Source: Eledone cirrhosa (Eukaryota). Taken from it: a stretch of DNA of 64,000 bases. Shown here in pieces: positions 1 to 64,000 of the stretch. The stretch lies in NCBI GenBank assembly GCA_964016885.1, contig OZ024751.1:15314001-15378000 (forward strand), given 5' to 3'. Both the position numbers and the translations under genes were made by a program. Positions within the stretch are counted from its first letter, which is position 1; each line of letters starts with the position of its first letter. Under the pieces are notes generated by a model. That model did not search any database. It saw only the letters and a program-made list of their open reading frames with translations, and was not told where the DNA came from.

Positions 1-167
1 TCATAATCTGTCTAACCTAATAAATATTGGCAAGAGAATGTCCTATATATCCTCCTATAAAATATATAGTTAATTGTGTTGTATACATTATTATGAAAAG
101 AAACTGCAACATAAACAAGAACAACATTCACAATAAAATAAATCCTGGGCAATGAATATTATCTGTT

Positions 168-370
168 TTAATCCTTTAGCATTTAAACCAGACATATTCG
201 GCCTGAATTCTCTCACCTCTTTCTGTTCAAACTGGCCAGAACCAGCTGCTCATACTTATATTAAGGTATTGTTCTCAAAATAAATAATATCAAATTCTCA
301 TGGATTCGATATTATGTGAGATAAAGCCTTTACCACAAAAATACAATAGTATATATAGTGTAATGTAAAT
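168..370 (+). mobile_element. piggyBac-like MITE family A, right-truncated copy
   Basis: Starts TTAA-TCCTTTAGCATTTA; body shared with the other family A copies. Confidence 0.7.
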
Positions 371-1248
371 AGGAAATCCATTGTTTAGTATGAATATAGG
401 GTCTAACTAGAATCTTCCTACTGTTAATTAGAAAATATTTCTTCACCAACCACATACAACAAACAAACTGCTCAATAAAACCAGTGTAAAAGCTATAGTT
501 GCCTGTCTGCCTGATGATGTGAAGAAAACAGGAAATGTGATATATGTGGATGTCGTCTTCTTTTGAAAGCTGGCTATATTAATCACATGAAATCATACTT
601 TTATACTCAGAAAAAACAGTTTACTGATACCGATACTTTTTCCATGCCTAAAAAATACTACTTGCGAATTGTGCAGTGAAGTGTGTAAGTCAAAAACTGG
701 ACTGCAAAGACATATGCACAAGAATGTCATTCAACAGACATAACTAATCCATTCCTTAGAGTTTTGCCTGTCATATTATTGACTGTAGACCAGTCATGAG
801 CAAACTGCAGTTCATGGGACGTGCTGTCCCACATTTGACTTTCTAAATGGCACGCCTAATGAAAAATTACCTTGAATTATTTTAGTAGTGTTGCTCACCT
901 TATGATGTGCCATATCTCATGCAGTCCACTGCTCAAAAAGGTTGCTAATGCATGCTCTATACCATGTAAATCATCAGCTGGTCTTAAGAGTCATCTCGGT
1001 GCACATGTACATACAACAGTAAGGTTTAACTGAACAATTAAAAATGAGACAGCTGTCATCTGACAAGATGAAGTAATCATCATCATTATCATGTGTGTGT
1101 GTGTGTGTGTGTGTGTATTCTGATGTGGTCCATACATACTTGACTATTTGCATTAATGTTTTGTGAAGAAACAGCATAAATTTGTGCATATGTTGAATAA
1201 AAAAAACTGGAAGTCTGCAAAGAAAGATAAATAATTTTAACCCTACAA

Positions 1249-1300
<52 letters not shown>

Positions 1301-1303
<3 letters not shown>

Positions 1304-1526
1304 AAGGTTTTATTTAAAATTGTTGGGTTACAAGTAAATATTTACTACCCAGACAGCTTCCTAATTTAATGGTCGCTTATAATATGGTACGTCAAAATTA
1401 TTTATAAAACTGTTTATATATTGTATTTTATCTGACGAAGGCATGCCATATTTTTAATATGGTATCCCTGAAATATGTATAATGAAATAAATATGGTTTT
1501 ATAAATATAGTTTCCATTTGGTTAAT

Positions 1527-1533
<7 letters not shown>
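1301..1533 (+). mobile_element. short non-autonomous Penelope-like insertion (inverted 43-nt tail plus forward HHR-bearing segment) in (TA)n
   Basis: 1344-1533 closely matches 53208-53398; 1301-1343 is the reverse complement of ~53438-53483; TA microsatellite on both sides. Confidence 0.7.
1417..1495 (+). ncRNA. type I hammerhead ribozyme motif
   Basis: CTGACGA (1432-1438), long stem II, GAAA (1470-1473), self-complementary stem III ATATGTAT, AUA triplet (cut after 1481), stem I TATTTTAT/ATGAAATA extendable by 6 bp past a bulged G. Confidence 0.72.
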
Positions 1534-1576
<43 letters not shown>

Positions 1577-1800
1577 CTTTTAATGACCCCTTTCCCTGCT
1601 AGCAAGATATATGTATTTGTGTATTTATGTATGTGTGCATGTATGTTTTATATGTAGATTTATGTATGTATGTGCATATGCATATATATATATATATTTA
1701 TGTATGTGTGTATGTTTTATATGTAGGTTTATTAATATATGTATGTAAATTAACATGAAATCACATACACATATATGCATGTATATACGTATGCATGCAT

Positions 1801-1851
<51 letters not shown>

Positions 1852-2436
1852 CATGTATGTTTAAATGGGCACGTGTATTTTATCATTGCTGATCAAGTTT
1901 CATGTGAAGCTGAAACTAAAATAACAGACTTGATTAAATATTCACGCTTCAAATTACTCTAAATGACTGCAGAAAGATGTTAACCTAATCTGTAGGTATT
2001 CTAGAGCCATGTTAAAATGACCAACAGACAAAGAGATATATGTTAGCTGCTAAAATTATAAATGAAATTAAGCAGAGGTAATTTAGTAAGCAGGTAATGA
2101 TAAACTTAATATCTCTTCCATATTTCCACAGAAATCTGGAGCAATAAAAATATGTTTGGTGAGAATGAAAGAGGTAATGTGTACCGAGGTATGGATTTTC
2201 AGGGTGGGTGGAGCATTTCTCTGTAAAAATTTGAGAATATGTAGTATGGTAAATTATAGGTATCTGATAACAAATATGTATGTGTAAGGTTTGAGGGGAG
2301 GGAGCAGTCAGCAAAAATAAACAGGAAAAAAAATTAATTCTAAAAAAATAAAATACTAAATTCTACTTTGATTTCAGCTGAAAGTCTGTTTCTATGTAAT
2401 TCTATATTAAACTTAAAATTTATGTTTAATTTCCAG

Positions 2437-2543
2437 GTTCTTATGAACGGGAACTTGCTACAAAGACTTTGATGATACAATCCAAAAGGTTCTACCTGGA
2501 TGTTAAACAGAATAGAAGAGGAAGATTTATTAAAATTGCTGAG
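2437..2543 (+). CDS. Pur-alpha: Pur-alpha/beta family protein, internal coding exon (PUR repeat I); upstream exon with start codon lies outside the window
   Basis: ttccag|gt TCT TAT... translates [35 protein letters not shown]|gttcgt, the PUR repeat I signature; 107 nt, phase 1 to 0. Confidence 0.95.
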
Positions 2544-5500
2544 GTTCGTAGAGTGTTCTTGTTTTTAATAAATGTTTTAAAATATTTTGTTCTAAATTTT
2601 ATTTATTTTTAGATATTATCAATGACTTTCAGAGTGCATGTTGTTGTTTAGCCGTAGCTTAGCTCTAACTGAGCAAATATATGATCAAAAGTGTTCCAGT
2701 CATAGCCACCCTGTCCTTCTATCGAGCATTGTATATTGATGACAACATTATTCAATGCGCATCTTCCTTTTATTAAGATGACAGGGTGTAATTTGAAGGA
2801 CATCTGGCTAGTATTACCATTGTATTAAGATGGCAGGGTGTAATTTGAAGGACATCTGGCTAGTATTATCATTGTATTGAATATTTCAATAGATAAAGGG
2901 TAAAAAGGTAAAGACCCCCTTTTGTCACGAATGACCATGGGTTTTGCACCTAGAAAGCCCAGGCAAGATGTTTTTGTGGAAGACCAGCAGTTGCCCATGC
3001 ATACCAGTCTTCCCTCTCCAAGCCTCTGATGTCCAAGTGAAAAGCTAAGGCTGATACAGTTTGGCACTAGTGATGTTGCAACTCATTTCTACAGCTGAGT
3101 GAACTGGAGCAACATGAAATAAAGTGTCTTGCTCAAAGACCCAACACACCACCTGGTCCAGAATCCAACACCGCAGCTATGAGGTTTAGTTGTCAGCTCA
3201 TTAGTCCTTTTAATAATTATTATACTGTTGTACACTTTGGCAAGGCTCTTTCTTCTGCTTGCCACAGTCAAAGAATGAGGTAAGGGTACCACAGTCTACC
3301 TGTTGGAGGTTGATTGTGGTACTTATAATTGAATGATTTATAGCAAAAGGAGGTGTTTAAAAGGAAAAGCTTAAGCTACATTGAGAAAGTCCACTCATTA
3401 TGTAGGAGCTCTATATTATGATAGTGAGGATCATGGTGATGGTATTGCTAATAGTGGTGGTGATAATGATGATGATATTGTTAATAATAGTGAAGATCAT
3501 GCTGATGGTGATAGTGATGATGGTATTGTTGATAGTGGTGGTAATGATGATGGTATGGTTGATAGTGGTGGGGATAGAGTTGATTGTATTGCTGATAATG
3601 GTGGGGATAGAGTTGATTGTATTGCTGATAATGGTTGTGATAGAGATGACATTATTGTTAATACTGGTGATGGTTTTGTTGATTGTGGTGGGGATAGTGA
3701 TGATGGTATTGCTGATAATAGTGGTGATACTGACACTTTTTTTTTTTTTAATCTTAATAAGTAAGTCTGGTGACAGTTAAACAGCCTCTATTTTGAGGGA
3801 GTCCATTCACTTCAAGATCTAGTTGAGATCATCATCATCATCGCTTTTATGTCCATTTTCCCATACTCGAATGGGTTGAATGGGTCCTTTTCAGCATAGC
3901 ATCTCTCCACTCAACACATTCCTTCCTCATCTCCTCTGTGGGTCTTCACAATTTGATATCAACTTTTGCCACCTCTGCCCAGGCCTGAGTAGGTTAATTC
4001 TTTCATTCTGTTCTGTTTTAAATACATCAGGTACACTACATGTATATATATATACATACCTGTAGTTTATACATACCTGAAATCTCTACATACCTGTAAT
4101 CTGTATATACCTGTAGTCTATGCATACCTGTTGTCTATGCATCCATAATACTTATTAGTATATGATCTATTATCTTAGGAACAGAAATTTAACAGTGATT
4201 ACTAAAATACTTAATGAGTAGTTTGAAATGGGAGTCTACATTTCACATCTGGCCTGAGACTATTACCAGCTTTTACACCTGCCTGGATATGGCTGTTCTA
4301 CTTATCCCACCTGATACTTTCAGAATTTCTTGTTTGTTTCTCTACACCAAACAACAATCATTCAGGTGAACTCTAAAAGATTAAAGGGACTATAAAAGAC
4401 CATTGAAATTACCTGATATATCAACAGACACCTTAGATTGCACTCATCATCATCTATTCTATGTACTATACATGCACCTTTGATATTTTGTAGTGCACCT
4501 GAGCACTGTACACAATAATTTTCATCATTATTATTATTATCATCATCATCATTATCTTTGTTATTTAATGTCTGTTTTCCCTGCTAACAAGGGCTGGATG
4601 TGTTACAGACCGTTCAATACTCATACAGAGCTACTGACCTCCAGGTGGGTTGGGGCATGCATTCTACTTACATATATTCCCATACTCTATCAATTGCTAC
4701 CAAGTACATTTTACTCCTGTCACCAGCACTAGGGAAGCTGTTATGTCTTTGATACAGTTGAAGTGTCCTCTTGACCCTTTTGCTTGTCAAGTTTTCTATA
4801 GCTGGATGCTCTTCCTATCACCAACCACTTTACAGAGTGCACTGGATGCGTTTATGATGTAGATCAACAATGCTAGGGGGGTTGTCATGTCTATAGTACA
4901 ACTAAAGAGTCCTCTTGACTTTACACTACTTATATTAATCAATATCATTGAGAGGTGATATTTAAAACAAACTATGCTAGTTATGTTAATGATAGACTGA
5001 TGTCATAACAGCACAGTAGTTCAGTAAGGCTGGCTTATTATAATAGAGTCTCCATCAATTTCTACGGCGCATGTTTGATTTTTTGATCAATTGTACATCC
5101 AACTCATTGAATTAATGTATAAGTGGCTGTGTATTCCACAGACACGTGTACTCTTAATGTAATCCTCAAGTTGAATTGGAGTATCATCATTGTCATCATC
5201 ATCATTTTACATCCACTTTTACATACTTGTATGGGTCGGGGCAGGATGGTTCGAGACAAAGTTTTACAGCTGGATGCCCTTTTTGATGCCAACCATTTTA
5301 GTTGCCTCTTATGGTATGCTACACCTATTCTAAAAACTGGGAAATGTGACAAAGCTGGCTGTGTTTCGAAGAATTCATCTGAAAGGATTCCACACAGTTT
5401 CTGTCTACCTAATTGGGTTCACCTGAGGTTATGATAAAGACACTTGTCCAAGATGTCACTCAGTGGGATCAAACCTGGGACCTCATGATTAACAAGCAGA

Positions 5501-5626
5501 CTACTTAACCACCCAGCCATGCACAAAGCTGGTTTATATTGTATTAGGGACCCACATTTATGGTATGTTACAGGACATTCTTGTTTACCATGTATTAAGC
5601 CATACTAAATACATATTTGGAATAGT

Positions 5627-5855
5627 TTAACCCTTTAGCATTTACATTATACTATATTTACTATTGTATTTTTGCAGTAAAGGCTTTATCTCACATAGTT
5701 ATCGCACATAATATTGAATATATGAGATTTTTGATATTATCTATTTTGAGGACAATACCTTAACATCAGTATGAGTGGCCGGTTATAGCCAGTTTGAACA
5801 GAAAGAGGTGAGAGAATTTGGCTGGATACAGCTGGTTCAAATGCTAAAGGGATAA
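5627..5855 (-). mobile_element. piggyBac-like MITE family A (second copy at 6430-6645)
   Basis: TIR CCCTTTAGCATTTA...AATGCTAAAGGG with TTAA-like flanks, about 220 bp. Confidence 0.75.
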
Positions 5856-8537
5856 GAAAATCAAATATAGTGTGCACTGCAGACAACTCATTGGTGCAGG
5901 CATGGGATGCATATGGAGGGTATTAGTTATGTAAGGAAAATTAATAGATTTAGTATTCTGTTCAGATATTACATTTATATAAATATATAGACTTATTGAC
6001 TTAAAAACCTATGTAGGTAGTTGATTGAATCATGGCTAGAAACTTGTACATCCAGTACTGCAAAATTCATTCTAGTTTGGAACCAGAATACACAGGTTAG
6101 TTTCTAACACCTACATGTCCAACACTGTGGCTATAACATCCTTTGATTTAGTCTGAAATCACATTTTGTACTCTACAGTGCAGTGATTATTTTTAGTGAG
6201 GTCTTGTTGCTATATAGATTGTTTTAACTCTTATCCTGTACCACATGAAACCACATTTGCAAAACATTCTTAAAACATCCATACAAAATACATTATGCAT
6301 CACATTAAACATTCTTTACTACAAATTTTCATAATGATTTGTCCACTAGTAAAAACACTGTTATTTGAATGAAGAAACCTACTTTTAGACATTTTCTGCT
6401 AAATAAGTCAATTTCCCACTATAAGCTCTTTAACCCCTTAGTATTTACATTACTCTATATGCACTATTGTATTTTTGTGGTAAAGACTTAATCTTACATA
6501 ATATCGAATCTATGAGGTTTTGATATAATTTATTTTGAGAACAATACCTTTACATCAGTATGAGTGGCCAGTTATGGCCGGTTTGAACAGAAAGAGGTGA
6601 GAGAATTCTGGCCAGATACGACCAGTTTAAATGCTAAAGGATTAAACATTACAGTTATTGTGTCACATCTCACTGTGTCACACTTTAAATATTACAGTTG
6701 TGACACATCTCACTGTGTCACACTGTAAAAATGACAGTTGTGACACATCTCAATGTATCACACTGTAAACATTACACATCTGACTGTGTCACACTTTAAA
6801 CATTTCCTTCATGACATGGGCTGGATGGGCTGCCACTGTCTAAATCAGTCCAAATTTTGGAGCTACTGTCCTCGTAAAAGGTTTAGGGTCCATCTCTCGC
6901 TCATATGTTCCATTTTTAACATGTTGTTTGCCAACTATTCCATAGACTACTAAATTCATTAAATTGTTGTACCAGCACTAAAAAGGTCATGTCCTTGGCA
7001 AAGAAGATTAAAGAATTTGCTCTATTTCACATTGTCTCCATTCGTTTATTGACCAGCAGGAAGGGGTTGCCTCATCCCCAGCAGATGATGGAAGATAGTT
7101 TGATGAAAGAGAATCAGAGTGAGAGGATGCTAGAAGAGAATGTAAAGGAAGAGAGAGAGAGTGGGATAGAATCAGCATGAACAGTGTGATGGGGAAGGGA
7201 GAGTGATAGGAAGGAGGGAGTTATAGAGGAGAGAGAGTATTTGAAGTGATGGATGTCAACAATGAGTAATAGAGGAGAGAATAATGTGAGGGAGGGGAAG
7301 AGAGAGAGAAAGAAAGAAAGAAAGAGAGTGTGAGAGAGAGAAATAAGTAGCACAGATATCAATTATTTATTGTTTTTATTCGTATTTTGTTAAATCAATC
7401 AATTTAATTGTTATTTCTGCTTTCTTACTGAAAATTCTGATAAATTATTTCATGCCTTATTAATTTTTTTTCCCATTCATTTAAAAAAAAAAAAATTAGA
7501 GTTGACATTAACATTATCACCACCATGACAACCATCATTGTTACTACCATTATAACAACCACCATTGTTACTACCATCATAACAACCACCATTGCTACTG
7601 CCATCATCACTGTTATCATAAATAACAACCACAACTATTACCGTTATCATCATTATCAGAACCACCATTAATATCACCACCACCACCATGATCATTGTCA
7701 CCACCCCTGTACCTACCACGACCAACACCACCAGTATTGGCACCCCCATATTCACTACAAACGCCATCATTACCACCAGCAGCACCTCTACAACCATCTC
7801 CTCCTTCTCTTCCTCCCCTTAGAATCATAGATTGCTGTTAATCACTACTTTGATCCCCCTAAATAGCCCAGTTGGAAGTCTGTGGCCTCAGGTGGCACTG
7901 CTTTCAAATGGAACAACCTTCCAAGTTTTTACTTAAGGGTTGTATCAGTTGGAGAACCTGGCATTACCCAGGGGACATGTGTAGTACTACTCAGGGGACA
8001 GGTGTGGTACTACCCAGTGGGCAAGTGCGATACTTCTACCTGTACTTTGTAACAAACAGTGACATTAACCAGAGGACAGATGTGGTATTTCTACCTATAC
8101 TGTGTAACAAACAGTGACACTACCCAGGGGGACAGGTGTTGCACTTAACAGAAGTGGCTCTACCCAGGGGAAAAGTTACATATTAAGATATCAAATTACA
8201 CTCTGAATAGATACCTGATCTGAATATCTGCAAGAGAGTTGACACTGTACTAAAGGTAACCAACACCCTATTGTTGTTAAACTAACTTAAAACTGTAGAT
8301 CTCAGTAAGAGAGTGAACACTGAACTAAGTTGAAACTGTAGACCTCAGCTAGAGAGTGGACAGTGCACTAAAGGTAACCTGCACCCTGTTAGTGTTAAAC
8401 TAAGTTAAAACTGTAGATCCAGAGAATAGTGCTGGGATTGTTATGCATTTACCAGTACATACTAGTGTATAATTTATTGTTTTACTGGCAAAAGAAGTAA
8501 TCAGTTTCTTTACCAAACTAACAAAGTTGCTTGTGGA

Positions 8538-9055
8538 TTAACTCTTTAGCATTTAAACCGGCCATATCTGGCCCAAATTCTCTCCCTCTTTTTCTGTTGC
8601 TGTTCATACTGGATTCAAGATATCATTCTCAAAATAAACAATGTCGTCATAAAAATTTTAGTAGATTTGAGATTATATGAAATAAAACCTTTACCAAAAA
8701 TTGTGAGTGTATGTTAAGGAGGAATGTGTAATTGTGTGTGTGATTGCATAATACAATTGCTCCAGGTTGGTTCCATGTGTTGTCGCCAGTGGAATATGAC
8801 AGTGGATTCTGGTCCACAACCAATCCTTTAACATTTTTCTTCTAAAGATCTGTTATTCCTCTCCGTGGATTGTAAATGGTAAATCCATTCAAATGTCCCC
8901 GGGAGTTAAATGATCCAAAGGAATGGTAAAATCCACAGTTCTTTGAAGAATACTTTCAAGATGCCTCAAACAAAGCACACGCTCATGCGAAAAAAGGAAA
9001 AGTTGAAAATAAAATACAATAGTAAATACAGAGTAATGTAAATGCAAAGGGTTAA
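8538..9055 (+). mobile_element. MITE family A copy split by a ~300-bp insert
   Basis: Left part 8538-~8700, right part ~9010-9055 ending GGGTTAA. Confidence 0.7.
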
Positions 9056-10058
9056 ATTACATATATCATCATCATCATTGTGGTTTTTACGTCTGCTTTC
9101 CTTGCTAGCAAGGGCTGGATGATTCTACATTGACCAAGTCAGTACTGAAGCAGGGCTACTGATCTTCCAGGTAACCCAGGGATCTGTGCCCCACTTATGT
9201 ATGGTCTCACATTCCACTGAGTGCACAGGAGAGGTTGTCATGTCTTTGACACAACTGAGGGTCCTCCCAACCCCTATATATATATATATATATATATAGC
9301 AAAAAGCTATCAGAAAATCCAGTGATCTTCCAAGTGGAAGATCAAGTAGAGTCCAGGTAAAAATCCAGTTCCAGAGTGAAAGTCCAATATAGGAATTCGA
9401 TATATACATACACACACACACATATAAATCTTCCTTTTTACATCTGTTTTTCCACATTTACATGGATTTGATGGATCTTTTCCTGGATAGTTTCCCTCTG
9501 CTCTGTGTTGCGCTCCTTTGTCATCTTCCCTGTGAGGGACAGCATTTTGAGATCTGCCCTTACTAGTTCTGTCCAGGTTTCTCTTTCCCTTCCTCTACTG
9601 CAACTTCCTTCTACTGGGGATTTTTGGCAGTTCTTCAACTGACAGTTATCATCCATATGCATCACTTATCCATACCAGCATGGTCATCTCTCTTTTACAG
9701 TATATTTGATTCCCCTTGTTCTCAGAAATTATAAAATAAGCCAATGAAATCTACATTTAATAGAATGTTATGTTAATGTATTTATTTGTGAAGGCTTAGT
9801 GGTTAGGGAGTGGGGTTTACAATCATGAGGTTGTGAGTCCGATTTCCTGGCTGGGTGATGTGTTGTGTCCTTGAGCAAGATCCTTTATTTCACATGGCTC
9901 CTTCTGCCAGGAGTTGCAATTGGAAAAACTAAGGGAAACATTGTTTCCTTGGTCTGATCTGACAAGTTCTACCTTGGTAAGCAAATGAGGTCTGAGATCT
10001 TGTTTATTCAGATCAATGTCTTTATTTATTAAGTCTGTTGATGTTATTTCTATTTTAG

Positions 10059-10161
10059 GTTGGTGCTGGTGGAAAGAAGAGCCGTCTCCTTCTGGCTATG
10101 TCAACAGCTGCAGAATTTCGTGACAATCTAACAGATTTCAGTGAACACTATGCTTCATTGG
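10059..10161 (+). CDS. Pur-alpha: Pur family exon (end of PUR repeat I)
   Basis: ttttag|[35 protein letters not shown]|gtaagt; 103 nt, phase 0 to 1. Confidence 0.95.
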
Positions 10162-10489
10162 GTAAGTTCTTTGAAGTTATATATAAATTTGGTCTCATGA
10201 TTGTAAGGTCGGGGGTTTGATCTCCAGATCAGCAAGTGCATTGTGTCCTTGAGCAAGGTACTTCATTTCATGTTTTCATGTTGCTGCAGTCCACTTAGTT
10301 GAGAAAAAAGTACTAGCAGCAGGTAGGATTTAACTTCATGATGGACTTGCATCCCACCCAGGGCATGATGTGGATGGCGTGGTGTTTTGTACTGTCAGTT
10401 GCTTAATGATGCATGAAATCAGGATAAGTTCTGGCATGATGAGCTTCTAGTCTCAACATAAACTTTAATTAGTAAGTCAGAATATTGTT

Positions 10490-11235
10490 TATATATAGAT
10501 AGTGAGAACATTGTCTGAATATGCAGTAAGATTGTTGATATATTGTGAAAACATTGAATATAGAGTAAGATTGCTTATAAATAGTGAGAACTTTGTCTGA
10601 ATATAGAGCTGCGGTCTCAAACTTAAAGATTCAAAAGGCCATTACATCCTGGGAGAGAGGCACAGCAAGCCAAAAGTGTGATAAGAGAGGGGGCATGATT
10701 TCCACCAGTTATAATACTAATCTGGTAGACTGCTAAATATTTTTTCTATATCAAAATGAATACCCATCTGATAGTAAGTGGGATTTATGGATTAGTACAA
10801 AATGTAGAGGGAGAAATTACCAAGTTTTAGGAAAATATTAGTCACGAATATTGTTTTGCCATGGTCCATAGAAAAGTAGTTGTGGGCCATGTATTTGAGA
10901 TCCCTGATATAGAGTAACATTGCTTATAAATAGTGAGGACTGTCTTAATATAGAGCAAGATTGCTTATAAATAGTGAGGACTTTGTCTGAATATATAGCA
11001 GGATTGCTTATAAATAGTGAGGACTTTGTCTTAATATAGAGCAGGATTGCTTATAAATAGTGAGGACTTTGTCTGAATATATAGCAGGATTGCTTATAAA
11101 TAGTGAGGACTTTGTCTTAATATAGAGCAGGATTGCTTATAAATAGTGAGGACTTTGTCTGAATATAGAGCAGGATTGCTTATAAATAGTGAGGACTTTG
11201 TCTGAATATAGAGCAAGCATGCTTATAAATAGTTG
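10490..11235. repeat. 43-bp minisatellite
   Basis: Unit GCAGGATTGCTTATAAATAGTGAGGACTTTGTCTGAATATAGA; about 7 clean copies after the MITE, degenerate ones before it. Confidence 0.9.
10609..10906. mobile_element. hAT-like MITE inserted in a minisatellite
   Basis: Imperfect TIRs CTGCGGTCTCAAA / TTTGAGATCCCTG; 8-bp direct repeat ATATAGAG at 10601-10608 and 10907-10914. Confidence 0.6.
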
Positions 11236-11724
11236 AAACAATAGTTTTCATAGATGGTTGGATAAACAGCCTTTTTCAGTTTAATCAGTGTTGAAGTGTG
11301 ATTGCCACCAATATCAGTTAGTTAAGTGAACTGTATGTAAATAATGTGCCATTCTTTATAACACCTAACAGTATTTGAATGTGTGAATTGCAGACATGCA
11401 TTCCAAATCTCAGAGAGTACATGTCACCCAACATGTAAGTTAACATCCTCACAAAGTAGCTTTGTCTTAGATGAAACAACTTTATATTGTTTCCATCAGC
11501 TTCAGTGGTTTATAGAATACCAACCAAGAGTCCTCTCATGGCAACATACTTTCATTGTATGGTTATATATGGCAACCATCACTTTAAACCTATGAAGAAG
11601 CTATATACCAGACTTATATCTATGTTGGCGCTTCACCAGAAATATTTTAGTTTGTCATTATGAAAGAAGTAATGTTGTAAATATTGTTACATTTAAACAT
11701 ATCTTTGTTGTTGAGTGTGTAGAG

Positions 11725-11998
11725 GTATGTGGCCTAGTGGTAAGGGTGTTGGACTTAAGATCATAATACCATGGGTTCAATTCTTGGACTGGGTTATGTG
11801 TTGTGTTCTTGAGCAAAACACTTCATTTCTTATTGCTCCAGTATACTTAGCTGAAAACAAGTACTAGCTGTAGTTGGGAGTTTAACCCTGCAATGGACTG
11901 GTGTTCTGACCAGGGGTGTCTCATACTCTCAGTTGCTTAATGCCACAAAAACCAGGATAAGACCCAGTCTGATGAGCCTCCTGGCTCAAGACAGTCTT
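11725..11998 (+). mobile_element. tRNA-derived SINE type A (related copies ~2890-3205 -, 9790-9905 +, 10190-10470 +, 44100-44222 -, 45240-45505 -, 60311-60450 -)
   Basis: A box TGGCCTAGTGG, B box GGTTCAATTC, conserved core TTGTGTTCTTGAGCAAAACACTTCATTTC. Confidence 0.75.
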
Positions 11999-13048
11999 TA
12001 GACTTTATTTGTTGTTGAGTAGATATTATTTTTACAGCTTAGTCAGAGAAGAGCAATGCCCATGACTCTTTTCAGAGTCTCCAAAACTGTAGGAGAGGAG
12101 GGAGGGTGGAAGGTATCCCTCAAAATGGAGACCTTGCCTGAATGTTTGCAACATAGTTTGCAACATAGTAGGCTCTGAAAAAAGCATCCAAGAACCAGGT
12201 GGTAGTATTAAACTGGGTGGTAGATTAAGTCTACCACCCGAGTAGCCTAAAGCAGTATTTGAACTCAGAACACTAAGAGCCAGAACAAATACTACAAGGC
12301 ATCACAGCCATCACTCTTACAATTCCACCAATTTATTACCCTGGGGTGGTACATTGTCTTATCGACCCCAAAAGAATGAAAGGCAAAGTTGATTTCAATG
12401 GGATTTGAATTGAGAGCACAGAGAACCAGAACAAATACAACAAGGCATCTCACAGTTGGTATGCTCTTCATACCACTTTACAGCTTGAACTGGTTGTATT
12501 TTATCATTCCACCAAGACTCTAGAGGCAGTCTGATTGGACTGAAAAGTTCCCTCTGTATTGGTTTTTATTTAAAGTTATTGATCTAAGTGGATTGCTTTT
12601 GCTACTGCTTGTGGAGTCCATGTCTTCTCCAAATAGATTTATATTCAGAGTTATTGATCTTCTAGACTGTGGCTTGAAGGGTTTATACCTCCTCCAAACA
12701 GATTTATACTCAGAGTTATAGCAGCCTTCACTGTAGCTTGCAGGGTTCACATCTTCAACTAGAGTTAAACTCAGTTATTGCTCTCACAAACTAGCAGCCT
12801 TCACTGGCTTATAGGATTCACATCTCTAACTAGAGTTATACTCAAAGTTATTGCTCTCACAGACCAGCAGCCTTCACTGTGGCTTGAAGGGTTCATACCT
12901 CCTCCAACTAGAGTTATTGCTCTCATAAACTAGCTGCCTTTACTGTGGGTCGTTGAATCCACATCTTTCCACAAACATTGATGTAAGCTCACAGTGGGGT
13001 ATCATAACATGAAGGGTGCTCACAGAGTGGCAGTAGAAGTGTGGGTGT

Positions 13049-13460
13049 TAATAATAATAATGAAATTATTGTGTAAAGTGCTCAGGTGCACTACAACTCG
13101 TCAAAGGTGTATGTATAGTACATAGAATAATACACAAATGTCAGGGAAGTACATGTGTGTATGTGTTAGCTGTAGTGTTGGCGGATCTCGGGAAGCATGG
13201 AGGCCTTAAAGGATGCAGTGTCTCGACAGCTAACAACTGATGCAGGTAGTTTGTTCCATGCTTCAGCAACTCTGAGCGTGAAAAAATGTTTCCGAAAGTC
13301 ATGGGAACTGTGCTGTTTTCTTACTTTGTGGGCATGTCCACGTGTGTTAGACACATGGAAATCAAAAAGGTACTCAGGGTTGTTGTTGGCAACATGGTTA
13401 ACAATTTTGTGCGTGTTTACCAAGTCAGTTGCCAGGCGTCGGAGCTTCAATGTGTTGGAA
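13049..13460 (-). mobile_element. CR1-clade LINE 3' fragment
   Basis: TLKLRRLATDL..HKI.N...TRGH..K.RKQ....FRKHFFTLRVAEAWNKLP; (ATT)n tail; same family as 47288-48072. Confidence 0.85.
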
Positions 13461-13489
13461 GGTATTACAGCAGTATGTGAGTGTATGTA

Positions 13490-13566
<77 letters not shown>

Positions 13567-14017
13567 ATGCATGCATGTGTGCACATGTAAGTTATTTTAT
13601 CAAGAAATTTATCAGAATTAAAATATAAGCTAATTAATGAAGGAGGTAAATTGTTGGGATAACATGCAGAAGATCTTAAGCAACAATTTCAGATGAGGCT
13701 TATTAGAACTGAGATGAAAAAATAAAAACATATATAAGTAGAATAAATGTAGATTTTTACACAAGTATTTAATAAATTAAAATGCTAATTTAGAAAGACT
13801 AACATCAACAGCATTTCAGTAGTTTTAATAGTATAAAGGTTTCTTGTATTTCTACATGAATTATTGAGGTAATTCCTACATAGAATTTATTTGATTAACA
13901 TTTGTTTCATTTTTCAATAGGCAAAAACCAAAACTACTGTAAAGGAATATATATATTATCATCATCGCTTTTATGTCCACACACACACACACACATATAA
14001 CACATATAGAACAGCAG

Positions 14018-14076
<59 letters not shown>

Positions 14077-14092
14077 GATGTAAAAACGATGA

Positions 14093-14147
<55 letters not shown>

Positions 14148-14269
14148 GCAACACTAACATAGTTATAAAATCAATATAGAACTTAAAAGTAGGTCAACAG
14201 AAATGTAGAGGTATCGCAGTAAATTTGTATCATAAAATAGGGATACTAACTGAACATTAGTATGTGCAT

Positions 14270-15090
14270 GTTGTCTGTGTGGGTGTATGCCTGTACATGA
14301 GTGGGTGTCATGTTCTCTTTGGGTGTATGCCTGTACATGTGTGTATGTGTGTCATGTTTTCTGTGTGGGTGTATGCCAGAACGTGTGTGTGAGGTTAGTA
14401 TGTGTGGCTGTATGCCTGTACATGTGTGTGTGAGGTTAGTATGGGTGGCTGTATGCCTGTACATGTGTGTGTGAGGTTAGTATGTGTGGATGTATGCCTG
14501 TACATGTGTGTGTGAGGTTAGTATGTGTGGCTGTATGCCTGTACATGTGTATGTGTGGATGTATGCCTGTACATGTGTGTGTGAGGTTAGTATGTGTGGC
14601 TGTATGCCTGTACATGTGTGTGTGAGGTTAGTATGTGTGGCTGTATGCCTGTACATGTGTGTGTGAGGTTAGTATGTGTGGCTGTATGCCTGTACATGTG
14701 TATGTGTGGCTGTATGCCTGTACATGTGTGTGTATAGGTGTTATGTATGTTTGATGTATATGTGTGTGTCTTGTGTATGTGTGTTGTGTGTACATGTGTA
14801 TGCCTGTATATGAGTGTGCATGTTGTGTGGCTGTATACCTGTACATGTGTGTATGTCGTCTCTGTATGTGTCTGTGTTGTGAGTACATGGGTGTTATGTA
14901 TGTGTGTGTTGTGTATGTGTTACGTGTGTATATTGTGTCTGTGTATGTGTTGTGTGTGTATGTTGTGTCTGTGCACGTTTGATGTGTGTGTTGTGTCTGT
15001 GTGCATGTTTGATATGTGTGTTATGTATGTGTTGTGTATATGCAGATGTGTATGTGTATAAGAATGTGTGTGTATAGGAATCTGTATGTG
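14270..15090. repeat. TG-rich minisatellite / low-complexity block
   Basis: Recurrent TGTATGCCTGTACATGTGTGTGTGAGGTTAGTATGTGTGGC. Confidence 0.85.
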
Positions 15091-15181
15091 TATTGCATTA
15101 TATATAACGTTTGACCATAATTTAACAGTTATTTTAACATCAGAATGTTAGATGTTCCTATTGAAATACTAGAATTATATC

Positions 15182-15281
<100 letters not shown>

Positions 15282-16734
15282 TAACCCCCAAAACCTCCCT
15301 GTCTTGTTAATACTGCCCATCAGTTCCATGATATATATCTATATTTATAGATCTTTACACATGGAGGTAGTGTATAGCAATAATTATAAAACAATTAAGA
15401 TAGATTAATTACTGTCAACAAGTCATCTCTAAATATATAAAATTGGGTTTTACCAATATGGAGTTTGGGTGTCTGAGAGTGCAATTGATCATTTTATTTT
15501 AAATATTATATTTTAACTTTAGGATCATTATTTGCTGGTTATTATAGATTTTCCTACAAAAAATTAAACTTTGCAATTGTATATTTAAAAGCAAATCCCC
15601 AAATAAAAGATATCCTGTCATATTAAAATAATTACACTACAAATTTCTTTTATAAAACTGGGGTTGGTGTGGTGGAGGGGGATTTTTTTTCAAAAAATGA
15701 AAAAGAAAGGGGGTGTTGCAAATTAAAAATTTTGGGAAGACCTGGCCTGAGTGACAGTTTAATTGGTCATCTCTGAATATATGAAGGTTAAAAGACAGTT
15801 TAATTGGTCACCTACAAATATATGAAGGTTAAAAGACAGTTCACTTGGTTGTCTTCACCTTATTGAAGAGTTATGTCCTCTATGACAGGGTTGTTATATC
15901 TGTATTGTATACTTATGTTTGTGTGCATAGGTGTATATTATGTTTCCAGTTATTCAGTTGTTCTTAGACAGAAATATTATGTTTAATAACAAGAGAACAG
16001 CATGGGTTAAGAATAAACACATATGTACATGTATTTAGCATCACTGTGAAATTAGGCACCCTGGAGTTAGACCACAGGGGCTTACTTTCACACTGAGACT
16101 AAATACATGTAGGTATGACTCTTTGGGTATATTAATGTTTATTTAAAATGTGATTTACACACCCTTGTTTCTGTAGCAACACATATACATTTTAATTTTG
16201 GTTCCAGTTAACTCCAGTTTGGCCATGCTTAAATCTTGTTAAGTCTTTGTCAGCTGATAATGATGATAGAGTATGAAAATAGAAATTTAATGTTTTATTG
16301 CCAGAGTGAAATATAAAGAAACACATTGTTTTTAAAGTAACTTATTCCAAATTATTGAAGTAGGAAAGGCCAGATCCAAGAATATATTCTTGCTTAATTT
16401 CAATCGATTGAATGGATTTACAAGATCCCAGACCTCACTTGTGTACTGAGTCAGGTGGAACTAATCAAATCGGACTAAGGAAACAATGTTTCCATGGGTC
16501 TTTTCATTGCTGATACTATCTGCTGGTGGTCATTAGCAATAGGTTGGAAATTACTTTCAGTTAGATGTAACAACACAAAATATACAGGTACACTAAAATA
16601 ATTGTGTAGGATATAACTGCAATGTTTTCTGTCATACAGGAGAAGGCTGGACATTATATGTGATACACTCTAACTACATCAATAAACTACATACAGCTAA
16701 ACACTGCATGACAGTATGTAGAGCATAGTTCTAA

Positions 16735-17300
16735 ATAGACAGAAGTTACGATATATCTTAATTGTTAGAGTAGACAGAAGTTAGAGATATATCTTAACTG
16801 CTAGGATAGACAGAAGTTAAGGTTATATCTTAATTGCTAGGATAGACAGAAGTTAGAGATATATCTTAACTGCTAGGGTAGACAGAAGTTAGAGATATAT
16901 CTTAATTGCTAGGGTAGACAGAAGTTAGAGATATATCTTAACTGCTAGGATAGACAGAAGTTAAGGTTATATCTTAATTGCTAGGATAGACAGAAGTTAG
17001 AGATATATCTTAACTGCTAGGATAGACAGAAGTTAGAGATATATCTTAACTGCTAGGGTAGACAGACGTTAGAGATATATCTTAACTGCTAGGGTAGACA
17101 GAAGTTAGAGATATATCTTAATTGCTAGGGTAGACAGAAGTTAGAGATATATCTTAACTGCTAGGATAGACAGAAGTTAAGGTTATATCTTAATTGCTAG
17201 GGTAGACAGAAGTTAGAGATATATCTTAATTGCTAGGGTAGACAGAAGTTAAGGATATATCTTAATTGCTAGGGTAGACAGAAGTTAAGGATATATCTTT
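16735..17300. repeat. 36-bp minisatellite, about 15-16 copies
   Basis: Unit TAGACAGAAGTTAGAGATATATCTTAACTGCTAGGG. Confidence 0.92.
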
Positions 17301-18039
17301 ACTAGAGTAGTTGGTGGGTTGGTGGAATTGTTAGTATTGGGTAAGGTACCTTTGAGTATTTGTTCTGGTTCTTTATGTTCAGCTAAAGCACCCTACCTGG
17401 TCCTTGGGTGCTTTAGCTGAGTCCCCTCTGTTGCAAGCATTCAGGCCAGTTTAAAGATACCATCCTCTTCCTTTTCACCAGTCTTAGAGGCACAAAAAAA
17501 GGAGGTGGGTACAACTCATTCCTCTCTGACTAAGCAGTAAAAAGTAAAATGCAAAAGTATAATTCTTGCATCTTGACAACACAGTTTCTTTAACCAATAT
17601 ATCTAGTTAATTTTCCCAGCTTCAGTAGCCAAACATATTATTATTTGTGGAACTATTGAAGGATGGATTGTAAACAGTTGTATGATATTTAAGACATATT
17701 TTTAATACATTTCTGTAAAATTTCTTCCTTTTTTACATTTTATACACAACTTGTCTAATCCATGCTAATGTGGAAAATGGACTTTAAACGATGATAATGA
17801 TGATACATTATAAACATACTATGAAATCGTTTAAATGTTTGACAGTTATTTTATTAAACAAATGTTGAAGTTCACTCTGTTTTCTTGTTCAAAGTCTCTC
17901 TTCTCCACCCTCTTCTAAGCTCAGCTGCTGTCACTAACACTCTGAAAACCTACAACTACTATCATTGTGCTAGTGATAGTGGTGGTCTGTGTATTATTCT
18001 TAGTTTTATTTGTATTATTATCTACCTATCTATATATCT

Positions 18040-19400
18040 TTGCACTGACCCAGAAGTGGGCCGAGTGCAAACTGTCCCTGAAAGGTATATATAGCGTCCG
18101 TCATCTACTACCGCCTGACCGTTGTGCCTTGCCCAAGGGAAACGCTCGCCAAAATGGAGCGCGCACTCTTCCAATTCCTTTGGAAGAAGCGGGCTCCTAT
18201 GGTGAGGAGATCCATCTGCTGTCAACACCCTTCGAAAGGAGGGCTGGGGATGCCGTGGCTAATGATACGTAAACATGCATTAAGGCTACGGCACCTTCAG
18301 GTATTCCTCTCCGGTCAACCGGTGTGGGCCCCGTTTGTGAGGCGAGCCTTTCCCAGACTCGTCTTACTCACCGAGCTGCAATCCTGGGTCAAGCAAAGAC
18401 CGAGAAAACTGGGTGCCTGGCACACCGAGTGTGCCCAGGCACTCACGGCTCTCTGGCAGGCGGACCCGGCTGTCAGTGGAGAATCCACCTCATCATTCTA
18501 TAGAGGGCTGGTGGTTAGCAGGTGCGACGACGCTCTCGGAGAAGCCCTAGGCATGGAGGAAGACGAACTGGCCAACCTGTTCGGTAGGACATTCAGCCCG
18601 GGACCCATGGATAACTTCCAGAGGTCCCTGGCCTGGCAATGCTACAGAAGGGCTCTGCCCGTTCGAGAAAGGCTCTACAGACACGGGCACCCGGGTAGGG
18701 ACCCCTCGAAAAAGATCTATCCCCGATGCGTGTGTGACGAGGAAACTGTTGCACACGCATTGGTACACTGCTCGGGCATTGCCGATCTGTGGGGCTATGT
18801 CGAACAACTGCTGTCAAGGGTGGGACCGATCCGGTTGACCACCGAGTCTATTGTAACGATAAAGCCGCCTCCCCTCTTCAAAAACGAAGAAGAGGCGGTG
18901 TTTCTGTGCGTAATAGCCATGGCGAAAGAGGTTGTATGGTGGACGCGTCTGAAAGGACTGAGGTCAGACACCTTTCTCTCTGGCCAACAACTGGTCCGTT
19001 TCTTCCGATATCATTTCGGAAGAAGGATCAGGATGGAGAGAGAGGTGCTGCACCCCAGCCGTTTTTATGAAAGATGGGTGAAAGTGGCGAGAATGGCCCG
19101 TGTGAATGGGCCTTCACTCTACATCAGACTATAGGTGAGGAAGATGAAAGACCAAGGGAGCACCCCTTCTCTGTGCTCCTGAGGAAAAGGGTTGCACACT
19201 TTTTTTCGGGGGTGTGTGCGACCCCCCAAGGCGCCTCCTCTCTATTGAGGACTTTGTTATAAATTTTATTTTTTGTTATATTTTATTTGATTTTTATATA
19301 TTGTTATTGCCTCCTCCTTATTGAGGATGCCTTGTTTTGTAAACTCCCCCCCATTGTACTTGTCCCACTTTTGATGCCCTGGTGGCAAATAAAAGAAACA
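18040..19400 (+). mobile_element. 5'-truncated Tx1/L1-type non-LTR retrotransposon (ORF2 C-terminus with zf-RVT-like region)
   Basis: ORF 18124-19134 with FLW...GGLG.P, LAW......LP....L and C..ET..H....C motifs; W...KLSLKG just upstream in another frame; AATAAA/A-rich end; 13-bp TSD TATCTATATATCT at 18027-18039 and 19401-19413; CpG-rich. Confidence 0.9.
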
Positions 19401-21565
19401 TATCTATATATCTATGTTCTATCTGTTTCTGGCAAGTCTCTCTCTCTCTACTACTGTCAATTGATTGACTGTTTCCCATGATGAGGACATCTGTCTCCCT
19501 TCACCTCTCCCTCAAGTTGATGTTGTTTAATCTCAGCTCACCTCTGACCAAATACACACATGATCAAAAGTATTTCAGCCACAACCAACTGTGTTCTTTC
19601 TAGGCACAGTTCACCTAAGACCACAGTTTTTTTCTAATATAGTAGGGTCTGATTTAAGGGAGATTTGTGTGCTATTTCTAGTAGTTTTAACAACTCCATA
19701 GAGGCTTTCTTGTTGGCTTTATTCTCTCTCACTTCTTCTCCCTTGATGACTTCAACATACATATTCCCTGCTGGCCCCCCACACTCCACCTACACCAACA
19801 CTGCTGGAGGCTGGGTCATTTATCATTTAGAACTGTCTACATCAGTTAGTATCACATTATTTTCCAAAGAATCTTCACTTTCTTCTAATCACTAAACCCA
19901 ATCTTCACCCACCTTTGCTCACCATCTCTGCACGCATCAGATCAACTAAACACTATCTAATTAAGCCAACACACCTCACATCTTCCTACTACATACTTAT
20001 TTCCTCTCAAATCCTCTGATATTTCAAATCATCTAACTGATTGGAGCTCTACTAGTTTTATGTTGATGACCTCTGGCAGAAAATATTGTGTTTCCTCACC
20101 AACCCATTCTAGATAGTTAAGTGGGTGACCCAAATCATTCTCCTAAGCATGCCCCTTTCTTTACAGTCTTCAAACAAAGGAAACCTATAATCCCTAACCC
20201 TACCAGTTGTTCACTCATATCTGTGTTATAGTAATACAGACAAGGAACACTGCCTACACCAACTAGAGAAAATCTTTCATCAGTATCAAGTGGCAGGTTT
20301 TTTACCCATTACTGTATACACATCTACAAGAGTTTTACCACATAATTAATGGATGCTTTTTGTGCATCACATAGCTAACAAGCTTTCTTGTCTATCACTC
20401 CTAAACCTAGAGGCCTCACACTGGAAAACCTTCTATATATTACCAACATTCTTTGCTTCCAATTGTGCTGATGCAATGACAAACAGCACCCAGTCTACTC
20501 TGTAAAGTGGTAGTACTGGTGCCAAGACAAACAGCACCCAATCCACTCTGTAAAATGGTAGTGTTGGTGCGAAGACAAAAAACACTGTCTACTCTGTAAA
20601 GTGGTAGTGTTGGTACCAATACAAAAAGCACCTGGTCCACCCTGTAAAATGGTAGAGCTGGTACCAAGACAAAAAGCACTCAGTCCATCCTGTATAGTGG
20701 TAGTACTGGTACCAAGACAAAAGCACCTCTAGTGACTCCTCATTCTTTCTTTCCTACCGCCCAGTGTCTTCTACTCCCGAAACTAACTATTTCCATGCCA
20801 TGTATATTGTCTCAACACTCTTCTTCTACCACTACTACAATGGCCTATGCTCCCCAAACTAGCTATTTCCATACCACATATTGTCACCTCACCCTCACTC
20901 TTCTATTACTACAATGGCCTAAGCTTCCCAAAGCTACCTAGATCCATGCTATCTCCACCTAAACTCAGCTGACATCTCCATCTTCCCATGATACCCATTT
21001 TGTAGCTCTTCTCTTTCAAACTGTGCACTAACTACTTTACCTAATCCTTCTTCCCTTAAATATCAATCTAACCTGTCTAGAAGAGCCTGTGATTGTTCAG
21101 TTTAACTACACCACCTGGTCTTTGGGTGCATTCAGTGGAGTTCATTCTGTTGCAAGCATTTGGGTAGGTCTTTGGTTTTAGGATACTTTCCCCATACCTC
21201 TCCACCAGTTTCAGAAGCACTAAAAAGGGTCATGGGCACTGCCTTTCTCTCCCTGACTTAATTTAAAAAAAATCTGGACAGTCTCTGCTTCTTGACTAAA
21301 ACTATTAACCCTTTCATGACTGCATTTCTAATGAAATACACTCTTATTTTAATTAATTAATGAAGAATTTTGAGGGATTTACTAAAGTTATTAATTAATT
21401 CATTACTAAGATATTAACTTAATGTAAGGTTCTTATATAAAATTATGTTGGAAGATTTTAATTTAAATTGGTAACCTTTAAAATGGGTGGTTTTATTTCA
21501 TAGAACCAGAGCCAGCTTTGGCCAGGTTATTAACTTGTGACATGTTTTGTATTGTACCTGTGTAG

Positions 21566-21684
21566 GGCCTCCAAATCCTGATAACTTACCTGAAGACGGA
21601 AAATTAAAAACAAAAACTATGGTCAAAGACAACAGACGTTACTATCTTGATTTAAAAGAAAATCAACGTGGCCGATTTTTAAGG
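21566..21684 (+). CDS. Pur-alpha: Pur family exon (PUR repeat II, first half)
   Basis: tgtag|[40 protein letters not shown]|gtaagt; 119 nt, phase 1 to 0. Confidence 0.96.
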
Positions 21685-21850
21685 GTAAGTGGTTTCTTTA
21701 TATCTTTATGTTTGGTTTTGTGTAATATGGAGAAAAGTGATTGATTTGTGCATTCTTCATGTTGAAATGAAGGAAGCTTTAACAAATTTCCTTTATTTTC
21801 ATTGTTTTACTAGAATATATTGTATTCCTTCTGAATGTGTAACTTGTACA

Positions 21851-22052
21851 TATGAGAGTCGGCTAAAAAGTTTACAGGCTAACCAATATATTCTCATAGA
21901 ACGACCACATGAGGTTTATTTTTCAACATAGTCCCTGGAAAGAAACAATGTAGTTATTAATAAGAAGAATTGAAATTAATGCTTGCAAGATATCACAGCT
22001 CTAGCATCACTCCTTCATAGTCAGCCTATGAACTTTTCAGCTGACCCTTGTA
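21851..22052. mobile_element. Tc1/mariner-type MITE (second copy at ~44655-44853)
   Basis: TA-flanked imperfect TIRs TATGAGAGTCGGCTAAAAAGTTTACAGGCT / AGCCTATGAACTTTTCAGCTGACCCTTGTA. Confidence 0.7.
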
Positions 22053-23193
22053 TGTTGGTGTTCACTCAGGATGTATTGAGATGGTATCAACCAATAAATC
22101 CACAGTATCACAAACAGAAGCTAAACCATGCATCGTGATTACAGACATACAATGTAAAGATTGATTGTCAGACAGTTGTGATTCCAACAGCAGACACAAT
22201 ATATGTGAGGAACTAGATATTATTAGCTCAAGATCTGACTTGATCATAATAATTAACATTTTCAGCTGTCCACCTTACTATTTACACCATTCCAGGAGGG
22301 GATCTGGTACAACTGCATTGCAAATGAGTTCAGCGTGTGATTGATTGAGAGTGTGACCAAACCAATGAAGGTGCCATTTATGCAGGAGTAAGATGTGACA
22401 AGTCTAGAAAAACCAGCAGTCAACCATACGTCTCCTCACCAAGCCACTGAAAGGCAAGGGCTGATACAGTTTGGCACCAGTGTTGTTGTAGGTGAATTCA
22501 GAATGCAAAGGGCTGAAAGAGTCACCACAAAGGAACACATTTAACAATGGTTTCTAATTTTGGCACAAGGCCAGCAATTTAGGTTGATTAACTTAACCTC
22601 AGTGTGTTACTGGTACTTTATTTTATCACCAGCAGTTTAGATTGATTACATTGACTCCGGTGTGTTACTGGTACTTTATCACCAGCAATTTAGGTTTATT
22701 ACCTCAATCCCAGTGTGTTACTGGTATTTATTTTATCACCATCAGTTTAGGTAGATAACATGGACTCCAGTGTATTACTGGTACTTTATTTTATCACCAG
22801 CAGTTTAGGTTGATTACATCAACCCCAGTGTGTTACTGGTACTCTATTTTATCAGCACCGAAAGGATGGAAGGCTGAGTTGACCATAGAGGGATTTGAAC
22901 TCAGAATGTAAAGAGTCAGAACAAATACAGCTAACCAATTGCCTGATGCTCTACTAAGTCTACCAATGTCCTGGACTGGTACTTTATTTATTAACCATGA
23001 AAGGGTGAAAATGCAACATTGTGTTTGTAAATAAATGTGTATGTTTATATTCATTGTTGCTTTTAATGTAAAATTCCAACATTATTTAAATCATCTGTTG
23101 GAAAACCTTTCTGTTATATTTTAAGTTAACATCATTGTATTTCTGTGTTCACAACACCTGTTCAACCTATTATACACCATTCCTTTGATTCAG

Positions 23194-23314
23194 GTATCAC
23201 AAACAATTCCAAGAGGTGGACCCAGAACACATATTGCAATTCCTGCTCAAGGTATGATAGAATTTAGGGATGCCCTTACAGATTTACTGGATGAATTTGG
23301 GATTGAAGATCATG
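23194..23314 (+). CDS. Pur-alpha: Pur family exon (PUR repeat II, second half)
   Basis: ttcag|[40 protein letters not shown]|gtaagt; 121 nt, phase 0 to 1. Confidence 0.96.
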
Positions 23315-23481
23315 GTAAGTATCTTATGTAATAACTGGGAATTGTCTCTTTTAATTCTATTTTGTTACTTACTCAGGGCAACAGGCAAGCTTAACCCAGG
23401 ACTAAGGATAAGTTTACTACCTGGAAAATATATATTTTTTTCCAATCATTCTTTTTAAGCAACTCTTCCCCATTCTTTCCC

Positions 23482-24145
23482 TTAACCCTTTAGTATTTAA
23501 AGCGGCCATATGCGACCAGAATTCTCTCACCCATTTCTGTTCAAACTGACTGTAACTGACCGCTTATACCAACGTTAAGGTATTGTTCTCAAAATAGATA
23601 ATAACATCATCAAAATCTTGTAGATTTGCTATTATGTGAGATAAAGACTTTACTGCAAAAATACAATACAAATGCTAAAAGTTAATATAGCTCTCTAACT
23701 ATCCAGACATTTCTCTATTCATACAGCTATCTTTTAATATACATGACTCTATATCTCTCTATTGGTCCACACATCTCTTTCTGGTCTCTTTTCTATCTCT
23801 CTTCACATGTCTCTCTAATTATCCACACATTTCTCTATTCATACATCTATCTTTCAATATACATGACTCTATATCTCTCGATTGATCCACACACCTTTTT
23901 CTGGTCTCTTTTCTCTCTCAACCCTTTAGCATTTAAACCAGCCAAATCCGGCCAGAATTTTTTCATTTCTTTCTGTTCAAACCAGCTGTAACTGACCACT
24001 CATACTTATGTTAAGGTATTGTTCTCAAAATAAATAATATCAAAATCTCACAGATACGATATTATGTGAGATAATTATGCGAGGTAAAGCCTTTACAGTG
24101 AAAATATAATAGTATATATAAAATAATGTAAATGCTAAAGAGTTA
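23482..24145 (+). mobile_element. two MITE family A copies (23482-23685 and 23920-24145)
   Basis: Same TIRs and body as other copies. Confidence 0.72.
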
Positions 24146-24465
24146 GTACATCTCTCTAACTATCCACACATCTCTCTATTCATACAGTTATCTATCTCTT
24201 AATATACATGTCTCCCTATATATACACATCTCTTTACTGATCCGCACACCTCTCTAACTATCTATCCACACCTCTACGCTTCTCTTTCTCTTTATCCCTT
24301 TTTTCTTCTCTTACACACACAGAGCTAAAGTTAAATTTGAACTTAGAACTCTGGTTAGATATTGTCCAGCTTAATATAACATTCTAATCTAACCGCATTA
24401 CTGTCCCTGTTTGTTAGTGATCATGTGAAACAAAATTGACCAATTCTCCATCTTGTGTCTTACAG

Positions 24466-24569
24466 ATCGCAGCGAGTTACCAGAAAACAGAACGGCTCGT
24501 GTAGAAGGGAAAATATTTTATTTTGATGTTGGTTCTAATGCTCGGGGTGTATTTTTGCGGCTAACAGAG
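24466..24569 (+). CDS. Pur-alpha: Pur family exon (PUR repeat III, first half)
   Basis: ttacag|DRSELPENRTARVEGKIFYFDVGSNARGVFLRLTE|gtaggt; 104 nt, phase 1 to 0. Confidence 0.95.
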
Positions 24570-24914
24570 GTAGGTACACATTGATAGATACCTTCAGTTT
24601 ACTGGTTGATACAAACAGTTGACTGATTGACTTTTAAACACATATATCATATATTGTTGTTGTTGTTGTTGTTACCTTAATAGATGTTCAATGTTGTAGT
24701 TTGAGTTGAATTGTCCTGAAATTTGAATTTTTTAGGGAAAACTTGACCATGGGGATTATACCTCATGTCAAGTTTAGTAAAGCAGCTCCATTGGAACATG
24801 TAATGTACTGCATATATACATAGCATTTTTTTTTTTTTTTTTTTGCAAAATATTTTTTCTGTTTTTTTCCTCGTATCACTCTCCATCTTTGTATTGCATC
24901 TTTTATTTCTCATT

Positions 24915-24985
24915 CCATCTTCTGATGAAGGACTACTGTCCGAAACGTAAACTCTTTTCTTATATCAAGCATTAAACTAATATAT
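24915..24985 (+). ncRNA. degenerate minimal hammerhead core (Penelope-type relic)
   Basis: CTGATGA-A-GGAC-TACT-GTCC-GAAA-CGTA: perfect core and stem II, palindromic ACGT stem III, but stem I only about 2 bp. Confidence 0.5.
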
Positions 24986-25588
24986 ATTTGTTCATTGTAC
25001 TGTGTTGTAATATAGTGCACTGTTGTTAGGTATGTGGTTAGTTGAGGTTTAAATACATAAACAGTATATACTGTTGTTAGATATGTTGTTAGAGGAGGGT
25101 TAAACACAGATATAGTGCACTGTTGTTTGATATATGGCTAGATAAATTGGTTCTATTCACCTTATTGGAGGTTATTATGTTCTCAATGATGGAGTTGTTA
25201 TATGTCTATAACAATATTGTATATTTAAATTTGTGTGTGTAGGTGTGTTTTATGTTTACATATATGCAGTTGTTCATAGACATACTATGTTTAATAACAA
25301 GAGTAGCAACGTGAGTTAAGAATAAACAAATATGTACATGTATTTAGTGTGACTGAAATTAGGCACCTTGGAGTTAGACCACTGGGGCTTACTTTAACAG
25401 AAGCTTACTTTCACACTGTATATACTGTTAGATATTTAACTAACTATTGTAACTCTAACGATGGTTTATGTTCTTGAATTCCTATATACAATCGTCTCCG
25501 TCCAAACCCATGCAAGCGTGGAAGATGGACGTTAAACGATGATGATGATGGATGATGATTCTATATTTGTTTATTTCTTTATCTGTAG

Positions 25589-25702
25589 GCTCGACCTGGT
25601 GGATATCGCAGATCCATTACCATTCCAGAGCGTGCCTGGTCAAGATTTCGGGACCTAATGGCAGAATTTGCTGACAAAATGAAGTCCAAAGAGGGCCAAT
25701 AG
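25589..25702 (+). CDS. Pur-alpha: Pur family terminal coding exon
   Basis: tgtag|ARPGGYRRSITIPERAWSRFRDLMAEFADKMKSKEGQ* (TAG at 25700-25702); SITIP..W..F is typical of the PUR repeat III end. Confidence 0.92.
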   Translation, partial: ARPGGYRRSITIPERAWSRFRDLMAEFADKMKSKEGQ

Positions 25703-27417
25703 TATGTTACATCTGACAGAGGGAATGTGCTTGGTGATGATCTCAGAAATAGCCAAAAATACTGTGGCCTGAATTGGTCCCAGTAGCTGGCTGGGTCGAG
25801 CTGTGACCAAACCATGCTGCAAGTACTCACCGACGATATGACCAAAAATGCAGACATTGAAAAGAGGAAATGAGCTAAGAACGAGAGCTGGCTGGTTTAT
25901 CTGTTCAAATGATCCTTTTTCCTCATAAGTATTAACACAACAGACTCACAATCACCAAAAACCCCACACCTTGATGAAACCATTTCCTTTAAAAAGCTCT
26001 TCATTGGCATATAGTTTGCTTGCTCACTTTAAACATCCGACTTCATCACCACTTCAGTGATGGGCGTACTAAATGGCATCCACAGTTGCCATTTCAGTTT
26101 TGACTCATTAAGCACATTTCCTTTGTCCATAAATTTGATGATGATCATTACTGGAAATACAAGATCTATGGGACTCGTTATATTTTGTGGAAAGTTTGTT
26201 TGAATATCCAGTTGGGTAGTATGATATTTGGTTATAAAATAGTAAGGATTATGGAGACAAGGTATTTAAGCAAAGTAGGAAGAATTAATGGGATTATGGT
26301 GATAAGTAACTAAATACAGTTTCCAAGTGACAAATCTTGCAGTGTTACTCTTCCGACCACGTCTACTGTTAGGTGAATGTTTATAAATTACCTGACTGAT
26401 AGATTTCCTCAGTGGTTCTCAAGCTGCAGTGTAGAATATGGCTGCTTAAAACCTTGCACGGTTTGTGTTTCGTGTTAATGACTAAAAATTTGTGGTGAGT
26501 TGGTCGCACTTTGTTGAACCAGAAATCCCTCCCTTGCAAACCTGTTATATGATTGGATAAGCAAAGATTTTAACATTGGAAAAAAATAATTATAAAATAA
26601 AATAAAATAAAAAAAAACAACAAAATTACAAAAGTTAAAGAAAAGAAAACAAAATACCCAAATCAGAAAATGAAACCCCCTCCCCCAAAAAAGAAAAAAT
26701 ATATATATAATGTTTAAAGCAGAATAATTTCACTTTTCATCAGATGTTGATTGTTATTTCACATCTCACCAGAAGTGGATGTTAGGAATATCTTTATGAA
26801 AAACATTCAAAATTCTAAAAAAAAAAATATATATATAATAACGAAAAAAAGGAAAAAAAAATGGTTATAAGGACAAAAAAAAATGTTATTCAGTAAGTTT
26901 TAAATTGTTCTTTATTATTATTATTATTATTATTATTAAATGTGGGATGGGTGGGACGGGTCAGGGCGGGGCGGGGTGGGAGGGGTGGGGACTTGAGAAA
27001 CAACACACCAACAAGAAAAACTGATGATTTTTAAAAAAAAGAAAAAACCAAAAAGTATGTGTTTATCAAAATTATCTGTATTACAAACCAGTCCAAAAAA
27101 ATATTCTGTTAATTTCTTTTGAAAAAAAAACATCCCCCAAAATAACAAAAAAAAAAACAAAAACAAAAATGATAACAACAACAGTACAAATCTAAAAAAA
27201 AATAATCTAGGAAATATATTCACTTTTAAGGTTTTTAATTTACAACAAAGAAAAGGCTACATTTTTTTTGTGGGTGTTGGTCGTTATTTTAGGAAGTAAA
27301 TAAGTAGGAGAAGGGAGAAATGGAGACGGCCTTACAACTGGTGTTGTTAACTGGACATCAGAGTTTAATGTTATTTTCTAAACATTGCCTCATTATTATC
27401 ATTATGAATTATTATCA

Positions 27418-27451
<34 letters not shown>

Positions 27452-27589
27452 CACTGTTATCTTGAATTTCTTTCCTTGAATAAGGGGGGGTGGGGAGAGA
27501 AGCCACTTGAGGGTCAGTCACTAGGTGAATGTTTCTGTGTAAATGTGTTTGTGTGTGTGTGAGTGAATATACACATGTGTGTGTATGTG

Positions 27590-27627
<38 letters not shown>

Positions 27628-27768
27628 TGTGCATAGACATTTGTATATATATGTGCATGTGTATATATATTTATACATATATATATATATGTATATGTAT
27701 GTGTGTGTATATAAATGTGTATATATATGTATATGTAAATATAGATGTATATAAATGTATATTTATGA

Positions 27769-27842
<74 letters not shown>

Positions 27843-29870
27843 TTATATGCTTACATATGTATCTGTATACATCAACATGTATGTATACATGTTCTCATAC
27901 ATTTATACATGCATGCAAAGCAAGTTTAAGTTTGAAAAGCCCCATGTCAAATATCCATTATTTGACAACAATACTGGAGATGTTTCTCAAGAAAAACAAA
28001 ATATATATATACAAATGATACATTTATTTCCAGAAATTCTCCTATATCTTTCAGCCCAATTACTTCGTTGCAACTAATCTTCCCTTCACTAGCCCCTTTT
28101 CCCTCTTTTGTCCCTCCTCTCTCCCCCTCCACCTGCCTGCCTGCATCCCCACTCCCTTCACATCATATCCTGTCCTGCTCCTGTACATAACTGGGTGGTT
28201 GGGAGGGAATAAAGTAAATACAAAGTAAGAGAACATTGTTATTAATAATCTAAATTCTATGACTGTTTTTTATCATCACCATTGCCATCATCATCATTGT
28301 CATTGCCATCATCATCATTGTCATTGCCATCATCATCATCATCATCATCATTATCATAATTATTGGTCTTGTGCCAAGTCAGAAGAAACTATGATATATT
28401 ATTGTTATTATTATCATTATTAAATGGCGGTAGATTGGCAAAACCGTTACAGGGTCGGACCAAAATCCGTCGTGCTATCTTGTCCGGTTCTTTATGCTTT
28501 GAATTCAAATCCCGCCACAGGTCAACTTTGCCTTTTATCCTTTTGGAGTTGATAAAATAAAGTACCAGTTATGTACTGGGGTTGATATAATCAATTAACC
28601 CTTCCCGCCAAAATTTTGGCCTTGTGCCTATGTAAGAAATTACTACTGTTGTTGTTATTATCAATGATATTATTATTATCCTCATCATTGGTGGGTGCTG
28701 TGTTTGAGGCAGTAAAGTCCTTGACAAATTCAAATCTGATTTGGTTTTGGTTCTTGTCTAGAAATACTTCATATGCATTGTTAATGCTCTTTGGGAAAAG
28801 CATCAACCTCACTGGCCCATTTCTCATCCCTCCTTATCATCCTTGTAGCATATGCTGTGGCAAATAACCAGCTCTTGGCAAGCCAAGTCGATAATTTGCT
28901 TTCAGTTCTCAGAACAGTATGCTTTCCACAACGCCCCATTTCACCATCCTTATTATAAATAGGAGTGCCATGCCTAGAGAAGAAATTCATAGGTACACCT
29001 ATAGAAGAAATCTATTGGTATACTTATAGAAGAAGACACCTATTAGCACATTTGTGGAAGAAATATATAGGCATTTTTATAGAAGGAATCAACAGGCATG
29101 TTTATAGGAAGTACCATTATAGTTAATATTATAAATATTTTTTTAATTGTTGTCTTTCAACTTAGTGACTTTTAATTTTGTACAGATGGGCCTAATTTTA
29201 AAGTAAAATAGAGAACGTGTAAGGAAGGGTATCGTATGTAATAGGAACTCTATAATAACTTCTAAAATTCCTTCAACACGCCCTAATGACTCAGTTTTTT
29301 TTTTTTTATATTTTAATTTGTTTTTCTTTTTCATCTTCTTGTTAAACCAACACTGAGTCAGTTTTGTGTGTTCAATGAAGGTTTATTGGTTTTTATTTTT
29401 AATTATTATTTTTTTTATCTTGAAGCTCAGCTTTTTATTTGTTAAACACCTAACTTACTGACAAATGTTATACCAAAAAGAATGAAGAAATTAATAACAT
29501 AAAAGGATTGCGAAAAAACAAAAAAAACGAAGACAGTTTTTTTAAAAGCATGAAAAAGTTACAAAAATATCACAACCCCTCCTACAAAACAAAGTAAAGA
29601 AAGAGAAAAAAATACCTTATTAAACTATATATTTCTTCTATTTCACATCAACTGTTTTTTTTTGTTTAGATTAACTGCCCTTGTTGTGTGAATGAGGAAA
29701 ACAACAGTGCCATTCTTTTCATCAGCCCTTGTTATTGTTGCTGTTACTTTGGATTTTGTTAAATGAAAGATAAATAAAAGTTGATATACACAAACTGTTG
29801 GTTTAAAACTTTAGCAGAATGTGATCATTGAAAGAGCTAATGATAGTTTGTTGAAATGCCAGACCAGGTA

Positions 29871-30243
29871 CATGATAGCTAGCTAGAGGTTAAAAATTGC
29901 TGTGTTTGTGGCTGGTTTAACGATAGCTATTTAGATGGTTGAATTAGCAATATTTATCTAGGTGGTTGAGTTAGCAATATTTATTTAGGTGGTTGGGTTC
30001 GCAACAATAGTTACCCAGGATAACAATATATCTATTTACACAGCCATATAAACACTAGCTATCTACACAACCACCTAAACAATAGTTATCCACACAGCCA
30101 TCTAAATATTGATTATCCACACAGCCATCTAAATGATAGCTATTTACACAGCCATAAATATAATAGCTATCCACCCAGCCATTTACACAGCTATATAAAA
30201 AATAGCTATCTGCACAGCCATTTAAACCATAGCTAGCTATATG
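29871..30243. mobile_element. foldback-like element with oppositely oriented ~27-bp subrepeats
   Basis: Ends CATGATAGCTAGCTAG / ATAGCTAGCTATATG; left units ATTTAGGTGGTTG complement right units CAACCACCTAAA; ACCAGGT on both flanks. Confidence 0.5.
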
Positions 30244-30495
30244 ACCAGGTTATTAGATAATTACTGACTATCTACCAGGTTAATAACACTTAGTTATAAT
30301 AACATTATTTTAATGTTGGTTACAGTAGAAGCAAGAAAAATGAACCCAAAAAATAATATATATATATTATCCCTATTTTCCTGCCTCTTGTTTGTATTAA
30401 ACCACCACTACCACCACCACTACTACTATTACCACCATTGCTATTTTATTACCACCACAGCAAATTATATATTTTTTTGTTTTTAAAACATTTCA

Positions 30496-30527
<32 letters not shown>

Positions 30528-30569
30528 CACTTTTTTATTTTTAAATGTCATTATTCCCATCATTACGTG

Positions 30570-30601
<32 letters not shown>

Positions 30602-31009
30602 CATGATTATTGTTGTTGTTGTTATACTTATGGCAAAATCCCATATACTGAGTCCCCTATTCAATCTTGATCTGCTTCATTTACATCATAAATACTGTTG
30701 GAAAATGTATGAATGTCTCAACTTCCTAGAAATCTCAACTTTCCTGCTTATGTAAAAAACAACATTATTATTATTATTATTATTATTATCATCATCATCG
30801 TCATCATCATTATTATTATTTTCTGAAACATTACTAAACTGAAATAAAATGAGAAAAAAAGGAAAGAGAGAGGGAGAGAGAAAGTGTGTGTGAATTTGTT
30901 TTGTTATTTTTCCCCCTTTTTCTCCCCTTGTATGTAAAATAACTATTTTACTTCTAATGAAATATCTACAATATTGTCCAGATCAAACGCAGCTTTGACA
31001 ACATTCAAC

Positions 31010-31300
31010 AAACAGTTTGTACTAACTAACCAGTTACCAACACAGTTTGCACTAATAGTTACTATAGCAGTTGCCAACACAGTTTGTACCAACTATTATA
31101 ACAGCTAGTACAAATATATTTTGTTCTAACTGTTACCATAATAGTCAGTACAAACTGTGTTGGTACTAACTATTACCTGAACAGTTAATAAAGACATAAT
31201 TTGTACTAACTGTTACCATAACAGTTAATACAAACATATTTTGTACTAACTATTACCAGAACAGTTAATACCAACACATTTTATACTAACTGTTATCAAC
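31010..31300. repeat. ~39-bp minisatellite with self-complementary unit
   Basis: TTGTACTAACTGTT-ACCAT-AACAGTTAATACAA. Confidence 0.75.
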
Positions 31301-31779
31301 ATTTTATCTGTAATGGCTGGCTAACCTCTCCCTACCATGTCACATTATTGACTTTATTCTAACTTTCAGTCCATGTTCTAACCACAGAACATAATGAGAT
31401 GCTATTATTAAGTAGTTGGTTATTTAGCCCAATAATAACAATAATAATGATAATAATGGTCATGATGATGATAATAATAATAATAATATAATAATAATAA
31501 TGATGAAAAGAAACTTCTGTTTCTTCTGTTATCAAGTTTTGTGTTTCTTCAAAATAAATATTTCTTTTAAAAACAATTTTGATTCTTTAAATAGTTTTGA
31601 AGTGTTTTCCACCATCAGAGTTACGGTTGTTTGGTTACCATGACTTCCACATTAATACATTGTCTTGTTTCTAAGAATTTACATGTGAAATTAATAAAAA
31701 AGAATTTTAATAAATAATCCTGTAACCATTTTTAGAAATCTACAATGTGGTCGGAGAGCTCTGGCAGTGTTATTATTAC

Positions 31780-32250
31780 AAGACACTGCTAGAACTGTCT
31801 GATAGACATTGCTAGAACTGTCTGACAGACATTGCTAGAACTGTCTGACAGACATTGTCAGAATGGTCTGACAGACACTGCTAGAACTGTCAGATAGACA
31901 TTGCTAGAACTGTCTGACACACATTGCTAGAACTGATTGGCAGTATCGGTAGAGGGTTGGACTCCATGCTTTCTAGCATAGTTACGTCCCTTTATGGTCT
32001 GAGTTCAAATCCCGTCGAGGTTAACTTTGCCTTACGGGGTCGATAAAATGAAGTACCAGTAATGTACTGGGTAATTGCTGGCCTTGTGCCAAAAGTAGAA
32101 ACAATTATTAGAACTGTCTGACAGACATTGCTTGAACTATCTGGCATATTGCTAGAACTGATTTACAAACATTACCAGAACTGTTTGGAACATTGCTAGA
32201 ACTGTTTGACAGACATTGTTAAAACTGTCTGACAGACATTGCTAGAACTC
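31780..32250. repeat. ~22-bp minisatellite interrupted by a SINE
   Basis: Unit CAGACATTGCTAGAACTGTCTGA. Confidence 0.85.
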
Positions 32251-32359
32251 TGGAAAAGGTTCCTTTCTTTTTTGTTTGGCTTCATCACTAATCTTTTTCT
32301 TTCTCCTCCTCCACTCCCTGATGAGTTATTGAATCTAATACTATCTGTGTTGAAGCCAG

Positions 32360-33185
32360 ATCAACTCCTCAATTAAGCTATTTCAAGGGCTACAGTCCTT
32401 GTTGGGATCAACTTCCTGATTGAGCTATTCAAGGGATTGCAGTCCTTGCTGCTATTCTATGGAATATTGTTTTTGCTGGGATAAAATCCTTGATTGAGCT
32501 ATTCCAGAGGCTACAGTCCTTGCTGGGATCAACTTTCCAGTTGAGCTATTCCAAAGGCTACAAACCTTGCTAGGATCAACTCATTGATTGAGCTCTTCAA
32601 GAAGCTACAGTCTTTCCTGGGATCAACTCCCTCATTGAGCTATTCCAGGGGCTACAGTCTTTGCTGGGATCAACTCTCTGATTGAGCTATTCCAGGTGCT
32701 ACAGTTTTTGCTGGGATCAACTCCCTGATTGAGCTATTCTAGGGGCTACAGTCTTTGCTAGCATCAACTCCCTGATTGAGCTATTCCAGGGTCTACAGTG
32801 CTGGGTTCAACTCCCTAATTGAGTTATTCAAGAGGCTACAGTCTTTGCTAGGATCAAACCCTTGATTGAGCTATTCAAGAGGCTACAGTCTTTGCTGGGA
32901 TCAACTCTCTGATTGAGCTATTCAAGAGGCTACAATCCATGCTGGGCTCAACTTCCTGATTGAGCTATTCCAGGACTATCTATAATTACTGGTATCAACT
33001 CTCTCTTTGAGCTATTCCAGGGGCTACAGTCTTTGCTGGGATCAACTCTGCAGTTGAGCTATTCCAGGGGCTACAATCTTTGCTGGGATTAACTCTCTCA
33101 TTGAGCTATTCCAGGGGGCTATCTATTATTGCTGGAATCAACTCCCTGATTGAGCTATTCCAGGGCTATCTATTATTGCTGGAGC
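32360..33185. repeat. 47-bp minisatellite, about 17 copies
   Basis: Unit GGGATCAACTCCCTGATTGAGCTATTCCAGGGGCTACAGTCTTTGCT. Confidence 0.9.
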
Positions 33186-36100
33186 TGCTGTATTTTACTT
33201 ATATAACTATGATTCAGCTTGCAGGAGTAATGTATCTGATAGCGGCAGAGAATATGTGACATATTCTGTCCTTAGTAAAGAGAATTCATTTCATCCACAA
33301 CCTTTTTCTCCATCATGACATATTTGTCCATCAAGACAAAGTTGTCCATTAAGACATAAAAGTGTAAAAATATAAACAACAACAACAATAACATCAAACA
33401 AACAAACCAATATATGTATAATAAATAAAACACCAAAGAAAATGTATTGTTGTATTTAACGAGGATTATATATATATATATATGTATATTAATTACCACA
33501 ATAATCATTTTCAACTTTTCAACACAAGATTTCTGGTGAAATCTCTTGCCAAAAATTATACAAGAAAAAGAAAAAAGAATAGAAAAACAACCAACCAAAT
33601 CATCAAGTAATCATTAATGTTTCTGGGACTATAGGGCTTCTTAGAGATGTTTGTGTCATCGTGAGATATAAGAGCAAGAATTAAAATACTGATTGTTGAA
33701 CAAATCATGCGACACTGACTCAAAATCTGCAGTTATATTTGCAGTTTAATAAGTTTATATTGCACTATATAGTATCTGAAGTCGCTTTACTTTAGATATT
33801 TTCTTTTACCTGTTTATTTTGCTGTGTCTCATATATATATATATATACATACACATATATTCATACATGTATATGCATATATATATGTATATATATATAT
33901 ATATATTGGTTTTATTTTATTATTGGAAAGAACTTTGTTGATGCTCAGTTTCAGTTTAAATATTATTAACTTTGTTGTTAATAAACTAAGTTTTTTTTCC
34001 CATGTGAATTACAGATACCATGTTCTAAATTTACAGAATTATTTCAAACAATTACTTATAATAAATAAACAGTGAGTCTGCATAGAAGAAACAAAAGAAA
34101 ACAAAGAAACAAAATTAAAAAATAAAAATAAAACTTACATTTGGTTTGGCAAATTTACAAAGGAACACGTGTTATAAATTGAATCCAGTCTTTCATCATT
34201 TCAATTTCCTCCTCTCTTTCTTAACACACCTTCCTTGGAAGATCTATAAAAGATCTATGTTGAATGTTTTATAAATCATTATTGTTGTTGTTATTGTTGT
34301 TATTCTTATTAACAAGGATGGCAAGTTGACAGAAGTGGTAGAAAGACAAGGCTAAATGTCTTAACAGTACAAAGTTGTTTTATTTTAATTTTTTCTCTCT
34401 CCATCTAGATGAACGCGTTAATTTTTTTAATGCTATCAAGTCCAAATCCTCCATTGTTGTAGATATCAGTACCAGTAATATACTGGTGTTGATCTACTTG
34501 ATTGTATCTGATTGTTTGAACATTTTAAGCATCAAACTAATTGTATTTAGTTTTGTTCCTCAATGTTCCCAGCTCAAATTTGATCAGGGTTGACAAAATC
34601 ATCAGTTTTGATCAGGTATTGGGCATGATTAAAACACCCCTTCTTCCTCCAACTCCTGGGTCTATGTTACAAATCATTATCACAATTATTATTATTATTA
34701 TTGTAGTTGTCCTGTGGGGTTGTAAATTGGCAGTCATTAAAGTATCAGACAAATGCTTAGCAGTATTTATCTGGCTCTCTATGTTCTGAGTTCAAATCCT
34801 GCCGACGTCCATTTTGCCTTTCATTCTTCCAAGGTCGATAAAATAAAGTACCCATGAAATACTGGGGTTGTTTTAATCGACTTTCTCCTCCCTTCAAATT
34901 GCTCGCCTTGTGCCTAAATTAGAAATCTTTATGAAACTGGCGTTTGGGACATAATTTAACAAAGGTTCTTACATAAAATTATAATGGAAAGTTTTTAGAT
35001 AAATATGAACAATTTAAAGCAAACAGTTTTGTATGATAGAACCAGGGGTGGTTTCAAGCTGTTTAGTGGCAAAGAGGTTAATCATTGTGACAACTGAAGT
35101 TAGCAGAAGGTGTATTGAGTAGCAGACATACTGATTATTTTATAGTGTGTTTAGTTAGTTATATGACACACCACACTGTTGTGAGTCTTGCCACTGTTGT
35201 TATTGTTTTTTCTGTGGGGTGGGAGGTGTGTGTGTCAATAACAGGAGTGTCATTTACTGGGGCTCATTGAAACAACTATATGTACCCCTTAAGTATATTT
35301 TGTGCTTAGCCAAAGAGACTTATGAAAGAAATCATTATTATTGTTCAAATCCCACAAAGGTTACCTTTGCCTTTCATCCTTACAGGATCGATAAAATAAA
35401 GTACCAGTAATGCACTGGGGTCAATTTAATTGACTTTTCCCTTCCCTTCAGATTACTGGCCTTGTACCTAAAGTAGAAACAATTATTATCCTTTACTACT
35501 ACTAGTGAGTGTCACAATGCAAGAGGTAAGCTGAGAAAAAGATGTGGTTTCAATCGTAGATGAAAGCCACTTCGTTTATGTCTACATATACATCACTAAC
35601 GTTTTTAGGAGAAAAGGCTTGAACATCACAACTCTCCATTTCCCGTCCCCCCCAACAATATAGGGTCTTTAAGCATGTTCAAACAGCTATATTATTTAAC
35701 AATATAGTAGTAATATGTATGTGAAACTGTTGGTGCCATAGTGTAAAAGTTAGTTGGTGGAATGTGTTAGTAACATACTGCTTCTAATTTCCTCTCTATG
35801 TCACAACGTCCTTGGAAAAGGCAACACTGTCACAGTTTCCTTGTTCTCTATAAAACTTGTGGCCTATGTAAGAAATCAATATTATTGATTCCTTTGTCAG
35901 TAATAAAACTCACAGAAACTACTCTTCAGCAAGTTTTTTTGTTTGTTTTCTCTTCAAAGAAAAGTTAAAATTTCAGAATAAACTCATTCCTAATGGAGTT
36001 ATCTTCCCTTGTTCATCTTTGGTAAAACTCAACAGATGTCATGCTTCCTACCTACATGTTGCTTGAAAATGCCATGAACACCACAGCATCTTATTTCTTG

Positions 36101-37116
36101 ATCCGGAGTAAGAAATCAATTTTTATTTTTGATTTAACTGAATATTATATTTTATTCTATTATTTTTTAAAATTCTGTAACAGACTTGAGGGAGGATATT
36201 AATATTACTTCATATATGTCACATCTCTGGATAATTTACACATGACAGATAAATATCATATTTCTGGATATTACATACATGACATATATATTGTATATCT
36301 GTGGATATTACATATGACATATATATCTCTATATCACATCTCAGAATATTACACACATGACATATATATCATCTCTGGGTATTACATATAACATGTATAT
36401 CATCTCTGGGTATTACACATTTTTCATATCTTTGGATATTACATACATGACAGATGTCATGCATCGTATATCTCTAGATATTACAGATGACATCATCATC
36501 ATCGTTTAACGTCTATCTTCCACGCTAGCATGGGTTAGACGGGAGTTGTCCCACTTGAGGCAAGATTGGTTGGGTGACCGTGTCTCACTCGTATAGGACT
36601 ATCTGGAAGGTTTTCTATGGCTGGATGCCCTTCATATATATCTCTATATATATCTCTCTCTATATATATATCACATCTCTGAATATTACACACATGACAT
36701 ATATCATCTCTGGATATTACACACAACATATATCTCTAGATATTACACACATGACATTTATATCATATCTCTAGATATTACACATGTGACATTTATATCA
36801 TATATCGTATATTTCTGAATATTACCCACATGACAGGTATATATCATATATATTTGGATATTAACCACATGTCAGGTGTTATATGTTGTATGTCATATCT
36901 CTGGATATTACCCAGATGACAGATATTGTGTATGATTTCTCTGGATATTACTCAGATATTATGTTATATCCCTTATATTACCTAGATGACAGAAAGATGT
37001 GATATTTCATATATGACCTTACCCCTAGGCCATGCACCTCCACTAAAGATCCTACTATTACTATTATCACAAACACCATCATCATCATCGTTATTATTTA
37101 TTATTATTATTATTTA

Positions 37117-37852
37117 GGGCGGTGATTTGGCAGAATTATTAGAGCAAAATGCTTTGTGGCATATAGTTACAGCTATATGCCACAGCTATATTCTGAGTTA
37201 AATCCTGCTGAGGTTATCTTTGCTTTTCATCCTTTCAGTGTTAATAAAATAAAGTACCAGTAATGCGCTGAGGCCAATTTAATGGACTTTCCCTTTCTCT
37301 TCAAACTGCTGGCTTTGTGCCAAATCTAGAAACAACTATCATTATTTAGGGCGGTGGATTGGCAGTATCGGTAAAGGGTCGGACGCCATGCTTTGCAGTA
37401 TAGAGTTACGGCCCTTTACAGTATGAGTTCAAATCCCGCCGAGGTTAACTTTGCCTTTCATCTTTACGGGGTTGATAAAATAAAGTACCAGTAATGTATT
37501 GGGGGTAATTGCTGGCCTTGTGCCCAAAGTAGAAACAATTATTTAAGTTATGTTACTGGTACTTCATTTAATCCTTACGGTCGATAAAATAAAGTACCAG
37601 TAATGCACTGGGATAATTGCTGGCCTTGTGCCAAGAGTAGAAACAATTATTTAGGGTGGTGGATTAGCAGAATTATTAGGGCATTGGACAAAATGCTTTG
37701 CCGCATGTAAGTACATTTCTTTATATTCCAAGGTCAACTTTGCCTTTCATTCTTCCAAAGTTGATGAAATAAAATACCAGTTAAGTAGTGGGTCAATATG
37801 CTTGGCTTTCCTCTTCCTCCTAATCGCTCGTCTTGTGTCAATATTAGAAAGG
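37117..37852 (+). mobile_element. head-to-tail cluster of about 4 tRNA-derived SINE type B copies (others ~28425-28640, 31935-32108, 34715-34925, 35340-35482, 42295-42470, 42880-43090)
   Basis: GGCGGTG..TTGGCAG head, GAGTTCAAATCC B box, CTTTGCCTTTCATC..GATAAAATAAAGTACCAG core, GGCCTTGTGCC..AGAAAC(ATT)n tail. Confidence 0.78.
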
Positions 37853-39104
37853 ATTATCATCATCATCATCATCTGCATTTACATGTTCTGTTCATGAGTC
37901 AACTTGTTGATGTCTCAGTGGCAAGAATACAATTCCTTTCTTGTTGTCTGAAGCAATAATAAACCATTTATCATGTGAACAGTTTTCCGTCCATTTTACA
38001 GATCAGAACTTTCTGCCCCCTTTATCCAGATTTGGTGGAGTGGGAAACTTTGTAATGTTTGGGGTGGAGGAGTGTCTCTTTACCTAGAATTGGTGGAGAT
38101 GGTGATTGGTTCTGAATCCATTCACAATGATATATGCTACTCTACTTGTACATTTGTATTGTCACTACTCAATCTCTGTTTCCACCCTTCTCCAAGCATG
38201 GCTAGTTAGTGCAGAACATTAGATGTGACTAAGACATGTCTTAACTCTTTGGCATTTAAACCAGCCAGAATTCTCCGACTTCTTTCTGTTGAACTGGCCG
38301 CTCATTGATGTTAAGATATTGTTCTCAAAATAAATAACATCAAAATCTCATAAATTCGACATTATGTGAGATAAAGCCTTCATGTGAAAATATAATTATA
38401 TATAGGGTAATGTAAATGCTAAAGATTTAAATCATATGGCTGATCATTAAAAACTCTATAATATCAAGCAGATTACCAACATTGCTCTTGATAGGTAAAA
38501 CTTCTAGTGATGCTTATTTCTTCATCACTCTTTAACATGTATTTTCCATACTTGGATTAGACAGGCTGTCACATTATGAGGCTAAACAGGTGGATGCCCT
38601 TCCTAATGCTAACCACTTTACAGGGTGGACTGGGAATTTTTTGTGGCATAAGCATGATCACATTACAGGGTGAACTGGGTGCTTTTTGTCATGGCATCAG
38701 CACTACCATCTTACAGGGTAGACTGGGAGCTTTTTGTCATGGCACCAGCACTACCACCTTACAGAGTGGACTGGGTGCTTTTTTACTGTAGTTCCAGCAC
38801 AACCACCTTACAGGGTGGACTGGATGATTTTTGTCATGGCAATCAGCACTACCACCTTATAGGGTGGACAGTGCTTTTTGTCATGGCACTGCCATGACCA
38901 CCCCATCGTTGTTATCTCCTTTCCTGCAGTTGCCATAGCTACAAGTGAAACTCTACTCATCATGCACTGTTTTCTTTAGTTTTGTATATTGGCAGCGATT
39001 ATCTGTTCCATTAATTTAAACCGACTAATTCCATAATGAGAGAGAGAAAGAGGGGATTGATGGATTCAATGTTTAGTTTAGGTTCCATGCTTCCTGAAAT
39101 TTGT

Positions 39105-39280
39105 CAGCACTACACCTGATATTCCCCCTCCATACACATGTACGCATGTATGTGTATACATCATGACTCATACACTTTTCACTTTCCTGACATTTGTACA
39201 TTATTCTATGTACTATACATGCACCTTTGATGAGTTGTAGTGCACCTGAGCACTGTACACAATCATTTTCATTATATTAT
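39105..39280 (+). mobile_element. CR1 3' UTR/tail fragment (another at ~4455-4545)
   Basis: Matches the 3' end of the 47288 copy: TATTCTATGTACTATACATGCACCTTTGATGAGTTGTAGTGCACCTGAGCACTGTACAC. Confidence 0.75.
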
Positions 39281-39341
39281 AGATGCTCTCTCAAATATTC
39301 CTCATATGATCCCATGGAACATCCAGGATGTGATAACTGGA

Positions 39342-39382
<41 letters not shown>

Positions 39383-39982
39383 GCACCTGCAATGGACATG
39401 TACTTTTTTTATTGACCCTGAAAGGATAAAAGACAAAGTTGACCTTGGCAGGGTTTCAATTCAGAATAAGACTCCCAGAAAAATGTCCAAAATTAACGAC
39501 CCTGCTAAATCGACTCCTCAACACTTTACTTTGTATGACAGAAATATTCCTAACACTGGCAGTAATTCTTTAAATGGTTGATTAACCTTAGAATTTATAC
39601 TAAAATATACATTAATCACAGCAGTTTATTCTTCCATCAAACCATATCCTGTCTCATCTATTGAAGATACCTCTTGATGGTGTCTGAACCCTTTCACGAG
39701 ATAACAGTGAATGTGTGGCAATTAATATTGAAAAATATTCAAGAATTCGGTAGATTTTTGTAAAATAACTTTTTCATTAATAAAATTATGAGGGAAAGTT
39801 TAATTTTGATATGTACACCTTAAAATGAACTGTTTTCTCACAGAATGATGGGCAGTTTCAAGCAGGTTGGTATTGAAAGATTCAGCCTATTCATACCTTC
39901 CTTCTCAATACTTGTGGAATGTATCACTTCTTAGATACAGAGAGATGCTCTTATCAACATGAAGTACAATTACCATAGACTG

Positions 39983-40209
39983 TTTAACCCATTAGCATTT
40001 AAACTAGCTGTATCCAGCCAGAATTGTCTCACCTCTTTCTGTCAAACTGGCTGTAACTGGCCACTCATACTTGTTAAGGTATTATTCTCAAAATAAATAA
40101 TATCAAAATATCATAGATTCTGTATTATGAGAGACAATTATGTAAGATAAAACATTTACCACAAAAATACAATAGTGTATATAGAGTAATGTAAATGCTA
40201 AAGGGTTAA
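39983..40209 (+). mobile_element. piggyBac-like MITE family A, complete copy (another at 38242-38430)
   Basis: TTAA-CCCATTAGCATTTA ... TAAATGCTAAAGGG-TTAA; TTAA flanks and CCC/GGG ends are piggyBac hallmarks. Confidence 0.8.
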
Positions 40210-40588
40210 ACATTCACCTTTGTTGAAAATTGCTTAGATGGCTGAATTACAAAGGGAGGGAAATGTTTAGTGCCAGGTTATTCATAATGAAGTTGCATAC
40301 TAGCCATGACAATCACCAGTTGTATCTGGGGCAACATTTTTTTAACCTGCCCTTCACTTATTTAAGACGATAGAGGAGATATGACTGCTAGAAATAGCAG
40401 TCTATTTAAGATGGCAGTCCTCTGCCATCTTAAATAGAGTTTTCTTTGTAGTAACATGCAGGGAGTTACGTATAGAGAATGGAAATTTTGGTAAAGAAGG
40501 ATTTAGTAAATGTAGAATTTCATTCTTTTATCAAACATTACAGAGAAAAAAATATTTCAGAAACAAAACTTTGAAAGCAGCAATAGTT

Positions 40589-40594
40589 TTTATT
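40589..40594 (-). promoter_or_regulatory. candidate polyadenylation signal of UAP1
   Basis: AATAAA on - strand about 340 nt after the stop, followed by U/GU-rich sequence; another AATAAA near 40772. Confidence 0.35.
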
Positions 40595-40931
40595 TAAAAA
40601 AATATATATACAACTTTCTGTTGTTTATATTGACAAACAAACCCACAAAATAAAAGACAAAGACCCTGAAAATTACTTCAGATAAGCAACAAACATTTTT
40701 AGTTATAAGTTATACAAGAATAAATAAAATATATTATAAGCACTCTGTTCATACTTTTGATATTTTATCATTTTATTAAATTTTTTTTTGTTTCAAAATA
40801 TATCTTGCCTAAAAGTTTTTTGAAAATTCATTTTTGTTTCACCCTCCCCACCATCACAATTGTGTATCAGGAATTACCAAAAGCAATTTAAGAAAATGTA
40901 AGTTTATGAATTAAACTCCATTTTAAGAACT

Positions 40932-40988
40932 CTAATTAAGAGAAACAGGTGCAGTGAATGTCTTGTTCTTGACCAGTTTCTCCAAACC
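40932..40988 (-). CDS. UAP1: UAP1 terminal coding exon
   Basis: tttcag|GLEKLVKNKTFTAPVSLN* (TAG at 40934-40932); completes the SYAGEGLE motif. Confidence 0.92.
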   Translation of the reverse strand, partial: GLEKLVKNKTFTAPVSLN

Positions 40989-42067
40989 CTGAAATTAAAG
41001 TAAAGTAGAAAATATTGTTTTTATTCAAAGGAAATACTAATGGAATAATAAAAAGATTTTAGAATAGCTCACACAGACAACACAGAATTCCATTTGGTAT
41101 CACTAGTAAGTCATTATCATCGTTTTACGTCTGTTTTCCATGCTGGCATGGGTTGCTCTGAGATGGTCTGCTCATAAGTACCCTTCCTAATACATTTTAT
41201 CATGGTACCAGTGAACTTTACATGTGTATTGGGTACATTTTATTGTGGAACCAGTACTAACACGTTACGGAGCGCACTGGGAACATTTTATCGTGATATC
41301 AGCACGTGATACCTTAGAGTGTACTAGGAACATTGGAATGGCAATACTACATTTGGACAGAAGTTTAAAGAACTTCTAGATATAACTACAAAACTTCAGT
41401 GGTATCTGCATTTACTCTGGCAACAATATATCTATCGTCTGTTTTTGATATCTCGCTATTTTGTATTATTTTCATAATTACTATAAACCACACAATGCGA
41501 AAATACAGATAAAAAAATAAAAAATTCAAGGGAGATAATTCTCAGTGACATTGTATATGTAAATGATTAACGCCCTTGTTGATTATAAAATGAGTGATAC
41601 AGCAGAATCATCATTTTTTTTTTTTTAAATATACAGTCATGGTATGGACGGATCGCACATCATTTCACCAACTCGTCTGCAATCATTCTATACCTGCTAC
41701 ACACGGTTACAGAGGAAAAACAGCCATATTTGTTACTGTGCGTTTCATTGATTTCTTTTTGTTTTGGTAAATATTTTATTTAGGACAATTTCAATATTTA
41801 CTTCTTATGAACAAACTAAAATACCGTACGGTATTTCTTTTTATTTAAAAAAATCCCAGGTTCAGTTAAACAATTTAGCCTTCTGGGTCTTATAAAGTAC
41901 TAGTCAATCTTTTTTAGATATAAAAATTTATATAATGAATGATGTACAAAATAAACAAGTCAATACAGTACAGATGTTAATATATACTTACCTATTCATT
42001 GTATAATACAACAGATAATATATACACACACTACTTCAGTGTATAAAACTATAATATATACACTTAC

Positions 42068-42125
42068 CTCTCCAGCATATGACACTAAAGGTGATATCTC
42101 ACAAACAGGTGTATTCTCAGCATCA
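42068..42125 (-). CDS. UAP1: UAP1 penultimate coding exon
   Basis: cttgtag|t DAENTPVCEISPLVSYAGE|gtaagt; CEISPL.SYAGE motif; 58 nt, phase 2 to 0. Confidence 0.94.
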
Positions 42126-43407
42126 CTACAAGAGAAACAATAAAAATGTCTTTCTAGAATTCCATAAACAGGAATATTTCATTATTTAAATCTTCAAATA
42201 TCAAAGTGTCAGCATTCACCTTTTTGATAAAGTCTTCTCTAATTGGAGAGTGAAACCAAATTGTAAATATTATTTGATGCATATATATCATTGCAAGGCG
42301 GCGAATTGGCAGAGCTGTTAGAACGTCAGATAGAATGCCTTCATCATCATCATATGGTATTCATTCTGACTCTCTGCTCTCCGAGTTCAAATCCTGTCGA
42401 GGTCAACTTTGCCTTTCATTCTTTCGAGGTCAATAAAAAAAAGTACCAGTCTAGTACTGGGGTCGATTCTTCCTCTACATTTTTCTCATTTCTCCTCTCA
42501 CTTTCTATCTTTTTCTGGATGAAAAACGCTGTACCCAAGCCCAGAGAGGGATGGGCTTTGCCAGGATTTAAAATGCCCAAGAAACACTGTATGTGTCAAT
42601 ACAGTGGCCCTACGACTCCATCAGGAGTTACGGGACCAAACCATTCCACCATATCATTGCACCCATATGCACTCACTTTGCATTGTGTGCAACACTGCTG
42701 CATCACTGATTCATTTCATTATTTTACACAAAATAATGGTTAACGTCTTTCATCTTTACGAGGTCAATAAAATAAAGCACCAGTAATGAACTGGGGTCGA
42801 TATAATTGACTTTCCTCTCCCCCAAAATTGTTGGCCTTGTGTCTAAATCAGAAACCATTATTTTACCCACAAAAAGGGCAATGCCTTGGTAGTATAGGTA
42901 AAATGGTAGACAAAATTATTTGTGGTATTTAGTTAACTTTCTGTGTTCTGATTTCAAATCCCACTAAAGTCAGCTTTGCTTTTCAGCCTTTCAAAGTCAA
43001 TAAAATAAAGTATCAGTCAAGTACTGGGAGTGACATAACCAACTTTCCCTCCCTCCAAATTGCTGGTCATGTGCCAATGTTAGAAATAATTATTTACATA
43101 ATCAGATGATGGGCCAGTAGCTCCACTTTAGTACTCAGTCTGTTAAGACCTGTCAAACTTCTGTTAGCTGGGGAAATGGATGCTAAAGGATGGTAATGGT
43201 GAGTCCACCCGCCTATTGAACTAGTCACAGGGTAATTTACTACTAGTGATGACTACCCAGGCTTTAGCCATTATTAATTAACAGTCCACTCTCCTTTTGA
43301 AATAGTCACATGATAATTAAGTACCAGTGTTGACTAACTGCGCTATCCAGGTAGTCAATAGACCAACAAGGTCTTGAAATAATCAGCCCCTTTATTTCTA
43401 TACTTAC

Positions 43408-43587
43408 CCATGACTATATGTAGAACCATCTGGATATTTTACTTCTCCACCTGCTTTCTTTATATAACGATAATGTAAGTTCTGCAGTGCCTGTCGACAG
43501 GTTGTTGGTGTGTCTTTCGGTTTCCCGTCTGCGTTCTTCAATGGGGAAAATTCATCAGCTCGGATAACTTCCCATACAGCAAAATTT
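43408..43587 (-). CDS. UAP1: UAP1 exon
   Basis: gacag|a [61 protein letters not shown]|gtaagt; EFSPLKNA motif; 180 nt. Confidence 0.95.
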
Positions 43588-44904
43588 CTGTCATCACATT
43601 TGAGATAAAGAACCAACCAAAACAGGATCACCGACAGAATCATTTTTTTTTTAAACATCAAATTTGATTGAGATAACAAAATGACCACCAAGGAACCAAC
43701 ATGAAAAAATGGAGAAAGAGGAAAACAAAAGAAGCAGCATTAGTTTAAATGAAGCTAAAACGAAAGAAAATAGTAAAATAAAAAATACAAAAAGAAAAAA
43801 TATTATTTAAAAACAATTTTTTTTTTCCAACAAATTCAAGTTCATAGAATGAAAAACAGCAAAGTGGATAAAGTATTGAATCTGATTTATGGATGTGACT
43901 TCATATCATTACAATGTGCTTCTGGGTGTATTATAGTTTTAATTTTATAGGCCTCAACATATCTAATTGCTGATGATGGATTCCGATCAACAAGATCCCA
44001 GACCTCATTCGCTTGCTGACTGGGGTGGACCTTGTCAAATCAGACCAAGTAAACAATGTTTCCATTGCTGATACTATCTACTAGTTGCAACTCTTTGCAG
44101 AAGGAGCAACATGAAATAAAGTGTCTTGCTTAAAGACACAATGCATCACCCTGTCCGAGAATTGAACTCGCAACCTCACGATTGCAAATCCAACTCTAAC
44201 GACTAAGCCATGCACCTTCACAAACAGACAATAATATTCTTTGTCTAGATGGCATTATATAGTGACTATCAATGTTTGATCTTCACTTCTCTACATGTTA
44301 CTAATTACCATCAGTTCATAACATTTACAATTTTGTTTTAATTTTTAAAATATCTTTAATAGTATTTTTAAAGTGGTTGGGGATAGGGAGGGCATCCAGC
44401 GTGATGGCATTAAGTAGAAGCTGCAATTCCTACAATGCAGTCCTTCATTTTAAAACTTTAATACAATATGTAAACCAATATATTTAAACTGGTTTCATGC
44501 ATGAACATAGTAAAGATTGAATCACAATGACTGGCCTTTGAGCTACTGACCCTCTACATATCTTGGGTGAGACCCACAATCAAGTACTGGCCAGCAAATC
44601 TTACTCTCCTCTTACGTCTTATAGTGTTGTTGTAAAGAACTTAAATGTACATCACAAGGGTCAGCTTAAAAGTTCATAGCCTAACCAAGATACTCTCATG
44701 GAATGACCAAATGAGGTTTATTTTTCAACAGTCCCCGGAAAGAAAAAAATGCAGTTATCAATAAAATGAGTTAAAATTAATGCATGCAAGATTTCACAGC
44801 TCTAGTATCAATCCTTCATAGTCAGCCTATGAACTTTCCAGCCAGCCCTTGTAAAATCATGTTCACATAATAAATAACTTTGGAATATTTGGAAAAATAA
44901 CTCA

Positions 44905-45183
<279 letters not shown>

Positions 45184-45552
45184 TCAATGTAAAAACAGTG
45201 GTGATGGTGGCGGTGGTCTAAAAAGTCTAAAGTCTGTTTTAAGCCAGAAGGCTTGTAAGGCCGGTGCTTATCTCAGTTTCATGGTGTGAAGTGACAAAGT
45301 ACAACATTTTTCCCTGGACCGGGCGCCAGTCCATCACAGGGTAAAACCCCCAGCTACTCTGGTACCTATTTTCAGCTGAGTATACTGGAGTAATGTGAAA
45401 ATGAAGTGTTTTGCTCAAGAACACAACACACAACCCAGTCCAGGAATTGAACCCACAACATTATGATCATAAGTCCATCACCCTTACCACACTAGGCCAT
45501 GCGACTCCACTATGGTGGTGGTCGGGGCGAGATAGAATTGTCATTATAAACT

Positions 45553-46175
45553 CATCATCATCATCATCATCACCGTTTTACGTCCGTTCTTCCACGCTAG
45601 CATGGGTTAGACGGGTTGTCCTGTTGTGTGCAGTGTCTGGTCGGCTGACTATGCCTTGCTCATACAGGAACTGATCTGGCTTGATTTCTACAGCTGGATG
45701 CCCTTCCTAACACCAACCTCATTTACAGTGAGTGCTGGGTGCTTTTTCGTGGCGCCTACACGTCCACTTTACAGTGTGGGCTGGGTGCTTTTTTGCCGTG
45801 GCACCTCCACGACCACCTTGCAGTGGGGGGTGTGGGGGCATATTGTTTATATGCTTCAGCATGTACCCATGGGAGGTCGGGTACTCTGTATTACTGCGTG
45901 ACGCCAGAAGTCACGGTCGTGTGTCATTGTCTTTGAGAGGTGTAATTGGGTAAGGTCGGCTTTTATCACCTCATCCCAGGTCATCTTGGGTCTCCCCACT
46001 CCGCGGTTTCCATCAACTTCTAGTGCTCTGCACCTTTTTATGCAGCTGTCATCCTTCATACGCATCACATGTCCATACCAGCGCAACCGCCTCTCCTGCA
46101 CACAGCATTTGATTCCTCTTATGCTCAGTCTCTCTCTCAATTCATTTATGCTTTGTCGACATCCATCGGAGCATG
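45553..46175 (-). mobile_element. RTE-clade LINE 3' end
   Basis: RRLRWYGHVMRM....GNRGVGRPKMTWDEVIKADL...DRDFWR; (GAT)n tail; related decayed copy at ~9066-9725 and many short tails elsewhere. Confidence 0.85.
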
Positions 46176-46924
46176 CAGGCTTCGTTTCTCTCTAATCTAC
46201 GTAAGTCTTCCACCTTCACAAACTGATTTATTTAAACAAATCACCTTATCTTGATTGTTATAATATATCTGCCATTCTCCCCTCTGGTCTTTTTCAGTCA
46301 CCTGTTTTATTTAGCAATATTCTCAGAATTTCAAACAGAACCAATTTGTTAAATAACAGATTATTGACATTCGGCCATAAAGCCCCTGTATATCTTTGTA
46401 TTAGTCATTTGTGATGCCACTTACTGTTCTGCTTAAACTAGAGTATGTATAGATATGTTATCCACCATGTTAGATGGTCATTTTGGTGGCACAATAAAAA
46501 GTACCCACTTCACCTTGTTAGGTGGTTGTTTTGGTGCCATGATAAAAAGCACCCAGTCCACTCTGTAAGACAGTCATACTGGTGACACAATGAAAAACCA
46601 CCCAGTCTACCCTGTTAGATGGTCATTTTGGTTACACGATAAAAAGCACCCAGTCCACAGTATAACATGGTTTTAGGAAGGGCATCTAGCCATAGAAACG
46701 AAGCCAAAATACAGATCCATATGCGCAAGACACGGTCTCCTGAACTGACTTGTTTCAGACACTAAACTAGGGACTGAATCACAAGCAGCAGGTAGACTAG
46801 TGCTTTTCAAATTCAAAAAGCCATTAACATATTAAAAAAAAGGTACATTTCTTTGTAGATGGTACCGTGCTTTCTTTCATACCAAATCAATTAGAATAAA
46901 ATAAAGAGTTAGAAGGCAACTTAC

Positions 46925-47118
46925 TTGCAAACAACATCCAGAAAATCTAAACTAAAGAAATGGTTACAAATATTTCCAGCATTGAAGAGTAGTTCGCCAT
47001 CTTGGTTACGTTTTTCAGCCGTTGGTGTGGTTATTTCACTATATTCCACAACTTGGAAATTTCCATCAACTTTACACACTACACCAACTGGTTCTGTTGG
47101 GAAAGCCTTCTTCACCAC
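46925..47118 (-). CDS. UAP1: UAP1 exon
   Basis: ataaag|[66 protein letters not shown]|gtaagt; EYSE and GNICNH motifs; 194 nt. Confidence 0.95.
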
Positions 47119-47168
47119 CTTTATATATACAGAAGACATATATATATATATATATTATATATATATAT

Positions 47169-47200
<32 letters not shown>

Positions 47201-47287
47201 GAACACAAACAAATACAGAAGACACATATTACATACACAGAAAAATATATACATGGAAGGAAAACATATACACAAAAGGCAAAAAAA

Positions 47288-48072
47288 TAATAATAATAAT
47301 AATAATGAAATTATTGTCTACAGTGCTCAGGTGCACTACAACTCATCAAAGGTGCATGTATAGTACATAGAATAATGTACAAATATCAGGAAAATGAACA
47401 GTGTACGAGTCATGAAATACATGTGTGCGTGTGTATGGAGGGAGGATATCAGGTATAGTGTTGGCGAATCTCAGGAAACATGGAGGTTTTAAAGGGTGCA
47501 GTGTCTCGACAGCTAACTGATGCAGGTAGTTTGTTCCATGCTTCAGCAACTCTGAGTGTGAAAAAAGTTTCCAAAAGTCATGGGAGCTGTGCTGTTTTCT
47601 GACTTTGTAGGCATGCCCACGTGTGTTAGACACATGGAAATAAAAGAAAAGGTGCTCAGAGTCGTTGTTGGCAAGATGGTTAATAATTTTGTGGGTCTTT
47701 ACCAAGACAGTTGCCAGACGTCGGAGCTTCAATGTATCCATGCCCAGGGAAGCAAGGCGTTTAGAGTACGGTAGATGCCTGATGGAGGGTATTCGCTTGA
47801 TTGCACGTCTCTGAACAGTTTCCAGGCGGTCAATGTTCTGAGCAAGATAGGGGTTCCAGACTGGTGATGCAAATTCTAAGTGTGGCCACACAATAGCTAT
47901 ATACAGCTTTAAATAGAGCGGCTGACAAAGGTCTTGCTGAGCGATGCTAAAACACCCTCGCCCTTCTTGACAATTTTAGAGACGTGCTTCGTCCAACGCA
48001 AATCGTGCTGCTGACAGTAATGCCCAGGTCACGTTCACAAGAAGACTTCTTGATATTAGTGTTGTGGAGGGA
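47288..48072 (-). mobile_element. CR1-clade LINE 3' fragment with frameshifts
   Basis: ERDLGITVS...PHLEFASPVWNPYL..IDRLE.VQRRA.KRIP...LPY..RL..LG..TL..RRL; 3' UTR ending TGCACCTGAGCACTGT..(ATT)n. Confidence 0.88.
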
Positions 48073-48244
48073 ATACACAAAAGACAAACAAATTATATAT
48101 GCACAAAAGAAACAAATTATATATAAACAAAAGAAAAAAAAATATATAGATATATATACATAGAAGACAAACATATATATATATATATAAGTAAAAAAAC
48201 AAAAAAACAAAAACAATAACAAAAAGTGCAGTATGGACAGTGTT

Positions 48245-48315
48245 GGTATTAGGTTCACGCTTGAGAGTGGGAGGTGGGGACGACGTTTCCAGCATAAGCC
48301 CTTCATCAGGAGAAA
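48245..48315 (-). ncRNA. degenerate minimal hammerhead core (Penelope-type relic)
   Basis: On -: CTGATGA-AGGGC-TTAT-GCTG-GAAA-CGTC; downstream CAAGCGTGAACCTAATA resembles CAAGCATTAAACTAATA after the 24922 core. Confidence 0.45.
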
Positions 48316-48542
48316 GGGGGGAAGGAAAAGAGTTCTGAGGGTGTGAGGGGGAGTGGTGGAAAAGCATTAAAAAAGGGGAAAAAAAAAAATTTAAAAGAAT
48401 ATAGAAGACAAACATTATATACACAGAAGACAAATATATATATATACACACACACACACACCGAGAAGACAAGCATTATATATACAGAAAACAAATATAT
48501 GATATACATACAGAATACAAATGCATGATATATAAATATAAG

Positions 48543-48633
<91 letters not shown>

Positions 48634-49864
48634 AAACAATTGATATATATAAGATAAACAATTGATATATATATATATATATATAAGATAAACAATTGAT
48701 ATATATATATATATATAAGATAAACAATTGATATATATATATATTTATATATATGTGTATATATACAGAATACAAACATTTATATACATACAGAATACAA
48801 ACGCATGATATATAAATATAAGACAAATATATGATATATATATATATCATTCATTTCACGTCCACTTTTCCCTGCTTGCAAGGGTGGGACTTGTATATAT
48901 ATATATATATTTATATATATACACATAAGATAAACAATTGATATATATATATGACATCTAACCCATGCTAGCGTGGAAAGTGGACGTTAAACGAGGATGA
49001 TGATGATGATATACACAGAATACAAACATTTATATACATACAGAATACAAACATATACATGCATACACACACATATATATATATATATACAGAAGATAAA
49101 CAATTGATATATATATACAGAATACAAACATTTATATACATACATAGAAGAAACATTTATATATATATATACACACACACACAAAAGACAAACAGTATAT
49201 GTACAGAAGGCATGATATATATATACACACAAATATGATTTAAAAACAGATTTATCAAGATAAATGTTTAACAAAACTATTTTTCTCTTTTATCCTATGC
49301 CACTCATTACCTGTACAACCCTCTCTTACTTCCCCTCCCCCACTGTATCCTTCTACCACCCAACATTACCTTATTTGTCAAGTGGTTATGGGTCATTATT
49401 TTATAGAATGATGATGATAGGCTATCTTTATGTTTATGTTTATCATTTAGGTTGTGGGTTGTCAGGGTGGTGTGTGTGTCTTTGTGGTTTGTGGTTTGTG
49501 TATATCAAAGAGAATGTGTGTGTGTGTGTGTGGTTTGTGTATATCAAAGTGTGTGTGTGTGTGTGTGTGTGTGGTTTGTGTATATCAAAGAGAATGTGTG
49601 TGTATGTGTGATTTGAGTATATCAGTGTTTGTGTGTGTGTGTGTGTGAGGTTTGTGTATATCAAAGAGAATGTATGAGTGTGTGACTTGTATATAATGTT
49701 TATGTGTGTGTGTTGATGGTATCATCATCATCAACATCGAACAGCCATTTTCCACGCTAGCATGGGTAAGACGGGCTGGTTTATATACATATTATATATG
49801 TGTATATATATCAGAGAAAAAGTAAGCAAGTGTGTGTGTGTATATATGTGTGTATGTGTGTGAC

Positions 49865-50080
49865 GTTTATATTGTTGGAAGTCTCAAATATTTGTGCATT
49901 ATTTAGTACAAGCATACAAAGAATGTGCAGTCTATTTACACCAGATCTGCACATTAGTACAGTATCTGTTGAAAGAATCAACATTTCAACGTTTGAAGTA
50001 GATCCAGTAGGAGGTTTGAGACAAACTTTATTGATTTTATTCAGTTTTGATAAATTTATAGACAGCCAGGTCATCATAAA
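49865..50080 (-). mobile_element. possible decayed hAT transposase C-terminal dimerisation-domain fragment
   Basis: NLSKLNKINKVCLKPPTGSTSNVE...ST...MC....NRL resembles by eye the hAT P.L..L....L..P.S...VER.FS.......RNRL pattern. Confidence 0.4.
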
Positions 50081-50130
50081 AGGTCACCAGAGACTACCAG
50101 GTCAAGAATTCATAGTATTTTGTTGTTTTT

Positions 50131-50195
50131 CTTAACTAAAACATATTCATACAGGAGAGAAGCCATACCACTGTGATATTTGTGGTAAATCATTT
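50131..50195 (+). pseudogene. isolated C2H2 zinc-finger fragment
   Basis: 50142-50195 encodes HIHTGEKPYHCDICGKSF; no flanking ORF; antisense within a UAP1 intron. Confidence 0.75.
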
Positions 50196-50324
50196 GAAGT
50201 AGTGAGAGAAGAGTAGTATCCATGACCTTTTATAAACCCTTTTAATACCAACCCAGCCAAAACAGGCTTTGCTTTTATGAAGCAAAACCACCCACTTCAA
50301 AGGGTTTCTTATTACATTAAAATC

Positions 50325-51400
50325 TGTGTCAGACAAACTCAGGGACCCACATCATATAAGTGTTAACCTGTATTCTACCAAGTGCCAGACACACCCAGGG
50401 ATCCATGTCTCAAACATTACTCATATGCTACCATGTGCCAGACAAACCAGAGACATACATCACACAAACGTTTCCCCTCTACTCAACCAAGTGTCAGACG
50501 CACCCAAAGACTCAAATCTCAAACGTTTCCCTCTACTCAACCAAGTGTCAGACACACCCAAAGACCCAAATCTCAAACGTTTTCCCTCTACTCAACCAAG
50601 TGTCAGACACCCCCAAAGACCCAAATCTCAAACGTTTCCCTCTACTCAACCAAGTGTCAGACACACCCAAAGACCCAAATCTCAAACGTTTCCCCTCTAC
50701 TCAACCAAGTGTCAGACATACCCAAAGACCCAAATCTCAAACGTTTCCCCTCTACTCAACCAAGTGTCAGACACCCCCAAAGACCCAAATCTCAAACGTT
50801 TCCCTCTACTCAACCAAGTGTCAGACACCCCCAAAGACCCAAATCTCAAACGTTCCCCTCTACTCAACCAAGTGTCAGACACACCCAAAGACCCAAATCT
50901 CAAACGTTTCCCCTCTATTTAACCAAGTGTCAGAGAAACCCAAAGACCTAAATCACACAAATGTTTCCCCTCTACTCAACCAAGTATCTGACACACCCAA
51001 AGACCTAAATCTCACAAACGTTTCCCCTCTACTCAACCAAGTGTCAGACACACCCGAAGACCCAAATCACACAAACGTTTCCCCTCTACTTAACCAAGTG
51101 TCAGATACACCCAAAGACCTAAATCTCACAAACGTTTCCCCTCTACTTAACCAAGTGTCAGACACACCCAAAGACCTAAATCTCACAAACGTTTCCCCTC
51201 TACTTAACCAAGTGTCAGAGAAACCCAAAGACCTAAATCTCACAAACGTTTCCCCTCTACTTAACCAAGTGTCAGACACACCCAAAGATCCAAATCTCAC
51301 AAACATTTCCCCTCTACTCACCAAGTGTCAGACACACCCAAAGACTCAAACCTCACAAATATACCCTCATACTCTACCAAGTATCAGACAAATCCAGGGA
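50325..51400. repeat. 54-57-bp minisatellite
   Basis: Unit CAACCAAGTGTCAGACACACCCAAAGACCCAAATCTC(AC)AAACGTTTCCCCTCTACT; explains the long ORFs at 50326-51517. Confidence 0.92.
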
Positions 51401-51591
51401 CCCACATCTCACGTTTGCCCATACTCTACCATACTCTACCATATTATCATGGGCAAAATATTTGACACCTCTCATTTGCAATGTCTGTCTATTCTAGCAG
51501 ATGACAGAAAACAGTAAAAAAAAAAAAAAAAAAAGAATAAAATGTGTAAATTTTCCTCTGAAAAAAGCAAAGTGAGGAATATTCTGATTAC

Positions 51592-51764
51592 CTTTGCTCC
51601 ACAATCAGCATCTTTGTAAACACAATAGCCTATAAACACAGGGTCAACCATCTTTACCAAGATATTGTCCACACAATAAGCATGTATGCATTCTACACCT
51701 CTAGATCTCATGTTCTCTAATAATCCATGTTCTCTGAGAGCTTTATATAGGCCACCATTACCAT
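51592..51764 (-). CDS. UAP1: UAP1 exon
   Basis: ttctag|[58 protein letters not shown]|gtaatc; PDGNGG and VDNIL motifs; 173 nt. Confidence 0.96.
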
Positions 51765-52047
51765 CTAGAATGGGGAAGAGAAACATTTATACATTAGTTA
51801 AATACCATTCTTTCATCGTTGCAACTTATATCCACATTAATGACGATTTGTTAAAAACTACACTATTCTATATATACATATATATATATGTATATATAGA
51901 TGTGTGTGTGTATATATGTGTATATATATGTATATATATAGTCTGTGTATATATATATATATATATATAGTGTGTGTGTGTGCGTGTGTATATATATATA
52001 TAGTGAAAAATGGAACGGGAACAAAACAGAGGCAGTACGAACAAAGG

Positions 52048-52099
<52 letters not shown>

Positions 52100-52162
52100 T
52101 GTGTGTGTATATATATATATAGTGTGTGTGTGTATATATATATATAGTCATCATCATTATCA

Positions 52163-52203
<41 letters not shown>

Positions 52204-52262
52204 TATATATATATATATATAGGGTGTGTGTGTGTATATATATAGTCATCATCATTATCATC

Positions 52263-52306
<44 letters not shown>

Positions 52307-52341
52307 CGATATTAAACAAATGGAAACTATATTTATAAAAC

Positions 52342-52420
52342 CATATTTATTTCATTATACATATTTCGGGGATACCATATTAAAAATATGGCATGCCTTC
52401 GTCAGATAAAATACAATATA
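52342..52420 (-). ncRNA. type I hammerhead ribozyme motif (sense to UAP1 pre-mRNA)
   Basis: Mirror of 53280-53358; CTGACGA at 52405-52399; predicted cut between 52356 and 52355. Confidence 0.75.
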
Positions 52421-53279
52421 TAAACAGTTTTATAAATAATTTTGACGTACCATAAATATGAGCGACCATTATGTAGGAAGCTGGTTTGGTAGTGAAGTGT
52501 TTATAAATATTTAGTGTTAAGCACAGTTATAAAGAAAGACGGAGAAAAAGAAGAAATGTATGTAAAGAAAAACAGAGAGAGATAGGGGAGAGAGAAATAG
52601 GGAGGAGGTGAAAAAAGAGAGGCAACCGAAGGCAACAGATGAATAATAATAATTCATCATACAAATTGAGAGGTTTAAGAGGGAGGGAGTACGGTAATTA
52701 TTTAGTTATAGTGTTAAGGACAGTTATAGAGGAGACGGAAAGAAAGAAAAAATTAGAGATGAAGAGAAAACAGACAAAATAATAATAATTATATAGGGGG
52801 AGGTGGAAATCAAGAGAGAAATAAGAGAGAACTCTCTTATTTCTCTCTTGATTTCCACCTCCCCCTATATAATTATTATTATTTTGTCTCCCTCTTTCTT
52901 TTCCCCCCACCTCTATCTCTCTCTGTCTGTTTTCTCTTCATCTCTAATTTTTTCTTTCTTTCCGTCTCCTCTATAACTGTCCTTAACACTATAACTAAAT
53001 AATTACCGTACTCCCTCCCTCTTAAACCTCTCAATTTGTATGATGAATTATTATTATTCATCTGTTGCCTTCGGTTGCCTCTCTTTTTTCACCTCCTCCC
53101 TATTTCTCTCTCCCCTATCTCTCTCTGTTTTTCTTTACATACATTTCTTCTTTTTCTCCGTCTTTCTTTATAACTGTGCTTAACACTAAATATTTATAAA
53201 CACTTCACTACCAAACCAGCTTCCTACATAATGGTCGCTCATATTTATGGTACGTCAAAATTATTTATAAAACTGTTTA

Positions 53280-53358
53280 TATATTGTATTTTATCTGACG
53301 AAGGCATGCCATATTTTTAATATGGTATCCCCGAAATATGTATAATGAAATAAATATG
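53280..53358 (+). ncRNA. type I hammerhead ribozyme motif
   Basis: CTGACGA 53295-53301; stem II GG-C-ATGCCATATT/TTT/AATATGGTAT-CC-CC; GAAA 53333-53336; palindromic stem III; AUA cut after 53344; 8+6 bp stem I. Confidence 0.75.
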
Positions 53359-53568
53359 GTTTTATAAATATAGTTTCCATTTGTTTAATATCGTATATCT
53401 ACTCCAAAAACTTGTCGAGTGCTTTATATCAGTTATAAAATATTTACTTGTTGTAACCCAACAATTTTAAATAAAACTTTTGCATATATATATATATATA
53501 TATATATAGTGCATATATATATATATAGTGTGTGTGTGTATATATATATAGTCATCATCATTATCATC

Positions 53569-53627
<59 letters not shown>

Positions 53628-53780
53628 CATATATATATATAGTGTTTATATATATAAATATTGTGTGTGTGTGTATATATATATATATAGTGTGTGTGTG
53701 TATATATATATATAGTGTGTGTGTGTATATATATAGTGTGTGTGTGTGTGTATATATATAGTGTGTGTGTGTGTATATAT

Positions 53781-53829
<49 letters not shown>

Positions 53830-53906
53830 TGTGTGTATATATATATATATTTATTGTGTGTATGTGTATACACATATATACACACATACATGTTTGGTGT
53901 CTACAA

Positions 53907-54720
<814 letters not shown>

Positions 54721-54726
54721 TGTTAC

Positions 54727-54902
54727 CTGGTGCTAAAGCTATACCATTTTTAGCATTATTGATTATTTTCCCATCAAATGTTATACAAGGAAGTAGAAAC
54801 TGTTGAAAAACTATAATATTCTCCTTCTTCAGACCAAAATAGTCATGTTGTTGGAAAAATTGTTCTGTACTTTCTTTGGTGTGGTCACTGGTCATTATAT
54901 AC
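54727..54902 (-). CDS. UAP1: UAP1 exon
   Basis: ccacag|g [59 protein letters not shown]|gtaaca; 176 nt, phase 2 to 1. Confidence 0.94.
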
Positions 54903-55450
54903 CTGTGGCAGGTGGTAGAGGTAATATATTAACAGAGTGACCACTGATCATTATATACCTGTGGCAGGTGGTAGAGGTAAAATATCAATAGAGTGACCAC
55001 TGGTCATTATATACCTGTGACAGGAGGTAGAGGTAAATTAACAGAGTGACCACTGGTAATTATATACCTGTGGCAGCTGGTAGAGGTAAAATATTAACAG
55101 AGTGACCACTGGTCATTATATACCTGTGGCAGGTGGTAGAGGTAAAATATTAACAGTGACCACTGGGTGACCACTGGTCATTATATACCTGTGGCAGGTG
55201 GTAGAGGTAAACTATTAACAGAGTGACCACTGGGTGACCACTGTCATTATATACCTGTGGCAGGTGGTAGAGGTAAAATATTAACAGAGTGACCACTGGT
55301 CATTATATACCTGTGGCAGGTGGAAGAGGTAAAATATTAACAGTGACCACTGGTCATTATATACCTGTGGCAGGAGGTAGAGGTAAAATATTAACAGAGT
55401 ATTACTGTATGACCACTGGTCATTATATACCTGTGGCAGGAGGTAGAGGT
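54881..55450 (-). repeat. 53-66-bp tandem array duplicating a UAP1 splice acceptor and exon start
   Basis: Ten CAG|GTATATAAT units with first exonic base at 54902 (real), 54958, 55014, 55067, 55123, 55188, 55254, 55310, 55364, 55430. Confidence 0.92.
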
Positions 55451-56312
55451 GATAGTGGAGATAGTGGTGGTGGTAGAGGTAGTGGAGGTAGACAGTGGTG
55501 TGGAGGTAGAGATAGTGGTGGTGGAGGTAGTGGTGGTAGAGATGGTGGAGATAGTGGTGGTAGAGATAGTGGTGGTGGTGGTAGAGATAGAGGTGGTAGA
55601 GATAGTGGTGGTGGTGGTAGAGGTAGTGGAGGTAGAGATAGTGATGGTGGTGGTAGAGGTAGTGGAGGTAGAGGTGGTGGTGGTAGAGGTAGTGGAGGTA
55701 GAGATAGTGGTAGTGGTGGTAGAGATAGTGGAGGTGGTGGTGGTAGAGTAGAGGAGGTAGAGATAGTGGTGGTGGTAGAGGTAGTGGAGGTAGAGATAGT
55801 GGTGGTGGTGGAGGTAGTGGAGGTAGAGATAGTGGTGGTGGTGGAGGTAGTGGAGGTAGAGATAGTGGTGGTGGTGGAGATAGTGGAGGTAGAGATAGTG
55901 GAGGTGGTGGTAGAGGTAGTGCAGGTAGAGATAGTGGTGGTGGAGGTAGTGGTGGTGGTAGAGATAGCAGTGGTGGTGGTGGTAGAGATAGTGGAGGTAG
56001 AGATAGTGGTGGTGGTGGTGGTAGAGGTGGTGGTGGTAGAGGTAGTGGTGGTAGAGATAGCGGTGGTGGAGGTAGTGGTGGTGGTGGTAGAGATAGTGGA
56101 GGTAGAGATAGTGGTGGTGGAGGTAGTGGTGGTGGTGGTGGTAGAGGTAGTGGTGGTAGAGATAGTGGTGGTGGAGATAGTGGTGGTGGAGATAGTGGTG
56201 GTGGAGATAGTGGTGGTGGAGATAGTGGTGGTGGAGATAGTGGTGGTGGAGATAGTGGTGGTGGTGGTAGAGATAGTGGAGGTAGAGATAGTGGTGGTGG
56301 AGATAGTGGTGG
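55450..56312. repeat. GGT/GGA/TAG low-complexity repeat
   Basis: GTAGAGATAGTGGTGGTG-type triplet mosaic. Confidence 0.9.
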
Positions 56313-56535
56313 GTGTATGTGTGGTCACTGGTCATTATATACCGGAGGCAAAGTGGTAGAGGTAGAGGTGATACTGGTGGTAGTAGTGAACATAACTTAA
56401 AGGTTTCTTAAATAAATTTACAATGGAATCCTTTTAATATAAGTGTGAACATTTTAAAATGGGCATCTTTGTATCATAGAATCAGGGCAATTCAGTAAGT
56501 TTGGTGTCAAAAAGGGTCAACAAAAAGCAAAATCA

Positions 56536-56790
<255 letters not shown>

Positions 56791-57678
56791 TCAGGAATTA
56801 AAAATACAAAAATGAACATTAAAACATTACATTTTTACCACAAAATACATAAAATTCAGTCAAATATTCTGTAAAAGAAACAAGAATATCACCAAAATAC
56901 TGCTTTTAAATAAAATAGTTAATGAAATATGTTCAGTGCTAATATATTCTGTGTGTGATATGTGTGTATATAATTGCCTCCTGTGTTTTGTTTGTTCATT
57001 TTCAACTACATATATATCATTCTCATAATCATCATCATCGTTCAACGTCTATCTTCCATGCTAGCGTGGGTTAGATGGGTTTGTCCCATTTACAGGCAAG
57101 TTAGGTCGGTTGATTGTGCCTCGCTCATATAGGACTGTTTCTGGCTGGTTTTCTATGGCTGGATGTCCTTCCTAATGCCAACCACATTTACAGTGTGAAA
57201 TATATATATACACCTCTCCAAGACAATGTCACTGGACCGAGACCTTTGGCGGTACTCAGTAACAGAGAAGACCCGCCTTACCTAAATACATAGTAAAACC
57301 TACTACAGTCAGTAGGCATCTCTAACAAAATACACCCCGTCCCACCACCCCCACCCCCACCCCATCCACACCGTTCTATGTAAAGTTATGTTGGTGCCGC
57401 GCCATCCAGGCCGAAACAAATGAGATCGTGTAGGTGTCACGACAAAAAAAAAACACACAGTCCACGCTGTAATGTGGCCGTGTAGGCAACACGGTAAAAA
57501 CCTCCCAGACCCACACTGTAAATGTGGTTGGTGTTAGGAAGGGCATCCAACTGTAGAAAACCTGCCAGACAGTCCTATGCGAGCAAGACAATCACTCTTG
57601 CCTCAAGTGGGACTACCCCCGTCCAAACCCATGCAAGCGTGGAACACGGACGTTAAACGTTGATGATGATGATGATGA

Positions 57679-57717
<39 letters not shown>

Positions 57718-58379
57718 AATGTTTTTGTCAAATATAATAGTTTCTAAGATATTCTTGCCAGCAGGTGGTAAAAGACCAAAGGAAAGGACAAAGAAGACCT
57801 GGAGATCCACCCTGAAAGATGAGCTGTGCAGTTGTGGCACAAACTAGTAATGAAATAATTAATAATGTTAGTAGACCCCTTGAATTTCTTCTTTAATTAA
57901 TTAAAAATGTGGCCATGAAAGGGTTAACTGTATCAACTTCAACTTCAGAGAACCCTGTGAAAGCCATGGCTACAGACCGTTCCTCTAAGTAAAAGGGAAC
58001 TATCAGAGGCATTCACAGACTTTATTTCACAAGTTCTCTTAATATTAATTACTACTCTTGTGACAATCACATGTAAAGTGTCTCACTTTTCTACCAATCT
58101 ATCCCAGACCCACTGCCGTACACACACATCATGTGTTAACTCATTGTTTACAGTGAGTAAATAATGTCACTAGTTACCCCCCCCCCCCCCCCCCATCCGT
58201 CTCTCTATATTAACCAAGGTCACAACACATTATTTAAGCATTTTCTATAAAACAACTAAAGTGAGATTGAAATTTCAAATAACAAAGATTAAATTTCTAT
58301 ATCAGGCTTTCTACCCATTTACTGAGGCAGGCTAGGGGGGTTTTCTTTCATGGTAAAATGAGACACACACATACAACAG

Positions 58380-58431
<52 letters not shown>

Positions 58432-58534
58432 AAAGAATACATCATCATCATCATCACCGTTTAACATGTTTTCACGCTGGCATGGGTTCTTATATATACA
58501 TGTGTGTGTGTGGAGAGAGAGAGAGAGATACATA

Positions 58535-58570
<36 letters not shown>

Positions 58571-58994
58571 TTTATGTTTTGTGGTTTATTAATGCATAGT
58601 GAGAGGGTGCTAGAGAGGAAGAACCTACCAGTACAGGACTGGTACTTTTTTTCTTTTTATCAATCTCAAAAGAATGAAAAGTAAAGTTGACGCCCCCTTT
58701 CCCCTGCTTCTGGCAGTATTTGATGTCAGAGAGCTAGAATGAATATACATAAAATTTTATTTGACATTCTAACAACTGTCAAAAAAATAGATTAGACTAA
58801 ATATTGTGAACTGCACCAGACTACACTGCACTAGAGAAGAAACTTTCAAATATTTACTTAGTTGTCTAGAGGAAATACCAGATGATCAGGGAATGCTACA
58901 TGTGATAGACTAGCTCTCTAGCCAGGGGCAGATTTCACTCATCTGCTTTAGATAAACACAACATTGGAGTAAAATACTTGTTTTTTTTTTATGT

Positions 58995-59465
58995 TTAACC
59001 CTTTAGCATTTACATTATTCTATATATACTATTGTATTTTCATGGTAAAGGCTTTATTTCACATAATGTCTCACATAATGTCTCACATAATGTCTCACAT
59101 AATGTCTCACATAACGTCTCACATAACGTCCCACATAACGTCCCACATAACGTCCCACATAACGTCCCACATAACGTCCCACATAACGTCCCACATAACG
59201 TCCCACATAACGTCTCACATAACGTCTCACATAACGTCTCACATAACGTCCCACATAACGTCCCACATAACGTCCCACATAACGTCTCACATAACGTCTC
59301 ACATAATGTCTCACATAATGTCTCAATATCGAATCGATGAGATTTTATTATTTATTTTGAGAACAATACCTAAACATCAGTATGAGGGGTCGGTTAGGGC
59401 TGGTGTGAACAGAAAGAGGTGAGAGAATTCTGGCCAGATATGGCTGGTTTAAATGCTAAAGGTTA
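58995..59465 (-). mobile_element. MITE family A copy with internal 12-bp tandem expansion
   Basis: TIRs intact; about 22 copies of CACATAA(C/T)GTC(T/C) at 59059-59325. Confidence 0.8.
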
Positions 59466-59955
59466 ATACTGTCACAGCTTTAAAGATATATTTATATAAG
59501 GCACACTAAATAAGGACTAAATAACCATTATTTTGACCAAACTAAATATAGACAAGATAAACATACTGGACTGGACTTTCACCTTTATTCTTCATAACTG
59601 ATCGCTTTCTGTGTGTGGTGGGGGTGGGGGTGGGGGTGATGGTGGGGGTGATGGTGGTGGTGGTGGTAGTGGTGGTGGTGGTGGTGGTGACGATGGTGGT
59701 GGGAGTTGTGGAATTGGTGGCGATGGTGGTAGGAGTTGTGGAATTGGTGCCGATGATGGTGGTAGTGGTGACAGTGATGGTTGTTGTGGAGGTGATATCA
59801 GGAGGTGGTGATGGTGGGTGTGATGGGGGTGGGGATCATAGTGGTTGTACATATAAATACACACACACACACAAACAAACAACAAAGACCAGCTGTTATG
59901 TTCTCCAATTTAATATCTGATATATAGGTTGTCCCCAAAATATGTATGTATATAA

Positions 59956-59999
<44 letters not shown>

Positions 60000-60449
60000 A
60001 TACATATATGTATATATATATGTGTATATGTATATGTATATATATGTGTGTATATGTATATATATATGTGTATATGTATATATGTATATATATATATATG
60101 TATATGTATATACATATATATGTATCATTTCATCATCATCATCATTTCATTTTACGTCCACTTTTCCCTGCTTGCAAGGGTGGGACGGGAACTGATTCTG
60201 GCTTGGTTTCTACAGCTGGATGCCCTTCCTAACACCAACCTCATTTACAGTGAGTGGTGGGTGCTTTTTTGCCTCCACGACCACTTTGTAGTGGAATGAT
60301 AGGGACCCCATTTCTACAGCTGAGTAAACTGAAGCAATGTGAAATAAAGTGTCTAGCTCAAGGAAACAACACATCACTCGGTCTGAGAATTGAACTCAAA
60401 ACCTTTCGATTGCAAGGCCAATGCTCTAACCACTAAGCCATGTGCCTCC

Positions 60450-60499
<50 letters not shown>

Positions 60500-60787
60500 A
60501 ACGAAGGAAATGTGGTAAGGAACCAGGTGGACCATAACGCACCAAAGTACTCAATACTTAGGGTAGTAGAGTGGGTAATATATGTATATATATATATATA
60601 TACATATGTTATAATAGGCAATCAAGAAAGATACGGTGGCATCCGAATTTTCAAAATACAAAGTTGAAATGATTGCCTATTATAACAGTGTAGCAATAAT
60701 GGACTGAAATTCCGATGAAACAATTGTTAATACGTGGATTAAATTCTTTTGTAACTGTTTACCTTCGTCCTATTTCTCTTCTTTGAC

Positions 60788-64000
<3,213 letters not shown>

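Follow-up and report, generated by a model that had tools for sequence, protein, structure and literature searches.

We identified two related inserts in the window, the whole 64-kb stretch of Eledone cirrhosa DNA analysed here, that are very probably truncated copies of a Penelope-like element (PLE), as judged from their sequence. Insert A comprises 233 nt at 1301-1533, between (TA)25 and (TA)22, and insert B occupies 52302-53483 as a palindrome whose inverted and forward arms meet at a 2-nt centre, with the forward arm running on for an extra 85 nt. With a confidence slightly above even, we read both as likely 5'-truncated pLTR copies that would have been inserted by priming from both strands of a TA target, at two fixed start sites separated by 85 nt. 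The architecture itself is not new, being the inverted pLTR plus tail of PLEs, and two reverse transcriptase (RT) start sites have also been published (PMC11167929). The informative feature of A is that its two pieces do not overlap. The components of the two inserts are as follows.

1251-1300: (TA)25, left target repeat of A
1301-1343, minus strand: tail-derived piece of A, 43 nt, inverted, reaching the long end; corresponds to B 53438-53483
1333-1346: perfect 14-bp palindrome across the inversion junction of A
1344-1533, plus strand: pLTR-like body of A, 190 nt, forward, reaching the short end; corresponds to B 53208-53396
1424-1489, plus strand: hammerhead-like motif of A, core C3 at 1432, with an 8-bp helix I, a 10-bp helix II hairpin and a 3-bp palindromic helix III
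1531-1574: (TA)22, right target repeat of A, overlapping the short end
52049-52301: left flank of B, TA/GT minisatellite with the same polarity as in the right flank
52302-52829, minus strand: inverted arm of B, 528 nt, reaching the short end, without the 39-nt segment
52348-52413, minus strand: hammerhead-like motif of the inverted arm of B, C3 at 52405, sense to the pre-mRNA of UDP-N-acetylhexosamine pyrophosphorylase (UAP1)
52830-52831: palindrome centre of B, 2 nt
52832-53398, plus strand: forward arm of B up to the short-end site, pyrimidine-rich, without a long ORF
52885-52923, plus strand: 39-nt segment of B, in the forward arm only, flanked by a 4-nt direct repeat
53287-53352, plus strand: hammerhead-like motif of the forward arm of B, C3 at 53295
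53399-53483, plus strand: one-sided tail of B, 85 nt, reaching the long end
53484-53854: right flank of B, minisatellite continuing unmirrored

A and B belong to one family, with ~93% identity and a similarity well above chance (E 7e-89 and 9e-24, blastn within the window). Both inserts (2/2) are bounded by (TA)n, and they share the same two ends, a short end at B 53398 and 52302 and a long end at B 53483. These ends lie 85 nt apart with an uncertainty of ~5 nt, since the short end merges into TATAT. A first-pass annotation had placed both insertions within (TA)n, with a common short and a common long end 85 nt apart and facing opposite ways, and had divided A into 43 nt inverted and ~190 nt forward; all of this holds. 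The two fixed termini that it proposed are supported, and so is its suggestion of a retroelement (cDNA) origin.

In a global alignment, A follows reverse-complemented B colinearly, interrupted by a single gap of ~945 nt; the colinear blocks pair A 1291-1343 with B 53493-53438 and A 1344-1545 with B 52493-52292. A is the architecture of B flipped, with the centre absent. Since a head-to-head insert with a one-sided tail looks swapped whenever it lands reversed, orientation is no evidence for mechanism, and the swapped orientation that had earlier been taken as a mechanistic hint adds nothing. The inverted piece of A (1301-1343) differs from B 53483-53438 by one substitution and one 3-nt indel, and the forward body (1344-1533) differs from B 53208-53396 at 13 columns. 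Ten of these fall in the 40 nt adjoining the junction and three in the other ~150 nt, where two of the three are CpG to TpG changes. Neither blastn nor nhmmer detected a third copy of the family within the 64-kb window (n=2). A (TA)12 repeat at 9275-9310, followed by a 7-mer resembling the long end, showed no further similarity and was set aside as probably a chance match.

Insert B is probably a genuine structure, although its two arms show 0 substitutions over 528 nt and differ solely by the 39-nt indel. Such identity would suit a fold-back artefact of assembly or library preparation, with A alone being real, and polishing could cause it likewise. However, a fold-back chimera would mirror the flanks, and those of B are unmirrored: the flank motif occurs three times on the plus strand and never on the minus strand, GTGT is found 20 and 47 times against 0 and 0 for ACAC, and the order of the minisatellite units runs on across the insert. 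The 39-nt indel between the arms also argues for a real palindrome, as does the inverted arm, which ends at the same base as the independent end of A. We therefore consider an artefact very improbable. The earlier statement that the palindrome is real is thus borne out, by the unmirrored flanks, by the arm indel and by A, which repeats both ends independently. B also contains a diverged internal duplication (74%, ~200-nt spacing; 52882-52991 and 53084-53188) upstream of its hammerhead-like motif, and the downstream duplication holds a counterpart of the 39-nt segment.

A and B carry a hammerhead ribozyme-like motif, a feature that the first-pass annotation lacked. In both inserts CTGACGA is followed by a 10-bp hairpin, GAAA, helix III (3 bp, palindromic) and helix I (8 bp), a predicted layout that is type I hammerhead-like, and the core precedes the short end by 103 nt and the long end by 188 nt. 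A descriptor composed only after the motif had been noticed gave three matches on both strands of the 64 kb, every one within A or B, and none in shuffled sequence (0/5000 for A, 0/5000 for the B arm and 0/30 for the window). Looser descriptors returned the same three matches, with any match at all in 3-4 of 100 window shuffles. Rfam called no hammerhead, either over the window at the gathering threshold or at 1250-1600 with E up to 10, where only TA-repeat noise was returned. The bare core pattern is not enriched in the window (9 matches against a mean of 4.9, a count attained in 14 of 100 shuffles), and the folding z-scores of the motif are modest (-2.5 in A and -1.4 in B). The motif shows PLE-type traits, namely an unpaired base after position 9, a long bulged helix II and a small palindromic helix III, and G10.1-C11.1 is present in the B motif; these traits are listed for metazoan PLE hammerheads (PMC4209133).

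Two further minimal hammerhead-like cores, of other sequence, lie at 24922-24954 (plus strand) and 48309-48279 (minus strand). Each follows a pyrimidine-rich stretch and fails the helix I filter; a TA run is located ~120 nt downstream of the core at 48309-48279, and no inverted arm was seen at either core. They are probably decayed PLEs of other families.

Published PLE traits include an inverted truncated copy, a tail confined to one end and (TA)n targets (PMC8557442, PMC3846280, PMC8969392), and A and B present the head-to-head inverted truncated copy, the one-ended tail and the hammerhead-like motif near the 3' end. Neither insert, retaining at most 652 nt, contains RT or endonuclease sequence, so the assignment to PLEs rests on non-coding features; the absence of ORFs is expected for 5'-truncated copies. 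Two tail frames of 31-33 aa had no Pfam match, and one 31-aa tail frame had no match among 1.84 billion protein representatives, a comparison of low power.

Endonuclease-positive (EN+) PLEs such as Pen2a_Av share with our family the head-to-head inverted 5'-truncated copy with an extension at one end, the palindrome at the inverted junction and the hammerhead near the 3' end (PMC3846280, PMC8557442). In contrast, the tail of EN+ PLEs measures 30-40 nt (PMC3846280, PMC8557442), as is typical of PLEs (PMC8557442, PMC11167929), whereas that of the A/B family measures 85 ± ~5 nt. A and B also differ from EN+ PLEs in retaining neither ORF nor tandem pLTR; the two short inserts show no direct pLTR tandem, their internal duplication reaching only 74%. 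The part-inverted tail of A, without overlap, is a form not met in the EN+ PLE descriptions within the accessible text of PMC3846280 and PMC8557442. Folding of the tail is not significant (z -1.6 and -1.1), and a small AC-rich stem-loop within it recalls the start region of PAc (Poseidon of Anolis carolinensis) but, being weakened in A, is given no weight here.

Among known PLE clades, Hydra shares with A and B (TA)n targets, a sense hammerhead, a short palindromic helix III and occurrence in cephalopods, and one of its members, Penelope-13_HM, has an inverted truncated copy (PMC8557442). The distance from the hammerhead core to the 3' end is 63-186 nt in 23 of 24 Hydra-clade entries and 401 nt in the remaining one (PMC8557442 supplement; the 24 exclude two rows, an antisense duplicate and a 5'-located motif). 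The A/B distances of 103 and 188 nt lie within and at the edge of the 63-186 nt range, respectively. A two-group split of the published hammerhead-to-end distances was rejected, as the distances proved continuous when calculated. With 2/2 inserts in (TA)n and a hammerhead-like motif in each, the family agrees with the (TA)n preference and canonical hammerhead of the Hydra clade. The hammerhead of Hydra-1_Obim from Octopus bimaculoides differs from the A/B motif (PMC8557442), and two motifs of the A/B element were not found in the accessible part of the PMC8557442 supplement. Moreover, the Hydra clade is defined by RWK, DKT, CxCX5C and the lack of the endonuclease CCHH, whereas no coding sequence survives in A or B. 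The family may belong to the Hydra clade, or instead to Neptune or Poseidon. A PLE of the Naiad clade, which is without a canonical hammerhead, was rejected in view of the complete three-helix motif in A and B.

Other short repeats were considered as well. Metazoan non-LTR retrozymes likewise combine a short non-coding repeat unit and a type I hammerhead (PMC7229834), but they consist of head-to-tail tandem units of 150-450 bp (PMC7229834); A and B are inverted and form no tandem array, and this identity was rejected. A non-autonomous DNA transposon of the MITE or foldback type, inserted at TA, would offer long inverted repeats in a TA context, yet the two ends, offset by 85 nt, do not match each other in inverted form, A lacks terminal inverted repeats, and the hammerhead-like motif is present. 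We give this explanation almost no weight.

The reading of A and B as products of two-sided priming draws on PAc, which in vitro cleaves AT-rich DNA on both strands and extends each of them, is a predicted dimer, and initiates reverse transcription internally, at a pair of sites that delimit the tail and coincide with the genomic ends (PMC11167929). Later steps are unvalidated in that study (PMC11167929). The PAc start sites are alike on both strands, so PAc imposes no forced pairing of short and long ends. By analogy to PAc, an RT/GIY-YIG protein supplied by an unseen autonomous copy would cut both strands within (TA)n. One target 3' end would then prime at the distal site, giving the long end, and its partner at the proximal one, giving the short end. 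As both cDNAs would be antisense, they could anneal only at inverted microhomology or at a short palindrome, and second-strand synthesis would then yield an insert arranged head-to-head, with a tail at only one of its ends. In B, both cDNAs would have exceeded 500 nt, met at one point and annealed at a common short palindrome, and this would require either strand displacement or a second RNA. For A, the distal cDNA would have halted after 43 nt, and a stop short of the proximal site is expected if both primings took place on one RNA. At a little under even chances, A may represent a snapshot of PLE twin priming, in which the two cut strands were assigned to two fixed RT starts of a single RNA, the distal cDNA halting before the proximal site.

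This proposal would share with PAc the AT-rich target, the cutting and extension of both strands, and two RT starts downstream of the hammerhead that define the tail (PMC11167929). It differs in that neither split start sites per strand nor resulting inversions are proposed in the accessible text of PMC11167929. In addition, the ORF of PAc begins inside the hammerhead (PMC11167929), whereas none such is evident in A or B.

The two pieces of A omit ~39 template nt that would separate the tail piece from the short-end site. One round of fold-back necessarily produces an arm overlapping the one it was copied from and so is unable to yield A, for which twin priming is the simplest one-step route. 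The 14-bp length of the junction palindrome was attained in 116 of 38,127 simulated junctions, in a post hoc test in which 8 of the 14 bp are native to the tail. The layout of L1 twin priming, an inversion with an internal deletion (PMC2837659), is found in A only, which has two inverted non-overlapping pieces, an internal deletion and junction microhomology in the form of a 9-nt word common to the tail-cDNA end and to the body at 53187-53195; B overlaps fully and resembles L1 dual priming on two RNAs (PMC2837659). As in L1 twin or dual priming (PMC2837659), both strands would prime, and A combines inversion, deletion and microhomology. However, A and B have no poly(A), their long end directly abuts (TA)n, and the internal priming site is fixed in them but variable in L1 (PMC2837659). 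Their target-site duplication is also unreadable within (TA)n, another difference from L1. A and B are twin-priming-like, but not L1.

A different route, which we consider unlikely though far from negligible, involves a PLE that primed once. Its long-end cDNA would have folded back and been copied to the short-end site to give B, and A would be a B-type palindrome that lost its ~945-nt centre, either in the genome or during copying of a palindromic transcript. Self-priming of this kind has been proposed for Penelope junction palindromes (PMC3846280). In B, the centre is symmetric with a 2-nt spacer, the arms lack substitutions, and the loss of 39 nt at a 4-nt repeat affects the short-end arm only, as for a copied arm; still, a separate cause is needed for copying to have ended at one identical base in A and B, past three earlier alternating-TA runs, and the two RT start sites of PAc are left unused. 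For A, the route takes two events, whereas its relation to B, a reverse complement with one gap, is as a deletion would leave it. A also looks older, given that two of the three differences in its final ~150 nt are CpG to TpG, and without a long inverted repeat it would be a stable end state. The 9-nt word of the junction microhomology lies at or near both deletion ends, but the actual forward piece of A begins ~11 nt downstream of this word, which places the 3' breakpoint that far from the repeat.

Several of these observations count against two-sided priming: there are only two copies, the exactly symmetric centre of B and its 0/528 substitutions suit fold-back at least as well, and the 9-nt microhomology is equally predicted by deletion from a palindrome. 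The two-sided priming suggested by the first-pass annotation is partly sustained. It fits the in vitro data on PAc (PMC11167929) and gives the simplest one-step A, whereas A could also arise by deletion and B by fold-back (PMC3846280).

The short end could also have an origin other than an RT start, since it coincides with TATAT at 53394-53398. The cDNA or second strand might have joined the TA target through TATAT microhomology, or an endonuclease might have resolved an intermediate there; the PLE tail has been ascribed to endonuclease-mediated resolution (PMC8557442). The B arm contains five alternating-TA runs of at least 5 nt, with the short end on one of them, so target microhomology alone could give the match about one time in five. 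The four other runs, including one at 53278 that is longer than the short-end run, were used by neither A nor B, and the genomic ends of PAc sit on RT start sites (PMC11167929). We consider this origin of the short end improbable, and retain priming at two fixed sites as our preferred reading.

With regard to genomic context, the exon at 54728-54901 belongs to UAP1, sharing 84% identity with Argonauta hians and 81% with Octopus sinensis, which points to an octopod as the likely host. Eight UAP1 coding exons on the minus strand, spanning 56769-40914, correspond to residues 91-488 of the Argonauta and Octopus proteins. B lies inside the UAP1 intron 51766-54721, between the exons 54901-54722 and 51765-51583 (minus strand), and A is located ~39 kb past the last UAP1 coding exon. 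In the UAP1 pre-mRNA, B would give a near-perfect double-stranded RNA of ~530 bp, with the hammerhead-like motif of the left arm sense to the transcript, and this RNA could be a candidate for RNA editing or silencing. The same gene contains a 56-bp minisatellite of ~10 copies at 54886-55450, whose unit holds the UAP1 3' splice site and the first exon bases and which creates repeated decoy acceptors upstream of the true UAP1 acceptor.

Other features of the window include LINE remnants at 18082-19134 (plus strand), 13166-13591 (minus strand) and 47346-47975 (minus strand). One remnant is a frame of 350 aa whose zf-RVT match is weak and falls below the Pfam cut-off, and two related fragments presumably resemble RT C-termini of the CR1/L2 type. 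Over the whole window, Rfam at the gathering threshold returned a single match, partial and tRNA-like, at 60383-60440 (minus strand) and just over the cut-off, which is possibly a SINE head. A TA/CA-rich microsatellite array of >3 kb (60770-64000) occupies the end of the window.

The origin of PLE inverted copies and one-sided tails is stated to be unresolved (PMC8557442, PMC11167929). A literature search judged by title and the opening of the abstract found neither a description of the A/B family nor twin priming as a cause of PLE inversions, and an 85-nt PLE tail or a part-inverted-tail copy was not found in print by literature search. Such a copy is hard to recognise with a tail of 30-40 nt and easy to recognise with one of 85 nt. 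As the architecture is known, the value of A and B lies in testing twin priming against fold-back, rather than in a new system. If twin priming is true, a single rule would account for tail, inverted pLTR and junction palindromes of PLEs alike, and the 85-nt tail would make stalled intermediates visible and countable genome-wide in this cephalopod family.

What the first reader, a model, noticed from the sequence alone, without database searches (positions are those of the whole stretch)
52302..53483. Giant palindromic, ribozyme-bearing insertion in a UAP1 intron that could silence its own hammerhead
Seen: a 528-nt left arm and 567-nt right arm are reverse complements around a 2-nt loop. The only difference I see is 39 nt bounded by TGTCT microhomology. 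Each arm holds a full type I hammerhead fold, pointing outward. Established: Penelope-like retroelements carry hammerheads in their pseudo-LTRs and often leave inverted, truncated terminal segments; coleoid cephalopods edit dsRNA heavily by ADAR. Inference: whichever strand is transcribed, the antisense arm is made first, so the ribozyme emerges into a ready >500-bp duplex. This would protect the UAP1 pre-mRNA from cleavage while creating an ADAR/Dicer substrate and a cruciform-prone site. A-to-I editing could loosen the duplex and free the ribozyme.
Basis: partly seen in the sequence, partly recalled or inferred. Interest (0 to 1): 0.85.

Follow-up and report, generated by a model that had tools for sequence, protein, structure and literature searches.

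The report
Mirror-image Penelope-like retrotransposon insertion, octopod intron
This 1.2-kb hairpin in an intron of an octopus-type UAP1 gene is one of an estimated 1,300 or more mirror-image insertions of a Penelope-like jumping gene, likely made when the element copies its RNA from two fixed start points into both ends of a cut TA repeat; nothing found suggests it is kept to silence its ribozyme.

Summary
The palindrome is in the assembly as described: 528/567-nt arms, 39-nt gap, one type I hammerhead per arm, inside a UAP1 intron. It is not special. It is a 5'-truncated insertion of a Hydra-clade Penelope-like element (742-aa telomerase-like RT with C-terminal GIY-YIG-like domain; about 2,300-2,600 exact end junctions fused to (TA)n). 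Head-to-head arms are the family's normal product, and longer gap-free palindromes exist (634, 1,284, 1,508 nt).

The family obeys a strict rule. Ends occur at two fixed sites, A and B, 85 nt apart. All 54 outward-facing pairs in a positional sample have one A and one B end. Either arm may be longer, both arms share source variants, and many stop at one Inr-like site. This fits dual priming on sense RNA.

The hammerhead would be buried in duplex. But it is a dimer-type PLE ribozyme of a class with little or no activity alone, so no protection is needed. Editing was not testable. No read spans this locus. The scan noted similar palindromic PLE stubs before in other genomes.

The parts
52302..52831 (-). 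Left arm ('A arm'): inverted, 5'-truncated copy of the element's 3' UTR/pLTR, outer end at family site A fused to (TA)n; lacks 39 nt
   Evidence: the same end junction occurs 2,525 times by exact pattern (3 of the first 30 are tail read-throughs)
52832..53483 (+). Right arm ('B arm'): direct, 5'-truncated copy including the tail, outer end at family site B fused to (TA)n
   Evidence: 95% identical to L031 element positions 3509-4182; end junction found 2,615 times
52890..52928 (+). 39-nt segment absent from the left arm; family-typical, so the left arm carries a deletion
   Evidence: 16 of 16 other arms read across it carry a 40-54-nt segment
53205..53212 (+). Inr-like TCACTACC; A at 53207 is the family's hard 5' stop and likely transcript start (mirror at 52493, minus strand)
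   Evidence: 89 vs 34 matches; 15 of 30 arms begin here
53287..53352 (+). Type I PLE hammerhead: core CUGACGA 53295-53301, stem II 53303-53331, GAAA 53333-53336, palindromic stem III, predicted cut 53344/53345. Antisense to the UAP1 pre-mRNA
52348..52413 (-). Mirror hammerhead, sense in the UAP1 pre-mRNA; predicted cut 52356/52355; transcribed after its antisense copy
53394..53398 (+). Site A (TCG|TATAT): likely RT start 1, with microhomology to the (TA)n target
   Evidence: reads ending at 53398 then (TA)n: 5,716 in run X12
53399..53483 (+). 85-nt tail present on one arm only
   Evidence: 87-93 nt as trimmed there, in 45 of 45 measurable elements
53484..53489 (+). Site B (TTTGC|ATATAT): likely RT start 2, merging into the (TA)n target; about 50 nt upstream of the ORF ATG in donor copies
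51765..54726 (-). UAP1 intron (2,962 nt, GT-AG) holding the insertion, about 540 nt from the acceptor and 1,240 nt from the donor
1301..1530 (+). Second family insertion in the window: short inverted B stub (1301-1343), then an A arm starting exactly at ACTACC (1344), hammerhead at 1432 with no antisense partner

Best explanation
The palindrome is a young-looking, 5'-truncated insertion of an abundant Hydra-clade Penelope-like retrotransposon into a (TA)n run of a UAP1 intron, and its mirror symmetry is likely a by-product of dual priming during insertion. Shown: family insertions end at two fixed sites, A and B, 85 nt apart downstream of the hammerhead, both TA-like and fused to (TA)n. Each paired insertion uses one A and one B end, head to head; either arm can be the longer; the two arms resemble each other far more than other copies. 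Inferred: the element's nuclease cuts both strands of (TA)n; one target 3' end pairs with site A and the other with site B on uncleaved sense RNA from one donor; two cDNAs are made and joined where they stop. Priming near the transcript's 5' end gives the common 0.3-0.5-kb palindromes ending at ACTACC. Priming in the downstream pLTR of a read-through transcript gives longer ones such as this, whose arms stop 2 nt apart about 375 nt upstream of that site. The 39-nt loss is likely a slippage deletion. Consequence (predicted): the UAP1 pre-mRNA carries a >500-bp hairpin that buries an already weak ribozyme and is a probable passive ADAR substrate, with no evidence of selected function.
For: Family and donor: (L031: inverted pLTR, 742-aa ORF, 3' pLTR with tail, (TA)n both sides), 82, 38, 75. 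End counts 2,525 (A, slightly inflated) vs 2,615 (B); only 16 exact read-throughs past B. Positional sample, first 147 Mb of C1: 93 A and 100 B matches give 54 outward pairs within 6 kb, 51 AB, 3 'AA', 0 BB (p=1.5e-12 against 50%). The 3 'AA' are AB on inspection. A arm longer 18, symmetric 17, B arm longer 16 of 51. Arm divergence within an element median 0.6% vs between elements 6.5% (39 elements); shared minority alleles 198 vs 20.6 shuffled, max 60. Hard 5' stop. Independent raw reads (X12) show A-end/(TA)n junctions and short palindrome centres. In vitro precedent in another PLE: both target strands are cut and extended and RT starts at two internal sites that bracket the tail (PMC11167929).
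Against: No listed read spans this locus. 85 of 193 sampled ends had no exact-pattern partner within 6 kb; many have variant partners but some may be solo arms. Same-molecule templating is not shown: the partner arm was strictly closest in only 15 of 39 (8 tied, 15 had a closer arm elsewhere, 1 no comparator), and 28 of 151 recurrent minority alleles were in one arm only. Arm identity could also come from later gene conversion. PAc initiates at RNA sites not homologous to the target, whereas sites A and B are TA-like, so the precedent is not exact. The GIY-YIG fold hits are weak (E 0.2-0.8). No tree with named Hydra references was built. No transcript data confirm the start site.
Confidence: 0.8

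Rival explanations
1. Same element, but the inverted arm arises by self-priming or fold-back of one template (antisense-RNA self-priming as proposed for Adineta Penelope, or a cDNA U-turn), with ends A and B set afterwards by nuclease resolution.
For: Proposed in PMC3846280. It explains arm identity and symmetric centres: 11 of 34 adjacent palindromes co-terminate within 2 nt, some on self-complementary words such as AGCT.
Against: A copy of the B cDNA cannot be longer than it, yet A is longer in 18 of 51. A copy of the A cDNA cannot carry the tail, yet B always does. This centre is blunt with loop bases templated on the A side. Sense-strand Inr stop. In vitro data favour internal RT starts on target DNA.
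Confidence: 0.13
2. One reading: the palindrome is retained because it sequesters the hammerhead and protects UAP1 pre-mRNA, with A-to-I editing able to release cleavage.
For: Antisense-first geometry and full pairing are predicted. The hammerhead core is conserved in donors (0.8% variation at 11 core positions vs 49% at N7). Octopus hyper-edits dsRNA heavily and palindromic repeats are ADAR targets (PMC5625713).
Against: The geometry is automatic for this family. Single PLE min-hammerheads showed no detectable cleavage and PAc's needs protein; closing stem III in the monomer costs energy. Core conservation reflects selection in donor elements, not here. A copy with an unpaired hammerhead sits in the same window. 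Zero substitutions between arms suggests a recent or homogenised copy, not an old conserved one.
Confidence: 0.03
3. The palindrome at this locus is an assembly or fold-back read artefact.
For: Arms are 100% identical outside the gap; flanks are microsatellites; no spanning read is listed.
Against: The inversion stops exactly at family site A, and UAP1 exons continue in order on both sides. The tail is on one arm only and the arms differ by 39 nt. Dozens of other loci share the architecture, and family palindrome centres recur in independent short reads.
Confidence: 0.04

Closest known systems
Hydra clade of C-terminal EN+ Penelope-like elements (Craig et al. 2021, PMC8557442; includes Hydra-1_Obim from Octopus bimaculoides)
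   Same: Single ORF with RW[K/R], DKT, divergent RT, CxCX5C linker, CxxC and CxH, C-terminal GIY-YIG-like domain; hammerhead in the pLTR; (TA)n targeting; inverted 5'-truncated copy; tail at one end.
   Different: Unit about 4.1 kb with a 1.7-kb 3' UTR (listed Hydra families 1.4-3.0 kb); tail 85 nt rather than 30-40; hammerhead sequence differs from the Hydra-1_Obim row; thousands of copies. The strict one-A-one-B count and the hard 5' stop were not seen in the parts read.
PAc (Poseidon, Anolis) in vitro mechanism (Frangieh et al. 2024, PMC11167929)
   Same: Two internal RT start sites downstream of the hammerhead bracket the tail; both DNA strands are cut and extended; uncleaved RNA is the template.
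   Different: PAc start sites are not homologous to the target and showed no strand preference. Here both sites are TA-like, and each paired insertion uses each site exactly once.
Opposite-strand min-hammerhead pairs and inverted pLTRs (Cervera & de la Pena 2014, PMC4209133; Arkhipova et al. 2013, PMC3846280)
   Same: Dual hammerheads 100-700 bp apart on opposite strands; head-to-head pLTRs with junction palindromes; Inr-like TCACT in the pLTR; microhomology deletions.
   Different: Those papers invoke truncation or antisense self-priming; arm-length symmetry here favours dual priming.
L1 twin priming (recalled, not from a call)
   Same: Both target ends prime cDNA and the cDNAs are joined in the middle.
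   Different: L1's two segments copy non-overlapping parts of the RNA. Here they copy the same stretch, giving a palindrome.

Membership tests
EN+ Penelope-like element | Telomerase-like RT in a single ORF | tested here: met
   L031 742-aa ORF; model pLDDT 90.5, best fold hit TERT, E 1.3e-9; YRDD in 107 of 108 aligned proteins. Pfam gave no hit.
EN+ Penelope-like element | C-terminal GIY-YIG endonuclease | tested here: inconclusive
   Invariant Y622, Y635, G637, R646. Best fold hits T4 EndoII, I-TevI and UvrC GIY-YIG only at E 0.2-0.8. Pfam GIY-YIG E 0.062 in 1 of 14. Consistent but weak.
EN+ Penelope-like element | pLTR, inverted 5'-truncated copy, tail at one end | tested here: met
EN+ Penelope-like element | Hammerhead motif in the pLTR | tested here: met
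   Core variation 0.8% vs N7 49%; stem I A-U/G-U/G-C covariation; stem III stays self-complementary. No Rfam hit.
Hydra clade | RWK motif and DKT in place of DKG | tested here: met
   RWR and DKT in L031; RW[KR] in 99 and DK[TS] in 107 of 108
Hydra clade | CxCX5C linker; CxxC and CxH around the EN end; no CCHH | tested here: met
   CNCRNKS[KN]C in 22 of 24 locus hits (overlapping loci not merged; L031 has C>Y); CDLC and CRH; absence of CCHH judged by eye from that alignment
Hydra clade | Insertion into (TA)n | tested here: met
Hydra clade | Generally short (<3 kb) | tested here: not met
   Unit about 4.1 kb. A tendency in the source paper, not a strict criterion.
Hydra clade | RT phylogeny groups with named Hydra elements | not tested
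   No named reference proteins were available as tool sequences
Active self-cleaving hammerhead | Site-specific self-cleavage | not testable with these tools
   Architecture predicts dimer or protein dependence
Non-LTR retrozyme | Tandem direct repeats of a hammerhead unit | tested here: not met
   The arms are inverted, not tandem; definition from bioRxiv 10.64898/2026.07.22.740005 passages

The most novel reading that the evidence does not exclude
A dimeric Hydra-clade RT-nuclease primes two cDNAs on one RNA molecule, at two TA-like sites paired with the two ends of a cut (TA)n, the second displacing the first. Every insertion is then an obligate one-A-one-B hairpin whose arms are identical at birth and can be dated like LTRs. 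This one family has seeded over a thousand ready-made dsRNA hairpins in an octopod genome, contributing to its hyper-editing load.
Probability: 0.35. Interest if true: 0.6.

Novelty: new member of a known kind. Interest (0 to 1): 0.32.

Why it matters
The locus itself is ordinary. The family is useful because it is young and abundant enough to turn a qualitative PLE trait (inverted pLTR, tail on one end) into counts: 54 of 54 pairs are A+B, arm length is unbiased, and there is a sharp 5' stop. These discriminate between dual priming and self-priming, a question PMC8557442 lists as open, and they name exact RT start sites and a target for an in vitro test. The insertions are also a plausible bulk source of perfect dsRNA in an animal group known for heavy ADAR editing.

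Tried and rejected
Rfam: no hammerhead hit at gathering or E<=10; miRNA hits over the centre are generic hairpin matches far below their cut-offs. Pfam, NCBIfam and PDB sequence searches did not name the ORF. Sequencing runs: no RNA holder listed, which says nothing about expression or editing. Read laying: no listed piece spans the locus, microsatellite flanks were skipped, only part of the rows were shown, and summed contig depth was not used as a copy number. Hyper-edited retrocopies: rare A>G 46 per 20,192 A vs T>C 41 per 23,606 T on the sense strand, at most 3 per arm in 279 arms; no sign, but this tests donor RNA only. The apparent AA pairs were rejected as a subfamily variant of site A. 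My first stem II register (extra A plus G-C pair) was wrong, so the constrained energy is void and was redone. In one search the script mislabelled 4 read-through arms (L173, L174, L183, L184) as 5' ends; I recounted by eye to 15 of 30, which includes both arms of two insertions and two loci with identical junctions. One search kept a few mis-paired arms and uses similarity-selected loci; one search repeats the test on the positional sample. Literature searches found no paper stating a one-A-one-B rule or dual priming for PLEs; subscription papers such as Arkhipova 2006 were not searchable. bioRxiv supplements were not seen. Earlier-findings look-ups by place and by sequence were empty.

Full report
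OBSERVATION. The palindrome is in the sequence. Arms 52302-52776 and 52924-53398 are perfectly complementary. An inner 58-bp stem closes an AA loop at 52830-52831, and 39 nt (52890-52928) are missing from the left arm. Hammerhead cores lie at 53295 (+) and 52405 (-). UAP1 is on the minus strand: exons match PF01704 and solved UAP1/AGX structures, and an Octopus UAP1 protein maps in order across 56769-40914. The element lies in the 2,962-nt GT-AG intron 54726-51765. The best named hits to an adjacent exon are Argonauta (80%) and Octopus (77%), so an octopod-type host is likely.

WHAT IT IS. The arm belongs to a large repeat family (1,989 candidates, 40 scored). Extended loci include L031, which reads: (TA)n, inverted 3' segment, 742-aa open ORF, 1.7-kb UTR, hammerhead, tail, (TA)n. 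The predicted structure (108-row alignment, pLDDT 90.5) matches telomerase RT best (E 1.3e-9). The C-terminal domain has only weak fold hits, to GIY-YIG nucleases (E 0.2-0.8), with invariant Tyr, Tyr, Gly and Arg. The motifs that PMC8557442 section 11 gives for the Hydra clade are present: RW[K/R], DKT, CxCX5C, CxxC, CxH, hammerhead and (TA)n targeting. Size is larger than the listed families and no tree was built. L031 carries C>Y in the linker, so it is an intact frame, not a proven active copy.

THE PALINDROME IS THE NORMAL PRODUCT. Of the 40 best B-ended copies, 25 have an adjacent inverted arm ending at the same point as our left arm (similarity-selected). Exact patterns give 2,525 'A' junctions and 2,615 'B' junctions fused to TA, and 16 read-throughs past B; 3 of the first 30 A matches are a subfamily's tail read-through. 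In the first 147 Mb of C1, 93 A and 100 B matches form 54 outward-facing pairs within 6 kb: 51 AB, 3 AA, 0 BB. The 3 AA are AB on inspection. The other 85 ends had no exact-pattern partner; many have variant partners. Scaling 51 pairs per 100 B ends to 2,615 gives about 1,300 pairs (my estimate). Among the 51, 39 have paired arms of 100 nt or more and 11 of 500 nt or more; 6 gave no measurable arm. L096 (634 nt), L212 (1,284) and L215 (1,508) are longer gap-free palindromes than ours. A second A+B insertion lies at window 1301-1530. Opposite-strand hammerhead pairs and inverted pLTRs with a one-sided tail are already published (PMC4209133 section 5; PMC8557442 passages; PMC3846280 passages).

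MECHANISM. Shown: (1) two fixed ends 85 nt apart, both TA-like in the element itself. (2) One of each per paired insertion. (3) A arm longer in 18, symmetric in 17, B longer in 16 of 51. (4) Arms of one element differ by a median 0.6% vs 6.5% between elements (39 elements); shared minority alleles number 198 vs 20.6 in shuffles (50 pairs); recurrent minority alleles are in both arms 123 times and in one arm 28 times. (5) A hard 5' stop at ACTACC (53207): 89 arms carry the motif, 34 also carry the 4 nt before it, and by inspection 15 of 30 begin there. The site reads TCACT, like the Inr-like element noted in Adineta pLTRs. Inferred: both strands of (TA)n are cut and each 3' end primes a cDNA, one at A and one at B, on sense RNA from the same donor; the cDNAs are joined bluntly or by microhomology. 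This extends the PAc result that both strands are extended and that two RT starts bracket the tail (PMC11167929 parts 1-2 of 4). Fold-back of a single cDNA fails on points 2 and 3; antisense self-priming is not fully excluded. Our arms pass the 5' stop and end 2 nt apart with no microhomology, as expected if both cDNAs ran off one broken RNA or shared a pause. One molecule versus two from one donor is not resolved: the partner arm was strictly closest in only 15 of 39, and gene conversion could also homogenise arms. The 39-nt segment is present in 16 of 16 other arms read across it, so it is a deletion; the second TGTCT is private to this locus.

THE RIBOZYME. Across about 255 arms, 11 core positions vary by 0.8% on average, N7 by 49% (all four bases) and 11.1 by 54%. 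Stem I shows A-U, G-U and G-C at one pair, and stem III alternates between two self-complementary words. So the motif is selected in donor elements. Its stem III is 3 bp with a 2-nt loop, the form that needs a second copy. Single PLE min-hammerheads gave no detectable cleavage (PMC4209133 passages), and PAc's cleaves only with protein and is dispensable for insertion. Both arms here span the cut site, so their template was uncleaved. In the UAP1 pre-mRNA the antisense arm comes first and the hammerhead is predicted fully paired (-108.8 vs -12.8 kcal/mol). Sequestration is therefore real in prediction but guards against little, and follows automatically from head-to-head geometry. Octopus hyper-edits dsRNA and palindromic repeats are good ADAR targets (PMC5625713 passages), so editing of this hairpin is plausible but untested here. 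Genomic copies show no hyper-edited templates.

IS IT REAL? Contigs of X1-X3 (one sample, possibly the assembly's own) and raw reads of X12 (another study) were laid. They confirm the family: 5,716 X12 reads end at 53398 and run into (TA)n, and joints such as 52459-53241 reproduce short palindrome centres. They do not span this locus. The inversion ending at site A, the one-sided tail, the 39-nt gap and correct exon order argue against an artefact.

VERDICT. Observation confirmed; interpretation partly supported; new member of a known kind. The earlier notes e1-7858806 and e1-9995956 (seen after my analysis) reach similar readings for other genomes and are not independent evidence. Interest 0.32, carried by the family-level counts rather than by this locus.

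Noticed in passing
window 1301-1530: Second insertion of the same family (older subfamily): short B stub plus A arm starting exactly at ACTACC; its hammerhead has no antisense partner.
   Followed up: yes
window 24922 (+) and 48309 (-): Two further minimal hammerhead-like cores (CUGAUGA...GAAAC) with short stem II, probably stubs of other PLE families; the one at 48309 is sense within a UAP1 intron.
   Followed up: no
L153:300-2780 (G000:C4 about 319.06 Mb): Three tandem units of about 1.05 kb, each with a rearranged family 5' region (ORF fragment, post-hammerhead segment, tail, ATG) and long TA repeats; a non-autonomous derivative lacking the hammerhead core.
   Followed up: partly
L044:7479-9791 and L049:8558-9286: ORFs of a second, divergent Hydra-like PLE family (771 aa open frame in L044) near copies of this family.
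   Followed up: no
window 45856-46191 (-) and 47346-47975 (-): Fragments resembling LINE reverse-transcriptase C-termini inside UAP1 introns (resemblance recalled, not searched).
   Followed up: no
window 60383-60440 (-): Partial tRNA-like match (Rfam 32.5 bits), possibly a tRNA-derived SINE head.
   Followed up: no
window 50281-51330; 53930-54400; 55280-56330; 58990-59340; 60770-64000: Several minisatellite and microsatellite arrays in and upstream of UAP1; they give the long low-complexity ORFs and the 75-78% inverted-repeat hits.
   Followed up: no
L031 element 3' UTR; window 52512-52606 and 53094-53188: An internal degenerate direct repeat of about 95-110 nt (75-80% identity) in the pyrimidine-rich part of the pLTR region.
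   Followed up: no

Follow-up and report, generated by a model that had tools for sequence, protein, structure and literature searches.

A long-stemmed type I hammerhead in fold-back insertions of a probable high-copy octopod PLE

Hammerheads at PLE ends, their cleavage as dimers and octopus PLE hammerheads are already in print (PMC4209133; review PMC6765202; PMC8557442). The PLE hammerheads of D. willistoni, A. aegypti and M. japonicus (Cervera and De la Pena 2014, PMC4209133) are of type I with the form CUGANGA-H, carry a palindromic segment between A15.1 and U16.1, have U-rich 5' and AU-rich 3' flanks, and occur as opposite-strand pairs 100-700 bp apart and as many lone copies; they offer precedents for an A at the cleavage position and for an A-U closure of helix II. 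PLE insertions carry at their 5' end an inverted copy that is itself 5'-truncated; they have a tail at one end and favour (TA)n (Craig et al. 2021, PMC8557442). In the Hydra clade, which includes Hydra-1_Obim of Octopus bimaculoides, the targets are (TA)n, the hammerhead lies in non-coding sequence about 100-200 nt from the 3' end, A or U is common at H17, and the octopus family has an A-U closure (PMC8557442). Poseidon PAc of Anolis inserts into AT-rich targets and acquires its one-sided tail from two RT start sites downstream of the hammerhead, which cleaves only with protein (Frangieh et al. 2024, PMC11167929). PLE hammerheads cleave poorly in vitro, and PAc insertion did not require cleavage. 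Outside PLEs, the non-LTR retrozymes of coral, mussel and axolotl also carry type I hammerheads with a weak stem III, the axolotl one cleaving better as a dimer (PMC7229834), and 235 Rfam hammerheads are given for the giant squid genome (PMC6962438).

Here we describe a hammerhead in the window, the whole 64,000-nt stretch of Eledone cirrhosa DNA that was analysed (contig OZ024751.1, 15,314,001 to 15,378,000). The motif is a PLE-type hammerhead with unusually long stems, of a kind already known, and it shares with the motifs of PMC4209133 all the features listed above. It differs in that helix II has 12-13 bp, compared with about 3-8 bp in the rows compared from that paper, helix I has 14 bp plus a 12-bp outer helix, compared with 2-6 bp, and no ORF is linked to it. 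The Hydra-clade hammerheads resemble it in target, position, H17 and closure; the octopus Hydra hammerhead listed in PMC8557442 has another sequence and a 7-bp stem II. PAc shares the one-sided tail and the AT-rich targets; its tail is 30-40 nt long and its ORF starts in stem II, whereas here the tail is 85-88 nt and the frame opened by an ATG in stem II closes after four codons. Unlike the present element, the non-LTR retrozymes form tandem 150-450 nt repeats with canonical helix sizes and circles. We consider it probable that the motif is the pLTR/3'-end hammerhead of a high-copy, (TA)n-targeting octopod PLE, that lone copies are largely off and that cleavage would be carried out by pairs of sense copies. 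The points of interest are the long helices, the long tail and a possible off-register.

The motif and the layout of two insertions

The window contains the motif at three places.
53280..53358, plus strand: type I hammerhead of the right arm; stem I 53280-53294/53345-53358, core 53295-53301, stem II 53302-53332, GAAA 53333-53336, palindrome 53336-53343, predicted cut after 53344
52342..52420, minus strand: hammerhead of the inverted arm, sense in UAP1 pre-mRNA
1417..1495, plus strand: hammerhead of the second insertion, with U at 11.1 and a predicted cut after 1481; sense to PurA

An initial annotation had placed a complete hammerhead at 53280-53358, and its reality and its limits are borne out by the sequence. 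All core bases are present (CUGACGA and GAAA), U16.1 is in place, H17 is not G, and helices I and II flank the core with helix I open-ended, the active helix I being dominant only in the isolated 79-mer. Stem I comprises 8 bp (53287-53294/53345-53352) and 6 bp beyond the bulged G53286, as originally described, and the stem II of about 12 bp resolves into a 10-bp helix (53306-53315/53319-53328) with 2-3 basal pairs around a mismatch; the stem II spacer to GAAA is 31 nt. The palindrome, eight bases from A15.1 to U16.1, is self-complementary with two G-U pairs, and the cut positions predicted at the outset, after H17 (A53344) and after A1481 in the 1.4-kb copy, are kept. The reading of the motif as a type I hammerhead of a metazoan retroelement is likewise supported. 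The 79-mers at 53280-53358 and 52342-52420 share one sequence, from which that at 1417-1495 departs only at the position matching 53332. The annotation was right that this 1.4-kb copy has U before GAAA and a possible A-U closure. The C copies are not open at the base of stem II, nor defective in this respect: in the PLE register, with A53302 as the extra base, their stem II can be closed by G53303-C53332. The C copies thus carry the PLE consensus (extra nucleotide after A9, G10.1-C11.1, palindromic 15.2-16.2), and the U allele, which is the majority allele, has an A-U closure of helix II instead of G10.1-C11.1, like M. japonicus.

All three copies lie where they had been reported; their arrangement into arms corresponds to only two insertion events.
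52832..53486, plus strand: sense arm, the 5'-truncated 3' end of the element, with CT-rich spacer, hammerhead and tail
53402..53486, plus strand: tail of about 85-88 nt, on one arm only, from arm comparison
52299..52829, minus strand: inverted arm without tail, otherwise identical except that 39 nt are missing between two short direct repeats and that the terminal bases differ
52772..52889, no strand: perfect hairpin apex of 58 bp with a 2-nt loop, meeting place of the two 5'-truncation points
53487..53620, no strand: (TA)n and minisatellite flank, whose unit recurs in direct orientation left of the insertion (52064-52300)
1301..1343, minus strand: second insertion, last part of the tail, matching 53438-53486
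1344..1538, plus strand: second insertion, tail-less copy matching 53207-53401 at 93%, with a 14-nt palindrome where it meets the tail piece
1251..1300, no strand: (TA)n target left of the second insertion; the right side is 1531-1574

Over 478 nt, the complementarity of segments 52299-52776 and 52924-53401 is 100%, the 58-bp hairpin lying at their centre, and the 52.3- and 53.3-kb copies are the arms of one fold-back insertion; the right arm exceeds the left by ~85 nt, up to 53486, and (TA)n is found at both ends. The 1.4-kb insertion has the same layout read backwards: at 1.3 kb, a minus-strand tail piece stands head to head with a plus-strand tail-less copy between (TA)n runs. Both insertions thus consist of a tailed 5'-truncated copy and an inverted tail-less copy. 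There is no ORF within the 655 nt of the sense arm, and no tandem sense partner for any of the three copies was found in the 64-kb window. The two insertions differ at 1 of 109 nt within the structure and at 11 of 83 nt beyond it (Fisher p 0.0005, for n = 2 insertions and a boundary chosen after folding). The junction of the small insertion, at 1332-1346, is a 14-nt perfect palindrome with a 3-nt microhomology, which suggests a fold-back and then a template jump. Upstream of the hammerhead, the CT-rich spacer contains an internal duplication (52882-52991/53084-53188, 74%).

The bare core pattern has 9 matches at 3 places in the window, a number reached by 12 of 100 shuffles and so not beyond chance. 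The full descriptor (core, stem I of at least 5 bp, stem II and palindromic stem III), which was written after the motif was seen, has 3 matches in the window, none in 100 dinucleotide shuffles and none in 118 metagenome loci (620 kb) preselected for the core; these loci were rejected as chance matches, the best BLAST match being 26 nt. Rfam searches of the window found no hammerhead either at the gathering score, where the only match was tRNA-like, or at E<=10, where there were 6 chance matches; the long spacer may be behind the miss. A high-copy octopod hammerhead thus escapes both Rfam and short-spacer descriptors. No published work on the present hammerhead family was found in a library thin in subscription journals. 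Identity with the published octopus Hydra-1_Obim or Naiad ends was rejected: none of six 12-15-mers of the element was found in the supplement of PMC8557442, a text in which line breaks can hide a match, and a by-eye comparison gave no match, the Naiad_Omin and Naiad_Esco 3' ends lying outside it.

The element family in public reads

Of 18 listed runs, 13 contain part of the stretch and 3, from one sample, contain half or more, with no RNA run among those listed as containing it; four (X1, X4, X5 and X16) were surveyed against 52832-53486. X1 may be the window's own sample, and X4 and X5 are two other organisms. The element matched 4552 contigs in X1, 92 in X4 and 18 in X5, and 36,447 of the 12.47 million reads of X16 (RAD); it is a high-copy family in three organisms. 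Summed contig depth, not to be read as copy number, falls steeply, by orders of magnitude, from the element's 3' end towards the 5' side, a bias that fits 5' truncation. (TA)n follows 53398 in 39 X1 contigs, 3 X4 contigs and 6416 X16 reads, so that the short end at 53398-53401 is family-wide. Strand switches account for 12 of the 15 joints listed (out of 26), at low counts that may include ligation chimeras. No partial-tandem sense copy was found in the window or, in these short reads, among the same 15 joints.

Among the 40 variant rows listed (out of 178), six variants fall within the 79-mer.
53293 A>G: turns an A-U pair of stem I into G-U
53299 C>A: lies at N7
53308 G>A: turns G-U into A-U
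53332 C>T: the majority allele, with stem II closed by A-U
53340 G>A: palindrome made perfect; 53%, 38% and 12% of depth in X1, X4 and X5
53325 G>A: stem II pair broken, as far as listed

Five of these six are compatible with the structure, compared with 42 of 79 possible transitions (p about 0.1). The same 40 rows held no core or outer-helix variant and no two-sided compensatory change. Within 53262-53370, two indels were present among the 12 listed (out of 45), both in the bulge that the active register leaves. Within the palindrome, the most frequent change, 53340 G>A, produces perfect self-complementarity and is also compatible with the slipped register described below.

Loose ends before 53333 occur in 48 X1 contigs and 1021 X16 reads, with shared sequence from G12 onward, and suggest a sister subfamily in which another stem II joins exactly at G12; this other stem II had no match in the window. 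Loose ends before 53280 combine a shorter bulge with an A-U to G-U change in the outer helix and suggest a sister subfamily, possibly a single locus. X16 read starts at 53305 and 53308 were considered as cleavage ends and ruled out, the library being DNA and the starts coinciding with the single GCATGC site in stem II. This site, which we take to be that of SphI, biases the X16 allele counts.

Folding of the motif and the case for dimers

The folding models used are nearest-neighbour models that ignore tertiary contacts. The initial annotation had counted only 2 bp in the monomer stem III; in the isolated 79-mer the 15.1-16.1 pair has P 0.001, monomer stem III costing 2-4 kcal/mol and being too weak to form on this prediction. 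As a dimer, helix III has 8 bp rather than 2, with a duplex energy of -2.2 kcal/mol at 37 C. In this isolated RNA the active stem I reaches P 0.86, and the double hammerhead is favoured by 11.6 kcal/mol over two monomer hammerheads and by 0.8-3.6 kcal/mol over two folded monomers, while lying about 2-5 kcal/mol above an inactive co-fold; if the U copy carries the 53340 allele, the double hammerhead and the best co-fold are equal in energy. These values speak for the dimer reading of the initial annotation.

Two further features, the first with an outer helix that the initial annotation had missed, appear when the flanks are included.
53262..53370, plus strand: extended structure with an outer helix (53262-53273/53359-53370; 12 of 12 pairs Watson-Crick, z -3.6) and, in the active register, a bulge at 53274-53279
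53275-53280/53350-53355 and 53282-53289/53340-53347, plus strand: competing slipped register, from folding

With native flanks, the slipped stem I, which pairs A53344, is predicted with P 0.76-0.96 at 37 C and the active register with 0.01-0.02, and the active dimer is less stable than two folded monomers by 1.8-6.4 kcal/mol and than the best co-fold by 7-12 kcal/mol at 37 C; over all folds with native flanks, the active stem I has 1-4% and the active dimer is 6-12 kcal/mol less stable than inactive co-folds. Because the active stem I is rare and the dimer unfavoured in this context, two copies may not suffice. Among the contexts folded, the active register exceeded 0.5 only in RNAs starting at 53280, and the 79-nt construct of the initial annotation was the only one where it dominates; in nascent RNAs with the upstream flank it was never favoured. 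A tested bulge indel brought the slip down to 0.02-0.17 and raised the active form little. The slipped register, as modelled, may be incidental in an AU-rich RNA.

A lone copy would be largely off because stem III cannot close and the outer helix would shift stem I to the register that pairs the cut site. Two sense copies would pair via the palindrome, swap stem I strands and cut after A53344; the setting would be a partial-tandem transcript of the source element, and the element's protein or another chaperone would probably assist. Dimer dependence of cleavage, as proposed by the initial annotation, is plausible, but cleavage would probably also take assistance from protein or timing. The three copies in the window are probably truncated intronic passengers that do not cut, since the first runs antisense to its host gene, another is hidden by the antisense arm and the remaining one is a lone monomer.

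A stricter form of this proposal, that of a long-armed cephalopod PLE hammerhead with an outer-helix lock freed only by palindrome-nucleated dimerisation together with the element's protein, is possible, if unlikely. In lone intronic copies the lock would keep stem I in the slipped register, with the cut site hidden. Were it true, tens of thousands of sense copies could sit in introns with the pre-mRNA uncut; and because the 31-nt spacer exceeds published core descriptors (7-17 nt), such motifs could be missed in clades said to be without hammerheads, such as the Naiads.

It is unlikely that the ribozyme of this same element is monomeric, with a 2-bp stem III and tetraloop sufficient once core and tertiary contacts form and the palindrome incidental. 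As a monomer, the axolotl HHR_Amex2, with 2 bp and a tetraloop, reached 22% cleavage in 1 h, and a rate of ~0.8 per min is given for a coral monomer (PMC7229834); tertiary stabilisation lies outside nearest-neighbour folding, and the active stem I dominates the 79-mer. However, monomer stem III carries the energetic cost and the P of 0.001 given above, the active register falls to 1-4% with flanks, the helix lengths are unfit for the canonical loop 1-loop 2 geometry, and the palindrome-perfecting allele is common. Moreover, an efficient monomer would be expected to cut PurA pre-mRNA.

The intact core and cleavable NUH, untouched among the 40 of 178 variant rows listed, speak against a motif kept as a conserved RNA handle (for protein binding, RT positioning or dimerisation) with cleavage dispensable or lost, a reading that we find unlikely. 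In favour of it, core mutants of PAc had no effect on insertion in vitro and none of its RNA-seq reads ended at the cut site (PMC11167929). The native fold predicted here buries the cut site and the majority allele is without G10.1-C11.1, although other PLE hammerheads, too, have an A-U closure or A at H17. For the dimer reading that we favour, and for its dependence on protein, the element should be a good test case because of its long mutable helices, its palindrome-tuning alleles and its predicted off-state.

The element and its surroundings

Membership in the PLEs is inferred from architecture. In both insertions an inverted 5'-truncated copy is joined at the 5' end and the tail is present at one end only; the targets are (TA)n microsatellites and 5' truncation is heavy. 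No RT or GIY-YIG sequence was found in 133 window frames, the copies ending before any ORF, and the tail frame taken as an ORF start gave 0 matches (32 aa, a weak test); the link to PLE proteins therefore goes through architecture only. Target and hammerhead position would let one guess at the Hydra or Neptune clade. By analogy with known PLEs, the element's RT would prime at nicks in (TA)n and begin copying the RNA from either of two points that lie about 55 and 142 nt downstream of the cut site, thereby yielding one arm with a tail and one without; early termination and fold-back would then give the head-to-head junction.

A non-LTR retrozyme, that is a short tandem repeat with a circular RNA rather than a PLE end, is very improbable. 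Such a unit would share the type I motif with its short stem III, the low GC and the lack of an ORF in 655 nt, and molluscs have retrozymes (PMC7229834); yet the window holds no head-to-tail 150-450 nt repeats, both insertions show the inverted 5'-truncated tailed layout, depth falls steeply on the 5' side and the stems are far longer than canonical. A non-autonomous PLE derivative is possible. We give equally little credence to an assembly fold-back artefact at 52.3/53.3 kb, which would account for 100% complementarity over 478 nt with a 2-nt apex in a stretch that no record spans whole among the runs compared, because the arms differ by the 39-nt loss and the tail, the flank units are in direct orientation and consecutive UAP1 exons follow in order on both sides, the layout being moreover repeated in the 1.3-kb insertion.

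Three host gene exons bear on the position of the PLE-like insertions.
54728..54901, minus strand: UAP1-like exon that precedes the host intron, matching the Octopus sinensis protein at residues 156-213 (81%)
51586..51765, minus strand: next UAP1-like exon, from residue 214, 77%
2438..2543, plus strand: PurA-like internal exon with AG acceptor

The fold-back insertion sits in a UAP1 intron, between two consecutive minus-strand exons; among 996 matches, those nearest to a UAP1 exon are from Argonauta (80%) and Octopus sinensis (77%), which marks the host as octopod-like. The 1.4-kb copy is probably in the PurA intron preceding exon 2438-2543, given the AG acceptor of this downstream internal exon. 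In UAP1 pre-mRNA, folding predicts that all 79 of the 79 nt of the sense hammerhead pair with the other arm.

Several other features of the window were noted. The two host genes are convergent, the PurA-like one spanning 2438-23328 (plus strand, three exons matched) and the UAP1-like one 44905-56790 (minus strand, four exons matched). On the minus strand, UAP1 pre-mRNA is predicted to form a perfect ~530-bp hairpin (52299-53401), presumably a likely A-to-I editing substrate in a cephalopod. The tRNA-like match (60383-60440, minus strand, Rfam 32.5 bits) is probably the head of a tRNA-derived SINE. A dispersed repeat of ~230 nt occurs in both orientations, its copies 78-87% alike, at 167-371, 5620-5857, 6429-6648, 23914-24145, 39981-40215 and 59325-59466. 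Segment 18082-19134 (plus strand) resembles a non-LTR retrotransposon 3' fragment and has a weak zf-RVT match (Pfam, below cut-off), and 13166-13591, 47346-47975 and 45856-46191 (all minus strand) presumably resemble such fragments too. Minisatellites with units of ~55, 72 and 85 nt occupy 50325-51431, 16735-17310 and 10907-11233, respectively.

Follow-up and report, generated by a model that had tools for sequence, protein, structure and literature searches.

Decoy splice acceptors in a minisatellite across an intron-exon boundary of a cephalopod UAP1 gene: the spliced sequence seen uses the last of ten near-identical sites

Which splice acceptor is used when the 3' end of an intron, together with the start of the following exon, stands in the gene many times over, and do the additional copies have a function? 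This question is raised by the gene for UAP1 (UDP-N-acetylhexosamine pyrophosphorylase), eight exons of which were identified on the minus strand of a 64,000-nucleotide stretch of cephalopod DNA (hereinafter the window) when the proteins of Argonauta and Octopus sinensis served as tblastn queries. The first coding exon or exons, encoding residues 1-90, were not found within the window by this search. Both exons flanking the intron in question match Pfam UDPGP; the donor at 56576 splits a Trp codon (phase 2), and the exon behind the intron encodes a segment with 84% identity to Argonauta UAP1 and 81% to O. sinensis UAP1. Identities of this order suggest an octopod other than these two species. 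The features of the locus are listed in Table 1. On the evidence laid out below, the array is most probably a tolerated minisatellite of the type termed "mirage" in amphioxus, without a function of its own, and the transcript seen uses its last copy.

Table 1. Coordinates of the array-bearing region of UAP1 in the window
Feature	Positions	Strand	Basis and remarks
Next UAP1 exon, 173 nt	51592..51764	-	tblastn; spliced contig connects it with 54727
True UAP1 exon, 176 nt, YIMTSDH...GIALAP	54727..54902	-	Purine-rich after base 22; donor CAG/GTAACA
True acceptor, intron part of the last repeat unit	54903..54930	-	Branch-point-like TTAAT ~27 nt upstream; use shown by X1 contig
Minisatellite, 53-66-nt units, nine decoy acceptors	54903..55455	-	TRF, acceptor matches, unit alignment; X2/X3 contigs
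Array-bearing intron, 1,673 nt	54903..56575	-	Junction shown by X1 contig
C/A/T low-complexity block, 863 nt, no AG	55456..56318	-	8-mers common to acceptor tracts
Eleventh, outermost copy (acceptor tract + 24 nt of exon start)	56311..56385	-	Exon-start base 56342; AG changed to CG
Coding exon of UAP1 preceding the array, 193 nt	56576..56768	-	tblastn, 91% to Argonauta UAP1; Pfam UDPGP; end = X1 contig loose end

TRF delineated the repeat at 54886-55450 (period 56, 9.7 copies, 85% matches). Ahead of the true site at 54902, nine decoy acceptors of the form CAG/GTATATAAT were found at 55430, 55364, 55310, 55254, 55188, 55123, 55067, 55014, and 54958 (minus strand), each continuing into about 22 nt of exon start. 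An earlier note on this DNA had placed the decoys at offsets of 56, 112, 165, 221, 286, 352, 408, 462, and 528 nt, and these positions were reproduced exactly; its statement that they read YIMTSGH applies to six of the nine, the other three reading YIMTVVT, YIITSGH, and YIMISGH. The decoys differ from the true site by one to three mismatches in the 23 upstream bases, and in six of nine the first 17 exon bases are identical to those of the true exon. Because the window contains 10 matches (up to three mismatches allowed) to a 20-mer across the true acceptor and one match to each of the corresponding 20-mers at nine other UAP1 splice sites, the copies are duplicates and not chance resemblances; by the same measure, none of these nine sites bears a boundary array. 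A second case did not emerge from the ORFs searched against Pfam either: none of the 150, of which 141 (out of 188) lie near other arrays and 9 elsewhere, reached the cut-off. The inner units are homogeneous, with a mean of 1.5 mismatches in 34 nt and 6 of 36 pairs identical in a pairwise, tree-free comparison of eight decoys and the true site that left out 55430 (the upstream flank of which is not a unit). In all nine decoys, one exon-start hexamer is replaced by its own reverse complement, and this hexamer is unaltered in the copies at 54902 and 56342. Given that they share this derived inversion, the nine decoys likely descend from one altered copy.

Eight sequencing runs (X1-X8) are listed for two organism labels, A, that of the window, and B, a second label from another study (X5). 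We compared the contigs of four of these runs (X1, X2, X3, and X5) with positions 54722-55460; none of the eight is recorded as RNA, for X1-X4 there is no record of the kind of run, and X6-X8 consist of raw RAD-seq reads from organism A. X1 contributes a single 1,994-nt contig (depth 77.1) that aligns to 54727-54903 with no differences, and its loose ends, from which the junctions were derived, match the upstream exon's end on one side and the following exon's start on the other, letter for letter. This contig is a spliced sequence in which donor 56576 is joined to 54902, in agreement with the claim of the earlier note that the last of ten near-identical acceptors is chosen. X1 would thus appear to be a transcriptome; formally, the same sequence could come from a processed copy in DNA. 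Contigs of this kind lose rare forms. X2 and X3, which come from one sample, possibly the source of the window assembly, yielded unspliced pieces over 276 of the 548 array positions, with the decoys at 55188, 55014, and 54958 lying outside. Neither these gaps nor the lack of an X1 contig over the decoys should be read as absence. Three of these pieces each span two adjoining acceptors at the assembled spacing, two with no mismatches and one with two. The depths of X3 (26) and X2 (2.6) belong to different runs and are therefore not read as copy number.

The copy at 56342 was overlooked in the earlier note, as was the AG-free block that separates it from the decoys. Its 24 nt of exon start are identical to the true exon start, and it is the exception among the ten upstream copies, the AG being intact in the other nine. 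In the block, 12 of 29 and 7 of 19 8-mers from two acceptor tracts were found, and none of 29 for each of four control acceptors; the block is likely an expansion of the same acceptor tract. Organism B is represented by one 1,127-nt X5 contig that carries the exon with four listed differences, three of them synonymous, within an exon-bearing 214-nt piece with 10 differences. The same contig further holds a decoy-like 75-nt piece, a 24-nt piece, and a 31-nt piece of acceptor plus exon start that matches 54879-54909 exactly, with the AG intact. By eye, the flanks of this 31-nt copy resemble those of the 56342 copy. The distance from it down to the true acceptor comes to about 361 nt in organism B, compared with 1,440 nt for the 56342 copy in organism A (record coordinates, by hand). 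As judged from the alignment pieces of the contig only, organism B lacks the 863-nt block and departs from organism A in the number of copies, in their spacing, and in the outer AG. Since organism B holds copies at another spacing and with the AG intact, the duplication likely predates the A/B split and would then have changed in number, spacing, and signals. The comparison suggests a history in which one duplication across the intron-exon boundary, before the two organisms split, would have been followed in organism A by expansion and homogenization of a copy with the inverted hexamer and by growth of the acceptor tract into the block, with the outermost copy losing its AG.

The surroundings are rich in repeats. 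Tandem repeats make up 28% of the window, which contains 29 loci with a period of at least 20, 12 of them with at least five copies. If placement were random, a seed unit would cover one of about 16 splice sites with a probability of roughly 12-25%, a figure that assumes no selection and counts the UAP1 array itself. Another UAP1 intron harbors a 57-nt minisatellite (50430-51408, 17.6 copies) that comes within about 180 nt of donor 51592 and leaves the splice site outside the repeat. Four arrays of 48-49-nt units with similar consensus (38612-38889, 45722-45829, 46461-46658, and 20478-20727) are probably one dispersed repeat family. A 350-codon stop-free frame on the plus strand (18082-19134), with a zf-RVT match below the cut-off (E 1.4e-4), is probably a LINE remnant, and positions 47500-48030, inside a UAP1 intron, resemble by eye the 3' end of a LINE-type element. 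The UAP1 intron next to the array-bearing one contains a near-perfect inverted repeat (52299-53401; 478-nt arms, 100% complementary) with a 58-nt palindrome (52772-52889) between the arms; it is either an artefact of fold-back reads or a sequence whose transcript would form a long double-stranded stem in the pre-mRNA. A TA/TATG microsatellite of more than 3 kb occupies window positions 60800-64000.

What distinguishes the last acceptor from the other nine? Use of this copy runs counter to the first-AG scanning rule, which favors 55430, located behind about 900 AG-free bases. A better pyrimidine tract at the true site was ruled out as the selector, eight of the nine decoys being as rich as the true site or richer, and a branch-point-like motif is present at the true site and in eight of the nine decoys. 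RNA structure was ruled out as well: predictions for 15 and 37 C do not make the true site more open than the decoys, and they rank its branch region last in openness in two of the four settings and second to last in the other two. With decoy tracts at least equal in pyrimidines in eight of nine cases and not predicted to lag in accessibility, the acceptor sequence itself is not the selector. The sequences downstream differ: the true exon has a purine fraction of 0.60 and four GAA motifs, the decoys 0.38-0.43 and none, and the 176 nt of the true exon fall within the 141-195-nt range of the five exons measured. By analogy with vertebrate work, the simplest and most likely reading is that exon definition selects the acceptor adjacent to the real 176-nt exon, and the GAA motifs may act as enhancers. 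Only the last copy would present a full purine-rich exon plus donor; decoy use would create exons of 232-704 nt or stop-containing units, and stray products with early stops would likely be cleared by nonsense-mediated decay (NMD). The locus amounts to a natural test of 3' splice-site choice, offering ten near-identical acceptors with branch motifs, of which the last is used.

An assembler or long-read stutter as the origin of the array is extremely improbable. No listed contig piece spans the whole array, X2/X3 may be the very sample behind the window assembly, and a near-perfect fold-back lies 1.3 kb away, so artefacts are possible nearby; yet comparison of the units shows 0-4 mismatches in 34 bases as well as indels, three contig pieces bridge adjoining acceptors as assembled, and one contig under label B, which belongs to another study, contains several copies. 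That the decoys number exactly nine depends on the assembly. We consider it unlikely that the array is leaky, that is, that a sizeable share of transcripts uses decoys or unit-length poison cassettes and is destroyed by NMD, with array length setting UAP1 output. The claim of the earlier note that decoy use runs into a TAA stop holds for all nine decoys (the first stop comes after 8-23 codons, upstream of several later junctions), but stops are expected in any copied intron end and require no selection. Branch-point-like motifs in eight of nine decoys, the position of the first decoy behind the long AG-free run, where scanning would favor it, and the fair donor at the end of each unit are all compatible with leakage, as is the finding that only 2 of 175 decoy-to-GT pseudo-exons keep the frame and avoid a stop, each with a very weak donor; this last result also led us to reject in-frame protein variants made from decoys. 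One decoy, at 55254-55228, could form a 27-nt in-frame microexon without a stop, with a very weak donor. Against substantial leakage speak the use of 54902 in the spliced contig, the difference in structure between A and B, and the use of the exon-proximal site reported in the mirage, F7, and CBS cases. Low-level decoy use cleared by NMD is possible, because contigs drop rare forms and NMD hides decoy products. A stronger version, in which an old and still-turning-over ladder of poison cassettes diverts a real share of the pre-mRNA to NMD or to partial re-splicing and unit number acts as a heritable UDP-GlcNAc dial in octopods, appears very unlikely. Tuning of UAP1 by copy number via NMD would represent a repeat-length dial on a core metabolic enzyme; nothing here shows such tuning. 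A tolerated repeat, the reading we prefer, has counterweights of its own, namely, that there is only one RNA-like run, in which rare forms and NMD substrates would be missed, that the duplication is kept under both organism labels, B having a 31-nt decoy that is intact, a persistence that fits a functional reading too, and that each unit, ending in CAG/GTATAT, could be a poison cassette.

The earlier note had further proposed that mis-splicing to a decoy is repaired recursively, the regenerated donor being re-spliced onward until the true acceptor is reached. Donors were scored by the donor consensus and the motif of U1. U1 duplex energy served as a proxy for donor strength, the published measure being MaxEntScan (PMC6224609). 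The decoy junction does recreate a weak donor, as that note had said, with five of nine consensus matches and a U1 duplex of -4.2 kcal/mol, which 21% of the 504 intronic GTs of the gene equal or exceed. All seven real UAP1 donors scored (-5.0 to -12.2 kcal/mol) are stronger, although the real upstream donor is weak too (-5.0 kcal/mol, only 0.8 better), and so is the pre-mRNA unit-end donor CAG/GTATAT (seven of nine matches, -7.2 kcal/mol, top 3% of intronic GTs); donor competition of the kind described in PMC8605326 would favor keeping the stop-containing unit. AG and GT are juxtaposed in every unit, and a 53-66-nt unit with a downstream donor recalls the ~50-nt cryptic RS-exons of Drosophila ratchet points (PMC8605326), but the intron splits a Trp codon before Tyr, so that the exon must start with GTA regardless of splicing needs (among 66 homologues, 63 have WY and all have Y, with the intron position known from A and B only). 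Moreover, correct splicing creates the identical donor as well; its re-use there would delete the real exon, and this exon is retained. The intron is only 1,673 nt long, whereas ratchet points are found mostly in long introns (PMC8605326), and the exon junction complex represses re-splicing at junctions (PMC6224609). Recursive repair is accordingly highly improbable.

Comparison with known systems places the array, in the tolerated reading, closest to the mirages. PMC3087553 and PMC3902484 describe these as minisatellite-like duplications of intron-exon boundaries, many with AG/GT and with splicing reportedly undisturbed, in the amphioxus genes for Adh3, globin BflGb6, troponin C, and PGBD5. 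Five of six mirage features were found in UAP1: tandem units that span the boundary (intron 3' end plus exon 5' start), a unit size of 53-66 nt within the reported 10-160 bp (PMC3087553), AG/GT kept in most but not all units, authentic splicing (resting on one contig in one run), and a homogenized interior in which inner units are alike and boundary copies stand apart. For the sixth, length instability, a difference was seen between organism labels A and B only. UAP1 differs from the described mirages in belonging to a cephalopod mollusc, in occurring in altered form under a second organism label, and in the accompanying 863-nt low-complexity block, likely an expanded acceptor tract.

Recursive ratchet points and RS-exons (PMC8605326, PMC6224609) share with the array the juxtaposed AG/GT and, in form only, the short unit followed by a downstream donor. 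A ratchet point is expected in a long intron (50-73 kb in the examples of PMC8605326, 1,673 nt here), with a regenerated donor that has normal strength and prevails over the one of the RS-exon. In UAP1 the regenerated donor is weak by the U1 proxy, the GT is dictated by codons, and the copies seen in the alignment pieces of organism B lie at another spacing than in A.

Two human loci are parallel cases. In intron 7 of F7, a 37-bp VNTR crosses the exon boundary, and only the exon-proximal copy is used, structural masking not having been detected (PMC1557585); the F7 repeat offers five to nine identical splice sites on the donor side, with pseudo-sites functional by mutation, whereas UAP1 has ten near-identical sites on the acceptor side, known from sequence. 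CBS 844ins68 is a duplicated intron 7/exon 8 junction, that is, an intron end plus exon start, in which splicing strongly favors the downstream copy and eliminates the upstream exon fragment (PMC2630376, the wording of which is "donor" and a title cited in which names a 3' splice site); it has one extra copy where UAP1 has nine, or ten with the AG-less copy. In a literature search of limited scope, we found no earlier cephalopod case of a boundary minisatellite. The UAP1 array extends mirage-type boundary minisatellites to a cephalopod and suggests that a duplication of this type can persist through the splitting of a lineage even as its shape changes.
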